Assembly (NCBI GenBank): GCA_022605425.2
Contig: CM061247.1
Span: forward strand, 1-64,000
Length of the DNA stretch: 64,000 nucleotides
Direction: 5' to 3'
From: Hamiltosporidium tvaerminnensis FI-OER-3-3
Lineage: Eukaryota; Fungi; Microsporidia
Numbering within the stretch: the stretch's first letter is position 1; each line of letters starts with the position of its first letter. Made by a program: the position numbers and the translations under genes. Below, one piece after another: positions 1 to 64,000 of the stretch. Below the pieces are notes generated by a model. It was not told where the DNA came from. It saw nothing but the letters and a program-made list of their open reading frames with translations, and made no database searches.

Positions 1-138
1 AACCCTAACCCTAACCCTAACCCTAACCCTAACCCTAACCCTAACCCTAACCCTAACCCTAACCCTAACCCTAACCCTAACCCTAACCCTAACCCTAACC
101 CTAACCCTAACCCTAACCCTAACCCTAACCCTAACCCT
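1..138. repeat. Telomeric repeat (AACCCT)23, i.e. TTAGGG on the minus strand; chromosome end
   Basis: Perfect hexamer array from base 1 to 138, then abrupt switch to AT-rich unique sequence. Confidence 0.98.
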
Positions 139-649
139 TATTTTAGCCTAAAGTTGGCAATTCTCAGTTATATTTTTTTTATTTAGGAATTTTATAAACA
201 TCAAATCTGTCTAGTCTTTACATTTAGTTAAACTGATATATATAGTTCATTGTTTATGTTTGAAAATAAAGTTGGTTTCGATTATAGCATTTTATATATT
301 TTTGTCTTTTATATTAAAAATTATTATAATTTAAATTTTAGTTACCTATTTTTCTTTTTGTAATTTTTTTTAGTTAAATTTTATGATTATTTTAGCTAAA
401 TGTTTTCTTGGCTAAATTTTTACCTTTATCATGTTTGCCTTACTTAAATTTATTTCTGTTATATCTTTATATATTTTTTTATTTTGAGTTTTTCTGTTCA
501 AATCTACTTTGTTTAATTTGCTGTGTTTTTTGATCTTTCTTTTGCTATTCTTTTAACAAATTAAAGAGTTTTATGGATTAAGCAGTTATTTTACAAAAAA
601 TAATTAATAGTTTTTATAATCTTTAGGTTTTAGAATAAATTAAAACTTA

Positions 650-2790
650 TTTCCAAATAATGCATAAATATATGGTAATTTTTTATTAATTTATATTGAA
701 ATTCGTTAATTCATATTAATATGTTATATTTTAATATTTCATTTGATATTTTCTCTTCTTGTATGATTTTGAGGTGTTAACCTTAATAAGCTTATAAAAT
801 TTACTATAATTGGAAGTTTTTGAGTGTAAGGTATTGTTGCTATTTTTTGTCTATTTACTACATTTTGACTATTAAAACATTAAATATTTATTTTAAAATA
901 ATGTTTTGTAATTGTGGTCATAATACGTTGTGTTCGGCTTAAATATGGTCATATTAAATTTGGTGAGATCGTTTTTGGAAAGCACTAAGTATACAGATAG
1001 AAACATTAATAGTAATAGGAATATTACATATCTATAGATTTTCAGATAACCTCATACTTTTTACTTTTCGTTAAATTGACCAAACTGTCAGGCATTTATT
1101 ATATATGTATTGTTTATGATACTTAAAAAGAATGTAGAGCTAAGTAAAAGAAAGAATACACGTGAAAAGGTAATTAAATATCATGCATAATACTTCTAAG
1201 AAAATTTTTAGAGTAGGATAATACTAAGGCTCTTCTTGAGTAAATTTATTATTTTTTAAATTTATACAGACATTAATATATTATTCATGTGTAATACAAT
1301 ATATATTAGCTGTTTTTAGATTTGATCCGTCTCAATCATCCATATAAATAAATCTTTTTGTTTCATATAATATAGTTCAAATTACTTATTATAAATAAAA
1401 ATGTATTAAATATTTTCATTATGTTAAGTCTTTCTATTTGACTTATGTATTAGTTTTTTGTTAAGATCAAAACGATAGAATAAAAATATAAAACATGGCA
1501 CATTAAAATGTCTCGATGTGATAACTTTATTTTTATTGTACTATTTCTATATTAAAACGAAATTTACATTTTCTTTTACATTAATTATGGCAAAATTTAA
1601 AGTTTGTTAATTATTTAAAACGTTTAAAGAAAGGCACATCAACAAATTTTGAATTTGTAGGGTAATCCTTATTTTTTTTTGTTTTCTTATATCTTTAACT
1701 TGTTTATGAAGCAATAAGAATTAACCCAAAATATAATTTAATGCTAAAATGATTTGATAATATTTTAATTTGGTATATAGGTAGTATGATTTGCTAAAAA
1801 AATAATGTTCATTATAAATCAAATTGGTTTAAATCTTTTTTTATATATATTTTTCGTAATTGCTATAAAGCTACCAAGAAATCTTCTTAGAATGAAGAAC
1901 TACGTATATTAATGTGACTTACAAGATATTGATACCATTTTCATTCAAATATATTTATTTTTGGATGTACATCAGAAAGATTAACGAAGAATATTTCATT
2001 TATGAAATCGTTGTATATTATAATCAAAAAATAAATTTCTATGATAGTATTTGTTGATTTATAGATTATCATATCAAAATTATTATTTGTCTCCTTAAAT
2101 TATAAAAGGAAAGACAATTATTTTGTAAAATTTATAAAAAACTCTAAATCTGGTTTTTTTTTGTGTTGAAGTATTTTCTACAAGTGAGTTAGGACTATCT
2201 TGTTATAAAACTACTGATTCTTTCTTGGATGAATCAAGATTAAACCTAATTCGGAAGAAATATAACTTATGCCTCAATCAACTGAAATATTTTTATTAGA
2301 ATATTCGCATCTATAATATAATATATTAAACTTTCCAAGCTGATTCGAATTATAGAACGGGCATATGAAGGTTATTGGCATGTGTTCCTATTATGGTTCA
2401 AAGGGTAGTATCTATTAATTTATCCGATCTTGGTTAAAGTCAAAATTAACCAAATAATTTAATGAATTCACTCGTAATATATTGGTAGGTTAACATTCAA
2501 TATCATAAACTGGAATTACAATACTTCGAATGCGAAGACTACATTATGGGACCGACTTTACTATTTATTAAGACTCGGAGTAAAAATGTATATCATAAAG
2601 AAAAAAAATAAAATAATGTTCTGTGAAAGAGGAAACTTTCAAAAGCATAAAAACTTTTATTTACTTTTATTTAAAGAACGTTTTAGTTTATTTGTTAGAA
2701 CCTTTTTTGTTAAAGGCACACAAAAAACTATTTGTCTTGAAATATATGAGTTAAGTGTATGATTTATGGTTGATTTGTTTTCTTATTTAT
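650..2790 (-). pseudogene. Decayed gene copy A of a subtelomeric family (paralog at ~12400-14610)
   Basis: Collinear shared blocks with the 12.4-14.6 kb copy (ataattggaagtttttg.gtgtaaggtatt; atacgttgtgttcg; tttgttgattt.tagattatcatatcaaa; gatcttg..taaagtca). Minus-strand remnants NSxxYLxNxDFxQDR in both copies; many stops and frameshifts. Boundaries approximate. Confidence 0.6.
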
Positions 2791-5700
2791 TAAATGTTTT
2801 TTTTAACGTATTTAATATTTTCTTTGTTTGCCTTATTCTCTATAGTTTAGCATTTAAATCTGTGCTATCCAGATTAGTTAGGTGAATTATAAATTCTGAA
2901 ACAATCGATTTTTGAACAAATTATATGTTTTTTAAAGCATTGATGAACCAAAATGAACATTTTAAATTGATATTACCATTTTAGCAGATTTTATAACTTT
3001 GCATATATTTATTAATTAAATACTTTTATATTATTTCTAATGCTAATAAAACTATTCAGCCTCACAATAATTTTGACAAATTGAATTTATTTTAATATAT
3101 ATTTTTGTAAGTATTATAATTTATAATTTTTTTCCATATCAATTAGGTAAATTCTGTTGGCTTTTGCTAATATTTTCTTTTCTCTTATATTTGGGATACT
3201 ATTTAGTATTTTAGGTGAAGAGTATCTTTATAAATATAAAATAAGCTATCATGCAAATATTTTAGTATCAATATCTATAGATATCAATAAAAACCAATGT
3301 TATTTAAGACTACTGTTATAGCAAGACAGAAATAAAAGTAACAAAATTAAATATTTGCAAACGAAAAAAAAATATTGTTAATTGAATTCATCCAGTAAAA
3401 ATATTGAAACAAAGTAGGTGACAATTAAAAATATTTACAAAGTAGAAGCAAAATTTAATTAAATATCCTCTCAATATAATATGCAAAAAAAACTACAGTA
3501 CAGAGACAAAATATAAAGCAAAAGTTTATTCTGAACCTGTGAGTAAATATAAGTAGCAATAAAAAACAAAATGTGGATTATATTTAGTTCCATAGATAAT
3601 TTGCATAGAAATCAATTCGAAATATTTTTATATGCTTATTCTTCCGGAATGTACCTTTCTTATTCAGATTATTGATTACCTAATAGTCTACTAAATAAGG
3701 TTAGGCAGAAAAAAATTATCTAGCTATCCAAAGACTCCCTACGGTTTTGTCTGTTATTTTTTTCTAAGGAGTTCAACCGAACCTTATGCCCTATTGTTTT
3801 GCTGAATTTTTTTCATTTCTAACTTCTATAAAATAATTAAGCACTATCTTACATATCTGGAACTTATATCATCATCATGTTTCTTCTGCTAAAAATAAAG
3901 AATGAAATATCGTGTAATGAACTTTTAAAAAAGAAATTTGGAATAAAGAATTTATTTCAAAAATAAATCACTCGTACAAAATTAATATAAACTTCTCGAA
4001 TTTCTAATAGAACATATAAACAGAAAAGATAATTTTTTTCAGCAACAAGATAGTGTTAGAACTCTACGCCAGACAGTCTTCATACATATACATCACATCT
4101 TTCTTCTCGAACACTCTTGATTATTAGATTTATGAATGAGGTAATAACAAATTAATAGATTGCTCAGCAAGCTCTTTGCTTGTCATATTATCCTATTTCT
4201 GTATTAGAAAGCTTTTACGGACTTTACATATTTTGTGCTAATTTGAAAATCTTCTTGTTCAATAAATTCTGAAAAACATCATGAATGAGACTAGTTTCTA
4301 CCTATACAGCTTTATTAAAAACAAACTCTACGTATCTATCCCAAAACTACAATTTCTTTTACTATCATACTTTTCGGTATTAAAACTAAAGAAACATTCA
4401 ACTTTAGTCATACCAAAAGAGAAATTGCCTCATTGAAGAAATAAAAAACAATTATATGCACCTCTTTTCAATTTTTCTTTCTCTGCTTTTGAATTTTTCT
4501 TTGTTTTTTCTATTCGCATTCCTTCTTTTACACTATCAATTCAGTTTCTCTATCGAAGAGAATATTTTTAGTATCGAATTGTCAGAGTGAGCCTTAGAAA
4601 ATAAAAATAAAAGAAATTTAAGAAATATATTGAATTTACATAGAAAGCCAATATAAAGAAAATTAATATTTTAAATATCTGAAGATAATTTTCATGAAAT
4701 TTTTATTTCTTTATTTCTAACACGAATATTCAAGTGTAAGAGAACATCATTTTATTGGACTATTTTGTATCCTTTCTCTCCTTAATTTAAAAGATTGGAT
4801 ATTGCAACAATGAAAAAATGAAATCAATTTTCATAAAATATTAGTAAAATTCATATTAAACTTTTTCGTAATTCTACTAAAAACTTTGTTTGAATAAAAT
4901 CAACACATGCGAATCATTTTTTAATTTTACAGGAAGAATAATAAATAAAAAAAATCGCTATATTTTGAATTTAAATTTATTACAATTCTATCAGTAATTT
5001 CTACTTGAAAATATTTTTCGAAAACAAAACTATTTGTTAGAATTCAAAATCAATTACAAAACTATCGCTTACGTTTGTTATGATATAATAAAATTATTTG
5101 CGTTTTATGGGGCCTTTTCACTTGTATTTTTTTATTTTGGTTTTTGTGCAACTTGTGTCTATTATTCTTCTGAATGAACGTTAAATATTTAAAAATGAAA
5201 TACAAGCATTTTATATTTTGCATTCTTAATATACATTCATATATAAAAGCATATCTTGGTTAAATAACACCATTTTCTTATATGCAGTAATAGGATATGT
5301 CAGGTTAGTGCAAAATTAAGAAATTTAAAGAATATAGGGCCTCTAGAAAAACAATATATAGATTTCTATTTTATAAATGTAAAACTTTATTAAAAAAATT
5401 GTTTTTATATAGTTTCAAAGGATTTATTTGCTCAGTTATGATTTAAGATAATATTTTTGAGAAAAAAATTTGGAATATACGACTATAAAACCCACCAGCG
5501 ATAAGCATAAATATATTAAATAAGTGCATTTATCATATGCCTACACTGTATTTTTTCGAGGGAATTTGGTAATTCTTTCATTCGTAAACATAACCAGGAA
5601 TACTTTAATAGTTTATTATTATTTTGAAAACGTTCAAATCAAAGAGTTTAGTTATTTTGGAATCTGATTTATTGTAAAAAGCAAATTTCACAAAATTGGC

Positions 5701-8700
5701 AAAAAAGGTTTATTGGTTTTTAAATAAAATATTATGCGCTTTGTTATATACAATAAAAAAAATTAGTCTTAACTTAAATAGATTAAAAAAAATCTAATTA
5801 CTTGGCTTCAGTAATTTATAGCAAGTAAATGGTTAAACAAAAATCTTTCAATTTATTATTATATAGTTATTGTTAGTTAAAACCTCTAAAATAGCAAGGT
5901 GACCCAAAAGAAGAGTTTTCTTACTTTTAGCAGGGAGATTCTAAAAATTTCAAATCATCTGAAAATTTATTTTTAGAAATCATTATAAATGTACAAAAAA
6001 AATCAAATATGTTTCTTAAAATATTGACAATATAACTCAACTATTCTAAATTTTTTAAATTAATCATATAAAACAAAAATAAACATATTTTTTGATTTAA
6101 TCTTTCCGGGCATATTTTTGTAAAAGATAAAAATTACAAATTCTAAGAAAATATACTTTTGATAATTTTTAAAAATATTAAAAAAATATGGTATCATATA
6201 TTTAGGTGCATAGTTGCTTTTGTAAACAAATGTCACTTATTTAAAATATAAATGTGATGTTTCCATGGTGTTTGATAAGTTCATTTCAGAGATTTTACTT
6301 TTTTCAAAAGAAACATACATTTTTTATTTTATCTAGTGTATTTCATTTTTAAAGTATTAATTCAAATTGTTTAAATTATTTCATATCTGTTATAAATGTC
6401 TTTTTATTTAAAAACGAAATAAAAAAGAACTTTATTCATATATTTATCTCCTAAAAGTTCATGAAAAATATTCAATTTTATAGAACTTCAAAAAAAAACA
6501 TTATTTAAACTACGAATTTACTTTACTTAATCTTTTAAATTAATTCCTTTCCGTTTTGCAGTTTGCAAAATCAAATGGCGAAAATAAAAATATGAATTCT
6601 TTTTAAACGATGTAAAATTTTAAATTCCTATACATTAGTCTTTTATTAATATGAAATACGCATTAAATTACATTCGAATATTAAATTATAGTCTTCAAAA
6701 AAATTAGGTTTTGTAATGTTGTGATTTTATAACTGATCAAAATATTTTATAGAATATAATTCTGTTATGATTTACAACAATTGGTTGATTTTACAGCAGT
6801 TTAATCTCACCAAATGGTTATAATAATTTTTTTTACAAAAAAAGTTAGATTATTCATTCTACATACTAATATATATTTTATAAAAATCAAAGGGAATATA
6901 GATTTATCAACAAAGAAGATTTAATATTTTTAAAGCGCAAAATTCAAAATCATACAATAATGTTAATAAAATAACAAAAAATAAGCAATTTTTCATTTGA
7001 AGATGGGATTCACAGAATATCATTGAATCTGTTGACCATACAGATATCCTTGGTACATACAAATAGAAACTGAGGCGCTTGGTTGTGATAAGTTTAAGCT
7101 GATGTCCGGAGGCATTATATCTTGATTGATCTTAATTTTATTTAATATATAAATGAGATTATGAAAGTACCAGCTTTAAGTCAGTATAGTTCTACAAAAG
7201 AAATTTATCAAAATGGAAATCAAAGCTTTTGAACTTTTAGACAGAAAATATGATAAATGAATTCAAATTAAGCGGTTTTCATAGCTAATAATAGATATTT
7301 TAATACATTTAAAAATTCTTTCTTGTTGATAACATTCGTGAAATGTTTTTTTTAAAAAAAGTGCTATTCTTTCTATTGCTAACTTCACGTCAATACATGC
7401 TGTATATAAAAAAAATAAAATTCTATAATCATAGCATGATTTGGTATTGCGATATGCTTTTTTTTTATTTTCACTTTTCATATTTAATTCTTTATATTCG
7501 GTAAGATCAAAAGAAGGTTTATACTGAATATATTTCTGGTATCTAATTAAGTTAATTGTTTATGAATTCTTTTTTTTATAAACGCATGCTAAAGGCTATA
7601 TTTATACAAATTATACAAACATCGAAGAAATAAAGTTTTCTATTTATAATATGGTGTATCATACCAATACCCTTACATATAAAATATATTACAAAGGTGA
7701 TGTTTAAAGAATCATATAGTTTTAAAAAGCTTTTAGATTTAAATTAACTGTTCTTCCTTTTGATATAACTTCTACTATTGAAATATTAAATCTTTTAATT
7801 TGGATCTGTTAATAAAGAGATAAAACGTATATAGCAATTAATTTTATAAACGTCTTTATAAATTACTCTTGGTTTCTTAGAATTATATGTTCACATAGAA
7901 ATAAATGTGCTGATTTTATATATGACCATCTCTACTGACAAGGCCTTACTATCTACCTTTATCACAATACTTTTATTATTCATAAAAAGCCAATCTTTAT
8001 TATTACCTTAAAATAAACCACTGTTCTTAGATACTCTTATCAATGTCAATATTTAGATTTGTAAGTTAGATTTTGACATATTCTATGCAAGTTTTTATAC
8101 CATTTGTGTTTAAAATTTATCCGTATGTTTAGTTTATACTATACTGGAAGATTCGAAAGTTATCCGAAATTCAAAATAAAAAATTTTCGTTTTGATGAAT
8201 AAAGGTATTCAAAAAACAATATCTCAAATTTACCATCTTTTATTTTTTCTAAAAAAATATTTTAAGTCTTCAAAAAATTTTTGGTATTTTGTTATATTAG
8301 TTTTGATATAGTTGTATTAAAAATTGCAAAATTCTAAAAATAACCTAAAATATATCTAATTTATTGCCCAAAGAATGTCAGAAATATTGCATATATATTT
8401 ATAAAGATCTGGATGATATCATGATAAAATTCGACAAGTTTTTTTCGTAAATTTTTTAGTTACTTTTTTTGATTTGTTTGATCATATTTCGTATAGTCGT
8501 ATATACAGCAAAAAAATTTAAAAAAAAAGTGACTTAAAAAATAACGTTTTAATGCATAAAAATACATTAAAATAAATAACGAATTTTATGTTTATGTCTA
8601 TTTAAAATATAGCAGTTGCTTTTAGAAATTTAAATTACTTATTTTTGTACTGTTGGCTGATATATTTTCGATATATGTATAGAGAAGTTTAAACATTATG

Positions 8701-11700
8701 AAAAAATCGAGTTTCACAAAAATACTATAAAATACTTAGAGACGCTAGAAAAATTATAGAAAATCAAATTGCAAAAATATTTTTAATCATGCAAATAATG
8801 TTCTATTTTTTTGTGGGTTTAATCGATACTCAAATCTTTGAGTTTTTTAGATATATACCTGAAATATTCCAGTTTGGAAAATGCAAAGAAACTCTAAAAC
8901 TACAAACATTTATATTAATGCTTCGAGTAGTCTTAAAATAACTAAGAGGTTTTGATAAGTAACAGTTTGAATTTTATTTTTTTTTTCAAATCTGTCAAAA
9001 ACGCAAAGTATATAGTGTATGAAGCAATTTAAAAAACGTAAAAATTTTATTTTTAAATTAATCCGTCCTATTTAAAACATCAAATATGTATCATATGTTC
9101 GTTTATTATAACTGTATAATTATCGTTATATAAATTAAAAGTATATTTGCTTTTAAATGTTAAGTATTTTATTTTTTCGAATTTGTTTTATTTCATTTAC
9201 GCATACTAGTTTGAATGATTCGAAAATCTATCAAAATATAATAAAAAAATATATGTTTGGTTGGATAATAATTTAAATGAAAATTTCTGATGCTAAGGAA
9301 AATTATTGTTTACAATTTAGAATAAAATCTAGTCATTTTTATTGGCTTCTTTTATTGCTTGATTTTTTATATTTGTTATATAAATTCACTTGTATCAGTA
9401 TTCTGAATTTTAAAATTTCAGAATACAGTGTAAAAAACAATGTTAATTTAAGACTCAAAAAGTGATAAAAATACTACAAATATGTAAATAAAATTCAAAT
9501 GTTGTGTTGGATTGCAATTCTGTATGTTTTATTTTATTTCCATAACCTTTATATTCTTCGATTTTTTTTTATATTTTTGTATTTAGTATATGAAACAAAT
9601 CGAGAATTATCAAAAAATATCGATAATAAAATATTTTTTAACTCGTTAAAAAAACATCTAAAAATACAATAAATGTTCTAATAAAGAAGCAAAAGTTATG
9701 TTTTAAATAAAATTTTATTGCCTTTAAGGACATTTTTTTATACCTTTTTTTTAATATTTTGCACTATATCATGTATATATGCATTGAGGAAATTCCAAAA
9801 TTTACAGAAAAATGACTAAAGCGATAACCGTTTAATATATGAAAATTACTAGAAAAGATTGAATCGTTGTATAAAGAATAAATAGATGTATGCCAGATGA
9901 AATATAATTTTTTTCTACGATAAAGTAATCAAAGATCCCTAAGTTTTCGATGTAGTTACATATCTTCCTAGAAAAGACTCTAGAATTATAAAAAAAAACT
10001 ACGATGTAATAGCGGAAAATTCTGTATATTCTACTAAAATGTTTTTAGTTATCTCACATAATTTTTTTATATCAAACTTCATTTTTAAATTTAATATTCA
10101 GTGTTTTTGATTTATATTAGATATGTATTGTATGAAAAGATTGAAATAGAAAAAAAAATGTACTCAAAGTATATATGATTTTATTCATAAAACTTATACG
10201 AATATTACAAATGTGTTTATACCAATTCAATAAATATCTCTTGAATTTAAATTTTTGTTTTTATATTAAATTTATCTTACCTAATTTTTTTTGATTGCTT
10301 TCTTTATAGCTATAGTGAAACCTTAATTATTATGCCAAAATCGATTACAAAACAAAATATCTTTTAAAATCTAAAAATCATGGAACAAATATCGGAAATA
10401 TGAAAATGATTGTTTTTACAATGTACAATCATATTTGTGTTATCTTGGTTTATAGTTTTTCATATATAGTTTTTTTATTTCTAGCATGTATTGTATATAT
10501 TTATGACTCACCTTGAGAATTAGATAAAAAATTATTAAAAATACGTAAGTTTAAAAATTACAAATTCTTCTGAGTACACAGATAGAGTCATAATAATTCT
10601 GATTTTAAATGACTTATCTGTTCGAATTTTTTTTATTTGAACTTGACTATTTTTTTGGTTTCTGTTCAAATAGTTTTTTGCTGGTGATATGAACAATTCT
10701 CAAATTCAAAAAAATCTTGATTGAAAGGTATATGTTTACTAGAAATAAAAATCAAAACATAACAGATTTTAAAAATAATACAGTTTAATTTTTGTTGTAA
10801 ATTTCTGATATTTTACGATTATTTTTGGTACCTGTTTTTTTTATTGGTAGCATATATATCGTTTTGAAGATTCCATAGAAATGAAAAATTCGATTTAAAA
10901 AAATATAATTTGTAATATTTAAAAATTTCTCTAAACATGACAACTGGCTTTAGTACTTTTTAATTGGTTTTTAATATATTGTAGATTTAATTAAGATTTC
11001 GTTTAAAGTATTCTTCTTTTTTTATTAATTTCGTTTTTTTATTTAGTGGATTATGAAATTTTGTTTAGATTATATATTTTTTATTAATAATCTTATTTTA
11101 CTTATATCATTATCATATTTTTTTATTCTATATAGTTATAATTTTCTTTATAGAGTTATTAAGTTATCATGTTATTTATTTATTTAGTTATTGAATTATT
11201 TAAAATTTATTTATTAAGTATTTCTCAATTTATTTATATAAAGTTATTTTACTTTTGAAAAAATATATTAGGATGTGAATTTGCTATCTATAATTCAATT
11301 TATTGATTAAAAATTTGTTATTATAAACTATACTACTTGGATTAACAGTGTTTTCTGTATAATTTAAATAGCCCAGTAATTTCATTTGCTTTGAGATTAA
11401 AGTTTTATTATTATATGCATTTCTTTTTAAATATTACTTTAAACTATACGGTCTAGTGAACAAAAAATACCATTTCTTACCTAGTTATATTAATTTTAAT
11501 TTTTTTGTGTGGTTTTCTGAATAATGCAATTATAAAGGCTCGTGAATGTGATATATTTTTTAAAAATTAATTCCGATTTTTTATTTGACTCCATACACAA
11601 TAATTTAGCTTAAAATTAAAATTTTGGAATCAAATAAAAAATCAATATTCCGTAGAATACGAGATAATTCTAACAAATATATATTTTTCTAATTTAATGC

Positions 11701-12399
11701 TTATAAAAGTTTTTTGTTTTTCATTTTTTTTATTATTTTGTCTATTCTTTTGAAATAAGTCATATATTTTAGTAAAGATAAATGTATTTTATATTATGTA
11801 GTAGAGTTCTAATATTTCTTAAACATTTAAAAATTCAGTACATATTTATATTCTTTCCACTTTAAGTTTAAGTATTTTTAGTCTTTATTTTTCTTGATAT
11901 ATTTAAACTAGTTAAATTGTTTTCGAAGATCACCAGTCGTAAATTAGCAGCTCCCTTTATTTGTCTAATAATTTTATACTAAAAAACTTATATGGTTTTA
12001 AGATCGATATAACCTATTTTTTTTAACCATAATATAAAACTAGTATTATTTATCTTGTTAATATATAAAAGTTTTTCTAAAAAAAATACTATTTTGCATT
12101 TGTATTTTTGTCAATATTTTTTATTTTTTAAGTTTTTTGTAAATTGACTAGTTGATTTTATTTTACTTATTTTATTTTTTTTTAAATAATTTAAAATTTC
12201 TTCTGGTATCTAGTTTGTTTGACTCAATTTTATTTAGGTGAACCTTTACCTACTTTTTTTAATTTGTAGATATCTTTTTCATACCAGTATTTGTTTTTAC
12301 CTCAATATGTTACATGGTTACTTAATCAAGCACTTATTTCATGCGTAAAAAACCTTTCTAATTGTTTAAATCTTTAATTTATATTCTAAAGTAATACTT

Positions 12400-14610
12400 A
12401 TTTTTAAATAAAATATAGGTTTATTCTATTTTTATGGAATTTTTGTATATCTTATAGCAATTTTATATCCAGGTATCTTAAAATTTCTTATTTTATATCA
12501 TTATGTTATATTTAAATATATAATTAAGTTTTACCTCTTCTTATGCTATTTGATGGAGTTAAGCCAAATAGACTTTAAAAATTAACCATAATTGGAAGTT
12601 TTTGTGTGTAAGGTATTTTTTGTTTTTTTATGCTTATTACGAACATTCGGACAATTAAAAACATAACTTATTATCTAAAACGAAGATTTTTTTATCTTGA
12701 TCATCATACGTTGTGTTCGATCTAAATATGACTGTATTAAATTTCGTGAAATTGTTTTTAGAAGCCTTTAATATATTGTATGAAACATTAATCATATATG
12801 GAATTTATGCGTAACTATAGATTTCTATATAACCTTATACTATTTACTTTTACTTTTACTTTTTCTTAATTTATGCAATCTTTAATAGCGCTTAATTATA
12901 TATTAGTGTTTATGTTACTTAAAAAGAAACTAAATCTAATATAAAGAAAGATAATGTGTTAAGGTGTATCTATATCTTATATATAATGCTTTAATGAGAA
13001 TATATATGAAAAAATATATTATTGCTTTTTTTGAAATGGATATGATATTATTTAGATTTATACAGACATTAATTTTTGATTCATATGCAAAACAATCTAT
13101 ATAATAATTTAAAAATTTGATTCGTCTCAATATATCCATATAAATAAATATTTTGTTTCATAATATATAGCCAGTGTGAACCAGATTAATTGTTATTAAT
13201 ATAAATGTATTAAATATTTTGATTTTGTAAATTATTTTTATTAGACTATACATTATTGTACTGAAAAGATCTAAAGAATGAAATTTGGATAAAAAATATA
13301 ATGCATTAAAATGTTTTGAAATGATAACTATATTTTTATTCTACTACTTCTATATTAAAACTACATTTAAATAACAGTTTCTACATTACTTATAATTTAA
13401 TTTTAATTCAATTTATTCGTCTACCTAGTTTATAGATAATTGCTTACTAATTTTTAAATAGTATGGTTATATGTATTTTTTTAGTTTTCTTAGATATTTA
13501 ACCTGTTTACAAAGTATTACGTTTTACCACAAAAAATAATTTAATGAAAACCTAAATTAGGTAAAATTTTTGTTATGGTATAAATATAAAATAAATCAAA
13601 AACATAAATTATAAATGTAATAAAGTATAATTTAAATTTATGAACTCATTTTTCTAAAATCCTTCATTTATATTTTTCTTAATAGAAGATATAAAGCTTC
13701 GAAGAAATCTCCTAAAAATAAAGAACTAATTATACAAAGGTGAATTACAAAATATTTGTAACATTTGAAATGTAAATATATTTATAGTTGCGATATTAAT
13801 GTATGAAGACCAAAAAAGAATATTAGTTATATGAAATTATTCATATATTATAATGAAAGTATAATTCCTAAGATAATCTTTGTTGATTTGTAGATTATCA
13901 TATCAAATTTATGACTTGTCTGATTAAAATATAAAATGAAAGACAATTGTTTATTAAAAATTACAAAAACTATATAGATCGCGTTTTTAATCCTTAGCAT
14001 CTTCTATAGGTGACTTAAGACAATCTTCCTATGAAAGTTCCGATATCTATTTTATTTTGAGATATAAATCTAATGTTGAAGCCATATAATTAATACACGA
14101 TTAACTTATATATTACTAGAATATTTAGACATGAATTTTCTATCTTACATCGTTTGAGCTGATTTAGATTCTGAAAGAAACATATTTCTAATTATTTCTA
14201 TCGTTTTCTTCTATGATTCAAAGAGCGAGTGAAAGAACTCAATCGATCTTGACTAAAGTCAGAATTACCTAAATAAATGAATTCATTTATCGAGAATATT
14301 TTGGTAGGTAATAACCTATCAAGATCATTAATTTTAATTGTCATAATCGAATCTCAAAAAGTCAAAATATTGGACAGAATTGGCTATTAGAAAAGATTCG
14401 GTCGGAATGTTTACCATAAAAAAAAGATAAAATAATATGCTGTAGTTAAGGCTAAAATTTTTAAATCTTAATATCTTTTTTTCACTTCTTATCACAATAC
14501 ATTATTCATTTAGTTTATCTTGACCTATTTCGATTTAAAAAACAAAACAACAACTTTTGTTTTATGATTAATGCGTGGGTTATAGCATCTATACTAGAGT
14601 TGTGTTCTTT
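12400..14610 (-). pseudogene. Decayed gene copy B of the same subtelomeric family (direct repeat of ~650-2790)
   Basis: Same shared blocks at an offset of ~11.8 kb; no long ORF. Confidence 0.6.
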
Positions 14611-15658
14611 TTAAAAAAATGTGTTTTCCTAAACTATAAGTAATTTTAAGCATTGAAAAACATGTTAAGGAATGTAAAATGAATTTTTCTAACTTGAAAT
14701 TAAATCCAAATGAAGTATGGAAATTCAGGGAGATTTATTTAAACCATTAGAAAAATAGTAAATAGGTTCGTCGATATCAAATTAATTGGTTTATCGTATA
14801 ATTTAATGGAGGAAACTCAACCAGGTTATAAAATAATGTGTATGTAAAGGAAATAAGAATCGGTTTACACTTTCGCTTAATATATATTTATGAAAGTTAA
14901 GGAATATTGAATTATTTACTTTATACAATTCAGAAAAAATATTTAATGCTAGCCTAATCTGTGAAAAAAACGTATGAGGAAGATCGGGAAAATTGAAGTA
15001 TTTTTTCCCAATTTTAATAAAAAATGTCCGAAGTAACTAAGGAAAAGTGCGAAGTAGTGTCCTTGGGATTCACAAAGAAGTATGTAACCTAAAGACAAAG
15101 ACAGTTGACCTAATTTCGTATATCTAGGTTAAGTCGAAATAAAGGCGGAAAGCTTACTAGTCAAACTTAGTTTCGAAGTTTCTTTTTTGGCTTTCTTCAA
15201 TTTAAAAGATTCCCTCTGACTTTGTAAAGTCATTTTACAGTGGCTCTAGCTTTCATAAGGATGTTTATATAGATTAGAAACTAGAAGAGTAACTACTTCA
15301 CCTTGTAGATCATTTAAAAATACAAAATTAAGAAACTACACTTCTTTTTTAAAATTATCGTAAGTAAAATATTTTTATTCTCAAAATACGGAATGTTTTA
15401 ACTAATTAATAGAAAAATGACTTGTTTTAGTAATTTTTTAATTTTAAATATCTTAATATGTTTTTCCTATATCAAAAACCCATATGTGTTTTTAGATTTT
15501 TCAGAACACAAAACAAGAATCTAAAGAAATAAAAATAAATTCCGATTTTTTTTCTAAAAAGGGAAACAAAATAGTATTTCCCAGGACTACAACACTGTGT
15601 CAGTTCTATACAAAATATAAAAGGTGTTTTTGTTTCTAATCTGAAATGAAAATCTGTA

Positions 15659-15702
15659 TAGTTTCCAAACTTTAGTTATGGACTAATATAGTTTGGAAAC
15701 TA
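15659..15702. repeat. Short inverted repeat / hairpin
   Basis: tagtttccaaact (15659-15671) is the perfect reverse complement of agtttggaaacta (15690-15702), with an inner ttagt/actaa stem. Confidence 0.7.
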
Positions 15703-18215
15703 AACGATATTAAATTCAATATATAGATGATCAAGATAAATTAAAACTGTGATGTGAATAATAATGGCGTTTTAATAATATTTCAAATGTAATTAAATAC
15801 AAAATATTTTTTGGTAGAGTTGAATTTAAAGTACTATTTTCAGATTCATAAAATGAAAAAATTTATATTTCTTATATGTTATTTTTTTCCATCTTTGTCT
15901 TTTAAATATATTTTTTTTTTGCTTAATTCTTCTTAATATATCTTATGATTACTGTCCCACATAAGAACCTACCTAAACCTATGAAAAAACTAAAGAAAAA
16001 TTACTTTGTTTTCTTTGTAAAAAAATGACATGAACAATTTTTGTGAGATAGTTAAAAAATAGAAATCAAAGCAATAATTGAATTCAGGTGTCTTTATATT
16101 TGCTTTAATTTTAGAGTGATTTTTGTGATAGTTTTAGATGAAAACAACACGTAAAAGCACCTTGAGAAGCTCAGTGCCTTGAAAGATAGAAATGTTTTGA
16201 AAAAGAATGAGTTGAAAAAAGAGTTGAGAGAAGTGATAACACTTTCTAAAATTTATCTTAAAAGAGATTACCACATAAATATATGCCCCGAAACTATATT
16301 CTCTTGAAATATTTAAATTTGGATAGCATAATGTGATAATTCTATTGTAAGATTTTAAATTAAATTACTGGAAAGAAAAAGATTCATTTATCAATTTATT
16401 AAATGCTTTTTTTGTTTTATAATTTATTTTTATTTTTTAATCTAAATTTGTTGAATTTTTTCTGATTTTCATAAAATAATTCTGAATTATGGTGTTCAAA
16501 TAAAATAATGAATTAAATTTTATATTTCAAACGATTATTAATTTTTTTATTGTTTTTAGTTGAATTTTATGCTAAGAAAACTGAAAATTAAATATATTTA
16601 TTTATCATTTTTGTATATTTTAGTAAAATAAGTATTTGTTAAGTAATAAAAATTATAAAAAAGAATAAAGGGAAATTCATCATATTTTTCAAAAAAATAA
16701 TTTTAAAATCATTCTTGTATCTTAAGCGTTCAAAAAACAGAATCCTTATATATTTAATTAAAAATTACAAATTTGTTTAATTTTTATTTTATAAAACTAC
16801 AAAAATCGAGTAGAATAATTATTCTTCCGATCTTAAGATATGAAGAAGGCTGATATATCCAATGTTTGATTTCCATTGGTAGTTTTGTATGGTATATTCT
16901 TATTTTAATTAATTTTAATTTGTGATTAAGTTATTTAATAATTTTTCATTCTAAGTATAGCAAAATCCAATAAATTTTAATAAATTATACATTTAATCGT
17001 TAGAATAACCCTCACTTTGATTTAATTATATAAAATAAATTGATTTATCATTTTAAAAGTGGTATACATATTTTTTAAGTTCTAAATATATTTAGTTTTC
17101 TTTTGAATTTCAAAATTTGTTAAAATAATAGAAAATAGTAGAAATTAAAAAATGTAATAAAAAAAAAATTAAACTTTATTTAAAATATATCATACATGAA
17201 TATATAGAATGTCTATATTTACAACAATTGTTATATTTTAAAGATTCATATCGAAATATATTTTTTTATGATTTAATTCGTTGATAAAATGAGACATATG
17301 TAAGATTTTATCTAATAATTATAGAACAAAAAAAAATAAGAACATAAGTTATTTATAAACCTAAAAATTCTACATTGTAAACATCTAAATAAAAGCTTTT
17401 TTAAAAAAAAATTAGAAGGTCAATCTTTTTATTCAAATTTCTGCTTGTACGGATATCATTCGATATTATGAGGTAAAGTATATGTGTGAAAATATTTTAG
17501 TTTGTTGTTAATTAAAGTTTTGAGGTAGTAGTATTTCAGTTAGTTGACCTGTACTAAATTTATATTTTTGTATGCGAAAGGCGTTTTATCTGGAAGAAAT
17601 TGATATAATGTCTAAAATATTCTAATTTATATAGAAAAATATAAATATAGTTGTTGAAAAAAAATAAAAGAAATTTTAATAAAATTGAACTAGGTTAAGT
17701 TAACATAATATTTGGTATAAGATAAATTTAAATAATTTTTTCTTCTCTGAGTATTTAAAAGTACGTCTCATAAGGCATTGTTAAAAATATGTACAAGAAA
17801 AAGTAGTAATTAAAGCTAATCTTTTATTTAAATAACAAATAATATAACATTTAAATAAAGTAAATGTAGTTATACGAAATAATATTTTTAAGTATAATCA
17901 CAATGCAGGGTAGTCTTGTAATATTTAAGTTCACTTATATTTTTCTAAATTTACGTGAAGGGTTTAAAATAATAGTTCTATATATGCTAGTAATAATTTC
18001 GAGTAATTTATAATATATTTGATAATTATTGTGATCTAAACTACTATTTATGCTTTACTTATGTATTATATGAAATTAAGGTTATTTATAGTTGTTAAAA
18101 TATTAAATTTGTCTTTTATAGATAAAATTTTATTATGTTTTAAATTATTTTACCTTCCATTCGTTTTTTACGTTTAATATTTTATTTTTTTTAATTGTTT
18201 ATATTAATTTTTTTC

Positions 18216-18660
18216 GATGACCTGGGACGGTATTGTGACAAAATACCATAAGACGTATGTTAAGAGACTGCAAATACCCATGAATGTAGAGGCATATATA
18301 CAATCCATAGTTCTCAAGAAGACAGTCGAAACAATTTCTTTTGATCGACGAAGAGGACTTGAGTCTGGTCCAAATGCCGAGGAGAGCTGGGAGAGAGCAT
18401 CATTAAGTGTTATTTTAGGAGCTGAGGTGCATAAACAACCAATACCCCCTTTAAAGCAAGTAGACAACGAGGAAGATGATGTTAAAACGGAAAATACAAA
18501 AAATATTTTACCCCTTATTTGGATGGTATAACCACAGCAAAGGAACCATCAACTAATACAAATGAAGAGTTTGAGTTCGAGGAAGAAATAGAAGTGGTTA
18601 AAATGGTGGAAAGAATTATTTAGAAAAGAGAAAAATTTGTTAACCCAGAATTTTATTAAA
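18216..18660 (+). mobile_element. 5'-truncated RLE-type non-LTR retrotransposon, copy 1 (3' end only)
   Basis: ORF 18217-18531 (MTWDGIVTKYHK...TISFDRRRGLES) is near-identical to the C-terminus of ORF 45990-46640; ends in the shared terminus ttaacccagaattttattaaa. Confidence 0.88.
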
Positions 18661-20136
18661 TAAATTACTAATTTATAGTTAATTTTATGATAAAATTTTT
18701 CGCAATTACCATAATTCTAAGCATTTTTTGGGTTTTTAAATAGGTAATTTGTTTATTTTATTGTTTGAATACAAATATTTTAAAAAATATCTTAAACACT
18801 TTTTTAATAAATTTGAGCTCTATGTACATGACAAATCATCTTTGTAGTTATAATATCGAATTCATATACATAGAGTAAATACGGTGAGCTTTATAAATAT
18901 AATTTTGTTTAAATTTAAAGAAGTCTATAATTCTATTTTGCAAACAAATTTTTTTAAAATTTCAGTTGATTAAAATTGTAAAAAACTAATTTGAAACCCA
19001 ATTAGAATTATATACTTTAAAAAAACATTCTTGCGCTTCATAAATTCTTACAATCTTTGTTTAAATATTCTTTTTGATGAATTCTCGTGTTTTAGTTGAA
19101 TTATTTCACAGTGCGCAATTAGATTAAATGGTAAATTATCTTGATAATAACGACTCGATTAAAAATTTATTCTTAGGTTTCATAAACTGTGTTTATATTT
19201 CATTCAATTGGTTTTCTTCAGTTCACACCAAATGTATATATTTTTTTTGAAAATTTTAATTAGACTAGAGGTATATAAATTTCCGAATTATTTCTTGACT
19301 TTCAAACCTTCTTGAATTTTATTAAACCTTATATTTGATTCAATTCTCAATTTTATCAAATTTGTAAAATATACTCATTTAATGAAAATTTATAGAATAT
19401 GAGTTTTTTATAATAAGTTTTGACTATTAATGATGCAGGTATGTCAGTTTTGGGCTTACTAAAATCTATAAAAAGTTTCATACATCTGTTTTGTTTAAAA
19501 GATTTTATTTAAAATTAGTTTATAGAGATATGGTTGAGTATTTTTTTCATTGGTAATTCTTATCAATTTGATTGAGCCATTCCCCCTTTTTTATATTTTG
19601 TTTTATTCTAAAATTTATTCTAGGTTTTTTTTTATCGGTACTATTATATAAAATTATTCGTTCGATATTTTCTAAAATGAATCCTTAACATTTTCCCTTT
19701 GATAAATATTTGAATTATATTAGAGCATAATGTCTCATGGTTTTGCATTTGACACCTAGTAAGCTCTTTTGCTGCGGATTATATTTCGTCTTGAATAAAG
19801 TCTTTTTCGAAAGCTTTAAAAAATGATCTGGTTATTTGTTTAAGAATTTTATTGGTATTATATATTTATCTTTTCTTATTTACAGATATAAAGATTCATT
19901 CTAAAATAGTTTGCGAAAGTACATTATCAATCCAATATAGAAGACCTTATTGAAATAAAATTAATAAAAAAGACCAAAATTAGTATTCCAAGATTGTATA
20001 TTCGGAAATTAAAAGTATATAGATTTTTTAAAAACAAAAAACGATTAGATATAAAAAATTTAGAATTTATTAGAAACCTCGAAAATACCTGTTTATTGAT
20101 TTAAATCTTAAAATAAATAGATCTTGATCATTTTTA

Positions 20137-21827
20137 TTACCTGCAATTCTTGTAGATATTTAATCCTAATAAATAAATGTAGAAAATGCAAGAATTAATA
20201 TTAGAAGATATTTCTTGATGGTCTAAACTCTCAAAATTCAAGATCGATAAAGCAATTCTCTGTAAAAAATCTCTTATATCCCGTAAACATTCTGGATAAT
20301 CAATATCAGAAATTGTAAACTCGCTATACAGATTCTTTAAACTAATCTCAAAGTTTTTCAATAAATTTTTCTTTGAAATATGATCCATGATTTTGGAAAA
20401 ACTTGTATATATATCATAAGATTTATTATACTCTTTTTTTGAAAGTAACGCTAATACATTTCCTATTCTAGAATACAATTCACCACATAAAGATAAAGAA
20501 TCATCATATATATAATGATAAAGGGGTAAAATAATTATACGATAGAATTCATCATCTAATCCCAAAATCACTTTTTTTCCTGCCATAAATAAATAAGTAA
20601 ATTCTAATAAATAAACTGTAATGAATCTTTTCGACATAGCAATACCATTCTTAAAACCAAAACATATCTGTATAAGTATTATCTTTAATGGAAGTATTTC
20701 CAAACCAATTTTATATTCATAAGAAAGATTTTTGTACGCCTCTAATAAATTATCATTTGAAAGATCTCTGAATTTTTTTATTTTTGTTTTAAGATTATCA
20801 ACTTTGATAAGAAGTACTTCAAAAAGAAATAGAACATATAAAAAATATTCTTCCTCAATATGATCAGTTATATTATCTTCAAATAAATGAAAAAATATCA
20901 TGAACTCATAAAAAATTAAGTGACTTTTATATTTTTTACTTTCTTCTTTTATATTCTTAAATTTAAACCTAAATAAATTTTCTTGTAATTGCCTTTCTGT
21001 GGAAGTTTTTTTATATTGCATTTCGTAAACTCGAATTTTTTCCGAACATTCAATTATTTTTCTCAAATCCTTAATATTATCGCCTTCTTTTATATAATTT
21101 AATTCTCTGATTAATATTTCTTCACTACTGATTCTTAAAGAATTATAACTTTGACTTCTGAAATTTTTATCTGAAACAGCTGTAAAAACATTTTGAGCTT
21201 GGCCTCGTAAAATCTTTAAATTGTCTTCCAAATTCAATTTCCCCTTGATATTTGTAAAAAATGATTTTCTATCATTGCGTATTCTATATATGTAGCTATC
21301 AATCGTATCGGTGATATTTTTCAAATAAATTTCATGTGTATTTATCGCATGTCATCTATATGATTCTCACGCAAGCTTAATGATAAATCTAAGGGTTTGG
21401 ATATAAATACTGGTTGGTCAAGCAAGCTTTTTAAAAAATCGTTTTTTGCGGCTTCTCTAATCTCTGGTTTCTCATCAAATGTATTATCTATTGCTGGATT
21501 GATTAGAATCGTACTATCATATTCTTTAACACTGGATTTTTGTTTTTTTTCATCTGATTGGAATTTGAATTGCCTCTCCCATAGATCTTTGTGAGATGGA
21601 TCATTGATATTGTCATTACACTGAAAAACGTATCCTTCTGACTCATATTTTGTTGTTTTGTTTCCAATGAGCATTTCTTCTTCTGTATTTTTTACTTCCA
21701 TCATTTCAGCGAGTTCGTTATCATACCATCTGATTACAGTATATTCATGCTCTTGTTGTACTCCCAGTTGTCTTGCACAAAAAATATATAAAGTGATTGC
21801 ACCGAGAAATATCATCATTGTTTGCAT
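20137..21827 (-). pseudogene. Lineage-specific, probably secreted protein (~560 aa) split by a single frameshift at ~21345-21353 (ORFs 21342-21851 and 20137-21324)
   Basis: Upstream ORF has a signal-peptide-like MQTMMIFLGAITLYIFCA. The downstream frame is open back across the upstream stop (HAINTHEIYLKNITD) and lacks its own ATG start. Confidence 0.65.
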
Positions 21828-22502
21828 TAATAAGTTTAAGGGTTTGTGCAAAATTTATCTTCTAAAAACTTTAATAAAGATTTAATTAAATCTTGATCAA
21901 AAAAAATAGTGATGTGTGTCAAATCTTTTAATTAAAATTTTAGTGAATAAATTGTTTTCATGTGAACTTTTCTCTAGTATTTCATTTTTAGACAATCATT
22001 GTTCTTCAGACTCTGCACATTTTTTCTGGATGGTATCATAAATATATTTATGTTTTAGATATTTAATTTTACCTCGAAATCATAATATATATTTTCTTTT
22101 CTTAGTTATTTTTATATTTTTCTTTACTTCATGATTGATTCCGAACTTAATCTTCTTCTCTGATTAAAAAAAATAATTTAAATTTTTATACTTTAATAAA
22201 GAATGTTCTATTTGTAATTAAATTTATAAGAGAAACGCAAATATTTATTTTTAGACCTTTTTTCTTTTTATTTCTGCCAATATTCAACAATTATTTGGAA
22301 TGGTGATTTTTTGAGTTTATATTTTGTTTGTTACCAACTGATGTTTGGTGAATAAATTTTTAAATTATATTCAGAAAAATTACAGTTTTTTTATCAAAGA
22401 ATCACATTATAAGCAAACTTAGACAAAATAAAAATTCTCCTAAAATATTTTGATTTTTAAAATATATAAATAGAACTAAAGGAATTGCTTTGAAAAAATA
22501 TT

Positions 22503-24050
22503 TTAATTAAAAACTTTGGTTAACAAATTTCCTCTGTTTTAGTCATTATTTAAACCGCTTATAAAATCATCTTCTCTTCCTAAAATCGACTCTTTGTTTA
22601 TTTTTGGATTTTCGGCTTTTCCAGTGTGGCTAACCCATGCTAAAATAGACGATACGTTATTTTTCATATTTACTTACCTAACATGGCTTTCCTCGCTATT
22701 AATTTGTTTTAAATAAGTTGTAAATGTTTATGAATCCTACGCTTATACGGACAATTGATGACGCTTTCATATTGCTCTCTTCGGCATTTAGTCTTTCATC
22801 AAGTTTTTTTTATCGAACATAAAGATTCTTTCGAAAGCCTTTTTGAAAATTTACTACGGAATCATGTCCTAAGTTAATCGATATTGGCAATTTTTTAATA
22901 TGTACCTTGTAATATTAAATCATAAAGCATCTCATATTGCTATATAAGAACTTATTTCAACCCCGCGCTTATAAAGAGAGCATAACTCATTTTCTAATGA
23001 GTCATGTTTCCTAGTTTTTTACTGCTTCAATTTTTTATGATGAACCTTGTGAAAGAATTTCTATTTAAATGTGTGAAATGCTATTTAAACTTTTGTCTAA
23101 AATAAATACATCGGTTCGATTACGTATTTCACCTTCAATTTATTATGATTTTCCCATTGGTCTTAGCATACTCATTATTAAAAATTATTTTGAATAGTAT
23201 CTCCAAATCTGTTGTTAAAACCATAAATTATATTTTTTGTACCCGATGAATATGTAATCATCGTATTAATTCATTATATTGTTTAATATAGTTGTGATCA
23301 AGTATTTTTTTTAATATCTTGTCATGAAATATCTTGTATTACTTCTTACATATGGTATTGACCTATCTTTTCTGATCACATAATACATTACTTTCGTGTA
23401 TATAACCGAACTCTGTTTTATCATGTTGTTTTACATTTTATCTCTTTAACTATCTTGAAGAAGCATAAAAAGTTGTTAACTCATTTTCTAGCATTATTTA
23501 ACTGAGAATGATGTTTTTCGTTTTCTATCGAGATATATAAAATAGCCGTTGAATCTTTTCGGATTTTCTGTATTTGTTTCCAAGGCTATCTCGTATTATG
23601 TTTTGCGAACTATTTTATTTGTACAAGTTTGGAAGCTTATATATTATTATCTTTTAGGATTTCTGCTTTTATGGTAGAGAATTGGTTCGTTGATCTTTTC
23701 ACGAAAAAATAGGTTGTAAGATCATACTTCGTTTTTGACTCAACACTAGCTAAGAGCCTAAATTTTCACGGAAAGAGTAAAGACCTTTTTTGCATCTTGG
23801 TATAGATGTAGTTTGTTTTACTAAAATGCACACAGAGAATTATATAACTTTAAAGAGTCAGCTGTTTGGGTCGAATAACTCCTATATAATAGTTTATTAA
23901 AGATATTGGGTGTGTTATTTACTCGAAATAAAATTCTTGTAATCAATTTTGTACGACAAAATTTTTCGGTTTCTATCAATTTTAATTTTAATTCCTTCAA
24001 TGACTAGGATTTGGGATTCCTCTGCTGCCTGGCACTTTAACCAAACTTAA
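22503..24050 (-). mobile_element. Old, heavily decayed copy 3 of the RLE non-LTR retrotransposon (RT-thumb region to 3' end)
   Basis: Manual minus-strand translation gives RKHDSLENELCSLYKRGVEISSY (vs RKYDLLANELGLIYKCSVEIISY), KILDHNYIKQYNELIR (vs KILGHDYTRRHNEVVR), DVFILDK, RLNAEES and an LYxxRxxLG-like motif. Shared 3' terminus aaatttgttaaccaaag... Confidence 0.82.
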
Positions 24051-24775
24051 TTCTAATCTAAAAGATATTATTCATTTCTCTTTTCATTTTACCAATTATA
24101 TATCATAAAAAAATATAAAAAATCACTTTGTTACCGCAAAGTATGTTCTTTAACTAGAATAAAATTTTTAAGCACAACTTTTGGTTATAAAATCTGTATT
24201 GGAATATCTTTATAATATTAAAACTATTGAAATGAAATAGTTATATATCGCATTTTTTTAATTTTCTAGTTTGCTGCGTCTAAAAATTATTGTAAGATAT
24301 GTGAAATAATTAGACAATCAAATGATATTGACCTATTTTCATACACATTTCAAATGCTAAAAAATAAATAAATCAAAACGAATAGATCATTCTATTTTTG
24401 TTGAAGTGATTTAAGATTTTCGACTTTGTCTAAATTGCTTGAAATATAATTCGTTTAAAATCGACATTTGTCATTAAACCTTTGTTAAATTTTGTTTCAA
24501 ATTAAGTCTCTTTGAAATTAAAATTTCAAAATGTAATATACAAATCTATTAAAAAAGGTGAATTAATTTCTTTTGGTTAAATACGTCAATAGGCGGTATT
24601 TAAATTTGATTTATTTGAATTTAAAAATTTAATTTACTATTCATAAATGACCAGTGAAAAGGAAAAAATGGATTTTCTAAAAAAAAAAGAATTTTTATTT
24701 TTAACAAATAGATATTCTGGAAATATAATACGCTTTTTTAATTTATCTCATAAAAAGTAAAAAAATATCAAACTC

Positions 24776-26400
24776 ATGTTTTTATTAAATTTAATATGTT
24801 GTGCTGCAGCTTCTTTGGAATTTAAATATAGTGATATTTCAGAGAATACAATATCGAAAAATATTCTGTACATTGAGATTTATTTTAAAATTAATGCTAA
24901 ATTCGAAGTAAAAAAATGTTTTTCTATATTAATCTTGGGTTTAATACCGCTGGAAAGGAAAAATGGCTAAAATCATAAGTTTTCCCTAAGAATAATTTAG
25001 ACAAAATAAATATAAGGACTTTCATTCTTTCTTAATATATTTTACAACTTTTATTTTTTGTATTGTATATGTTGGTAAAACAAAAAATTTAAAGCAAAAA
25101 AAATATAAACAAAAACTTAATTTAATTTAATTAATTTTGTAAAATTCTCAGAAAAGTACAAAGCATGCAATAATACTACCGAAATTCGAAATTATGCCTA
25201 GGATATCACATTTGGAAAAATCAATGGCATTATCATAATAACGATATTTTGAGGAAACAGTTCAATCAATTATCTAAGGCGCCGTTCGATATCCAGGATC
25301 AACATGACCGTATCGATTGTAAGATACTAAAAAATATGAGATATTGAGCAAAGATCCTAGTAATATTTCTTTTGATGAGTAGGTGGACTAAACTATTTAC
25401 TGCAACATCTGAAACTGTTTTGTTTTTTTTAACGCCAAAATATCGTTTTTATGTCAATAGATAGGTAACGTATGGTAATAATGTAAAATTTGAAAAATAT
25501 GTCATAAATATTGATGTAAATTTTATAAAAGAATTAACGAGTACTTGTGAATTGATAAGAGATTATATTTATAACGATTTTATATTATCTTGTAAAAAAA
25601 TGGCTGAATATAATTTAACATACTTGTTGTAAACATGTTAAAAATTGAATCTGGTTCGACAAAATTTATTTTTATATAACTAGCGTTCATTATAATAACA
25701 AATTAAGAAATTCAAAAATTTCAATCAAGTTTGAGGAATATTTATTAATAAGACGAATTTTATAAGTCTAAAGAGTTTGAATGAATTCTTGAATATAATA
25801 ACTAAAAATGAATTTCATGATAATTTTTCTTCGGCGCTAGCTTTAAAAGTATTGTGGTTTAAGGGTCATAAATTCAAAGAAAGAACGGATTTTTAGAATT
25901 ATTATTGAAATTTATTTTAGCGATGTTTTAAAAAAAGAATTTGAAAAAGAATGAATATTTCGAGAATTTAAAAAAAGTGAAAATGTCTTTTATTAGACAG
26001 TAAAAACATATCTTGATCAAAGAAATCTATAAAATAATAAAAATTGAGTTTTGGACCTTTATTTTTATGCCTTTTACTTCAAACTTCAAAATTATGTGAA
26101 ATCTTATCTTTTTTAAATATTTTAATCAAGAATATTTTTAAAAACTTCTTAAACAACTAGATAAAGGAAAAATTAAAAAATAAACAGAAGAATCTTTTGA
26201 GAAATAGAAAACTCTTTTTTATATGTTTTTGAACGAGAAATCATGATCCTTGGCCGAAGAAAATAATAAAAATTTTATAATTTTGGTACCCATAAGATAA
26301 AATGATCTTAAGAGCGAAAATGCAAATATTTTAGAATTAAAGGGTTTCTACCCTATGTTTTATAATCAACCACATTAATTGCGGGGGCTATGACGGTATA
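24776..26400 (+). pseudogene. Decayed gene with signal-peptide-like start
   Basis: ORF 24776 starts MFLLNLICCAAAS, followed by ~1.5 kb of interrupted coding-like sequence; end approximate. Confidence 0.35.
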
Positions 26401-26479
26401 TATTTGTATATCTACAAGAAAAGTGAATCAAATATTTTGATATCTGATTCCGTTCATTATCAACGGAATGCATAATAGA

Positions 26480-28780
26480 AAATTAAAAACAAAAGAACCT
26501 TAAATTAATTAAAAAATCATATATGTTCGCATAAAAGCAAATATATTTGTCACATATATTATTTACGGAATATAAATTCTTTTCATTTGTTATTCTGATA
26601 TTTTTTACCATCATTCTATCAATTTTTTTTAAAAATTTGTATTCTATAGAATATATACAAAATAGCATTTTAATTAACAAAAAAATAATTTAAATTTGTT
26701 AATAGTAAATTGATATGAAAATCAACTGAATTTGTGAATTGTTTAGTATTGGCTGCTTTGCTTAAATTTTCATGTACATTTTAATATTATATTATTTGTA
26801 ATTCGTATATTCGGTTTACAATCTGTAATTTGCTTAAAATTCATTTTAAGTAAACATTGAAGGCAACAGCAATCACTTTTTACTTTTAGTTTGTTCAATC
26901 TTTGATAAATATCTTGCTACTACAAGTGTTTTATTTCTTATTCTATTTAAAAGGGGGATTAGTATACAGTAGAATAATTCAAATATGTTGTAAATTACTT
27001 CTTTTCATTTGAAACTGAATAATTAAAGTTGAATATTTTTAAAGTGTTTAAACTCTGTTTTTTAATTTAGTAATATTAAAAAAGTAATAGATTGTTCAAT
27101 ATGTCTTTCAATTACTGAACCATATTCTTTTTAAATTATATAAAGTATATTTTGGTTTTTTATCTGAAAATTAAATTTGAATTTATTTTGGTATATTTCT
27201 TTGTTTGTTTAAAAAATCTTGAGTTTTTGTGATTCTAATCTTTTACAAAAGATATCACAACAGTGGGATCTACAACTGAAAACTAAAGAAATTTTTGGGA
27301 TTAATTAAATTAGCTATAATAGAAAGAAGCTGCCACAACTATACGAATCATGGCGAAACTTATATTCAAATACAAAATTTTAGTGGTTTATATATATTTG
27401 TGATTATAGAAGGCAGCAGATTAATTTTGACAGGTAGTTCTATTGAAAAGGTACAAAGCAAACCTATATCAAGAGTTGAAAAACTTTGTCCCTTGAGATC
27501 AAACATTTTAAAAACATTTTCTGAGAGTAATAAACTTGCAACGTCACTAATACAGTAGCAAATAGGAATATACAACTCGAACCTACGGAATTCACTTTTT
27601 GTCGATAAAGTTTGTCCGATATTAGTAAATAAATAAGGTACACCACATAGCAGGTTAGGAAGTGCTTCGTACTTCTTATATATGAAATTTAAAAAAAATA
27701 TCTGCACCATTTTTAATCGCAGAGTAAAAAAATCTCTATACAACTCTTGGATTTCTGGACAAATTTTACCAAATATCAACGCATGTGTCGCAATTCCCAA
27801 AATGTAAAATTATTAAAAATTTCTTTTTGGATTAATGCAAAGATTTTTCATATTAAAATATTAGCTTAAAATGCGTCTTTTGGAGGTACTCGATCAGCTA
27901 TTAATATAACCAAACAAGAAAACAGAAAACTCGTTCAAAGTTATTAGTCTAGAAAACTAAGCATAAGGTTGTTATTGAGTTTTCAAAATCGGTAAATAAT
28001 GAGGATTAGATCATGCGATGAACGGGGTTCTATTGCATTCGCAATAAAAATGTATTCTGGGGAACATAATCTATGTTTTAGGATTGCAATAATTCTCATA
28101 AAAAATATATTTATTTGCCGTTCATTAAGAAACTCCTTTGGATTTACTACAACAGATGATATAATGGATGGATTTATGCCTACATTTCTCCTCTTGAATG
28201 GATATAAATTCAAATATAGAAAAAAGAATTAGATATAATCAGTTCACGAACATTTTGATTTTCATTGAGCGGAAATATGTGTAGACACTAGCAAAAAAAC
28301 TGATTTCAAAATTTAGGATATTAGATTGGGATATATTTTCGAATAAGAGAAGAATAAATTTATACTGATTCAGATATAATTGTTTTACAATATCCGCTTT
28401 AAATTGATAAAACTGTGGATCTAAAGGTATTGTTCTATAAAAGAATGGAAATAGATTAATTTGTTAGTGTAGAGAGAATTCTATTTTCAATAACCATGTA
28501 AAGTATTGTAGTTAAAATACTCTAATCTACTTTATAAATTTTAAATATCCGTAAAAATGGATAAAAATCGGGATTTTGGTAGTCAAACTACATTCGAACC
28601 TGTTTATTTTGCAAAAAAAAGATGCTTATATTCAGATCATCTGCCTAGTAAGATTTAAATTGTAAACAGGTGATATAAAATAATATGTAATACATGGGTA
28701 ACTGATACATATAAGTGATAAAAAAGGACAAGAAATCTCATGCAAAACATGTCTTTAAATAATTTCCTGTTTATTTTTAG
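26480..28780 (-). pseudogene. Fragmented gene, probably a decayed member of the secreted LRR family
   Basis: Chain of same-strand short ORFs (26483, 27366, 27464, 27983) with Leu/Ile/Phe/Cys-rich composition like the adjacent intact LRR gene. Confidence 0.45.
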
Positions 28781-29114
28781 TATATAGTTTATTTATATGT
28801 ACCTTAAATTAAATTAACGTAAATTCGACTCTAGAAATTAGATTAGATAGGTGTGGCGATATATAAAATGTACAAGACTAGAAATAATGTATTGGAACCC
28901 AAAATTTAAAATGCAAACTAAAAATATTATTTTATTTTAGAAATTCAGAATCACTTTCCAATCAAAACCGTTATTATTTAAATCTCTAAGGATTTTATCT
29001 TTTTATTGATAAATGTATTTTTCAAAAGATATTCTTTATTTTCTGTGATAAAATATTCTTAAACAATTTAATCAATTATTAATTAATTTAATTTGTTTTT
29101 ATTAATATAAATAT

Positions 29115-32100
29115 ATGATATTTGCAGTTACCCTCAAAAATATGTTTTTGTATATTTTTGTATACATTGTTATTGTAAATTGTATTAAAGTACTTTTTAG
29201 AGCCAAAAATCATAATGAATCCGATGCTTTTGTATTTAGATTCTTGAACAGCTTATATGGAATTTTCGATGAGAATAACTCGTTCGTAGATATTTCTTCG
29301 GATTATACCTTAGATACCAATGGTTTGATATTGGATTCGCTGAATCCAAAAGTGAATCATTATGTTTTGCTTGAATACATGTATTTCGATATGACAAAAA
29401 TTGAAAGCAATTTAATGACTTTTTTGTTCTATTATAAAGATAATTTTAAAGATTACATATATTTGGGTGATATTATTTCCATGGATAATTTTATATTTTT
29501 ATTGTATCTGTTAAATTTAAGCTTTGTGTATTCTTTCGAGTATGATTCAAACACATTCTTTGAAATTTTAAATGCAATAGAATATTTGGATTTATTTGGT
29601 AATTCAGGAAAAATTATTATAAATAATCTAATAAAATATTTTTTGTTGGCTGACAAATCTATGGAAATACTTTTTACTGAAAATTATATATCGCCGCAAT
29701 TTATACCGAATATTTCTAATATTTATAATGAAATATTACTTGAAGGAATCAATTTATTTAATGGTAAATGTATTTTTAGGAATAGTAGCCTATTTATATT
29801 GCATGAAAAAGAAAATATAGATGATAAAAGTCTCTTACAGACCGAAGGTGTTCATATTTTTCCATGTATGCTTAAACTAAATGTCCTAAATAAATTTCGA
29901 ATGTATTTTTTTAGTTTAATTGGATTCTACATGAAAATGTCAGATTATGCTGTTTTGAATTTATCAGAAATCGATTTTTTAACTGAAAATGATACAAAAA
30001 TAATTTCTTGTTTTTCCAATGTTACAGAAATCACGCTGAGTAGCTGTTTCATCAAAAATTCATTTATAAAAATTATTCCACATTCTATATTATGTCAATC
30101 GCTTGATATTTTGAAGTTTTCAAATATCTTGTTTGATTCAAAAACTTTCTCAGAAATATTGAATTTTAGATTGAAAAAAATCAGTCTAGATACGTGCGAA
30201 ATTACGGATGGAAATTTTTTTACAGATTTAAATCTTAAGGAATCTTCAAAAAGCCTTAATTCATTGATTTTAACTGGAATATTACTTGAACAACATGATG
30301 TGGAACAAATATCTGGTTTGGAAAATCTTTCCGAACTATCTATTAAAAATTCTTCAATATGTTCGACATTATTTGAATACTTATGTAAAAACGAGACTAG
30401 TAAACTAAAAACTTTAAGATTTATTTCAAATTGCTATTCATTTACTGATATAAAATTCGTGTTCAATCTAACAAAATTAGAAAAAATGGATTTTTCTTGG
30501 AATAAATTTTTTTATTCCCCTTTTAAATCTAACTTATCAAGCGAATTCAAAAACCTAGAAATATTAAAAATATTAAGATTGTGCGAGGTATATGAATTTA
30601 ACAGGAAAAACATTTGCGGGATTATTAGTTTAAAGAATTTAAAAGAGCTTATTATATCAAAAAATAATTTTATTGACAAATATTTTCTAAATTTTCAAGG
30701 AATACTTAAATTAGAAGTTTTCAAATGCCAAAATGTTCGACTTCTTTCGATGGATTTAGATTTCTTTTCGAGTCATTTAGATTTACATTTTTTAAATTTT
30801 AAAGATAATGATATAAATTCAAGTAACTTACACTATATTTTCAAATTTAAAAATCTTTATAAGTTAAATCTCTCGATGAATAAGTGTATATCAGAGGATA
30901 ACTTAGCTGATTTTGATTTAAGAGGAATCCAAGAATTGAAACTCAATCATTGTTTGATTAATGGATCTCTTTCGGTTTGGAAAATAAATATTGATGTTCT
31001 AGAGAATTTATCGTTCCTATCACTTACTGGAAACACACTCAATATTTCGGATATTTTATATATCTTCAATTTGAAAAATTTAATAAGTTTAAACATAAGT
31101 CAATGCAATATAAAAAAGGGATATATTCCATCTACAAAAAATTCTCAAATTCAAAATTTGGATCTGACTGGAAATATACTTAATGAAAACGATCTTCTAG
31201 CACTTTTTAAAATTAAAAAATTGAAGACTCTAAATATATCTCGATGTAGTTTAACTAAAAACACATTAAAACTCTTAAATGAAATTTCAAAGGATTCAAA
31301 TATCGAAAAGCTTGAAATTTTACAAAATATATTAAGTAAACGAGATATAAATGTTATTTCAAACTTGAAAAAACTAAATAAATTAAACGTAAGTTCCTGT
31401 TTCCTGAAAAGAAGTTCTTTAAGTAATCTAAAAAATCTTTCCAAGTACAAAAATTTAGAAATATTAGATATTTCAAATAATAATATTTCTACTGAAGATA
31501 TTTCTTCAATATTAAGGATATTATCTTTGAAAGAACTATTTATGAATAGATGTTCCGGACACATTTTAAAAATAAATACGCCTAGTTTATATAATTTAAG
31601 TAGGATTAAGAAACTTGATCTCCAAGAAAACGATTTGAGTTTTGCAGATTTAGATTTTATTGTTAAGTTGGAATATTTGGAGGTATTAAACTTACAAAAC
31701 TGTAAGATTGGGCTTAATGAACTGGTAATCTTTTCAAATGCAAAATCACACTTATCACTATTAGAATTAAATCTTGGATATAATATATTAAGCGCCAGTG
31801 ATATTTTGGCTATTAATTGTTTCTCTACGATGAGATTTTTAGATTTGCGCAACACAAAATTAGAAGAAGGGAAATTTTCATTCCTTCGTTGCGAACAGTT
31901 AAAAAAATGTCTTTCTGTCTTAATTTTAGCACAAAATAATCTCGATTATGAAGATGTTTATAATTTATCAACCTTTGAAAATTTAAGAAAACTTGACTTA
32001 TCTTATTCCATCAGAAAACCAGACCTTATATATTTATTTAAGAATTCATGCATCTCAAAATCTTTAGAGTTTTTAGATTTATCTTTTTGTAAGTTGAATG

Positions 32101-32648
32101 CAAACGATATACTTGGAATACTCAAATGTAGAAACCTATTATTTTTAATTTTGAAATGCTGTAATTTAAAATATGGTTGTTTTTCTTGTTATGATGAACT
32201 TTTTTTAGACTTAAAAATTCAATTATTGTCATTAAAAAGAAATAATATTTCTTCAAAAGATCTAAAAAATATTTTTAAGATACCTACGATCAGATTCTTA
32301 TGTATTTCACATTGCAATCTTCCAAAAAATGCACTCGATATTGCAGAATTTAGTTCAATAAATCTAAATATTCTTCACTTAAATGGAAATAGTATTTCGA
32401 AAAAAGGTTTTGATTTTATTTGTAATTCTTTAAAGCTTAAAGAACTTTCAGTTTCAATGTGTCGATTTAGGTTTAGATTTCTTAAAAGTTTATTGGAAAA
32501 ACCTATTATGGAAACATTGGAGATTTTTAAGGCAAAATGTAATTTATGCCATTCGGAAGATCTTATAAATTTTTATAGTAGCGCAAATGAAATCGAATAC
32601 TATTTTATGAAATGCCGCGATGAGTCAGGACAGATAGTTGAGTTTTAG
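29115..32648 (+). CDS. Large leucine-rich-repeat protein with N-terminal hydrophobic signal (lineage-expanded LRR family); real start possibly ATG 29142
   Basis: 1177-aa ORF with many LxxLxLSxN/C repeats alternating Asn and Cys types; MFLYIFVYIVIVNC signal-like segment preceded by CCC at 29131. Confidence 0.93.
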   Translation: MIFAVTLKNMFLYIFVYIVIVNCIKVLFRAKNHNESDAFVFRFLNSLYGIFDENNSFVDISSDYTLDTNGLILDSLNPKVNHYVLLEYMYFDMTKIESNLMTFLFYYKDNFKDYIYLGDIISMDNFIFLLYLLNLSFVYSFEYDSNTFFEILNAIEYLDLFGNSGKIIINNLIKYFLLADKSMEILFTENYISPQFIPNISNIYNEILLEGINLFNGKCIFRNSSLFILHEKENIDDKSLLQTEGVHIFPCMLKLNVLNKFRMYFFSLIGFYMKMSDYAVLNLSEIDFLTENDTKIISCFSNVTEITLSSCFIKNSFIKIIPHSILCQSLDILKFSNILFDSKTFSEILNFRLKKISLDTCEITDGNFFTDLNLKESSKSLNSLILTGILLEQHDVEQISGLENLSELSIKNSSICSTLFEYLCKNETSKLKTLRFISNCYSFTDIKFVFNLTKLEKMDFSWNKFFYSPFKSNLSSEFKNLEILKILRLCEVYEFNRKNICGIISLKNLKELIISKNNFIDKYFLNFQGILKLEVFKCQNVRLLSMDLDFFSSHLDLHFLNFKDNDINSSNLHYIFKFKNLYKLNLSMNKCISEDNLADFDLRGIQELKLNHCLINGSLSVWKINIDVLENLSFLSLTGNTLNISDILYIFNLKNLISLNISQCNIKKGYIPSTKNSQIQNLDLTGNILNENDLLALFKIKKLKTLNISRCSLTKNTLKLLNEISKDSNIEKLEILQNILSKRDINVISNLKKLNKLNVSSCFLKRSSLSNLKNLSKYKNLEILDISNNNISTEDISSILRILSLKELFMNRCSGHILKINTPSLYNLSRIKKLDLQENDLSFADLDFIVKLEYLEVLNLQNCKIGLNELVIFSNAKSHLSLLELNLGYNILSASDILAINCFSTMRFLDLRNTKLEEGKFSFLRCEQLKKCLSVLILAQNNLDYEDVYNLSTFENLRKLDLSYSIRKPDLIYLFKNSCISKSLEFLDLSFCKLNANDILGILKCRNLLFLILKCCNLKYGCFSCYDELFLDLKIQLLSLKRNNISSKDLKNIFKIPTIRFLCISHCNLPKNALDIAEFSSINLNILHLNGNSISKKGFDFICNSLKLKELSVSMCRFRFRFLKSLLEKPIMETLEIFKAKCNLCHSEDLINFYSSANEIEYYFMKCRDESGQIVEF

Positions 32649-35004
32649 AAACAATAAATCTAATAATATTTTGTTAAAATCGATTTTTCACTATAACTTT
32701 GTTTATTTGATTTTTAATTTGATGATAAAAATATTTTTGAATTAAAAAAAATATGAGTTAATATATTATTAAATGTAAAGGCAATTTGATTCGCATTTAA
32801 ATATACAAACGCCTTTTATTTTTTTAAATTGTAAATCGCTGAATATATCCACTTAGTAAATTTATAAATGTAAAAAAAAGGTTAAATATAATGGATTCCA
32901 AACATGGACATATTATGTTCAAAAAAATATTTTTTCTGCGATTTGAAAAGTCTGATGTCATAAAAATAAAATTATATTTTAACATAGAATAAAGTGCGAA
33001 TTAAATAAATATTATGATTAAACCGAAAAAATATTTTTTTATGCTCTAAAATATTGTAATTGGTTGTTTAAAAATTTTTAAAAAAGTTTACCAAGTTTTT
33101 GACCAATGTTTATCTAACAAAGAATCTATTATAAATTACAAAAAAATATATTGAAAGCTAAATTGAAAATTTATCCTCGGAACGCAGAAAAAAAAATCCG
33201 TTAGAGAAGCCATAAAAATCAGTGTTTTCAGTTTAAAAAATAGCTATAAATAAGAACCTATATCTCACGAAATGAGTGAATATTATAATCATTTACAAAG
33301 TTCAAAGTATCAAAATATTCTGATATTGTGAATTTTCTTACGAATTAGTGATTCGAATATTAAAAATAAAATTACAAAATGGAAATTATAGAAAATTATT
33401 TAAAACTCTAATATTTTAAAATCTGATTCATCAAAGAATCACACGAAATATAATAAAGATTATTATGATACCAAATAATATTAAGCATTTGTAAACAGGT
33501 AGAAAAAACAATATAAATCAGTCTTTTAAAAAGTTTATTTTATAGTTTACAAATTAGATAAGTTTACTTGGATTTTATTTCCTCATGAAACTACCTTATA
33601 TAATAATCGTCAGTTATATCGTATAAGAACTTTATTAGATTGAATAAGAAATAATAATTGCTACCAGGATATATCTTATTTTTTTACTATACATTCACAT
33701 CAAATGAAAAGGTTTGGATTTAAATATCTGCTTCTGAATATGATTTAGTTGAGTAATTTTGGCTGAATATAATCATATCTATTGAAGTCACAAAAAGTTA
33801 ATATAAACTATGCTATCTAATCAAGTTCTTGATTTCAATGTGAAACTATTTTCTAAAATCTATTTGGTTTCTTTCTGTAATATATTTCTTACAAAATTTT
33901 TCGTTAAATTAACCATAAAACATGTTTACGCTGTGCTTGAAACTTAATAAATTTATTTTTTAGCAATACAATGTTCGGAAGCTTTTTAAAAAAAAAATTA
34001 TAAAATTTGTAGTCTTATTAAATACATTTTTTTGCTTAAAAAAACAAAAAATAAATTCTAAAGAACTCTTAATAAATAAAATAGGAAATTTAGAATATTA
34101 GAAGAGAAGTGCACTAAAAAAATTATCAGAGAAGGTTTTATATAATTCCATCGGTCTTTGTCCAACAAATCCAAAACAATTATCTTAATAGAGCATGTTA
34201 CGAAGCAGATATCTTTTTTGATCAGATAAAATCGCTTTGTATTCTTGGATTGTTGCGTTTTTGAAAAAATAATCTTTATTAACCGTAATACCGTTTTTTA
34301 ACTTAAATACGGCAAACGAACTGCATTATCATAGAACATATGTTCATTTGATAAATATTTGTCAAGAATAAAGTTTATAATTTAGTAAAAATATATACAG
34401 ATATTTTAAAGCGATTATTATACTTTAGGTGTAATTTTAAGCCTAAATCGACAACACTTTAAAATAAAAATATTTATTATCTCTTTACATATGAAAATCA
34501 ACCAATTGGTTTTAGGTAAAGCTGAGCCTCTATCATGAATAAAAATATAATCTTTTAGGCAAGTATATTGAAGAAAAATGAATGTGTTTCAAATTATTAT
34601 AGTTCTGACATGTGTTTGAGTATTTTAATCGTGAATATATCCTTTAAGATTCTTGGCTATTTTTTGAAAACAGTTTTAAGCTCAACTTGATTTTCTTGGT
34701 AAATAAATGATTTAAAAATAAAAGAAATATTGATGAAAATGTATGGAAAGATATTCTTTTTACCATTAAATTTATAAATTATTTTATAAATTTTATCAAG
34801 AAAATTAAATTCATATTTCAACGTTAAGCATTTAAAAAAAAAATACATTTTAAAATTTACAATTTTTTAGAAAAATACTTAGAAATCCATATTGAACTCA
34901 TTTATTTAAAAATCATATTTTTTTGAAATATTCGTTTAAGTTATTTGTTAAAATTATATTTAGTAAATATTGATAATATCAAAGAAATTAAATATAAAAA
35001 AGAT

Positions 35005-35229
35005 TTAATGTTTATTATCTGAACAACTTGCTTTCTTTTGTTCTTCTCTAAGTCTTTTTTCTTCAAAATACTTCCTTTTCTTATCTTTTATTTGTTTAAC
35101 TCTGTCTCGCATTTTCTGTGCCTCTTGTTTCTCTTCCGTCCTTATTTGTTTTCTTTTTTCCCAATTTATTGGATTTGATGGCTTTTTTATTTTTCTATCT
35201 TTCCATGGTTTCTTTAAAATATTTGCCAT
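35005..35229 (-). CDS. Small basic coiled-coil protein, Cgr1/CCDC86-like rRNA-processing factor
   Basis: 74 aa, KPWK...WEKRKQ pattern followed by a K/E/R coiled coil, as in the Cgr1 family. Confidence 0.55.
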   Translation of the reverse strand: MANILKKPWKDRKIKKPSNPINWEKRKQIRTEEKQEAQKMRDRVKQIKDKKRKYFEEKRLREEQKKASCSDNKH

Positions 35230-35568
35230 TTTTTAGTTTGATGGTCTATAATTTTAAAATATTAAAACTTAAAAGAAAATATTTTACTTGAATAAAAGTA
35301 AGAATTCTGTACGAAATTTAAGAAATAAGAAAAAAAAGAAAATATTAAATCTTCTTCTTTAAAAAATAATTTATAATTTTTTAAATTTCTTACTAAAATA
35401 TTTTTTATGAATCTTTATTATCTTTAATTCTTTACAAAAAAAAATAGTAGAATCTCAAAATTATTAAACAAAACTCATAAAATTATTTTTAGAGACATGA
35501 AACTAGTTTAATATGTATAATTTATATTTTTTTATGTATATTTTATAGATAAAACATTTTGTTTTGCT

Positions 35569-36015
35569 TTATCTGTCAATCTCTTCGATACCTCCTCTAT
35601 CATTAAATTTTTTTTGTTCTCCATACTCTGACTCATCATATTGCTCCAATGATTGTCCTAGGTCACTTCTAGGAATTATATAAATAAGAAAATCAAACAT
35701 ATCGGATGTTTTGACAGCTGCGGACAAATCGTTTTTTTGTAATATTCTTCTTTTATTTTCTTCGGTATTCAACCATGCTCTAAGTGTTAGTTCTTCTATA
35801 AATACTTCTGCAACCTTTGAAAAGAGAATTGGTACTTCCGATGCCACCATTTTTACTTCTTCTTCTACTTTCATAAGTCGTTTTATTCTAGCTAGTGGCA
35901 ACTGAAAATCCTTATAATTTGGTGGCTCATGCTCTGCTTTATCTATCGAGGTATGCCAAAATCTCTCTATAATAGTTTTTGAACTCTGTTTAGATGGAAG
36001 ATGATTTGGATTCAT
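35569..36015 (-). CDS. HAP5: CCAAT-binding factor subunit C (NF-YC/Hap5), histone fold
   Basis: QLPLARIKRLMK...MVASEVPILFSKVAEVFIEELTLRAW...NKRRILQKND...DMFDFLIYIIPR signature. Confidence 0.95.
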   Translation of the reverse strand: MNPNHLPSKQSSKTIIERFWHTSIDKAEHEPPNYKDFQLPLARIKRLMKVEEEVKMVASEVPILFSKVAEVFIEELTLRAWLNTEENKRRILQKNDLSAAVKTSDMFDFLIYIIPRSDLGQSLEQYDESEYGEQKKFNDRGGIEEIDR

Positions 36016-36076
36016 AATTTCAGATTGAAGCGCTAGGATATAATTAATTATAAAACATTGTTTTAAAATTGATAAG

Positions 36077-36332
36077 AAATAAAAATCTTATTTTAGTATC
36101 AGTGTTTTATAAAAAATTAGAATTCTTAAAATAAAAATCTTTTTTTAGTATCAGTGTTTTATAAAAAATTAGAATTCTTAAAATAAAAATCTTTTTTTAG
36201 TATCAGTGTTTTATAAAAATTTAGAATTCTTAAAATAAAAATCCTATTTTAGTATCAGTGTTTTATAAAAATTTAGAATTCTTAAAATAAAAATCTTATT
36301 TTAATATCAGTGTTTTATAAAAATTTAGAATT
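36077..36332. repeat. 52-bp tandem minisatellite, ~5 copies, directly upstream of NF-YC
   Basis: ataaaaatc starts at 36079, 36131, 36183, 36235, 36287; unit aaataaaaatcttattttagtatcagtgttttataaaaaattagaattctta. Confidence 0.95.
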
Positions 36333-36699
36333 TTTTTTAAACTCAAAAAAAAGAGTAAAAATATATTTTTTTCAAAATTTTTGTAACACAAAATTTACTT
36401 TTTTAAATAAACAAAGATTTAATGATTATTAAGGAGAAAAGAAATTATAAATTTGTTGTAAAAATTTTAAACTGAAGGTTAGAAATTTGTTTTCTTTTTA
36501 TTAATTAATTTACTAAAAATTAATATTCAAATCTTTAGGATATTAGAATTATAAGATAAAGATTAATCATTGTTTTTTGTACATTTTATTGATTTAAATA
36601 ACTTTTTTTGTACTTTTACTGTCTGTTTCTTGCATTCTTCAATATACGATTTATATAAAATATTTTTTTGTAGAAATTAAATATTATTTTTTTTAGTTG

Positions 36700-38450
36700 G
36701 AGACTTTTTTTATGAATTGTTTTCTGTAAGAAAAAGTATTTCGAATAACATTATAGGCTGTTAATATCTATAATATACATTTAATAGATTTTTTATAAAT
36801 TTTTAAGTATTTATAGCAATATTTATGTTTTAAATTTTATACATGACTTTACAATAAATTAGTTTGAGATATTTTTAATTAAACCTAATTTCAAAAGAAA
36901 TATTCTAGACAATAGTATACACAAATTGTATATATTTTTGAATAAAGAACAGAAATAATATAAATATTTACTTCTTATTAATGAATGAAGTTTTTTAGTT
37001 GTATATAGATTTTTAAAAATTAATACAATTTAGTTAGGTTTAAATCTTTCTTAATTTAAATCTTTAAATAAAATTTTTTGTCTTTTGTAAATGCATAAAA
37101 GAACAACCCTGAAATAATTAAAGATTGAAATCAAGAATACAGTTTTAAAAATACTTCTATCAACGTATATGTGTGTTACGAAGAAGTTTTTAAGTGTGGA
37201 GTTATGAAGCGAACATATGTTTTTGTAAATCTTGGATTATCTGGAAATAAACAAGGAAATTTTGATTAAAAAATTTAAAATATAACTTTCTCTAGAATTT
37301 CTTTGGCTGAATAAAAAGAGAGTATGGACTGGATTTATTTTTTTAATATTCTCAATTTGTAATTATACTGTTGAATGACATTAAAAATTAAAGAAAAACT
37401 TATATAAAACTTAGGAAACAGTTACATTTAAATGGTCTTTTCAAATAATTGGCAAGATAAACATTACATACTACTTTAGTAATAAATTTGCTATACAAAG
37501 GATAAATTTGAATTGGATGTGTAAACATGATTTTAAAAAAATAAATTCTCTAAAAACCATTAAAATTTTCTATTGGGTTTTAAAACATGTCTGAAGATAC
37601 TCATAACAAATTCATGATCTTGATATTACGCTTTTTTTTGCTTTTATCAAATATAAATTTAAGTCTTCAAAACGAATTAGGAGTCACTCTGTTCAAAAAT
37701 CTATTAATTATGAAGGGAAATCAATGGCTCAGTTTTCCGTAAAACCAATACAACGAGTAGTGCTGAAAGCTTTTTATTAATAAAGCCGGATTTTATTTTA
37801 AATATTTTATTTTTCTAATAATTATAAGAAAGTCAAAACCTAAATAAAATTGAATTTCTTAGTAATCTATGCAATTTTAGACATCATCTATAAATTTTTC
37901 AAAAATGCATGATATTTAAGAACAAATGTCATCATAAAAAACCTGGATTTAGACGATTTGAGAAATATTTTGGTACAAAATGGTTAGGTTATTCAAAAAA
38001 AAGTCTTCAGTAGCTTCTGTGCAATCTATATAAAAAAAAGTAATGATTCTGATAAATCTAAGATAATTCAAGGGAGATCTAGGGCTTTTAATGAGTAGTA
38101 ATGTCAATGCTGTGGCAAGTAAAAAATTACATAGATCAATTCTATTACAAATACACTGCTTTATAAAATCTAAGATAAATTTATAATACATAAAATCACA
38201 GAAGATGGAATTAATAACCTAAGGAATCTTACATATAATTTGTTCCAAAAGTAATTTTCAAATTTTATTTAGAATATAATAGTTTAAAGAATTAATAATA
38301 GTTTTAATGTAAAAAAGCGTTGATAGAAAATACGAAAAATTTCAAATTTATTTCTTGTAAATTTCAATTACAACCTATGGCTGTATTTCATTTCTTACTA
38401 TTCATTCTATAGGGTAAAATGACTCTTATTGGGGGTTGTATTTTGTTCGA
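36700..38450 (-). pseudogene. Possible decayed LRR-family/secreted gene
   Basis: ORF 37949-38191 loosely resembles the N-terminal domain of the 29115 protein; flanks interrupted. Confidence 0.3.
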
Positions 38451-38842
38451 AACAGATGACAACTCATAACATGATATTATACTTTTTCAAAGCACTTAAA
38501 ATATTCAAAAGGCATAACATACTTAATAAAATATTCTAAAAATATATTTAATAAAATTCAAAGCAAATATGAATCTTTTAAATACAAAAACACAAAATTC
38601 GGAATTAGAGATCTAAGAATATTAATAGCATGATCTGCTATCTCCTTTTTTAAATTAATAATCAGTTTACTTAAAATGACTTATTAATACATTTAAAAGA
38701 GATATGTAAATCTTTTTACACACATATTTGTATAATAAAATTAGTCTTATAAAATTTTTATAATTTTATTTTTCCATTTTTATTTTTATATTTTTTTAAA
38801 AATGATTAATTTAAATTTATAAGTAACCGTTATACAATAATT

Positions 38843-39559
38843 ATGAAAATTTACAGACTCCTTTTTTTACATTTAATATTTCATTTCAAAGAAATGAATC
38901 TAAGAATGGTCTTAAACATTAGTACCTCATTATGTTGTAGGAATATAGAAATAGATTCTCTTGATTTTAATAATTATTTGGTATTTGAACAATCGTATTT
39001 AGAAATAAATCAAGAATTTTTCAAAACATTAGAGGAAACACAAGATAAAATATATATTCTACTACAGATTGTATCACCCACATTTTCTAAAATACTTTCA
39101 GACACCAATTTAATCATTTCAAAATCCCTTGAATTAATCATCAAATCTGAAATTGTTACATATCTTTCTAAATACAATTATTCTGAAATATACACAGATT
39201 CAGTTCTAATATTAGAAAGTATAAAAAGTATAAGCAGAAGTAAAATATCAGAAATACAACTTTTAAACAAATTATTTAATGGTAACGAAAAGAGACAAAA
39301 ACCAATTACAAACATATTTAGACTCATTTTTAGACAACCCAAATACACAATAAATTACCAAAGAGTAGAATTACTTCGTTCTTCTTCTAATTTACTTTTA
39401 TCCATCTGCAATCATCTTGCTATTTCCGAATTTTTATTTTCAAAAAACGATTTTTCCAAACTTTTAGAAAATTTCTTTTTAATTTTACAAAAGTATTATT
39501 TAGTTAAAGAATCTTTAAAAGAATTAAATTCTTTACCAATTATTTGTAGAAGTTATTAA
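38843..39559 (+). CDS. Hypothetical protein (238 aa), hydrophobic N-terminus
   Basis: Long ATG-initiated ORF in very AT-rich DNA; AATAAA right after the stop. Confidence 0.7.
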   Translation: MKIYRLLFLHLIFHFKEMNLRMVLNISTSLCCRNIEIDSLDFNNYLVFEQSYLEINQEFFKTLEETQDKIYILLQIVSPTFSKILSDTNLIISKSLELIIKSEIVTYLSKYNYSEIYTDSVLILESIKSISRSKISEIQLLNKLFNGNEKRQKPITNIFRLIFRQPKYTINYQRVELLRSSSNLLLSICNHLAISEFLFSKNDFSKLLENFFLILQKYYLVKESLKELNSLPIICRSY

Positions 39560-39791
39560 AAATAAATCATTTAGAAATTTTATTTTTTTTTATTTTAATT
39601 TGATACATTATTAACAAATATATTGCTTAGTTTGGTTTTTGATGTAGATGTTTAATTGGATATTTTAATAACAAATAAATAAATTATTCTATTATTTCAT
39701 TCTACTGTATTATCCTAGTAATTGACTTTGATTTTAAATTATACAGTAGTGTCGTATATTAATTTATTTGTTTTTAAATTATACAGTAGAT

Positions 39792-40006
39792 TGTCTTATA
39801 TTCTACACTAGGGTTTCTTATATTCTACTATAATGTCATATAGTCTGCACTAGGGTGTCTTATATTCTACTATAGTCTACACTAGGGCTTCTTATATTCT
39901 ACTATAATGTCTTATAGTCTACACTAGGGTGTCTTATATTCTACTATAGTGTCTTATAGTCTGCACTAGGGTGTCTTATATTCTACTATAATGTACTATA
40001 TTCTAC
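39792..40006. repeat. Composite 42-bp (22+20) minisatellite with a CACTAGGGTGTC core, upstream of syntaxin
   Basis: cactaggg at 39806, 39848, 39880, 39922, 39964 (spacing 42, 32, 42, 42). Confidence 0.9.
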
Positions 40007-40236
40007 TTACTCCACCTAACTCTATCCCATATTATCCTAATTACCTACTACTCTATCATTTCTTAGTTATCTTTTTCTTCTTATCTAAATTTTCTAATTC
40101 GTTATTATAAATATCTATAAATAACACCTTTCATTTTTATAGATTTCTAATCATTAAAATAATTCTTTTCTACAGATTATTGGTTATTTTAAATACAAAA
40201 AAACTAAAAATAAATTCCCCTTTTTGAAAAACCAAA

Positions 40237-41064
40237 ATGCAAAACTTTTTATCACAAACTCGTAGAATATCTGAAGAAATAAATACATTGACAGAATACA
40301 AAGAGAAATTTATATACATTTCAAATACAAAGAGTAAGTCGGTTCTTAAAGAAAGTGAAGAACGTAATCTTGAATCACAAATAAAAGTTTTAAATAATAT
40401 GTTTTCTCAACTGAGTAGTAAAATAAAATTAGAATTAAAAAAAATGTCTGAAGAAAATGAAAAAATACAAAATGAGGAAAAAGAAAGTAATTTTTTATAC
40501 GAGACACGCAATAATCACTGGCAAGTACTTACTAAGAAATTGGTACAAGCTATTAATTCTTATAGAGAATCTCAAGTAAATTATAATAATATAGAAAAAG
40601 ACAGACTTAAATCACAATATATTATTGCCAAGCCCACAGCTACAGAAGAAGAATTAGAAGAACTTACATCAGAAAAAGGACAAGAACATTTAAAAAATGC
40701 ATTTTCTTTAGGTTCTTCTTCTGCCAAACAGATGTATTCAAGAGCTAAAGAAAGAAGTAATAATATTCAAAAATTAGCAGAATCTGTAGAAGAATTGTGT
40801 CAAATGATATCAGATTTAGATGAAATGGTTAAATCTTCAGATGTATTTATAGATAGAATAGGGGTTAGTATGAGTTCTACTAAACATTCAGTTAAAAAGA
40901 CAAATAAAGATCTTGAAAGTGCATTGAGATATCAGAGAAGTGCTATGAGAATCAAAAGGTATATTTTTGCTGGAATCGGAGTTGTAGTTTTAATTATTTT
41001 AATTTGGTTAGGAATTAAATTTTTAGGAAATCAAAATAGTGGAAATGGTGGAAATAATAATTGA
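40237..41064 (+). CDS. Syntaxin-family Qa-SNARE (Sso1/syntaxin-1-like)
   Basis: Habc-like helices, RLKSQYIIAKPTATEEELEE, SNARE heptad (ERSNNIQKLAESVEELCQMISDL), C-terminal TM anchor. Confidence 0.9.
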   Translation: MQNFLSQTRRISEEINTLTEYKEKFIYISNTKSKSVLKESEERNLESQIKVLNNMFSQLSSKIKLELKKMSEENEKIQNEEKESNFLYETRNNHWQVLTKKLVQAINSYRESQVNYNNIEKDRLKSQYIIAKPTATEEELEELTSEKGQEHLKNAFSLGSSSAKQMYSRAKERSNNIQKLAESVEELCQMISDLDEMVKSSDVFIDRIGVSMSSTKHSVKKTNKDLESALRYQRSAMRIKRYIFAGIGVVVLIILIWLGIKFLGNQNSGNGGNNN

Positions 41065-41299
41065 GTATTGAATTCAGTTCAATAGAAAAATGAAAATTTA
41101 ATATTTTTAAATTTTGTATAAATAGTCATCTAAAATAAAAAGAAGAATTGTGTACTGAAGATTGGAATAGAAAAATTTAAATTTATTATTTTTAAAATTT
41201 TTTAATAACAGGAGAATTGAAAAATGTAAATTTAAGGATTTGATTTGTTCTTAAATTGTATGGATAATAGTACCTTTATATAGAGTAAGGGATACATAT

Positions 41300-41750
41300 T
41301 ATTAACACCCTTTTAATGTATAGTAATATGTACCGATTATTAACACCCTTTTAATGTATAGTAATATATACCTATTGTTAATACCCTTTTAATGTATAGT
41401 AATATATACCGATTATTAACACCCTTTTAATGAATAGTAATATATCCGTATTGTTAACGCCCTTTTAATGTATAGTAATATATACCTATTGTTAACACCC
41501 TTTTAATGAATAGTAATATATCCGTATTGTTAACACCCCATTAATGTGTAGTAATATATCCGTATTGTTAACACCTTTTTAATATACCCTATCCAATCCC
41601 TATTACTAACACCCCCACTTTACTCCATTCTATCCTATATCATTATAATTATCACCCCTTTACTCTATTCTATCATATCATTATAATTATCACCCCTTTA
41701 CTCCATTCTATTATATCTCTATAATTAACACTCCCCTTTTAATATACCCT
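41300..41750. repeat. 38-bp-period array of TAACACCC cores with changing intervening sequence
   Basis: Cores at 41303, 41341, 41379, 41417, 41455, 41493, 41531, 41569, 41607, 41650, 41688, 41726. Confidence 0.95.
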
Positions 41751-41790
41751 TTTATATTACTAAAGTGTATTTTTTTTAGTTTCCCTTTAG

Positions 41791-43008
41791 ATGATATTTT
41801 CTTTTTTAAGTAAAAACTTAAATTTTTTTACTTTTCATGAAAGAAAAATAAAATTTATAATTTTGATTTTTACGTTGTATTTTTCAAAAATAAAAAGGAG
41901 TGAAGATAGTGTTTTAAGTAAAGAAAGTTTATATTGTCGTATAAATTGTATTGATAGTATTTTAATGGATTATAAGGATATAGAAGAGGTAAGGGAAGGT
42001 GAAGGGGATTGTTTAAAATATGTTTTAAATGATTTAAGTGACAATCAAAGTATATATATTTATATTAAATGTAAAAATGCTAAAAAATATTTAAAAATAT
42101 TTAAATCTTTGCAATTTTTGGGAGAAAAATTTAATATTTTATTTAAGGAAAATGAAAAATTTAAGGTAAAAAATATTTTTGAAAAAATTGAATATTTTAA
42201 GGAAAAAGTGGAGGACGTGTGTGTGAGTAGAGAAAATATTTTGGGTATTAAGAAGGATATAGATGAAAGTAATTCAAAGGTGGTGCTTATGGTTGAAAAG
42301 GTAATGAAGTGTATGGATGATTTGAAGGATGATTTTACTTTTTGTAATTATTTAAAGATGGTTTCTTCTGTTAGAAATATGAAATGTAAAGTTAAAAATA
42401 TAAAAATTATTTTATGTTCAGAGATTTTGAAGAAAAAAGGGGATTCGTTTTTGGATATAAATTTGTGTTTTTGTGCTGAAACTTTTGTAAAAATTTATCC
42501 TTTTATGAATTTTCAATGTAATTCTGATATTTTAAATATGGGAAAATATTTTTTTGAAAGTAAAGTTTTTTATAAATTTGAAAATAAATTTAATTTAAGC
42601 AATAAAATTGATATTTGTTTGTCTGAAGAAATGAAAAGTGGAAAAATATTTTTGTGTTTTTTACGAGCTTTGAATAATATGCATTCACATTCGTTGGGTT
42701 CGTATTTTTATATTCCGTTTGAAAATTATTGTGTTGAAATGGTTAGTCTTTTTCCTTTTATGGTGTTGAATATGGTTTATTGTTTGGTTGTGTATTTTTT
42801 TGGGAAAAAAAAGGAATTTAAGTTTTCATATTTTCATGTTTTGTATATTGCGTATCCATTTTTTCCTTTGATTTGTGTTTTTTTTCTGTTTAGTGAAATA
42901 TATTTACAAGGAATAATGTGTGTCTTGTTTGGTGTTTTAAACTTCAGTGTTGGAATTATTTATAATTATGTCGTTTTTTATAAAAATTTATATGAATTTT
43001 TTTACTAA
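41791..43008 (+). CDS. Membrane protein, probable divergent GPI-transamidase subunit Gaa1/GPAA1
   Basis: N-terminal TM, lumenal domain with NFQCNSDILN (cf. NGQLPNLDLVN) and LRALNNMHSHSLGSYFYI (cf. RSxNNLLERxHQSFFFYL), then several C-terminal TMs. Confidence 0.6.
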   Translation: MIFSFLSKNLNFFTFHERKIKFIILIFTLYFSKIKRSEDSVLSKESLYCRINCIDSILMDYKDIEEVREGEGDCLKYVLNDLSDNQSIYIYIKCKNAKKYLKIFKSLQFLGEKFNILFKENEKFKVKNIFEKIEYFKEKVEDVCVSRENILGIKKDIDESNSKVVLMVEKVMKCMDDLKDDFTFCNYLKMVSSVRNMKCKVKNIKIILCSEILKKKGDSFLDINLCFCAETFVKIYPFMNFQCNSDILNMGKYFFESKVFYKFENKFNLSNKIDICLSEEMKSGKIFLCFLRALNNMHSHSLGSYFYIPFENYCVEMVSLFPFMVLNMVYCLVVYFFGKKKEFKFSYFHVLYIAYPFFPLICVFFLFSEIYLQGIMCVLFGVLNFSVGIIYNYVVFYKNLYEFFY

Positions 43009-43849
43009 TATTTGATTTGTGGGAGTGGTTGATGTGTTATTAAAATTCGTATTATAAATTATTTTATTGAGGTTCGATTAAAATTTAAAGATATAGCATA
43101 AGTTTGTTTATGCATATTAAAATATAGATTAGATTTTATATCAAAAACAAAATACATTTAAATTATTGAAAACTATAAATTAAACCGTAATGTCACACAA
43201 TGGGGAAGCCCTGGTAAAACTACAAAAAATACTGCTTAATATAAAAAATATTATGACTGCTGGATTAAAAAGTCTTTAATTGTAAAAAATATTTTATAAT
43301 TTTACTTTATTCGTCATTTAAAATAAATTAAAACTTTATACCTCAAAATTTTAAGATTATTTAAATATTTTTTAATTTATAAAACCATTTTCATTCCTAC
43401 TTTTCAATTTCTAATAATTTTAAATTTTATTAAAATATTTTTTCAACTTGCACTCCACTTCATATCCACAGTGTCATTATACAATAATAAATACATTTTT
43501 TCTCAAATATAAGTTTCTAAAAATATTTTACAAAAGAAGAATACAAATTCTTCATTTTTTAATAAAAAAACTTATTTCCATTAAAAATATCCAAAAAGCC
43601 ACCTCTTTACCTTTCCCTCTTATAAACTCACTTATTTCTTTGTTGTTTTTAATTCGAAATACTCAGATATTTCCGATTTTGATAGAAATTTAAAAATATT
43701 TAAATATTTATGTATTTTAATCATAGAAAAGGTGTAGCAGTATATATTTATCCAATGACACTCATATTTATTATTTTAGTTATTATATTTGTAATTTACT
43801 TTTTATTCCTTTTCTTTGAATTATAAAGCAATCCCAATCCCTCTATTTA

Positions 43850-45691
43850 ATGGACAATCTTCCAAGAAAAAGAAGAGCTGATTTTCAACTGTCTCCATAT
43901 GCAGAAAATACAAATATAAAACAGACAGATACCTCTATAAACAAACCAACCGATACAAATCAAGAGATACAAAGAAAAAGAGCAAGAGCAAGACCATTAA
44001 ATGAACACAAAGATATTCCAACACTGAAAGGAATATTTAAAAATATAAATATTCCAAGTGAAATAAATATGATGGAGAGTGTGAAGGGGAGTGTGAATGA
44101 GAATATTGAGGAAGGTATGAAGGAGAATGGAAAGGAGAATAGAATTGCAGGTTTGAATAAATCTTTTGTTCGGGCACTTGAATATGTGATAAATGTAGAA
44201 TCTTCAAAGAATTTGATATTTTTATTTGAGCAATATAAAAAATTTTTAAAAGAAATTGAAAATGAAATATTTACAAATCCGAAAGAAAAACCGTTTTCTG
44301 AATTAAAAGATGAAAAAAAATCATTTTTTTCAACCAATAATGTGACAGATTCAGTCCAGAAAAAAGATAATATAAATCCTTTCTCCAATCTTCTGCCACC
44401 ATCTGTAGACAGAAAGGATAGCAAAGATTCTGTTAAAGATAATATAAATCCTTTCTCTAATCTTCTGCCACCATCTGTAGACAGGAAGGATAGCAAAGAT
44501 TCTGTTAAAGATAATATAAATCCTTTCTCTAATCTTCTGCCACCATCTGTAGACAATTCTGATAAGAATGATTCTGTTAAAGTTAATATAAATCCTTTCT
44601 CTAATCTTCTGCCACCATCTGTAGACAATTCTGATAAGAATGATTCTGTTAAAGTTAATATAAATCCTTTCTCTAATCTTCTGCCACCATCTGTTAACAA
44701 TTCGGATAAAAAAGATAATTGTAATCCATTTTTCAATTTATTAAATCATAATTCTCCTTCCACTGATCTTTCTATACTAAAAGAACCTGAAGATTCTTCT
44801 AAAAGTAGTTTCTGTGATCAAAATATTTTTCAATCGGATTCAAACAAAATTGATTCAAATAATTTTCAAAATCCTATATTTTCACCCGGTTTAAATAAAA
44901 AAACCGAAAATAAAAATTTAAATGACGAAAAATTTACTGAAAATATTACCAGACCGGACAAAAAACGAGTCAGTTTTGATCTATCACGTAACGAAGAACT
45001 AAACAATTCTACTTTCCATGATTCTTCATTTATGAAATCAGACGACTCTTTTTCTCTTACAAAAAGTCCACAAAATAATATTTTCATCTCATCATCTCCC
45101 AAAACCTTGTCAAATACTGTTACACAGCCATTTACATTCTACGACAAACACAATGTTAAAGATATACTAGCCTCCTCATTAAGAACTAACCCTCATACTA
45201 CACCCAATCCATTTACCATCTTCGACAAACACAATACCAAAGAAGATATAACCACTACTTCCTCACCGAAAACCACACCCAATCCATTCAAATTCTACGA
45301 CAGCCAAAACACCAAAGATATTCTTTCTAGTAATATGGATACACCAGATATATATTTACAACCCACCAATGAATATCTCCTAAATAACAAATTACAATCT
45401 CAAAATATTTCTCTCTACCACCTCAAAAACACAAAAACCAACAACGAATACATTTTACTCGGTAAGCCATACATTTACTTAAAAAACAATTTTCTTACAA
45501 TATTTTATTCTAAAAACAAAGATTCAATTCAACTTTTTAAAAATAAAGAAATACAAAATATTTCTATTAAATATACCAATGGAGACCAGTTTATTGTTAT
45601 TGGTGTAGATAATGATTTAAATTTATATAAAATATTTTTTGATAATTTTAAAGATATTTCTGTTGTTTTGGAGAATTTAAATAAAAAATAA
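43850..45691 (+). CDS. Nup2/Nup50-like nucleoporin
   Basis: N-terminal RKRRADFQL...RKRARA importin-alpha-binding-like motif; RIAGLNKSFVRALEYVINVESSKNLIFLFEQYKKFLKEIE matches the conserved Nup2/Nup50 helical segment; Phe-rich disordered middle; beta-rich C-terminal RanBD-like domain. Confidence 0.75.
   Translation: MDNLPRKRRADFQLSPYAENTNIKQTDTSINKPTDTNQEIQRKRARARPLNEHKDIPTLKGIFKNINIPSEINMMESVKGSVNENIEEGMKENGKENRIAGLNKSFVRALEYVINVESSKNLIFLFEQYKKFLKEIENEIFTNPKEKPFSELKDEKKSFFSTNNVTDSVQKKDNINPFSNLLPPSVDRKDSKDSVKDNINPFSNLLPPSVDRKDSKDSVKDNINPFSNLLPPSVDNSDKNDSVKVNINPFSNLLPPSVDNSDKNDSVKVNINPFSNLLPPSVNNSDKKDNCNPFFNLLNHNSPSTDLSILKEPEDSSKSSFCDQNIFQSDSNKIDSNNFQNPIFSPGLNKKTENKNLNDEKFTENITRPDKKRVSFDLSRNEELNNSTFHDSSFMKSDDSFSLTKSPQNNIFISSSPKTLSNTVTQPFTFYDKHNVKDILASSLRTNPHTTPNPFTIFDKHNTKEDITTTSSPKTTPNPFKFYDSQNTKDILSSNMDTPDIYLQPTNEYLLNNKLQSQNISLYHLKNTKTNNEYILLGKPYIYLKNNFLTIFYSKNKDSIQLFKNKEIQNISIKYTNGDQFIVIGVDNDLNLYKIFFDNFKDISVVLENLNKK
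44365..44735 (+). repeat. 72-bp (24-aa) coding tandem repeat, ~5 copies, NINPFSNLLPPSV
   Basis: aatataaatcc at 44369, 44441, 44513 and onward at 72-bp period. Confidence 0.95.
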
Positions 45692-45870
45692 AAAATTATT
45701 ATTTGTTGATTTAATTGTTAGAATTTATTTGAAGTTTAAGAATTATAGTATAATTTTAATTTAATAATCTTTATTAAATCATTAAAATATTAAATTATTT
45801 GTAAGTCTTAATATTATTTTTTATTATCTTATAATCTTATAATCTCATTATATATTTTCATAGGTATTTT

Positions 45871-46701
45871 TTAATAAAATTCTTGGTTAAAATATTTTTA
45901 CCATTTTTTACATGTTTTCTTCTGTTCTTTAACCACTTCTGTCTCTTCTTCCCAATCCGACTCTTCATTTATGCTATTGGTCGGTTTCATTAACGCGGTT
46001 CCTTCTTCTGAAATAAGAAGTATAATATTTTTCCTTTTTTTAACACCATCTTCCCTCTTTTCTCTTCTTTTAAAGGGGACGTTGGTTCCTCATGCATCTC
46101 TGATCTCATAATAACACCCATTGACGCTCTCTTCCAGCTCTCGTCGGCATTTAGTCTTGACTCAAGTCCTCTTCGTCGATCAAAGGAAATTGTTTCGACT
46201 GTCTTCTTAAGTACTATAGACTGAATGTATGCTTCTACATTCATGGGTATTTCTAGTCTTTTAATATGAGATTTATGGTATTTTGTCACAATACCGTCCC
46301 AGGTCATCACATAAGAAATTATCTCAACACTACACTTATAAATAAGACCCAACTCATTGGCTAGCAGGTCATACTTCCTAAGTTTTTCCATTTCAACTAT
46401 TTGAAGTGAATCTTGGGAAGTGATTCCTGCTTCAATGAGTGTTATCTTATTCTTCTTCTTATCTAAAATAAATATGTCCGGTCTGTTATTCCGAATTTTA
46501 ACATCAGTTTTTATTCTGGTGTCCACTCTTATCTCTGCATACTCATTATTAAGAATTTCTTGAACTGAGTGACTCCTAATTCGTTTTGAAGACTTAAACT
46601 TATATCTATTTAGGAGAAGTAAGTGCTGGCATCTAACCACTTCATTATGCCGTCTGGTGTAGTCATGGCCAAGTATTTTTTCACATCGAGTTGCTAGATG
46701 A
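45871..46701 (-). mobile_element. 5'-truncated RLE-type non-LTR retrotransposon, copy 2 (R4/NeSL-like architecture)
   Basis: HLATRCEKILGHDYTRRHNEVV (end of CCHC finger plus RHN motif), then PD-(D/E)xK nuclease RPDIFILD...IEAGIT...EKLRKYDLL; terminus ttaaccaagaattttattaaa. Confidence 0.92.
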
Positions 46702-46824
46702 AATGTATCCTTTATAAAAATATCTTTTTAATTTAAATTTTATTTCTGTTTTTTTATCATTTTTTTAAAACAAATCTGAAACTTTGAGAATTTATAAGAA
46801 AAATAAAATTCTTAATGATTATAA

Positions 46825-47001
46825 ATGACTTTAATGCCTAAAGAAGAAGTAGAAATAGAATTTAAAGATGTAATTATGTGGTTATCTATACTTTGTATAA
46901 TTTGTTGTATTATGTATTTACATTCTTATATTAGAAGACTTGTAAAGGTAAATACTAATAAAAATGAGGGAGATAATAGGAAAGGTATTTATAGTAAATA
47001 A
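46825..47001 (+). CDS. Small single-pass membrane protein (58 aa), not in the ORF track; weak resemblance to Kish/TMEM167
   Basis: MTLMPKEEVEIEFKDVIMWLSILCIICCIMYLHSYIRRLVKVNTNKNEGDNRKGIYSK*. Confidence 0.45.
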   Translation: MTLMPKEEVEIEFKDVIMWLSILCIICCIMYLHSYIRRLVKVNTNKNEGDNRKGIYSK

Positions 47002-47130
47002 AGGGTGTTAAATATTTAGAGAGTGTAGTGTGGAGTAAAGGGGTGTTAAATACATGGAGAGTGTAGTCTGGATTAAAGGGGTGATAAATACAAGCATGGT
47101 TTTCCATTTGATTAAAGGGGTGTTAAATAT
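46998..47130. repeat. Four TAAAGGGGTGTTAAATA-type direct repeats at 38-39-bp period with variable spacers
   Basis: TGTTA/TGATA at 47006, 47044, 47082, 47121; third spacer unrelated to the first two. Confidence 0.88.
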
Positions 47131-47213
47131 CAAGTCAATATATTCCGTTTGATCTCTTCTTTCCTTCTAAAATATAACGATTTATAAAAAAAAATAAAAA
47201 AAAGATTGTATTA

Positions 47214-47219
47214 CCCCCT
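47214..47219 (+). promoter_or_regulatory. Microsporidian CCC-like motif immediately upstream of the start codon
   Basis: ttaccccctATG; similar CCC runs precede ATGs at 29142, 40237, 41791 and 43850, matching the known microsporidian start-proximal motif. Confidence 0.6.
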
Positions 47220-47684
47220 ATGGTAGCTAACAATTATACATGGTCACAAGAATTTGATGATATTTCAATTACAGTAGAACATACAAGTAATATTAACAGT
47301 TCAGATGTATGTGTTGCGGTAATAAATGATATTTTAGAAATATCTATAAATAAAGAAATAATTATATCTGATAAATTATGTAAACCAGTTATAAATGATG
47401 AGATTGTATGGGAAATAGATGGTAATATATTGGTAGTGACACTTACTAAACGAGTCAAAGAGTGGTGGGAGTCTGCCTTTGAAGGACATGAAAAGGTAGA
47501 TGTTAGTAAGATAGCAGAGACACGTAATACTAGTTTAAATGATTTAGATTCTGAATCCAGACAAATGGTTGAAAAAATGCTTTATGAACAGAAGTGTAAA
47601 GCTACGGGTGAAAAGACAGAGGAAGAACTTAGAAATGAGGAATTGATGAAAAAATTAAATATGAGTCAGTTTGAAGGAGATTAA
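47220..47684 (+). CDS. nudC: NudC (CS/p23 domain) co-chaperone
   Basis: NYTWSQ...WEIDG..LVVTLTK...WW....GHEKVD...LNDLDSESRQMVEKMLYEQ signature. Confidence 0.93.
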   Translation: MVANNYTWSQEFDDISITVEHTSNINSSDVCVAVINDILEISINKEIIISDKLCKPVINDEIVWEIDGNILVVTLTKRVKEWWESAFEGHEKVDVSKIAETRNTSLNDLDSESRQMVEKMLYEQKCKATGEKTEEELRNEELMKKLNMSQFEGD

Positions 47685-50600
47685 TTAAAAAAAATTTAAA
47701 CGATATAATTTTCTATACGGAAGAATTCTATTATAAATATTTTTTTTATCTTACCTGATGTAATAAGGACACATTACTGAATCAGAGCAATTTTTGGTTC
47801 AACTTCTGGTTCAACTTTTGTTTATCTCGGAGAGTTTGGTTTTTATAGGCTAAGACAACTGATATTTATTTTTACATTATCTTGTCATTTGGTTTTAGGA
47901 ACGAAATAGGATTCTAGATTACTAAGTAAAATTTTCTATTTTTTTACATTTATTTATGACCTTGCTTTGTGTTACTCAGTCACAGGAGTTTGGGAACTTA
48001 TACTTACTAATAAACTAAATTCTTATAAAGTCTGGGCTCTCTCTGTTAACTGCTTTTAATCACTTATTTCAGAGGTTTTTTATGAGTTTTGGTTTTTATA
48101 CCCTTTGTATGGTTTAAGTTGATCTGGTTTATATATATGTTGGTCAACCGTCACCAATATTGCTCTAAGACAAATTATTTTATTCATTTCTAGCTTCTCA
48201 ATTTTATAAATTAAGATTCTTAGATGCTTTTTGTTTATGGTTTGCTACATTCCATTCTCTTTTTCTTTCCATTGGTTTCATAATTATCCGGCTAAATAAA
48301 TCTTAAGTATTCAAAGAGTACAATTCGTCAGAAAAAATCTAATTTTTGGACAAAATGTAGTACATTTTAATAGTTTTTAAATTCAAAGTGTATTTATTTT
48401 CTTTCTGTGATTGATAGTAAAACTTTATTCGGGATTTTTAAAGAATTTTCGGAAATTCTGGGAGATTATCTATTTTTGAACACGATTCTGATGCTATAGT
48501 ATAGCTAAAACTTTACACTACTTAGTTGTGCTAGTTGTCTTCTTTTTATTTTCTAGTTTTTAATGTTTGTTATAAATATAAATAAAAAGCTTGCAGGTGT
48601 AAGTATCTTCTTGTTTCAAACGATTGAATATCGATTTTTCCCTTACTAATTTTTGTTGGCTAATAAAACCATCTTCTTTTCTTTCTTATTCTTCTTAAAT
48701 TTTATCAAAGAAGTTTAACTATAGTGTTTGAAACTTCGTTTAAATTTAATTTTTTCCTTTAGCTATAGCCAATAAAAAGCCAATGTATTATTTAATTAAC
48801 TTTAGGCAGTTTTCATGTGACATTTCATGCCAAATTTTAAGCCATTTCTTGAATTTTCTAAAATCAGCTTGATATTCCCTGAAAGTACTTTCTACTTATG
48901 ATATAAGCTATTCAGTTATAAGTTTATTAAAGAGTTACAAATATTAATCAAAAGAAACGTTTTTTATTTTATAAGAGTTTAATTTTATATCAGTGGGAAT
49001 AGGCATAAAGTGTGCGTTATTCTAATATTCAGGCGTTTTTTCATAATCTAAACTTTGAGAGTTATAGAAAAAAATCTTTGTAAGTTCTTTTTTTTTCTAT
49101 TCTAGTATTTGGGCGTTGATCGAATCTTTACCAGATGCCTCGTTGTCATAAAAGCAATAACTATTCGGTTCCATTTCACAGAGTTGGAATTCTAATGCCA
49201 TTATTTTACTCAAAATTTACATTTATTCTTTAGAAAATTATTTTACTTGCCTAATTAATTGATTTAGCAGCAACTAAAAAAATTAGTTCATAAACCTATG
49301 ACTTTTCTAAGTCTATTCGCCTCTCCTCATTAGCTGCAATTAAAAAAACAGTTCTACCTTGAAAAACTATACCCGAGCATATCTCATGGATATAGTTCTT
49401 TAGCTTGCTTATCTAATGCTTCTGCTTTTATTTAGGATGCATGTTTATTTACGGATTTATCTGTTTTTCCGTAAACACATGATACTCTGACATTCATCAA
49501 ATATTTTTGATTTTGCTTTTCTTCATAATTTTTCGTATCAATTAATCCCTTTCATTGTTCCGCGTGCGAAAAATCAAATGTGCATTTCTCACCAACCAGA
49601 TTTACTTGACTAATTGCCAAAAAACCGATTTTGTCTTTACCAGCATCACATTGCAATTTATTATTCACCGTGCGGCTTACAATGATATATTTGTATTCCA
49701 CATGTCAAAATTTGAAAAATTTTAACTTATCGTGATACTTTCTTCAATGATTTTTCTTACATCTTGTGCTCTTGGCTTTTGATTGTAAACTTTTTCGGTT
49801 TAGTTCTTTTATTATATTTTTCCATTGTTAGCTGCAACATTTTAGTATTACAAGGTTTAAATTTATTAAATTTGCTCTTCTGTTGTCCACTCAATTTAAC
49901 ACTAGAGTGATTTCTATTATTTGTCCCTATATCACAAAACACCCACTTCTTGATTATCTAACGATGTACATGTCGTCTCTTATATTCCTTGGTCCGTAGA
50001 ACATTGTAAAAATAATTATATTTTTACAGCAACAAAGTAAACAACCAGAACACATTTTTTTTGATTTTATTGGCGAGTTTTTTTTTCCGGTGTGCAATTT
50101 ATGTATTCTTTCTCTTTTTACATTAACGTTTAGGCCTCTATTTATCGTTTTTTTAGTATAATGAGCTTGCCACATTATTTTTCTAGAATGTTTAAAAGTT
50201 TGTTTTTTTATATATCTGGTGTTTATATGAATGAGGAATTTTTGCGAAAAATTCACAAATGAAATTATCTTTCTTTATCGTTGGAAAATTTCTGGGACAA
50301 TCTCTACAAACCTGTATAATGTTATTATTCAATTCAAATGCTGTAGTCGTTGTAAATGAATTCATTTTTTAGTGTAAAATAATTCTTCGAGTATTTGTTT
50401 CAAAAGGGCTATTTTTCATGTAAATTTGCTACTGTAGAAATATCCATAGTATAATTTTAAATCACGAATTTAACAGTATCCAATGTATCTTTCTTCAGAA
50501 GTCTGTGCATATTTAGAATCCATCTTTTTAGCGTAATTTTCAAATATTTCGATTTTTATTTATTTTGAGATCTTTCTGTATATTAACAAATTATTTAAAT

Positions 50601-51484
50601 TTTCATAGCATATTCTGGTTCTAAAAAGTTGGTTCCTTTTTCTTCCATCTTTCTTTCTTCTTATACTCTGGATTTATGGCTTATTGTGAAGAATCATTTT
50701 CTTTTTTTACATGTAGAATTTCTTTAAGTTATGATTATTTGAGATAGCTAATTTACAATTTATTACACATTGCTAAATAGTTTTGCAGTATGGGGAAAGA
50801 TATTCACATTAAAAACTATCTGTTTGGTAATGACTGGGTATATTTGATATGAAAATTTTTGTTGCAATTTCGGTGGGATATAAACCACACTGGATCTATA
50901 GGCTAATTCCCTATAATCATGAGTTACAACAGATGAAAAGAAACAAAAGAAAAACTTCCAATGTTCATCCTCAACACCAAAGGTAATAGAAAATAGAATA
51001 CGTAAGTGAGCAGTATTGCAAAACTAAATTATATTTCTATAAAATTTATGTTCTATTTTTAAACTTTTTGCTATATTAATTGCTCTCGTATTGTGCAAAT
51101 GATAAATTTTTCATTGAGGAACTGGAATTGTATTTTATTCAGGTGTCTTATCTTATTTGTACATATATGTTTTTAAGATATTGAGGCTGAATGATAAATC
51201 TGTTTTAAATTTGGATTTTTTCAATTAAAAAAATGGCTCAAAAGGTAAAAATAAACTTTAGATTATAAATTCTCACTTTCTTAGTACCAATTTGCTAAGG
51301 AAACACAAGTGACCGCTAAGTTTTTTAATCTTGCACATATTTTTAGTTCATTCGTAATACATTTCCTCTATTAATATAAAAGTTTTGTTTCGTGTTTTTT
51401 TGCACAATTTTTAAAGTCATAAGACACGATGTCCTATCTTAAAAAGGTATAATTAAATTACAAACACATTTTTAAGATAATACT

Positions 51485-51626
51485 AAATATTCATTCTCTG
51501 TATGAACTATTTTGAGAATAAAAACAAAAATATCTATTAACACTTTAATATTTGAATTATATTTTAAATATTCATTCTCTGTATGAAACATTTTGAAATA
51601 AACACAAAAATATTTATTAACATTTA
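51485..51626. repeat. Two-copy direct repeat (~60 bp matched, ~80-bp period)
   Basis: aaatattcattctctgtatgaa...caaaaatat.tattaaca occurs twice. Confidence 0.8.
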
Positions 51627-51734
51627 TAGTTTATTTCAAACAACTATTTTTTAGGTAATTTATAACTCTTCTTTGAAATTTTACAGACATAAACTAACAA
51701 TAAACAAAAAAAAATAGGAAAGAATACATTTTAC

Positions 51735-51989
51735 TTAAAAAGACATTTTTCTATTTCTTTTATTTCTTCTTTTCGTTCTTATACTATTCTGTATAATTAT
51801 TCCTTCAGATTCCATATAATCAGTACCAACCAAATAATCAAACCTGTCCATTGCATCTTCAAAAAACATACCATCTTCCATTCTTTTTCTTAGAGTATAA
51901 TCTACATATATGTTGTATAGATGTGATGGTGGTAGCATTTTGTTTATTATAAACATTTCTTTATATATTTTATGATTTGTAACAATCAA
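51735..51989 (-). CDS. Short hypothetical protein or 3' gene fragment
   Basis: Protein-like 84-aa ORF with basic C-terminal tail; upstream frame interrupted. Confidence 0.35.
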   Translation of the reverse strand: MIVTNHKIYKEMFIINKMLPPSHLYNIYVDYTLRKRMEDGMFFEDAMDRFDYLVGTDYMESEGIIIQNSIRTKRRNKRNRKMSF

Positions 51990-52117
51990 ATAAATAAAAA
52001 ATATTCCTTAGTTTTATATAACTTTGAAATATAATCAACATTATAAATTATAAAGCATAGGTAGTATTTTGGTTCAAAAATGAAATTTTAATATATTCTT
52101 TAAAATCAGAATAAAAG

Positions 52118-52375
52118 AATTAACACCCTGTTAATAATGAAGTATTTTATAATGCAATAACACCCTTAAATATACTATTTTTCTAAATATAATAACACCC
52201 TTAAATATAATATTTTTCTAAATATAATAACACCCTGTTAATCATCTAGTATTTACATAATAAATTAACACCCCTTAATTATAGTATATTCCAGGTAATA
52301 ATAACACCCTGTTAATCATCTAGTATTTACATAATAAATTAACACCCCTTAATTATAGTATATTCCAGGTAATAA
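52118..52375. repeat. 35-38-bp-period TAACACCC array with several spacer types and a duplicated 74-bp higher-order unit
   Basis: Cores at 52121, 52158, 52193, 52228, 52266, 52302, 52340. Confidence 0.92.
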
Positions 52376-52611
52376 GAGTCTATCAAATAACCTATAACGA
52401 GGTCAATCATATAAGTATATTAACATATCTTGACTTATAATGCCTCTCTTGATATTAAAAAGCATTTTAATAATAAAAAATTGATTTTAAACTAAAAATA
52501 TTTGATTTACCTACGTACCTTTTAGTGTGTTAATATTCTAAGAAGCTTTCTATCAGTAAAAAAAGTTTTATTAAAAATGTAAAACAATGATAAAACCACG
52601 GATTTCTTTAA

Positions 52612-64000: not shown

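Follow-up and report, generated by a model that had tools for sequence, protein, structure and literature searches.

The window considered here, the whole stretch of DNA that was analysed, comprises the first 64 kb (64,000 nucleotides) of contig 2 of Hamiltosporidium tvaerminnensis. The contig begins with a telomere. Three arrays built on a short core sequence lie among the genes of the window, and the features relevant to them are the following.

1..138, + strand: telomere, 23 copies of the hexamer AACCCT (TTAGGG type), given for context
40237..41064, + strand: syntaxin gene (Pfam PF00804), ending ~240 bp before array 1
41303..41750, + strand: array 1, with 12 cores; its units are seven of family A (38 bp each), a single mosaic and three of family B
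41791..43008, + strand: 405-aa open reading frame (ORF), function not assigned, starting ~40 bp past array 1; its ATG is closely preceded by a CCC motif
45990..46730, − strand: fragment of a repeated element, with one core (46112) in the element's own sequence and no array
47003..47125, − strand: array 2, with four cores at steps of 39, 38 and 38 bp
47220..47684, + strand: NudC/CS-domain gene, starting 95 bp past array 2
52121..52375, + strand: array 3, with seven exact cores, units of three types (35, 36 and 37–38 bp) and a 74-bp dimer at its end
52678..54789, + strand: POT-family peptide transporter gene, starting ~300 bp past array 3

All three arrays are intergenic and lie 40–300 bp from a start codon. 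Arrays 1 and 3 are oriented toward the downstream gene; array 2 is oriented away from NudC. A skew of C-rich upstream and G-rich coding sequence is present in the window in general. The fragment at 45990..46730, whose flanks recur at three further sites within 264 kb, has weak restriction-endonuclease-like matches and is presumably part of a non-LTR retroelement. A homologue search with NudC recovered only the protein itself. A possible 58-aa ORF has its stop at the first core of array 2.

The window holds 17 exact copies of the octamer core, TAACACCC, where 0.55 are expected, and the three loci at which the first-pass annotation had placed repeat–spacer arrays are confirmed. Sixteen of the copies fall inside the arrays; the remaining one (46112) is that of the repeated-element fragment. 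The measured steps agree with the spacing first described, 35–39 bp at all three loci with a single step of 43 bp. The loci had been thought to share the octamer only. They are in fact united by an extended core of ~17 bp (W-W-T, TAACACCC, Y-T-T-W-A) on a G-poor strand, with AT-rich bases before the octamer and the Y-T-T-W-A tail after it, and arrays 1 and 2 have a stretch of 15 bases in common. Resemblance to the telomere had also suggested a link to telomeres or to a Myb-type protein. None of the tested links is supported: the core is the telomere hexamer with two inserted bases, spaced 30–39 bp apart, unlike an interstitial telomeric repeat, and the 15 Myb-domain matches returned by a Myb search say nothing specific about the core.

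Array 1 runs from a core at 41303 to a terminal core at 41726. Its 12 cores are separated by eight steps of 38 bp, so that the register reported for this stretch holds, and then by steps of 43, 38 and 38 bp. The unit at 41569–41606, whose spacer had been described as unrelated to the rest, is a mosaic of the array itself: 14 bases are in common with the last unit, and the unit aligns to family A (z 3–5, or z 2–3 for the inner spacer alone). The second spacer family reported here (43-, 38- and 38-bp units) does return to the 38-bp step, but this family B is alignable to family A (inner spacer of unit 1.11, z 2.9–4.1). Two of the seven family-A cores carry a change common to the alleles; in so young a family this indicates that, over short times, constraint on any one core is not strong. 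Among the three arrays, an ATG follows the core only in the family-A units of array 1.

In array 2 the first unit, read on the minus strand, has an inner spacer unrelated to those of the other two units, in keeping with the original observation that one spacer stands apart. The steps of array 3 are 37, 35, 35, 38, 36 and 38 bp. Its three unit types have inner spacers unrelated to one another and, again as first proposed, to any in arrays 1 and 2 (mean inner z ~0). Three of its cores lie within the palindrome TTAACA-CCC-TGTTAA or a near form of it.

The genome-wide scan consisted of pattern counts over 21,638,905 bp in 17 contigs, of which ~300 kb were read directly as DNA; this local sample was chosen in part by the motif. 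TAACACCC occurs 6,387 times genome-wide, against 288 occurrences of the reversed control. Some single cores belong to a repeated element. The distances from core to core form two peaks, a larger one at 27–31 bp and another at 35–40 bp, with a ~tenfold trough at 32–34 bp between them. Core pairs number 166 at 9–26 bp, 1,937 at 27–30 bp (256 of them at 28–29), 195 at 31–34 bp (about two thirds at 31 among the matches listed), 738 at 35–39 bp (317 at 37–38), 159 at 40–44 bp (about half at 40 among the matches listed) and 182 at 45–53 bp, against 0–1 for the reversed control; single-base figures within these bins (31, 40 and 35) were taken by eye among the first 100 matches listed. Spacing is thus sharp and not flat, as had been anticipated, but the single peak predicted at 35–39 bp is wrong, since there are two peaks and the 27–30 class is 2.6 times the size of the 35–39 class.

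When only frame-breaking distances are counted, as a proxy for non-coding DNA, the two peaks are of similar height (~130 per base at 28–31, ~160 at 37–38 and ~90 at 40), and in the trough, at 32 and 34, counts fall to ~15 per base. The 37–38 class (317 pairs) is spread over many loci on many contigs, with its own spacers at each, and short and long units are mixed within single arrays (18 adjacent pairs). Within the local sample, 170 of 263 units are found in long ORFs, mostly with lengths that are multiples of three. The 38-bp arrays of the window would then represent the non-coding form of the long class, which takes lengths of 39 or 36 bp where the reading frame must be kept. Arrays at most loci are distant from contig ends. 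They are also clustered, as none was found between 90 and 264 kb of contig 2. A 9-bp subunit was considered as the basis of the difference between 30 and 39 bp and was not supported: the long class has no lag-9 signal, and lag-10 is weak.

Spacers differ from locus to locus. Between distant loci, the similarity of inner spacers is 0.32 for 38-bp units and 0.31 for 39-bp units, where shuffling gives 0.29–0.30. These values are near chance, and the spacers of the 38–39 class do not go back visibly to one ancestral 38-bp unit, an outcome that had been named as refuting the first interpretation. Alignment of whole units to one ancestor is not seen in this class and gives a weak signal in the 30-bp class, where the consensus between loci reaches 0.40 against 0.36 in phase-preserving shuffles. 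The latter value points to some shared ancestry rather than to purely local birth. The best matches of array 3 elsewhere in the genome have 69–75% identity and up to 105 bits (72% at 105 bits). Synthetic arrays with the extended core in register and shuffled inner spacers give a mean of 74% and 95 bits. As these reproduce the array 3 matches, no single 38-bp ancestor and no genomic source of spacers is visible; for those of array 3, the rest of the genome contains no second copy. One 10-base spacer word recurs at equal offset in three independent contexts, an observation that is suggestive and was picked after the fact.

Conservation of the core was assessed on middle cores, picked solely because both neighbours were exact. 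These match the consensus at 92% of bases, and 67 of 114 are exact, against none in shuffles. In the 14 pairs whose neighbouring inner spacers agree at just 44%, middle cores are still 91% intact, whereas neutral decay simulated at that divergence leaves a core match of 53–59%. Simulated neutral indels, at the same divergence, leave at most a ~twofold trough at 32–34 bp, against the ~tenfold trough observed. Because they would largely fill it, unit length must be selected or fixed at unit birth. Gly-Val-Asn-type peptides, which the first-pass annotation had proposed to look for, do occur: in long ORFs, 102 of 106 G-V-N/S tripeptides are encoded with GGT-GTT, against 18% expected from codon usage. 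Genes carry the core in several frames and in either strand orientation, which, together with this preference among synonymous codons, places the constraint on DNA and not on protein. At other loci the core lies in a small palindrome, and in-register units occur with GGG for CCC and unchanged flanks. Inversion of the three-base palindrome loop would be a simple route to both core orientations.

The loci were compared with their orthologues in four further assemblies, which come from H. tvaerminnensis and H. magnivora. Array 1 has 8, 9, 10 or 12 units among six allele assemblies, in which the next gene differs by <1%. Array 3 has 7 or 10 cores among alleles, with equal unit types in different order. 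Array 2 is identical in five assemblies (two species) but for one base. In run X16, a second allele of array 2, taken from an assembled contig at ~half depth, has one 39-bp unit with another spacer in place of two units (77 bp); array 2 has 3–4 cores across alleles. The replacement unit keeps the 39-bp step and resembles array 2's own last unit. It is the sole true exchanged spacer found, and it is local in origin. Chimeric units occur in L053, L055 and L056, and variant units are interspersed. The comparison of orthologues that the first-pass annotation had called for thus reveals that, across alleles of two species, complete units come, go or are exchanged at internal positions, with no polar addition. 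This is the behaviour of a variable number tandem repeat (VNTR) and not that of polar acquisition. The arrays have the general properties of minisatellites: head-to-tail units of ~10–60 bp, arrays of less than a few kb, variation in unit number and chimeric units.

The elements described here have a ~17-bp core, two preferred distances, locus-specific spacers, internal turnover and DNA-level constraint on the core. We favour, with moderate confidence, an explanation in terms of core-anchored minisatellites, which duplicate and recombine in register on a DNA-constrained core that is probably a protein-binding site resembling the CCC start motif. On balance, they probably form a family at the level of the genus Hamiltosporidium, a parasite of Daphnia, present in both coding and non-coding DNA. 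The following mechanism is proposed. (i) Units would arise and be replaced via local duplication, unequal exchange and template switching. (ii) The core would be the register point for exchange, so that the spacer is whatever local DNA adjoins it. (iii) A putative sequence-specific DNA-binding protein, of the general regulatory factor type, would favour duplication or exchange from its position on the core. (iv) The bound protein may limit neighbouring cores to two distances ~9 bp apart. (v) Units whose core is intact would thus continue to be copied, and those whose core is broken would decay. (vi) Selection would act at the DNA level, and a benefit to the cell would not be required. To judge from sequence likeness, the promoter CCC motif is a plausible origin of the core's right half. 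Of the two routes first offered, measured spacing or selection for phased sites, the essential part stands, in that core and narrow spacing are kept while spacers differ; the suggestion of templated addition is unsupported.

The most serious alternative, possible but doubtful, holds that the non-coding arrays are a selected regulatory lattice of phased sites (enhancers, boundaries or origins) and that the in-gene copies are spill-over. It and the core-anchored minisatellite reading are not mutually exclusive. Placement of all three arrays 40–300 bp from a start codon would suit a regulatory role, as would the conservation of core and spacing, the near invariance of array 2 across two species, and the clustering of arrays, with none at 90–264 kb of the contig. 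The core's right half also resembles the CCC motif found before many ATGs in H. tvaerminnensis and other microsporidia, but the TAACA half is absent from ordinary start sites, and most genes in 264 kb are without an array. Also against a lattice are the variation between alleles from 8 to 12 units, the mixed orientation to the nearest start (arrays 1 and 3 toward the gene, array 2 away) and the location of about two thirds of the sampled units (170/263) in long ORFs. A further proposal, which we consider unlikely, is that a putative protein complex makes tandem duplications of two measured lengths (~30 and ~39 bp) from its binding site.

Neutral history is an improbable account. On this view an old satellite, of one or two unit types (30 and 39 bp), would have spread and then decayed neutrally, and apparent conservation would be a product of the core-based search. 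Middle cores, which were not used for selection, are nevertheless 91–92% intact against 55–81% simulated. The 15 bases common to arrays 1 and 2 and the weak between-locus consensus of the 30-bp class are consistent with old satellites, as is, weakly and by choice after the fact, the 10-base spacer word at equal offset in three contexts; the inner spacers of 38–39-bp units are instead near shuffled levels (0.31–0.32 against 0.29–0.30), and the ~tenfold trough at 32–34 bp exceeds the at most ~twofold one expected under neutral indels.

The 3'-end signal of H. tvaerminnensis is A(A/T)TAAA (PMC10542269). On the G-rich strand the arrays read as this hexamer by a GU-rich word, and might be phased polyadenylation or termination arrays whose period is the distance from hexamer to downstream element. 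We regard this as very improbable. Of non-coding units, 23% have the signal adjoining the core, compared with 2% of coding sense units, although these units are not independent and stop-codon limits partly account for the coding deficit. Most units in arrays 1 and 2 have it, and the possible 58-aa ORF stops at the first core of array 2, but array 3 has none, and 71–77% of non-coding units are without it. Downstream of 50 ordinary stop codons the words of the core are seldom found (GGGT once), and the published 3'-end study reports no enriched motif without UAAA (PMC10542269).

Scarcely credible is CRISPR-like or telomerase-like templated addition, in which an enzyme would deposit the core at a measured distance and capture spacers: the repeat–spacer layout, the constant step, the X16 allele with a different spacer at equal step and the likeness of the core to the telomere hexamer plus two extra bases invite the comparison, but spacers recur within arrays, have low complexity and contain little G on one strand, alleles differ from one another at internal positions and new units resemble their own array, array 3 spacers are without a copy elsewhere in the genome, arrays at most loci are distant from ends, and there is no Rfam match and no candidate enzyme beside the arrays. 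Resemblances of the core to a branch point, a tRNA loop, a piggyBac end and an HUH nick site were dropped, as we take other required features of each to be missing.

Should a protein complex that makes duplications of measured length be at work, a promoter-derived motif would self-propagate through genes and intergenic DNA without an encoded transposase, and motif-directed, length-measuring duplication would enlarge a microsporidian genome. Where microsporidian genomes are large, transposons and drift are the usual explanation. In H. tvaerminnensis, ~6,000 motif copies, arrayed with two set spacings, add to intergenic DNA and to the length of proteins. It is an old idea that a minisatellite core can drive its own spread; if a bound protein sets the spacing, the arrays would provide a compact test case for it and would be a lead to the group's first general factor with sequence specificity. 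The arrays may account for the in-frame, Asn-rich expansions known from MCM proteins of Hamiltosporidium, and are usable directly as strain markers.

In the literature searched, no paper describing the family was found, nor were its two-length spacing, copy number or in-frame spread; a search for the octamer gave one irrelevant match. The core was not found in 75 kb around NF-YC in four other microsporidia, a weak negative because H. tvaerminnensis also has 170-kb stretches without arrays. In metagenomes, three cores at 35–40 bp were found in 47 stretches, nearly all of them ordinary whole-unit repeats in DNA unrelated to this genome's, and none of the Hamiltosporidium family.

Among known systems, CRISPR arrays are resembled in layout only (constant word, constant step, variable spacer), as the first-pass annotation had itself allowed. 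No unique spacers enter at one end, spacer origin having been searched in the own genome; the core is 8–17 bp against a repeat of 21–48 bp; and the neighbours are syntaxin, NudC and POT genes, with no Rfam match. Spacers of low complexity that recur, internal turnover, the lack of protospacers and cas genes, and the eukaryotic host all differ from CRISPR.

Baculovirus homologous regions (hrs) are dispersed loci of a few repeats round an imperfect palindrome that serve as origins and enhancers (PMC4535591). By analogy, such sets of several dispersed repeat loci offer a candidate model for the non-coding arrays. Unlike the units of the Hamiltosporidium arrays, hr units are few, and conservation is high throughout each of them. 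In one RNA run, at most one read was recovered.

Microsporidia have a CCC-like start-site motif, ACCCTT or T7-ACCCC (PMC2803860, PMC11592040). The Hamiltosporidium core likewise has ACCC followed by pyrimidines and an AT-rich tail. The start motif, which stands before many ATGs in H. tvaerminnensis, however, is single and within ~20 bp of the ATG, is without the fixed TAACA half, is unarrayed and does not occur in both orientations in genes. The arrays of the window end 40–300 bp from annotated starts, and those genes have a CCC of their own.

Haag et al. described unexplained Asn-rich in-frame expansions in the MCM proteins, which are conserved proteins, of Hamiltosporidium and considered inteins, rather than a DNA motif, in connection with them (PMC6944219). 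Coding arrays of the present family likewise give Asn-rich peptides, and the two may be linked.

The closest likeness in kind is to minisatellites. Minisatellite families with a core common to several loci are known (PMC3909909), and the statement that ordinary minisatellites conserve the whole unit was for this reason too narrow. The Hamiltosporidium family likewise has many loci, one short core and otherwise different units. It resembles the Jeffreys 33.6 and 33.15 families in its dispersed VNTR loci, short conserved core, differing units and variable unit number (PMC3909909). In human tandem repeats, recombination-linked instability and template-switch insertions have been documented (PMC7615360). 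Unlike the Jeffreys families, the Hamiltosporidium arrays have a period confined to two classes and a core present in ~6,000 copies in a 21.6-Mb AT-rich genome, and they are strongly strand-asymmetric, with many in frame in genes.

The window also holds other repeats and small open reading frames, and further core-bearing loci lie along contig 2 (L032 and L033).

36077-36332, core-free tandem array, 52 bp unit, non-coding.
39792-40006, composite 20/22/42-bp array on the strand opposite to array 1, upstream of the syntaxin gene.
44363-44716, core-free tandem array, 72 bp unit, in frame, encoding NPF-type repeats.
46825-47001 (+), 58-codon ORF with a hydrophobic stretch; it terminates where array 2 has its first core.
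51735-51956 (-), 73-aa ORF divergent from the POT-family transporter gene; its start is 165 bp from array 3.
Contig 2, 81440-81560 (L032), G-strand block then C-strand block, back-to-back, 17 bp between them.
Contig 2, 86827-89007 (L033), 726-aa membrane-protein ORF containing cores on both strands.

The copy number of both core-free arrays varies by allele: the non-coding array has 4.9 copies in one allele versus 8.9 in the other, and the in-frame array differs in copy number between alleles whose products are 613 and 589 aa. VNTR turnover is therefore general in the H. tvaerminnensis genome. The composite array differs in length between H. magnivora and the window; it carries the word TAGGGTGTC, which is near the core in sequence, yet not identical to it.

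The back-to-back arrays of L032 have a period of 28-30. In the L033 ORF, cores are of the C-strand type in the 5' part and the G-strand type in the 3' part, so that polarity switches inside the gene; an additional 37/39 array lies upstream. At two contig 1 loci, L002 and L024, in-register units carry the palindrome AACA-NNN-TGTT with GGG replacing CCC and flanks unaltered. These units are apparent loop micro-inversions.

One core array is common to eight places on contigs 2, 4, 7, 13, 14, 15 and 16, the majority near contig ends, and is evidently a subtelomeric duplication. A short multi-copy element occupies window positions 50800-50950, where three DNA runs show a spike in depth and numerous loose ends.

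The 58-codon ORF has no Pfam match and lacks a CCC motif ahead of its ATG; the 73-aa ORF has no clear family assignment. Within array 1, every family-A unit (41316-41582, +) places an ATG directly 3' of the core tail and opens a 12-codon frame, the stop codon of which overlaps the ATG of the following unit. This pattern is absent from family B and from arrays 2 and 3. The family-A units resemble a CCC-ATG start site copied in tandem.
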